From: Promethearchaeia archaeon
GTDB taxonomy: Archaea > Asgardarchaeota > Lokiarchaeia > Sigyniarchaeales > SOKP01
Reading direction: 5' to 3'
Length of the DNA: 17,374 nucleotides
NCBI GenBank assembly: GCA_046483985.1
Contig: JAWOCD010000010.1
Location: forward strand, 1-17,374
Shown here one piece after another: positions 1 to 17,374 of this stretch (position 1 is the first letter of the stretch; each line of letters opens with the position of its first letter). The notes below the pieces were generated by a model, which saw only the letters and a list, made by a program, of their open reading frames with translations, searched no databases and was not told the origin of the DNA. The position numbers were made by a program, and so were the translations under genes.

Positions 1-1479
1 GAAAAGAATTCCCAAACATTACAGTTCATTAATACCTTTATCTCTTCAATGAAAGAACCGATAGTAGTGCTAAACAGAGAGGCGGTTATTATGGCCTACA
101 ATGAGTCATTTGCGAAGAGGTTTCAAACGACCGAGAAAAGACTAAAAGAAAAAAAGTTTTTCAATATAGATAACGGTCGATGGAATATTAAACTTCTAAA
201 AGACCAATTTAAAAAGGCAAAAAATAATAATAAGCATATTAGTGGTATCGAAATAAACCTTAGTTCTCAAGAACAAGAACAAATGCTCCTAAATGTTGAG
301 ATTAAATCAATTTCTTTCGGAGATAAACAATTTTTCATCTTTTCAATAGACCAATTGGATGAAGAGAAAATTAACCAAGAATTACTAAAAGAAATTCAGA
401 TCAGGGATAAAATTGCTGATATTTTTTTAACAACATCGGATGAGGAAACATATCATCAAGTATTACAAATAATCCTTGAAATTATGGACAGCAAAATCGG
501 ATATTTTGGATATATAAATGAGGAAGGTGCCTTAGTGTGTCCATCAATGACCAGAGAAGTATGGGATAAATGTCAAATCTCAGATAAAGATATTGTTTTT
601 CCTAAAGAGAAATGGGGCGGTATTTGGGGAGAATCCCTAAGAAAGGAAAAAAGTCTTATCAGAAGTGAAGATTTAAACCCCCCAGCGGGACATATCCCTC
701 TTAAAAATGCTTTATGTGTCCCTATTTTTTATAAGGATAATGTAATCGGTCAAATTGTTGTCAGCAATAAAGAAACAGAATATAAAGAAAGTGATAAAAA
801 ATTACTTAAAAAAATTGCAACCCAGATTTCTCCGATTTTACATGCAAGGCTTGAACGAGACAAAAAAGAACAAGAAAAGCAACAGATAGAAGCCAGAGTA
901 AAAAGGTCCACGAGAAAAGAGATCATTGATGCATTAGATAAGCAAATCCTTCATCAACTGTTTTTAAATGGCAAAAAAAGTCTGAATCAGATAAAAAAGA
1001 AGGTTTTAAAAGCCAACGGAAAAAAGATGAGCCATACGGGTATTAATAATCGAATAAATAAGTTGATAGATGCAAATGTTCTAAAAATCCAAGGAAATGT
1101 AAATTTAAAGCAATTGGGATTTCAAGCGGCTTTTTTTCTGATCGAATTAGAGAATTACGATTTATTAAAGGAATACATAAGCAAAGCCAAAGAATGTCCG
1201 AGGGTTTTTTTGATCGCTCCCACTACGGGAAATTTTCATTTGGCTTTGGGGATAATTGGAAAGAAAATTGACCATATTAACAGTTGTTTGAACTATTGTG
1301 ATGTGGTCAGCAGAAAAGAGATTAAAAACTCTAAAATCATATTTGCACCTCAATTGGAAGTTCCCAAATATACTCCGCTTGATTTATTCTTTAATCTCGC
1401 CAACCATGAGAAACTTAAAGAGTTTTGTCAAGATTGTGAATCATATATAAATGAAAGTTGTTCTGGTTGCGGATTTTAA
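1..1479 (+). CDS. PAS-GAF-Lrp/AsnC one-component transcriptional regulator with C-terminal Cys cluster (5' end probably outside window)
   Basis: The frame is open from base 1 (EKNSQTLQFINTFISS-MKEP...). It has a PAS-like start (PIVVLNREAVIMAYNESF...NGRWNIKLL) and a GAF domain (GYFGYINEEG...ALCVPIFYKDNVIGQIVVSNKETEYKESDKKLL). An AsnC-type wHTH follows (IDALDKQILHQLFLNGKKSL...MSHTGINNRINKL), then a RAM-like domain (CPRVFLIAPTTGNFHL) and the tail CQDC-x7-CSGC. Confidence 0.8.
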   Translation, partial: EKNSQTLQFINTFISSMKEPIVVLNREAVIMAYNESFAKRFQTTEKRLKEKKFFNIDNGRWNIKLLKDQFKKAKNNNKHISGIEINLSSQEQEQMLLNVEIKSISFGDKQFFIFSIDQLDEEKINQELLKEIQIRDKIADIFLTTSDEETYHQVLQIILEIMDSKIGYFGYINEEGALVCPSMTREVWDKCQISDKDIVFPKEKWGGIWGESLRKEKSLIRSEDLNPPAGHIPLKNALCVPIFYKDNVIGQIVVSNKETEYKESDKKLLKKIATQISPILHARLERDKKEQEKQQIEARVKRSTRKEIIDALDKQILHQLFLNGKKSLNQIKKKVLKANGKKMSHTGINNRINKLIDANVLKIQGNVNLKQLGFQAAFFLIELENYDLLKEYISKAKECPRVFLIAPTTGNFHLALGIIGKKIDHINSCLNYCDVVSRKEIKNSKIIFAPQLEVPKYTPLDLFFNLANHEKLKEFCQDCESYINESCSGCGF

Positions 1480-1496
1480 GCAAAACTTTTGAAATA

Positions 1497-1559
1497 TATT
1501 ATAGCAAAACTTTCCATCATTGACTTAAGTAGTTACAAATATAGTCTTTTGCTATAATA
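1497..1559. repeat. 13-bp perfect inverted repeat between convergent genes
   Basis: TATTATAGCAAAA (1497-1509) and TTTTGCTATAATA (1547-1559) are separated by a 37-nt spacer. AGCAAAACTTT also occurs directly repeated at 1479-1489 and 1503-1513. Confidence 0.6.
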
Positions 1560-1684
1560 ATTTTTAATCATATATCTCCAGATATCACGCTTCTTTTCAG
1601 AATTAAGGGTAGATATGATTAAAATTGCTCTAAGTTAGAAAAACCGGAATTATAAAATGTAAAAAAAATTTTTATAAGATTAAT

Positions 1685-3295
1685 TTAGATTTTAGGTAGT
1701 TCTTTAATCTTGGGCCAGTTTCCATCATAGGTTATGCGGTTGATGAGCCACACGTCCACGAACTGAAATCCAAAATGCACCGCGCTGTGTTGGAAAGTCA
1801 GATAATACACCGTGGAGGCGCCTTCATGCTCATTAATTTCTTCATGCATTTTTTTGAAATCTTCTATACTAAACCGCTCGCCTCCGATTTTTCGCGCTTT
1901 TTTATATTTCTCGTCTCTAGCACTGTAATCCTCAATGTAGTATAAGAAATCGGTTAATGCCCATGCGCCAGTATATTGAAAGCCCATGTTTTTGATTATC
2001 TTAAACTTAGTCGTCATCCTTTTGAAATCCTCCTCAGTAGGCTCCTTACCTCCTTCTGAAGTGATGATATAAGGGATAGAGGCCTCATCAAAATAATACT
2101 TCATAGCCCGGCAAGAACTATAGATGGAATATTCCGATCCGACACCGGTCTCGTATATCATTACACCCACGCCATCCCAATTCCAGGGAGGAAAGGCAGA
2201 CAATTGCATCATTTGGAACTGTGCATCATCATAATCCACAAAATCATCGAGATGCATTCCAAATGTTGCGGTAACCACTGGATGGTCTCCTTCGATTTCC
2301 TTCATTTTCTTAACCGCAGTTTCAAGCTTTTCTGCGCCATCTTCATGTACGTTATACGAATTCCACCAATCCCAATAGAGATCATTTCGTTTTTCCCAAT
2401 AAAGTTCGGTGTCAATACAAATAACCCGAAAATCGTCGGTAAGATTATTTTCATTCACCCAATAATCAAAGAATTCAATTGTGCCCATGTACCTGTCAAT
2501 GGTAATATCATTGATATAAAGCCCATCGTAACCATATTCATCCAGGGGAAGTAGCGGCATGAAATCCCATGTGATTGAATGGTTGTTTAATTTTTCCGTC
2601 TCATTTAGCATGAAGTTTGTATAGAGGTTGGATAGCATTATATCCTCGGGCAACCCCACCATAACCGATACATTAATATTATCTAAATTGTTACAGTATT
2701 TTAACGCATCGAGGACCTCATCATCCATTTCCCAAATCTCTGCCCACATCCAATTGATTTCCAGATTCTCTGCACTGTTATCTTCCACCTCCACCGGTAT
2801 TTTTAGCATAGGCATAATAAAATATGCGGCGACAGGAAAAATCAAGTTAAAAATAAGTACAAGTGCACCTATCTTTCCAAATAGGCTTTTAAACCGGGGC
2901 AGTAACCTCTTTCTCTTTGTTGACTTTAAAAGTACAATAAATGCCAACACGTTTACTGCTGCAAGGAGCCAGTGATAAACCGTCCAATATCCTATAAAAG
3001 CATAAAGGGGGGTCAGTCCAATCAATATTCCGAGGTTATACAATATATTTTTGTTCTTTATGTGAAGAAAAATTCCGAATGCGAAGAACACCGTAGTAAA
3101 TCCCATTAAGATCCAACCCATTATCGAATCCAAGAACGAATAGACGATCAAAAGATTTATAGTAGTCCAGAGTAGTGGCACCAAGAAGTTGACAAAATTT
3201 ATACACAAAGCAATTAATACGAAATGATGTTCGTCAAGCCATCGAACGGTTTTAATGGTTCGATTTTTGGTTTTCTTTTCTTCTAATTTTTCCAT
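1685..3295 (-). CDS. Multi-pass membrane protein with acidic C-terminal TIM-barrel (GH18-like) domain
   Basis: 536-aa ORF with about 5 hydrophobic segments in the first ~165 aa. The acidic domain after them contains FRVICIDTELYW, WDGVGVMIYE and YTGAWAL, which resemble beta4 (DxE), beta6 (MxYD) and beta8 (W) of GH18-like barrels. The function is not certain. Confidence 0.55.
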   Translation of the reverse strand: MEKLEEKKTKNRTIKTVRWLDEHHFVLIALCINFVNFLVPLLWTTINLLIVYSFLDSIMGWILMGFTTVFFAFGIFLHIKNKNILYNLGILIGLTPLYAFIGYWTVYHWLLAAVNVLAFIVLLKSTKRKRLLPRFKSLFGKIGALVLIFNLIFPVAAYFIMPMLKIPVEVEDNSAENLEINWMWAEIWEMDDEVLDALKYCNNLDNINVSVMVGLPEDIMLSNLYTNFMLNETEKLNNHSITWDFMPLLPLDEYGYDGLYINDITIDRYMGTIEFFDYWVNENNLTDDFRVICIDTELYWEKRNDLYWDWWNSYNVHEDGAEKLETAVKKMKEIEGDHPVVTATFGMHLDDFVDYDDAQFQMMQLSAFPPWNWDGVGVMIYETGVGSEYSIYSSCRAMKYYFDEASIPYIITSEGGKEPTEEDFKRMTTKFKIIKNMGFQYTGAWALTDFLYYIEDYSARDEKYKKARKIGGERFSIEDFKKMHEEINEHEGASTVYYLTFQHSAVHFGFQFVDVWLINRITYDGNWPKIKELPKI

Positions 3296-3405
3296 AGAAA
3301 TTTCCTCAAAATTTATCCATATTTTTAATTAAGTTTTAGATATAGATCAATTTAAGATTTAACAGATGAAACTTTTAAAAGGAAATAAAATTTTTAAAAG
3401 CATAA

Positions 3406-3427
3406 ATTTGAATTGAATCATTCAAAT
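3406..3427. promoter_or_regulatory. Possible operator palindrome in divergent promoter region
   Basis: ATTTGAAT-N6-ATTCAAAT lies about 40 nt upstream of the GTPase ATG. The AT-rich context makes a chance match plausible. Confidence 0.25.
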
Positions 3428-3469
3428 GAGATAATAACTCTTAATTATAAGAATAGAGACTAACTCGCT

Positions 3470-4528
3470 ATGGTTAAAACGTTAATTTCTGGGATTTTAT
3501 ATTGTCAAATAAGAAAAGATGCAAATGTGTTTGAGTGGATTTCAGCAAATGACTATGATATGAAAAGAAAAGTTGAAAAACGGTATGAATCTTTAACAAA
3601 GGTAAATTTAGCAACTTTGAATAACAACTGCAAAGAAGAAACTCTCGAGATAATCCCATTCTCCTCTCTAACTCTGAAGGGGATGATCAAATATATTCCG
3701 CGCGATGATGAATGCTCCGAAAACCTTATCAATAGTTTTCTGATGATTTTGTTCAAAGAAGTGGACGATTTAATCTTCTATAAGTATCAAAAAGATCTTG
3801 CAACTTTATTTTCCCAATACAGCAGAAAACTCCGCCAGATCAGCAACCATTCTACCGGTGATCATCAACGAGTTCACAATCTGTTAAAAAGCTTCGAAGG
3901 AGAGCTTATCGAACGATTAGAAAGTCTTAAAACTAAAGAACTCCAAGAAAAAAAGTCTGAAGTAACGGAAGAAGACCAATTCAAGATTGAAAAAAAGAAG
4001 AGTTTCGTATTTAAAATTATTGTCTGTGGAGATGCAGCTGTTGGAAAGACTAGCCTCGTTTTAAAATTTACAGATAATGCATTTCGCCGGCAATATCTCC
4101 CCACTTTAGGTGTAAATATCAGTGAAAAAAAGCTTCATCTTAATGGAGCGTTAATAAAACTTATGCTCTGGGATCTCTCGGGGCAGAAAAAATTCAAAAT
4201 GATGAGAACATCCTCATATCCCGGGGCTCTAGCCTATATTTTTGTATTTGACACTACTAATCCGAAAACATTGAAGAATTTAGAGTTTTGGTATGAAGAA
4301 GTAAAAGGTATGAGAAAAACGGACAAACAGTTTATTGGATTATTGCTGGGAAACAAAATAGATCTGGAAGAAAAACAAAATATTGAAAAGGCTCTGATAG
4401 AAAAGTATCGTTCAGATTGGAATTTTAAATATTTTCAGACCTCCGCATTAACGGGGAAGAATGTGGAGGAAGCATTTCAATTTCTTGCCGAAAAACTCTA
4501 TTATTTGCAGAACACCTCTTCGACCTAA
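3470..4528 (+). CDS. Rab-like small GTPase with N-terminal uDENN/longin-like domain (Asgard eukaryotic signature protein)
   Basis: All five G motifs are present: G1 GDAAVGKT, G2 YLPTLG, G3 WDLSGQ, G4 NKID and G5 TSAL. RabF-like segments are LGVNI, KLMLW, SYPGA and FVFDTT. There is a ~175-aa N-terminal alpha/beta extension and no C-terminal prenylation Cys. Confidence 0.88.
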   Translation: MVKTLISGILYCQIRKDANVFEWISANDYDMKRKVEKRYESLTKVNLATLNNNCKEETLEIIPFSSLTLKGMIKYIPRDDECSENLINSFLMILFKEVDDLIFYKYQKDLATLFSQYSRKLRQISNHSTGDHQRVHNLLKSFEGELIERLESLKTKELQEKKSEVTEEDQFKIEKKKSFVFKIIVCGDAAVGKTSLVLKFTDNAFRRQYLPTLGVNISEKKLHLNGALIKLMLWDLSGQKKFKMMRTSSYPGALAYIFVFDTTNPKTLKNLEFWYEEVKGMRKTDKQFIGLLLGNKIDLEEKQNIEKALIEKYRSDWNFKYFQTSALTGKNVEEAFQFLAEKLYYLQNTSST

Positions 4529-4589
4529 TAATTAATGGATAAATAAATTTTTAATAAATTGAGAGGAACTATTATAACCTTCCTGCCTT

Positions 4590-4956
4590 ATGTTTCAAGA
4601 AATAATTACGGGGATCTTATACATCCGATTTGATGAAGCTAAGGGAACTACCCGCTTACATGGTATCCGGACGATATAAATGAAAGATATCGAATGTTTC
4701 TCGGCATTAAATCGGTAACCTTATTAACAGGTGAGGATGGATATATTCCAGAGAAGTTAGTTTATATCCCTCTTCCATCTATTGTTTCCAAATGCATTAT
4801 AAAATACTTAAAATGGGACGATCCAGCAAAACGAGGGGTACTGGAATTATTGCCCAAGAGATAAACTTTGGCTATATGGAAATGTCTGCCCTGACGGGCT
4901 ATAATGTTCATCAAGTTTTTTATGAACTCGCGAAAGAGCTAAATGACTTACTTTAG
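4590..4956 (+). pseudogene. Frameshifted, internally deleted paralog of the upstream uDENN-like/Rab GTPase
   Basis: Three segments join through two -1 shifts: MFQEIITGILYIRFDEAKGTT (from 4590), then PLTWYPDDINERYRMFLGIKSVTLLTGEDGYIPEKLVYIPLPSIVSKCIIKYLKWDDPAKRG, then GTGIIAQEINFGYMEMSALTGYNVHQVFYELAKELNDLL* (stop 4954-4956). These match LISGILY, LEIIPFSSLTLKGMIKYIPRDD and FQTSALTGKNVEEAFQFLAEKL of the upstream protein. G1-G4 are absent. Confidence 0.85.
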
Positions 4957-5053
4957 CCATGTAAGATTGGAATAAATTAAAATTATGTATCCTTTTGCAC
5001 ATCCGATCATTTTTAAATTCCAAACGATTTTCTTTCGTGTTATTCATTTCCAA

Positions 5054-5647
5054 ATGGATGTGATAAAAACGGATTTTGAGCAAGTAATCTATTCAAGAAG
5101 GAGTATACGTCGCTATAAGCAAGAACCAGTATCCGAAGATACTCTTAAAAAATTGATCGATTATGCACGTCTCGCTCCGGCGGGAATGAACTTTCAAGCA
5201 ATTGAATATATTCTCGTATTAGATCCTGATAAACGGGAAAAACTATTTCCTTTATTATCTTACGCCGCAGCATTACCGAAAGAAAAGAGAACACCCGAAG
5301 AAGGCAGAAGACCCACTGCGTATATAATTGTATTGCAAAATACCGACATTAAAGATGCAAAATCAGCGGCTTTTGATGTGGGTGCCGCAGTGGAAAATAT
5401 TTTGCTTGGTGCAGTAAATCACAGATTAGCTGCATGTTGGGTGGGCTCTATTAAAAGAAGGAAGATCAGAGACCTCTTCGACATCCCCAAGAATTACGAT
5501 ATTAAACACGTGATTAGTTTAGGAGTTCCAGATGAAGAATCCTCTACAGAAGAATATGACGATTTATTTAAGTATTGGAAAGACGAAGAGGGCAATATGC
5601 ATGTGCCAAAACGCGAACTGGACGACGTGATTAAAGAGATTATTTAG
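5054..5647 (+). CDS. Nitroreductase family protein (FMN-dependent)
   Basis: Motifs SRRSIRRY, ARLAPAGMNFQ, DVGAAVENILLGA...LAACWVG and ISLGVP. I prefer the ATG at 5054 (MDVIKTDFE) over 4985 because the 23-aa extension is Phe/Ile-rich and looks non-coding. Confidence 0.9.
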   Translation: MDVIKTDFEQVIYSRRSIRRYKQEPVSEDTLKKLIDYARLAPAGMNFQAIEYILVLDPDKREKLFPLLSYAAALPKEKRTPEEGRRPTAYIIVLQNTDIKDAKSAAFDVGAAVENILLGAVNHRLAACWVGSIKRRKIRDLFDIPKNYDIKHVISLGVPDEESSTEEYDDLFKYWKDEEGNMHVPKRELDDVIKEII

Positions 5648-5654
5648 ATTATAA

Positions 5655-5681
5655 TTTTTTATTATTTTCTTTTTTTCCTTT
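5655..5681 (+). terminator. Probable archaeal oligo-U terminator after nitroreductase
   Basis: A T-rich tract (TTTTTTATTATTTTCTTTTTTTCCTTT) lies just after the stop codon. Confidence 0.35.
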
Positions 5682-5908
5682 TAACGGGTGACTATGACCA
5701 ATATTGAAACAAGGTCGAAATTTCAGTAAAACGGAATAAATCCATGTCAAGCAAAGTGGCTAATTGATTTAGCTCCTCGTAATAGTTTCCATAGGCATTC
5801 CCTTTGTGTTGTCCTATTCCCTTCTGTTCTTCCTTAAAATAAGTATTACTTACGACATTATTAATAAAGATAAAAAATAGATTAAAATAAAAAATAAAGA
5901 AAAAAGGA

Positions 5909-7351
5909 TTATTGATTATTTTTTTCTTGGATTATTGCAAGTTCCTTGCGCATTTCCTCCAATTTTTCTCCGTGTAGAGAAAACTGACCAAGGAAAAAGA
6001 AGGCAAGACCCAGCGCTATTGCGGGAAAGAGAAAAATGATAGCTTTTAATCCGAGGACAACTTGATCTGTTGCTGGTACATAATCCGACCACCCAGTCCC
6101 TTGAAAGACTAAACCGATTGCTAAAATAGCGAAGATCTGGGAAAATCGGTGGACAAACGCGTTTACTCCGTAATAACTGGCGGAGCGTTTCATTCCATAT
6201 TCAACTTGGTCTTGATCTATAACATCTCCTATGAGTATATCTACATAAAATAGCCCCCCTCCTAATGGCACTCCTTGAAGTCCAGTAACTATAATGAAAC
6301 CGGTACTCATTCCTTCACTTAGAAATAAATAAGGGGATAGTACAACAATCCATAAGGCACAGGTCATCATGAGACCATTTCTTGTTCCTATCTTCTTACC
6401 TATTTTTTGATGAATTGGAAGAGAAATACCTGCGATTATCATAGCACTTAATAATGCTATAGTATTAGTAAGGTCTCCCTCTTTTTGTATTCCTATAACC
6501 CATCTACTATAAAGCGAGAATACAGAGAGCAAAGTGGTAAATACAAACCAGACACACATATTTGAGAGAGTAAACTTGATGAAAGTCTTATTCTTGAGAG
6601 TAACCTTTAGGGATTCAATAAATTTAGGTCGTTTTTCAAAATCTTCTGCACGCTCTTCTTCCTCCTCTACTCCTTTCGTAATGAAAATTATGGCTGAAAT
6701 GAGTATGATAACCCCTAGTACAATCCCTGTCAATATATATTTCCCTTGGAATTCCAATCTAGTATTTAGGCTTGGATCACCTTCTGGAACTAAGGGTGAA
6801 ATAATTAATGTTGGGATTGCAGTTGCGCAAATAACGGCGACAAGGGTAAAACCTTTGACGAAAATATTTGTCTTTGCTCTTTCTTGTTCGTTTGGGAACA
6901 TCTCGGGAAATATTGCATTGAGATTGACGGACCACATGGTGTAAATTAATTCAAAGGTTAAGATAATTATGATAAAGTAAATAAATTCAATCAATTCACT
7001 CGTAATCGGAACTGAAAATAACAAGATCATAATTATACTAAGCGGAATCCCAGATATGATGAGATACAACTTCCGTTTACCGAATCCTTTCCTGTATTTT
7101 GTTCTATCCGAGAGAGATCCGAGTAATGGATCATTTACTGCATTCCAAACCCCCCACACTACGTAAGCAGCGGTGACCAGAAGTACATTTAGCCCTACAA
7201 CCGCAAAATAATAGGAGAATACTAATAGAGTAAACGCTTGGTATGTTAATTGGTCGGGAATTGCACCCAGCCCGAAAAAAGCACGTTTTTTCGTGCTATA
7301 AATCTCTTCATTTGTAAGAACATCTTGAGATTTTTGTTTTTCTTCTGACAT
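5909..7351 (-). CDS. MFS transporter, glycoside-pentoside-hexuronide (GPH/MelB-like) family
   Basis: 480 aa with about 12 TM segments. Family motifs are WNAVNDPLLGSLSDRT...GKRK, FPEMFPNEQERAK, LKNKTF and DVIDQD...GMKRSASYYG. Confidence 0.9.
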   Translation of the reverse strand: MSEEKQKSQDVLTNEEIYSTKKRAFFGLGAIPDQLTYQAFTLLVFSYYFAVVGLNVLLVTAAYVVWGVWNAVNDPLLGSLSDRTKYRKGFGKRKLYLIISGIPLSIIMILLFSVPITSELIEFIYFIIIILTFELIYTMWSVNLNAIFPEMFPNEQERAKTNIFVKGFTLVAVICATAIPTLIISPLVPEGDPSLNTRLEFQGKYILTGIVLGVIILISAIIFITKGVEEEEERAEDFEKRPKFIESLKVTLKNKTFIKFTLSNMCVWFVFTTLLSVFSLYSRWVIGIQKEGDLTNTIALLSAMIIAGISLPIHQKIGKKIGTRNGLMMTCALWIVVLSPYLFLSEGMSTGFIIVTGLQGVPLGGGLFYVDILIGDVIDQDQVEYGMKRSASYYGVNAFVHRFSQIFAILAIGLVFQGTGWSDYVPATDQVVLGLKAIIFLFPAIALGLAFFFLGQFSLHGEKLEEMRKELAIIQEKNNQ

Positions 7352-7575
7352 AATATATCATCACATATTAAATTAAAAATAATAATCTTATTATTATCTA
7401 TTAAATCTAATACCTATTCTTCCATATAAATTCTCTCTTTTTATATTATGTGCACAATTAAGGGGAAAAAAGGAAAAGCGAGTTTAGAACTGATTTTTGT
7501 TGAAAATTTCACTGTCTTATCAATAAGTATAACAGAAATGCAAGATTTATTAATTTTCAGTATAATATTAGTAGT

Positions 7576-8247
7576 ATGAATCTTAAAGAGTTCTCGAAAA
7601 TTTTTGATCATACCAATCTTCATGCAGATGCTCGTGCTGAAGATATTGAAAAATTATGTGAAGAAGCAATTGAATATGGATTTGGCACAGTATGTATTAA
7701 TGCTGGAAATATCCCCATTGCGAGAGAAATCTTGGAGAATTCAGAAGTTGAAATCTGTACGGTGGTTGGATTCCCCTTAGGTGCCTCCTTGCCGTCAGTG
7801 AAGCAATATGAAGTCAAACAAGCACGGAAGGCGGGTGCTTCGGAGTTTGATATGGTGATTAATATAGGTGCATTAAAAAGCGGTGAATACGAGAATGTAA
7901 AAAAGGATATCCAAGGGGTGGTAAAAGCTGCAAAGGGAAATATTACAAAAGTTATTCTGGAAACATGTTACCTAACTGATGAGGAAGTCATGAAAGCCTG
8001 TGAGCTTTCACTGGAAGCCGGAGCGGACTTCGTAAAAACTAGTACCGGATTTGGTCCCGAAGGGGCTACACTAGAAAATGTGGCACTTATGAACAAGACC
8101 GTCGAAAATAAAATGAAGGTAAAAGCATCGGGCGGCATTCGTTCCTATGAGAAGGCGAAAAAGATGTTAGATGCTGGAGCAGACCGAATCGGTGCAAGTT
8201 CAAGTGTGAAGATTGTGGAAGAGTATCGAAGCATAGTGGAAAGCTAA
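7576..8247 (+). CDS. deoC: 2-deoxyribose-5-phosphate aldolase
   Basis: Motifs DHTNL, CTVVGFPLGA, EFDMVINIG, KVILET, FVKTSTGF (Schiff-base Lys), KASGGIR and RIGAS. Confidence 0.97.
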   Translation: MNLKEFSKIFDHTNLHADARAEDIEKLCEEAIEYGFGTVCINAGNIPIAREILENSEVEICTVVGFPLGASLPSVKQYEVKQARKAGASEFDMVINIGALKSGEYENVKKDIQGVVKAAKGNITKVILETCYLTDEEVMKACELSLEAGADFVKTSTGFGPEGATLENVALMNKTVENKMKVKASGGIRSYEKAKKMLDAGADRIGASSSVKIVEEYRSIVES

Positions 8248-8348
8248 CCATTACTTTCATAAAATCATAACAATTGGGAATGTGCAAAAAGAAATTTTAA
8301 AAATTTTTATGAAATTTTATTTAATATATTAGGAAAAAGGAAAACAAT

Positions 8349-9377
8349 ATGACGAATAATATTTTAGCTAAAACTCGCTGCTATTTGAGTGGACCTATGG
8401 ATTTTGTGGGCTCCCGGGTGATAGAAAAGTTCTTGGGGTGGAGAGCAATCCTTACCCCTCTCTTAAAAGCATTAAATATCACTGTTTTGGATCCTTGGAA
8501 TAAACCGGCAATTAAAGGTCATGAAGATTATGGAAAAGAAGGAGTTTTACCTTCAAAGAAGGAATATGAAAAAGATTTCTGGACAAGCAATGAAACCAGG
8601 GCGAAATTTGAGACAGATTTCTGGGAAACCGTACATATTGATTTACGCATGGTCGATATTGCTGATTTCGTGGTCACATTTGTCCCAACGAATATTTATT
8701 CTGTGGGCACAGTACATGAGATTGTCACGGCCCGAAATCAATTTAAGCCTGTTTTACTTATCAGCCCGCCCGTAAAATATGAATTTTTTCCCGAAATTGA
8801 TTGTTTATCTGATGAAGTAAAACGGGTTCTTAAATACTATGGACTAAAAGAAAATCCCAAAGGGATCCCTTCTCAATGGTACGGTAATATCGTAGGCGGA
8901 CATTATATGTTTGACGGTTTCGGCTGGGAATCTCTTAAATTTAAGGTCGATGATTTTTATGAGTTATTGATCGATGAAGTAATTAGTAATGCAAAACCTG
9001 AATCCGAAGAGGGGGAAAGATTTTCTCGATGGAAAAAAGTAAAAAACTGGGTAAAAAATTTCGAACCGTTACAAAATCTCACGGGGGGAGTATTGGATCA
9101 TGTCACCTTTAAGGGAAATGAGGAGAATATGCTTGAACAAGAATTAAAGGCCGAAAAAGAACAAGAGCGTGAATTTTTCTGGTATAATACACCTTATAAA
9201 CCAAAACGTTCGGTTCTTTACCAATTATTTAATATTGCAAGCGGTTATATCCCTCCGCGTCTAAAAATGCTGAGCCATCTTGATGAGAATGGAGAGATAC
9301 AATATGAAAGTTATGAATCTACTGATGACAACTGGTTATTGATTAAGCACGATGAGCAAAAACAAGAAAAATCATAA
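8349..9377 (+). CDS. Nucleoside 2-deoxyribosyltransferase/DNPH1-fold N-glycosidase-like protein with C-terminal extension
   Basis: Motifs YLSGPM, WR, VLDPW, DLRMVDIADFVV, SVGTVHE (candidate catalytic Glu) and KPVLL. About 200 aa follow the core. It is co-directional with deoC across a 101-nt gap. Confidence 0.75.
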   Translation: MTNNILAKTRCYLSGPMDFVGSRVIEKFLGWRAILTPLLKALNITVLDPWNKPAIKGHEDYGKEGVLPSKKEYEKDFWTSNETRAKFETDFWETVHIDLRMVDIADFVVTFVPTNIYSVGTVHEIVTARNQFKPVLLISPPVKYEFFPEIDCLSDEVKRVLKYYGLKENPKGIPSQWYGNIVGGHYMFDGFGWESLKFKVDDFYELLIDEVISNAKPESEEGERFSRWKKVKNWVKNFEPLQNLTGGVLDHVTFKGNEENMLEQELKAEKEQEREFFWYNTPYKPKRSVLYQLFNIASGYIPPRLKMLSHLDENGEIQYESYESTDDNWLLIKHDEQKQEKS

Positions 9378-10004
9378 TTTTTTTTTATATCTTCCATCTT
9401 CCTTGTCTATGATTTGAAACCCAACTTTTTTTAAATATGTTTTATGTTCTTCATGATCTGAGCTGGTATATAAAGTATGATATTTTTGTTCTTTTAATCT
9501 GTTAAGTCCTTCTCTGAAGAGATATTCTCCGTTCTTAAAATCTCTATATTCCGGAATGATGTAATCAACCAAAATCTCTAACTCATTTTCGTTAATTGGT
9601 TCCGTGATAAAAATTCCTACGGGAATCATATTTCTGAGGATAAGTATCTCAATAGCCTCTTCATCTAACTCTTCCCGATTAAACTGAGGAAAGAAATCTT
9701 GAATGTCCGTTTGATAATAATCTATAAACTTTTCCAGAAGCACAGATAACCCATTTTTTATTTTCAAGATTTCGAATTTATCTTGGGACGTTAAAATATC
9801 ATTTAAATAATAGAGATTCACAAGAATGATGATTAGATTTACTAAAAATACGGGATACGCTTGAATAATCAAGCCATAAATAACAAAAATGATTGCGCCG
9901 GTCGTATTAATAATTCTGAGTTTTAAGATATTTTTCATTGCCAAAGAGATAGCGACCAACACGGAAGCCAAAAATCCCACAATTTCAAGCCAGATCATTT
10001 TCAC
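9372..10004 (-). CDS. YgjV-like membrane protein fused to a GNAT-like C-terminal domain
   Basis: Three N-terminal TM segments (GFLASVLVAISLAMKNILKLRIINTTGAIIFVIYGLIIQAYPVFLVN). The C-terminal domain has DYIIPEYRDFKNG and YLKKVGF. The start is GTG 10004 or ATG 9998. The 3' end overlaps the convergent gene by 6 nt. Confidence 0.7.
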   Translation of the reverse strand: MKMIWLEIVGFLASVLVAISLAMKNILKLRIINTTGAIIFVIYGLIIQAYPVFLVNLIIILVNLYYLNDILTSQDKFEILKIKNGLSVLLEKFIDYYQTDIQDFFPQFNREELDEEAIEILILRNMIPVGIFITEPINENELEILVDYIIPEYRDFKNGEYLFREGLNRLKEQKYHTLYTSSDHEEHKTYLKKVGFQIIDKEDGRYKKKL

Positions 10005-10116
10005 GTATTAAACCAAAATTCAAAATACTATATATTAATTTTAATTAAACAGTAAATAATTTTAAATTATAGGAGGATACTCACTTTTTGATTTTTCATT
10101 ACTGAGAAAAGCGAAT

Positions 10117-10135
10117 AAAAAAAAATAAGAAATTA
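10117..10135 (-). terminator. Probable oligo-U terminator closing the PLD/OB/TctA operon
   Basis: An A9 run at 10117-10125 reads as U9 on the minus strand, about 30 nt after the stop at 10157. Confidence 0.3.
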
Positions 10136-10156
10136 ATAATTATTTTTCCAGATATT

Positions 10157-11221
10157 CTAAAATTGAGCAATTTCCATGGCCACTTCATCCATTTCTTCTC
10201 TATCCCGTGTCTTCTCTTCTTGCGGATTACGTTTATAATAAATGTATAATCCCGCCAGAATCAAAGCTATAGGGAGTATTACCAAGTAGAGAAAAAATAG
10301 AAAATCGTTCCAAGGAAAGATACGTTCTGGCGCAAATCGGTTTAAATTCCATATAATAAGAATAGTTAACAAGTATGTTGTAATAAAATTAGCCAATGGA
10401 TCCATTGAGCGTGTCAGCCCCATACCCCTTTTACGTTTTCCAGTTATAGGCCAGATGAGATTGGAACCCAACCATCCAAACTGATCTACGATTACATGCC
10501 CCCAAACTCCGCCAACGACGATTCCTATAATGGTAAGAATCTGAAAATCAGTAAGCGTTACTCCATTAATTAAATAGAGGTATCCAGCAGCAATAGCCAT
10601 CAGAATTCCGAAGAAAATACCAATCGTGAGAGAGTGAGACCATCGACGATGCCATTGAATAAAATCGGCATAAATTTTATCTTCTTCTCTTCGGAATTGG
10701 AATGTCGGCCCATCCCATATATCCACATGAGTGACATCTTCATAGGAATATTCTAAATCTGGTTTATATTTTACTACTGCTATCTTTTCCTCTTCGGGTT
10801 CCGATCCTTTAATGATTTCTAAACCGGTGGTAATTAATGGACCAATTCTCACTTCCACTTCTTTTGCCTTTTGCCTGAATAATACCGAATATCTGCGCCA
10901 TAAGCCATTAGGCAACCGTAAAGTATGAAGTTTGAGCTTAACTGGGTCTTCGGTTTTATATGATCTGTTGATTGCTTCTGCGATCCCCTCAGCCACTCTC
11001 CACGGATCCAGTTCATGGTAGCCTGGACTTACTGCGATATCTTCACGCTCTAAATATCTGCTGAACTTAAAATCGAGAAAGTCGGGTAAATATCCAAATA
11101 ATCCTCCGATTGGTATTAACATAGTAAGTAAGACCAAATCGGGATCATATGCTGCGCTGACGACTACTGGAAAAAACGTCGCCACACAGACTCCTGTCAT
11201 AAAATGTGTTAAACCTTTCAT
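10157..11221 (-). CDS. YdjM-like membrane-bound metal-dependent hydrolase with ~130-aa soluble insertion
   Basis: Motifs MKGLTH, LPDFLD, HRRWSHSL, HVIVDQ and G..LIWP, plus several TM segments. A Shine-Dalgarno AGGAGGT lies at 11240-11234. Confidence 0.8.
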   Translation of the reverse strand: MKGLTHFMTGVCVATFFPVVVSAAYDPDLVLLTMLIPIGGLFGYLPDFLDFKFSRYLEREDIAVSPGYHELDPWRVAEGIAEAINRSYKTEDPVKLKLHTLRLPNGLWRRYSVLFRQKAKEVEVRIGPLITTGLEIIKGSEPEEEKIAVVKYKPDLEYSYEDVTHVDIWDGPTFQFRREEDKIYADFIQWHRRWSHSLTIGIFFGILMAIAAGYLYLINGVTLTDFQILTIIGIVVGGVWGHVIVDQFGWLGSNLIWPITGKRKRGMGLTRSMDPLANFITTYLLTILIIWNLNRFAPERIFPWNDFLFFLYLVILPIALILAGLYIYYKRNPQEEKTRDREEMDEVAMEIAQF

Positions 11222-11233
11222 TTTTTATTTTAT

Positions 11234-11240
11234 ACCTCCT
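11234..11240 (-). promoter_or_regulatory. Shine-Dalgarno site of the YdjM-like gene
   Basis: AGGAGGT overlaps the upstream TAG, 12 nt before the ATG. Comparable sites precede the other internal operon genes (12586-12581, 13450-13445, 14308-14303). Confidence 0.6.
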
Positions 11241-12570
11241 ATGCGATACCAAAAAATTGACTTACTTCCAAGGATAATCCTGCCATCGATAACATGATGG
11301 GTATTGTGATGACCGCAATGCAATGGACGCGCCGGGTATTGAAAAGCAAAGGAATGGCTCCAATTACCGTGGCAATCGCTAATATGATTAATCCCGAATT
11401 CCCCAACATTAGATAGGTAAGTGTAAGCATTACTATCAGTCCAAAGATTGAGATATATCTTGTGTCTATCTTATGAATTGACTTAGTTATTCCGTTAGCA
11501 ATTAGGGTGAAGAGATACCATCCTATTGCGCTGACGATAAATATGGTAGCAGCAATTATGAGCAATTCGCCAAATGTATTTGGAACATAAAATAATGTAA
11601 TAAATAAAGCTGCACCCCCCCTTCGAATTATGACTCCAGGGATGAATAGCAATAGCACCGCACCCACATAATAAACCGTTCTGGATATCCCTTGACTGAG
11701 CATAAATGACCGATCGCCAGATTGAGCCACCGCATGTCGGGAAAAACTATTACCTATCCCTGCTGTGAGGGAAGGTACCATCATCCCGATAGATCCTCCG
11801 ATGACACCGGCGGCAATTCCTTGCGCTAATTCTGCCGACGACAATTCAAACGTTTTTCCTAAGTTTTGCTTGGGAATCTCTTTCTTGGAAGCGAAGAGAT
11901 TTTGAATTAACGATGGGAATGCAAATAGTCCCACAAATGCAGCCGCTAACCCTTGAAATGAACGTTCTGCTGGAACCAGTTGACTAAAGAATAGTAATAT
12001 TCCCAATATACCCGCTGCAATAATCACAACTAAGCCCATGGATAATTGAACCCATGCCGCGGCTAATCGACCAATGCGCGTTTTTTGACGTGCCGGGTCT
12101 TTGGGCCATTCTGACATCCATATAAAGAGCATCGCCGTTGCGATAATCCATAACGAATGATCTACAATGAGATCAACCATGTATGTTAAAAATTCATTTC
12201 CAAATATGATTAGAAGACAACTAATGACAGCACCGATGACTGCTCCCAATCCGGTCAAGTAAACCGCCTCATATGCCTTTCCTTCATCTAAATATTTTTG
12301 ACTAGGGAAAACCATAAAAATGCTGGAATCATCCGGTGTCTGAAAATAAACCGCTGATATGCTTGATCCCATACAATACCCGACTAACATTGAAACAGTG
12401 AATGAAGAGAACACCAATGGATCCAGTGTTCCCGCGCCCAATAAAAAGAGTACCACGAATCCAAGGATTGAGTAGACATGAAATCCTGGGATCAAGGAAA
12501 GCAGCATCGCAGCCGTGACACCGATTATTCCAAATCCAATACATAACAAGATTAAACTTATCTCAATCAT
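11239..12570 (-). CDS. TctA/DUF112 (tripartite tricarboxylate transporter permease)-like protein, archaeal type
   Basis: Highly hydrophobic, ~440 aa. It has LIPGFHV in the first repeat and MVPSLTAG in the second, plus PDDSS..MVFPSQKYLDEGKAYEAV and GLFAFPSL. I prefer ATG 12570 (GGAGGT 10 nt upstream, 1 nt after the previous stop) over 12588. Confidence 0.8.
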   Translation of the reverse strand: MIEISLILLCIGFGIIGVTAAMLLSLIPGFHVYSILGFVVLFLLGAGTLDPLVFSSFTVSMLVGYCMGSSISAVYFQTPDDSSIFMVFPSQKYLDEGKAYEAVYLTGLGAVIGAVISCLLIIFGNEFLTYMVDLIVDHSLWIIATAMLFIWMSEWPKDPARQKTRIGRLAAAWVQLSMGLVVIIAAGILGILLFFSQLVPAERSFQGLAAAFVGLFAFPSLIQNLFASKKEIPKQNLGKTFELSSAELAQGIAAGVIGGSIGMMVPSLTAGIGNSFSRHAVAQSGDRSFMLSQGISRTVYYVGAVLLLFIPGVIIRRGGAALFITLFYVPNTFGELLIIAATIFIVSAIGWYLFTLIANGITKSIHKIDTRYISIFGLIVMLTLTYLMLGNSGLIILAIATVIGAIPLLFNTRRVHCIAVITIPIMLSMAGLSLEVSQFFGIA

Positions 12571-12571
12571 T

Positions 12572-13438
12572 TTAGGAAGAACCTCCATCGTTTATGATTT
12601 CTACATCGTAGAGCGATGCGGGAATAATTTCTGGTGCTCCATAATATTCCTGCACAATTCCCTCAACTTCGATGATGTCTCCATCTACCAAGGAAAGGGA
12701 TCTATCGGGACTAAATTCCCGAACATAATTGGGAAAATAAACGGTTACTAATCCGTCAAGGGTGAAATAGGCGTTATCATTATCCACCCAAGTTACCGTA
12801 CCGTTAATCTTTACCCGTTTTCCAACCACATCGGAAGCCGATTCATTATATTTATCAGATAACTCAAGTGGCGTAGTAGAAAAATCCACTTTACGGACGG
12901 ATTTGAAATGAGAGCTTGATTCCAAGTTCAGATATAAATCATCACCTCGGATATAAATCGATCCACGTACTTTGCAATGGTCATTCAATGCGGGAGTATT
13001 TTTGTCCTCTATTATTTCCTCGGTAGTCTCCGTATATGCCTTTACTTTAATTGAACCTGTCTCATCTTCCACCGTAAAGATCAGCATACTCCATGATTCG
13101 TCATCAGCCACGTTGTAATCAATATTAGTGATATCCCCTTCGATAGTTACAATTCCATAAGAATAAGTGGGCCCAATATCTCCGATATTCACATTGGGGG
13201 CGGGTTCAATTTGCGCGTAATGGGAAATCCCCAATATGCCGATGATTAATATAATCACAGTTCCGATTTGTAGTATCCGTAATCTAGTGCCATGCCGCAT
13301 TTTCGCTCCGCAATATGGGCAAGAATAAAACGCGCCGACATATGCTCCACATTTAGGGCAATATCCCGGTTTATTCTTATTCTTTTCAGATGAAGTTTCA
13401 TGCTTTTTCTTTTCTTTTTTGTTTTGACTTTTCTGCAT
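12572..13438 (-). CDS. Zinc ribbon - TM - tandem OB-fold membrane protein
   Basis: CPKC...CPYC is followed by the TM segment ILQIGTVIILIIGILGI. OB1 is VTIEGDIT...FTVEDETGSIKV...CKVRGSI and OB2 is GKRVKINGTV...GDIIEVEGIVQEYYGAPEIIP. The SD GAGGTG lies at 13450-13445. Confidence 0.8.
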   Translation of the reverse strand: MQKSQNKKEKKKHETSSEKNKNKPGYCPKCGAYVGAFYSCPYCGAKMRHGTRLRILQIGTVIILIIGILGISHYAQIEPAPNVNIGDIGPTYSYGIVTIEGDITNIDYNVADDESWSMLIFTVEDETGSIKVKAYTETTEEIIEDKNTPALNDHCKVRGSIYIRGDDLYLNLESSSHFKSVRKVDFSTTPLELSDKYNESASDVVGKRVKINGTVTWVDNDNAYFTLDGLVTVYFPNYVREFSPDRSLSLVDGDIIEVEGIVQEYYGAPEIIPASLYDVEIINDGGSS

Positions 13439-13441
13439 AAT

Positions 13442-14293
13442 TTACACCTCAACAATTTCGATTGATTTTTCAGTAGCAGTGGATGGGATAATCGCAATTT
13501 CGCCTTGATATTCATCAACTACCCCGGTAACTTTCACATGATCCCCGATTTCGGGATACACAACTGCATCGTCTGCTAAACCCATTTGTCCGGCACTCAA
13601 ATATGCTGTAATATTTTCATTATTCTCTGAAACCGTGAATAACATATATTGCCCGTTTTGATAGTCAATAGGAGATAAATATCGAGAGACAACCTCTCCT
13701 TCAATTTCTACTCTCTTCCCGACATGGTTAAGCAGAATTTCCCCAATTTCCATTTCCATTGTATCAACGGATAAAAACTCAATTGAATCAACATTTTCCA
13801 CCACCAAGGATGTAATTAGACCAGAATATGAACTATTATAAACATCGACCGTCCCTTCGACAATTACCTTATCTCCAATACCGGGTAAGGTGTCAGAATC
13901 TTGAAGATCGGAGGTAAACTCCGACCATCCATAGAAATCAATGGTTCCCGATGTATCGTTCACTGTAAATGATGCTTTTTCATACGTAGCATCATAATCC
14001 ATATCCACGATTGTACCCGAGATTCGGACCACTTCGCCCTCCATATTTGGGCTGATATCTCCGATGGGAGTTATAAGGGTTGCCTTGTGATATGCATAAA
14101 CCATTAACCCGCCACCGATTAGTGCTATTACAAGCATATATATATGAACCTTCTTCGTAGTTAATCGATCAATTTGTCTGAGAGAAGCGCCGCATTTATT
14201 ACACGATCCGATATCTGGCACCCGTTTTCCACATGAGGGACAGATTACATATTTTTTTTCTCCTTCATTAGACTTTTGCTTTTTGCTTATCAC
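13442..14293 (-). CDS. Zinc ribbon - TM - tandem OB-fold membrane protein (paralogous architecture)
   Basis: CPSC...CNKC is followed by the TM segment IYMLVIALIGGGLMVYAY. OB1 is GEVVRISGTIV...FTVNDTSGTI...GDKVIVEGTVDVY and OB2 is GKRVEIEGEV...GDHVKVTGVVDEYQGEIAIIP. The GTG start overlaps the upstream TAG (TAGTG). Confidence 0.8.
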   Translation of the reverse strand: MISKKQKSNEGEKKYVICPSCGKRVPDIGSCNKCGASLRQIDRLTTKKVHIYMLVIALIGGGLMVYAYHKATLITPIGDISPNMEGEVVRISGTIVDMDYDATYEKASFTVNDTSGTIDFYGWSEFTSDLQDSDTLPGIGDKVIVEGTVDVYNSSYSGLITSLVVENVDSIEFLSVDTMEMEIGEILLNHVGKRVEIEGEVVSRYLSPIDYQNGQYMLFTVSENNENITAYLSAGQMGLADDAVVYPEIGDHVKVTGVVDEYQGEIAIIPSTATEKSIEIVEV

Positions 14294-17200
14294 TACTTGT
14301 TCTCACCCGCTGAGGATTCAAAGGTATACGGATCATCTTTTTCCTCCTTTTGCTTTAATTTCTTTATTAAGAGTTTTTGTTTAGTGATTTTGGTCTGCAA
14401 ATCTTTTACGAGTTCATTTAAGGGGGATTTTTGGTCCTCTGAAATATTTTCCATTTCTTCCTTAAGCGCTTTTTTCTCTTTCTGAATTTTAAACATTTTA
14501 TCCTTCAGTTCTTGAATCTTTCTTTCTTGCTCAGCTAATGCGTCCGCTAAATTCCCGTGGTCTTCTTGTGCTTTAATATTCTCTGTTTCCTTTTCAATTT
14601 CCCCGATTTGCGATACATAGGAATCCATTTTATTGTCCTTTTGCCTTAATCTTTGCTCGAGTTCTCTCACTCTTTGCTTAAGATATTCAGTAGAGAGAAG
14701 AGATTGGAGGTCTCTTTCCGCATCGAATGCAATATAGCGATTTTCCCGATATTTCAGGATGGCAACTCTGTCAATGGGCGTGAGGTATTTTCCTTTTTCT
14801 ATCAATTGGTGACTGTGTTTTATATAATTTCTGACAAATTCACTCGGTTCAATATCATCCAACGGTTCCCCTTCCTCATTTAGGTGAGGAACCCTTACCT
14901 TCTCTCCATACATTTCGTGTACGCTCTGTCTTATATCATTTATATCAACGGGTTTCTCCTTTTTCGGGGGTTCTGTCTTTACTGCCTTTTTTTCTCTTAA
15001 CCTATCCCTGGCAAATTCTTTTTTCTTTTGAATTTTCCTTTTCCGTCTTCGAATGCTGTATCCAAATCCGAGGATACCCACATATAATACGGAAGCAACT
15101 GGGAGCCAGAATAACCACGTCGTAGTCTCCAAAAAGCCGTTTTCATCTTCTGGTTCCCCCGGATTTGATACCGAATACCCTCCCCAATCATAGTTAAATA
15201 ATTGTACATAATAGGAAGCCACCTCCGTACTATTCACAATTATCCCGATTTCACGATTTCTTGTGGCGGAATTTTCGTTCCAGTTCAAGGACGAGATCAG
15301 TACAGCCTCTTTATCTACAATAAGCGCTTTAACATGAAATTTCTCTATTCCTCCGGAGTTGTTTGAGTATTTGATTTGAACGCCGTGTGACTTGAGAATC
15401 GCAGCTGCTTCGTCATTATTATTATCCCCTTCTAAATTGTACCAAGTAGAATCGAGGATCACTTTTACGCTTACACCCCTATCAGCAGCATCGATAAGGG
15501 CATGCATAAGCGGATTGTTATTTTGTCCGCCATAATAATACGGCCATGTTGGATATAAGTAAAATAATTCAGCATATATACTGTCTTGAGCTTGGTTGAT
15601 TAAATCAACCACGACTTGGATTGTTTCATCTGGACCAACGACCGTCTGAAATGTGGCATTAATTGTATTGTAAGTTTGAGGCTCCTCAAAAAGGGGTTCG
15701 TAATTTCCCTCTAAGATCTCATCGTTTTTCTTGGGACTTACCACGTCAAAATCAGAGTAATTCTGAGCTAAATTCCAATCGAAATTATAGACATTTAAAT
15801 ATTTTGCAGTAATATCTGTGTTATTTACCGCAATACCCCAGCCTCGGTTTCCTGCCGAAGAGTCTTTAGGTATACCTGTATATTTAAAATTCTCGGTGGA
15901 AATTAATACCGTTTCATTATCAATTAGGAAATATTTCGAATGATAATAATTCAAGAATTTACCGCTGACCAGTCTGACGGTTCCGTTTTCATGGCCATTG
16001 ACATGATTTGCCACATATACCACTTCATTTGCCTCATCAGTACCGCCATTTTCTAAAGATGCTCCCGGATATATACCTTCCAGTAGTAATCTCACATGAA
16101 CACCTCGATCTAAGGCAGCAAGGACTTCTTGTAAAATCCAATAAGATGTAAATTGATAGACACAGATATCCAAATTATGCTGAGCTGAACCGAAAAGTTG
16201 TGTAAGAGCATTAAATGAATTATCAGGGGAGCTAAAGGCTGTAACAGTAGCATTTTCACTTATTGAACTTGAAAGGAAAAGTGAACTATTTGAGTGTTTT
16301 CCTAAGGAAGGAACTGTATCATATCTCCAATCCTGGCTAGAATTGGTATCCACATATTCATCATTTTGGTTGGGATTATAGAGTCTTGTAAGAGCAATAT
16401 CCTCTTCAGCGCTACTTCCGATGTATATCCCGTCACCATTCCAGCTTGAATTGTCGATAGTTTCTACAAATGGATCACTGCTCCGATATGCGACCCTATC
16501 AATGATGGTTTTGAAAGGATCAGTCAGAATTATATCTTTTGGGGCACTGTTAGGAAGTGTAAAATCTCCGCTGCAATTTAAACCGCTAAATCCGTATTCT
16601 CCGCTCCATGCTGATGCATCTCTCATGACCACCAAATAGGAATTTGCTGGAATGATTAAATCAGAAGGGAATCGTGTATCTTCACCACTGGTCCAATCGT
16701 CTGAATTCCAAAGTGACCAATTGCCCACATTTAAATCGGAATTTAAGGTGTTATATATCTCAATATATTCAAAATCTGAATCAGTTCCATTAGGATTAAT
16801 CATAATTTCCGTAATAAGAGCGCTTCCTGGTGTATCGGGATTATATTGAGGTAATGCTCCGGGTGTTGGACTCGATGTAAACCAGTCTGATGGTAGATTA
16901 TTATCCTCTAATCCTTGAGCTTTGGTTAAATTATACCTTTGAATCGATTCTCCAGAATCACTAGGCGCCGCAACGGTATCATTACTATTCCAATAATAGG
17001 TATTTTTATGTACATCTTCATCAAGATCTGAACCATAAAGGACCGCATCAACTACATCTCCGGTACTATTTCTTAATAAAACCCAATCTCCGTCATCCTT
17101 TAGGCTTATTGTAATATTAAAATCCGTGTTCGCATCGTCATCTCCAAGAGTTATCACCTCATAACCTTGAATTGTAATAGAGGGCAAACTCCGATTATAG

Positions 17201-17374: not shown

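Follow-up and report, generated by a model that had tools for sequence, protein, structure and literature searches.

A deoC-linked protein of the NDT superfamily in Asgard archaea, a putative DNPH1-like deoxynucleotide N-glycosidase

Gene content of the locus

The window analysed here, a stretch of 17,374 nucleotides from Promethearchaeia archaeon, carries on its forward strand the gene for a deoxyribose-phosphate aldolase of 223 residues (deoC, positions 7576 to 8247), an AT-rich spacer of 101 nt delimited from the sequence (8248 to 8348), and the gene for a 342-residue protein (P0002, 8349 to 9377) that we describe as a long-form member of the NDT superfamily and a putative DNPH1-like (deoxy)nucleotide N-glycosidase. 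The aldolase matches the TIGR00126 deoC equivalog with 286 bits against a cut-off of 117, as well as PF01791, and its translation holds both class I aldolase lysine motifs, FVKTSTGF (the Schiff-base context) and VKASGGIR; judged from these features, it is a bona fide aldolase gene. Both deoC and the long-form gene are present as single copies in the source genome (G000, 97% complete). Locus maps show that the spacer between the two genes ranges from 0 to approximately 90 nt in orthologous loci, with direct abutment in L001.

Downstream, on the reverse strand, lies a convergent gene for a 210-residue protein of cluster c9 (9372 to 10004), whose stop region shares 6 nt with the end of the NDT-like gene. 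Its only matches are weak ones, to SemiSWEET_2 and YgjV, and a transmembrane scan places three helices at its N-terminus, followed by a soluble tail. Among the Loki-type loci c9 is the most constant neighbour, being found in WIN, L002 to L005, L094 and L097. Annotation of all open reading frames of at least 200 residues revealed no deoA, deoB or deoD in the window, as the original prediction had stated. Its further proposal, that the gene pair bypasses phosphorylase and phosphopentomutase, went beyond the evidence: the source genome encodes two PNP_UDP_1 phosphorylases, and the deoB found to be missing from it is the bacterial type only.

Sequence relationships and active-site residues

The 342-residue protein itself scores 17.6 bits against PF15891, below the cut-off of 30, and has no match to PF05014 or in NCBIfam, PADLOC or PHROGs; the protein atlas gave consistent but non-specific NDT leads for it. 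Two relatives of 185 residues, P0180 and P0194, do exceed the PF05014 cut-off (30.8 and 30.1 bits against 28.8). Two profiles were used, one of close homologues of the long form (A1) and a broader one taking in the long form, the short form and the 185-residue relatives (A2). The latter matches the solved NDTs 2a0k (E = 1.2e-3) and 6evs (E = 4.6e-3) and, more weakly, YtoQ (E = 0.22). The Pfam link of the protein to the NDT superfamily is thus only transitive, since it runs through the relatives that pass PF05014 and through the A2 matches to NDTs. Matches of P0002 or A1 to PDB entries (pneumolysin, SNARE) were set aside as chance, the NDTs being reached solely with the broader profile.

Three motifs delineated by alignment, all on the forward strand, make up the candidate active site. 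The β1 motif R10-x-Y12-L-S-G-P-M-D18 (CYLSGPM; 8376 to 8402) aligns with KIYIAGP of 2a0k and KIYLASP of 6evs, and the profile alignment places Tyr12, invariant in A1 and at least 90% conserved in A2, on the β1 tyrosine of these enzymes. Tyr12 is accordingly the probable counterpart of the catalytic or 2'-deoxy-selecting tyrosine of NDT and DNPH1. The second motif, D98-L-R100 (8640 to 8648), is nearly invariant in all three tiers of A2 and aligns with the NDLEH segment of 6evs. Asp98, the candidate acid/base, maps to the aspartate of 6evs, with an asparagine at this position in 2a0k, and precedes the nucleophile by 26 residues, a distance that is 24 in DNPH1 and 25 in MilB. The third motif, S118-V-G120-T-V-H-E124 (SVGTVHE; 8700 to 8720), contains the candidate nucleophile, Glu124, which maps onto that of the NDTs, while Ser118 falls on the aspartate of the NDT motif D-x-G-T-x-x-E (D-C-G-T-A-F-E in 2a0k and D-T-G-T-A-W-E in 6evs). 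The long-form sequences show no variation at Y12, D98, G120 and T121, and at least 90% of them have E124; Y12, D98, G120 and E124 are retained in the short form and the 185-residue relatives, whereas Ser118 is not conserved among the latter.

Ser118 and Gly120 correspond to residues that contact the 5'-phosphate in DNPH1 (S98; PMC10603095) and MilB (S97 and G99; PMC4081090), and the spacing of serine (-6), glycine (-4) and glutamate is the same as in MilB. In β1, MilB F17 is equivalent to DNPH1 Y24, and the F17Y substitution switches MilB preference to deoxyribose (PMC10603095). Hence the tyrosine in YLSG and the serine in SVGTVHE named by the original prediction are both present in the translation, and its reading of them, with serine in place of the NDT aspartate and tyrosine favouring deoxy substrates, agrees with the profile alignment and with these two studies. 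One phosphate contact differs: MilB Arg23, six residues after the β1 phenylalanine, contacts phosphate and hydroxymethyl groups (PMC4081090), and DNPH1 has R30 at the same distance, whereas an invariant Asp18 stands there in the present family. The invariant pair S22-R23, five residues further on, might serve as a substitute phosphate ligand. In DNPH1 a second phosphate contact comes from the partner subunit (Ser128'). Further nearly invariant basic residues in A2 are R32, K52, R100 and K133.

Predicted structure and family-specific insertions

The fold was assessed with an AF2 model of the 342-residue protein (one model, 64 sequences; pLDDT 91.7, pTM 0.90), used instead of an earlier one built from 20 close homologues in which the active-site segment had a pLDDT of 71.7. 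Its best VIA-align match is the NDT 7o62 (Z = 11.5, rmsd 2.5 Å over 129 residues), and the top nine matches all belong to the NDT superfamily. NDTs reach Z scores of 11.5, 11.3, 10.8 and 10.6, followed by MilB at 10.3 and RCL (DNPH1) at 8.5, with TIR domains lower; the best Foldseek E value for the superfamily is 5e-4. According to the model, then, the protein has the NDT-superfamily fold, so that both parts of the predicted arrangement, deoC followed by an NDT-fold gene, were borne out.

The NDT core is interrupted by large, strongly conserved family-specific insertions of about 150 residues in total, at about 50-80, 139-175 and 190-287, so the label 'NDT-fold' fits no more than about half of its length. 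The last insertion (approximately residues 190 to 287; 8916 to 9209, forward strand) is mostly helical in the secondary structure of the model and lies inside the fold, being followed by the last core helix (289-297) and a β-hairpin (304-324). The VIA alignment covers residues 5 to approximately 298, and in A2 the 185-residue relatives align across the insertion gap. The assignment to a DNPH1/RCL-type enzyme agrees with the fold, the triad and the Ser118 and Gly120 positions, but a plain DNPH1 this is not, given its 342 residues, the roughly 150 residues of insertions and the scores below Pfam cut-offs.

Linkage and co-occurrence with deoC

The gene deoC adjoins the long form at eight archaeal loci (WIN, L001, L003, L004, L005, L094, L095 and Heimdall G220), so homologs near deoC do exist; in the last case the pair is spread over L008 and L099, and a contig break had hidden the adjacency. 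Three layouts occur, with the genes in tandem, divergent or separated by c9. While the Loki-type neighbourhood is largely syntenic (c23-c25-c25-c22-c24), WIN, L001, L095 and Heimdall G220 have nothing in common but the pair. None of approximately 27 bacterial long-form loci shows the adjacency, nor do two Heimdall loci; the adjacency is lineage-limited, and the bacterial clade makes up most of the family. Bacterial neighbours are scattered housekeeping genes with no recurring member, and nucleotide-metabolism genes are represented there by single occurrences of ComEC, ribonucleotide reductase and IMPDH only.

Considering whole genomes, deoC is found above cut-off somewhere in 24 of the 26 that carry the long form. 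Within the family of the source organism deoC accompanies the long form in each of the four genomes that carry it and 35 of 41 lack both genes, deoC being almost confined there to long-form genomes. Across Asgard genomes deoC is common (121 of 201) and the long form rare (2 of 201), which implies that DeoC is not generally supplied by way of the long form. The protein tree makes the adjacency resemble one ancestral state and not repeated independent gains. In a deoC tree, used as a cassette test, one half of 12 tips contains seven of the eight linked copies, with L005 apart and unlinked copies interspersed.

Distribution and paralogues

The family of the 342-residue protein comprises approximately 1,576 members, all annotated as 'hypothetical', mainly from Verrucomicrobiota with a few from Asgard archaea. 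Archaeal and verrucomicrobial proteins are about 60% identical over the full 340 residues, insertions included. The distribution is patchy and accessory-like, which suggests horizontal transfer.

Short-form paralogues share 45-50% identity over residues 1-200. Their operons contain PLD-like and large proteins (c3/c4) and lie near Septu-type ATPases; in many phyla their neighbours include a DrmC-like PLD protein, PtuA-type ATPases and an EEP-family protein. These operons are defence-island-like and differ from the long-form loci. HHalign found no relation of c3/c4 to DeoC-like barrels; the one further signal, a sub-threshold match to PF04476 (MfnB; E = 0.025), serves as a lead only, and the protein atlas held nothing usable for c3.

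Proposed function and alternative explanations

The best-supported reading of the long form and deoC pair, to which we give roughly even weight, is the conversion of dNMP to deoxyribose-5-phosphate (dR5P) and its transfer to DeoC. In this reading the 342-residue protein is a strongly divergent but catalytically competent enzyme of the NDT superfamily, most likely of the DNPH1/Rcl kind. In the proposed mechanism Glu124 would attack C1' of a 2'-deoxynucleoside 5'-monophosphate, with Asp98 acting as acid/base, Tyr12 orienting the nucleophile and selecting against a 2'-OH, and Ser118 and Gly120 holding the 5'-phosphate. The base would be freed and dR5P formed, which in the archaeal lineages would pass to the adjacent DeoC to give glyceraldehyde-3-phosphate and acetaldehyde. 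The fold, the conserved catalytic and phosphate-site residues, the identity of deoC, the gene pairing and the co-occurrence are observations; hydrolysis in preference to transfer, a dNMP substrate, metabolic coupling to DeoC and any role for the insertions are what we infer from them. To judge from its large conserved insertions, the protein may handle a more complex substrate or work with a partner; action on modified bases is pure speculation. Overall, the original prediction is partly supported.

The most serious alternative, although we consider it unlikely, is an active N-glycosidase of the superfamily with a non-canonical substrate, such as a deoxynucleotide that is damaged or modified, a ribonucleotide, a di- or triphosphate or a cofactor derived from a nucleotide, for which the link with DeoC would be secondary (clean-up of dR5P) or incidental. 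The conserved catalytic triad is in agreement with it, as are the extreme conservation between archaea and Verrucomicrobiota (some 60%, insertions included), the extra near-invariant basic residues R32, K52, R100 and K133, the patchy, accessory-like distribution and the bacterial loci that lack the deoC adjacency. It also has a precedent in DNPH1, whose physiological substrate is a modified nucleotide, hmdUMP, removed in pool sanitation (PMC10603095). However, Tyr12 in place of phenylalanine favours 2'-deoxy substrates by the MilB and DNPH1 precedent, and the persistence of the deoC pairing in both Loki and Heimdall settings speaks for the importance of the product. Any deoxynucleotide substrate would moreover still give dR5P, so that the two readings overlap.

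We regard as improbable that the enzyme is a transferase and not a hydrolase, exchanging bases on deoxynucleosides as classical NDTs do, or on dNMPs as a DmtZ-like phosphodeoxyribosyltransferase, and thus serving salvage over catabolism. The nearest structural matches are NDT transferases, and the β1 motif Y-L-S-G-P is closer to Y-I-A-G-P of the NDTs than to Y-F-C-G-S, the β1 motif of DNPH1. The superfamily, too, now includes a natural dR5P transferase (PMC12884076). Yet serine takes the place of the aspartate that NDT transferases use at the 5'-OH, NDTs are without a phosphate pocket (PMC10603095), and if the enzyme served salvage, its conserved pairing with an aldolase of catabolism would go unexplained.

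Still less probable is that the adjacency holds no functional information, one ancestral juxtaposition having been passively inherited in related archaea by a protein whose role is unrelated to deoxyribose. The protein tree does fit one origin followed by losses, and the Loki-type neighbourhood is largely syntenic, but the pair is all that the four loci named above have in common, it outlasts three rearrangements, deoC is nearly limited to long-form genomes in the family of the source organism, and the predicted chemistry gives the substrate of DeoC. Least probable of all is an anti-phage conflict effector that destroys nucleotides or NAD, comparable to NDT-like and TIR-like effectors, with the adjacency an inherited synteny of no metabolic meaning: NDT-like effectors are known in retrons and provide a precedent, short-form paralogues adjoin defence-type genes in many phyla and the distribution suggests horizontal transfer, but the long form has no match in PADLOC-DB 2.0 or PHROG, is single-copy with only scattered housekeeping genes around it in bacteria, and in archaea conserves the pair with deoC and not any defence gene.

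Beyond the dNMP route through dR5P to DeoC, the long form, the short form and the 185-residue relatives could together form a large unrecognised branch of nucleotide N-glycosidases within the NDT superfamily, repeatedly teamed with an enzyme that processes the released sugar phosphate, DeoC in Asgard archaea and c3/c4 with PLD in bacteria. This broader proposal, which we consider rather doubtful, draws on the shared motifs Y-L-S/A-G-P, W-R, D-P-x-N-K-P, D-L-R and G-T-x-x-E. The Asgard partnership would then break down scavenged DNA. Bacteria of many phyla would have as partners the large c3/c4 protein, with its possible MfnB-like barrel, and a PLD-type enzyme, together making up a module, so far undescribed, for immunity by nucleotide destruction or for DNA scavenging. 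As for the conserved insertions, they would act as a gate or a regulator of active-site access.

Neither the chemistry nor the residue logic is new, and novelty is restricted to the family, its architecture and its genomic pairing; the long form as a dNMP N-glycosidase is an informed prediction that would not surprise specialists. Coupling of base release to DeoC has so far been known from the biochemistry of mammalian DNPH1 and DERA and from a DeoC-coupled in vitro assay. In the literature searched we found no description of a prokaryotic pathway joining a DNPH1-type enzyme to DeoC, nor of DeoC-dependent nucleoside catabolism in Asgard archaea. If the preferred reading is true, a function as DNPH1-type deoxynucleotide N-glycosidases can be given to about 1,500 'hypothetical proteins' of Verrucomicrobiota, other bacteria and Asgard archaea, and a natural archaeal gene pair is documented that takes dNMP to central metabolism with two enzymes. 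It would also provide a starting point for explaining how sediment archaea that scavenge DNA channel deoxyribose into glycolysis without phosphorylase and mutase, and a divergent scaffold with large insertions for studies of substrate gating in the NDT fold.

Comparison with known enzymes

The predicted structure was superposed on DNPH1, MilB and NDTs (Z of 8.5, 10.3 and up to 11.5), as the original prediction had proposed. A conserved protein of E. faecalis (7m5h) and YtoQ (8of6), for which no described function was found in the literature searched, resemble it with Z scores of 11.3 and 10.3 and Foldseek E values of 5e-4 to 1e-3, but are single-domain proteins of approximately 150-170 residues. 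The NDT and PDT enzymes (7o62, 8rh3, 6evs, 2a0k, 1f8x and 1s2d) are the best structural matches (Z of 8.9 to 11.5) and the sole solved proteins that the sequence profile reached with E values of 1.2e-3 and 4.6e-3, sharing the Y...D...G-T-x-x-E architecture; unlike the present protein, they are nucleoside transferases of approximately 140-165 residues, with an aspartate contacting the nucleoside 5'-OH where Ser118 stands and no phosphate pocket.

The phage enzyme DmtZ, compared by description only, is an NDT-superfamily dAMP hydrolase and dR5P transferase that releases dR5P and was assayed through coupling to DeoC in vitro (PMC12884076). It differs in being a small phage protein for Z-base DNA synthesis, with no deoC pairing described. 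The characterised hydrolases of the NDT family are all specific for dNMP or rNMP (PMC12884076). Among these, the CMP/hmCMP N-glycosidases MilB and BlsM (4ohr, 4ohb and 4jem) share the fold (Z = 10.3), contact the phosphate through Ser97 and Gly99, the exact counterparts of Ser118 and Gly120, and carry the nucleophilic glutamate six residues after the serine. MilB, however, has phenylalanine in β1 and a preference for ribonucleotides where the present protein has Tyr12, it has Arg23 in place of Asp18, and its role is in antibiotic biosynthesis, its gene not standing beside deoC. DNPH1/Rcl (2khz, 8rqd and 8rpt) is a compact single-domain homodimer of approximately 150-175 residues, with R30 in place of Asp18 and no detectable sequence similarity to the 342-residue, insertion-bearing protein. 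It nevertheless shares with it the fold (Z = 8.5 to 2khz; Foldseek probability 0.97-0.99), the positions of the Tyr/Asp/Glu triad and the phosphate-binding Ser(-6)/Gly(-4)/Glu motif, and its product, dR5P, is the substrate of DeoC.

Genomic context of deoC and the NDT-like gene

The window comes from a Loki-type Asgard archaeon of the Promethearchaeota with a genome of 4.06 Mb (97% complete), in which deoC (by profile search) and the gene similar to nucleoside 2-deoxyribosyltransferases (NDTs) are each present as a single copy. The deoC gene (7576-8247, + strand) encodes 223 residues carrying the class I aldolase lysine motifs, and its score against the TIGR00126 deoC equivalog (286 bits, cut-off 117), together with the homology, profile and model evidence for the fold of the second product, bore out the proposed order of deoC followed by an NDT-fold gene. 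After an AT-rich spacer of 101 nt comes the NDT-like gene (8349-9377, +), whose 342-residue translation reads CYLSGPM and SVGTVHE, exactly matching the YLSG and SVGTVHE motifs of the original prediction. The predicted absence of deoA, deoB and deoD from the window agrees with the annotation of its genes, among which no homologue of the three was found.

The remaining window genes encode a GAF-Lrp regulator, a 536-residue protein without assignment, a Ras-like GTPase, a nitroreductase, a GPH/MFS_2 symporter, a small protein with three transmembrane helices and, as an operon on the - strand (10157-17373), YdjM, TctA, two OB-fold proteins of the tRNA_anti-codon type and a protein of at least 1,026 residues that combines an LTD with two PLDc_2 domains. 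Synteny between this operon and the deoC pair extends to loci L003, L004 and L094; L001, L002, L005, L095 and the Heimdall locus lack the operon, which the pair therefore does not require as a partner. Convergent with the NDT-like gene and overlapping it by 6 nt lies the c9 gene (9372-10004, -), for a 210-residue protein with three N-terminal transmembrane helices, a soluble tail of about 130 residues and weak similarity to SemiSWEET and YgjV; in the Loki-type loci it is a steadier neighbour of the NDT-like gene than deoC.

Fold of the 342-residue protein

Direct sequence evidence for the fold is weak: the PF15891 match is sub-threshold (17.6 vs 30 bits), NCBIfam gave no match and PDB sequences gave chance matches only. 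The NDT fold is nevertheless established by three independent lines of evidence. Using an exhaustive phmmer search for transitive homology, we linked the protein to stand-alone proteins of about 185 residues (E 1e-12 to 1e-15), two of which lie above the PF05014 gathering threshold, and a profile of 64 family members reaches two NDTs of known structure, 2a0k (E 1.2e-3) and 6evs (E 4.6e-3). An AF2 model built from the 64-sequence alignment (pLDDT 91.7, pTM 0.90) was scanned against 48,161 chains independently of Foldseek; the best matches all belong to the NDT superfamily, led by 7o62 (Z 11.5, rmsd 2.5 Å over 129 residues) and including 7m5h (Z 11.3), 8rh3 (Z 10.8), 6evs (Z 10.6), YtoQ (Z 10.3), MilB 4ohr (Z 10.3) and RCL 2khz (Z 8.5), with TIR domains below Z 9. 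Foldseek concurs (E 5e-4).

The structural alignment extends from residue 5 to about residue 298, which rules out an NDT domain followed by a separate C-terminal domain and shows instead an NDT core with conserved, family-specific insertions. These occupy residues ~50-80, 139-175 and a helical stretch at 190-287, and the model places the final core helix at 289-297, followed by a beta-hairpin.

Active site

In the profile alignment Tyr12 falls on the NDT beta1 Tyr (KIYIAGP, KIYLASP), Asp98 on the helix Asp (NDLEH in 6evs) and Ser118 on the Asp of the D-x-G-T-x-x-E motif; Glu124 aligns with the Glu that serves as nucleophile. The dNMP hydrolase DNPH1 uses D80 as acid/base and E104 as nucleophile and binds the phosphate through S98 together with S128', in a pocket missing from NDT transferases; its Y24 occupies the position of F17 in the CMP/hmCMP N-glycosidase MilB, where F17Y swings preference back to deoxyribose (PMC10603095). 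MilB contacts the phosphate through S97 and G99, with E103 as nucleophile (PMC4081090). Both the alignment and these studies agree with the residue logic of the original prediction, namely a beta1 Tyr and a Ser in place of the NDT Asp.

Across the long form (335-350 residues), Y12, D98, G120 and T121 are invariant and S118 and E124 at least 90% conserved; the 185-residue relatives have T, M, P or L at the Ser118 position. One long-form homologue, P0112, has RVGTMHK for SVGTVHE, so that the Ser of the phosphate site is missing as well as the nucleophile, and judging by its sequence it may be an inactivated copy.

Family and phylogenetic distribution

The family comprises about 1,576 clusters, all annotated as hypothetical proteins, and falls into three tiers: the long form, a short form of 270-330 residues and a minimal form of 185 residues. 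Members from Asgard archaea and Verrucomicrobiota are about 60% identical and conserved over their full length, and the short form is 45-50% identical across residues 1-200, with a different C-terminus. Within its own phylum the gene is rare (2/201 sampled genomes, and 0/40 of the window's family in the same sample). In a tree of long forms rooted with the short forms, archaeal copies make up a basal grade and all bacterial copies (Verrucomicrobiota, Lentisphaerota, Spirochaetota) one nested clade (support 87/96).

Short-form genes in L037-L080 recurrently lie in a same-strand operon (e.g. L037:1644-7528, L060:5899-8468, L041, L044, L062), in the order c3 (a large protein of ~790 residues without assignment), NDT-like, c2 (~550 residues, two PLDc_2 domains of the two-HKD PLD-like type, weak DrmC similarity) and c6 (257 residues, without assignment). 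Its hosts include Bacillota, Aminicenantes, Dehalococcoidia, Nitrospirota and Atribacteria, PtuA-type ATPases (c12) or an EEP-family protein (c37) often lie nearby, and the operon may represent a module for nucleotide processing or defence that has yet to be described. In other phyla, at L040, L050, L053, L054, L058, L069, L074, L075 and L078, where c12 and c37 likewise recur in the vicinity, c3 is replaced by c4 (~600 residues), with which it has a region of about 200 residues in common (HHalign probability 83%, E 8.5e-6). The c4 protein matches the MfnB family PF04476 below threshold (E 0.025), and HHalign detected no relation to DeoC.

Linkage with deoC

We surveyed 80 reference-genome and 6 metagenome loci, with targeted genome searches, and found deoC adjoining the NDT-like gene in eight archaeal loci, several of which have just the pair in common. 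In the window, L001, L004, L094 and L095 the genes are in tandem, deoC first, with spacers of 0 to ~100 nt; in L003 the order is NDT-like, c9, deoC, and in L005 the two are divergent. The eighth, in Heimdallarchaeote G220, is a tandem split by a contig break: L008 starts with the final 12 codons of the deoC ORF, the rest of which is found on contig C204, at its edge, and L008:1-43 and L099 (G220:C204:1-632) join through a 9-nt overlap, CGTCAAAAT, within the deoC 3' end, restoring the deoC-NDT-like tandem broken by assembly. The expected conservation of the linkage thus holds in these archaeal loci but not in bacteria, where deoC was found within 6 kb of 0/~27 long-form loci, nor at two further Heimdall loci, where it is not adjacent; the count for short-form loci was 0/44.

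Bacterial long-form genes have no recurring neighbour family. A ComEC-type competence (DNA uptake) gene lies directly upstream on the same strand in a Victivallales MAG (L006:2844-5987, +), and a ribonucleotide reductase or IMPDH gene adjoins the long form at single loci, which is anecdotal. In one Heimdallarchaeota locus (L030:763-2229, -) a gene for a xanthine-dehydrogenase-type FAD/2Fe-2S subunit is divergent from the NDT-like gene, which may indicate a link to base catabolism.

Genomes with a long form carry deoC above the cut-off in 24/26 cases. In the window's family deoC is almost confined to the few NDT-like carriers: it was found in 0/25 genomes of one sample and in 6/41 genomes of the family, and all four NDT-like carriers are among those six, with the genes adjacent in three and a contig edge masking the arrangement in the fourth. 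Several other Asgard families are near-universally deoC-positive (e.g. 21/21, 42/43, 18/19), and deoC without the NDT-like gene is common in Asgard archaea (121/201 genomes), so DeoC is not generally dependent on it. The deoC tree is compatible both with movement of the pair as a cassette and with no such movement.

Functional interpretation and comparison with known enzymes

The 342-residue protein is very probably an active N-glycosidase or transferase of the NDT superfamily, a much safer statement than any on its substrate. The most economical reading, to which we give an even chance, is that of the original prediction: a DNPH1-like N-glycosidase that would hydrolyse 2'-deoxynucleoside 5'-phosphates to base and deoxyribose-5-phosphate, which the adjacent DeoC would then cleave. 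Residue positions, archaeal linkage and co-occurrence support this reading in part. The actual substrate may equally be a canonical or a modified nucleotide and a mono- or a polyphosphate, and the reaction may be transfer instead of hydrolysis. The bypass of phosphorylase and phosphopentomutase that it included is not established: bacterial-type deoB is absent genome-wide from the host, but two PNP_UDP_1 phosphorylases are present.

In the literature searched we found no description of the family, of its architecture or of its archaeal pairing with deoC; the chemistry is an expected one. Characterised NDT-family hydrolases, which have been assayed by DeoC coupling, all act on dNMPs or rNMPs, and the transferases on deoxynucleosides (2026, PMC12884076). 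The segment S118-V-G120-T-V-H-E124 has the same S(-6)/G(-4)/E spacing as DNPH1 and MilB, and the Asp precedes the Glu by 26 residues (DNPH1, 24; MilB, 25), whereas the MilB Arg six residues past the beta1 aromatic corresponds to an invariant Asp18 in the long form.
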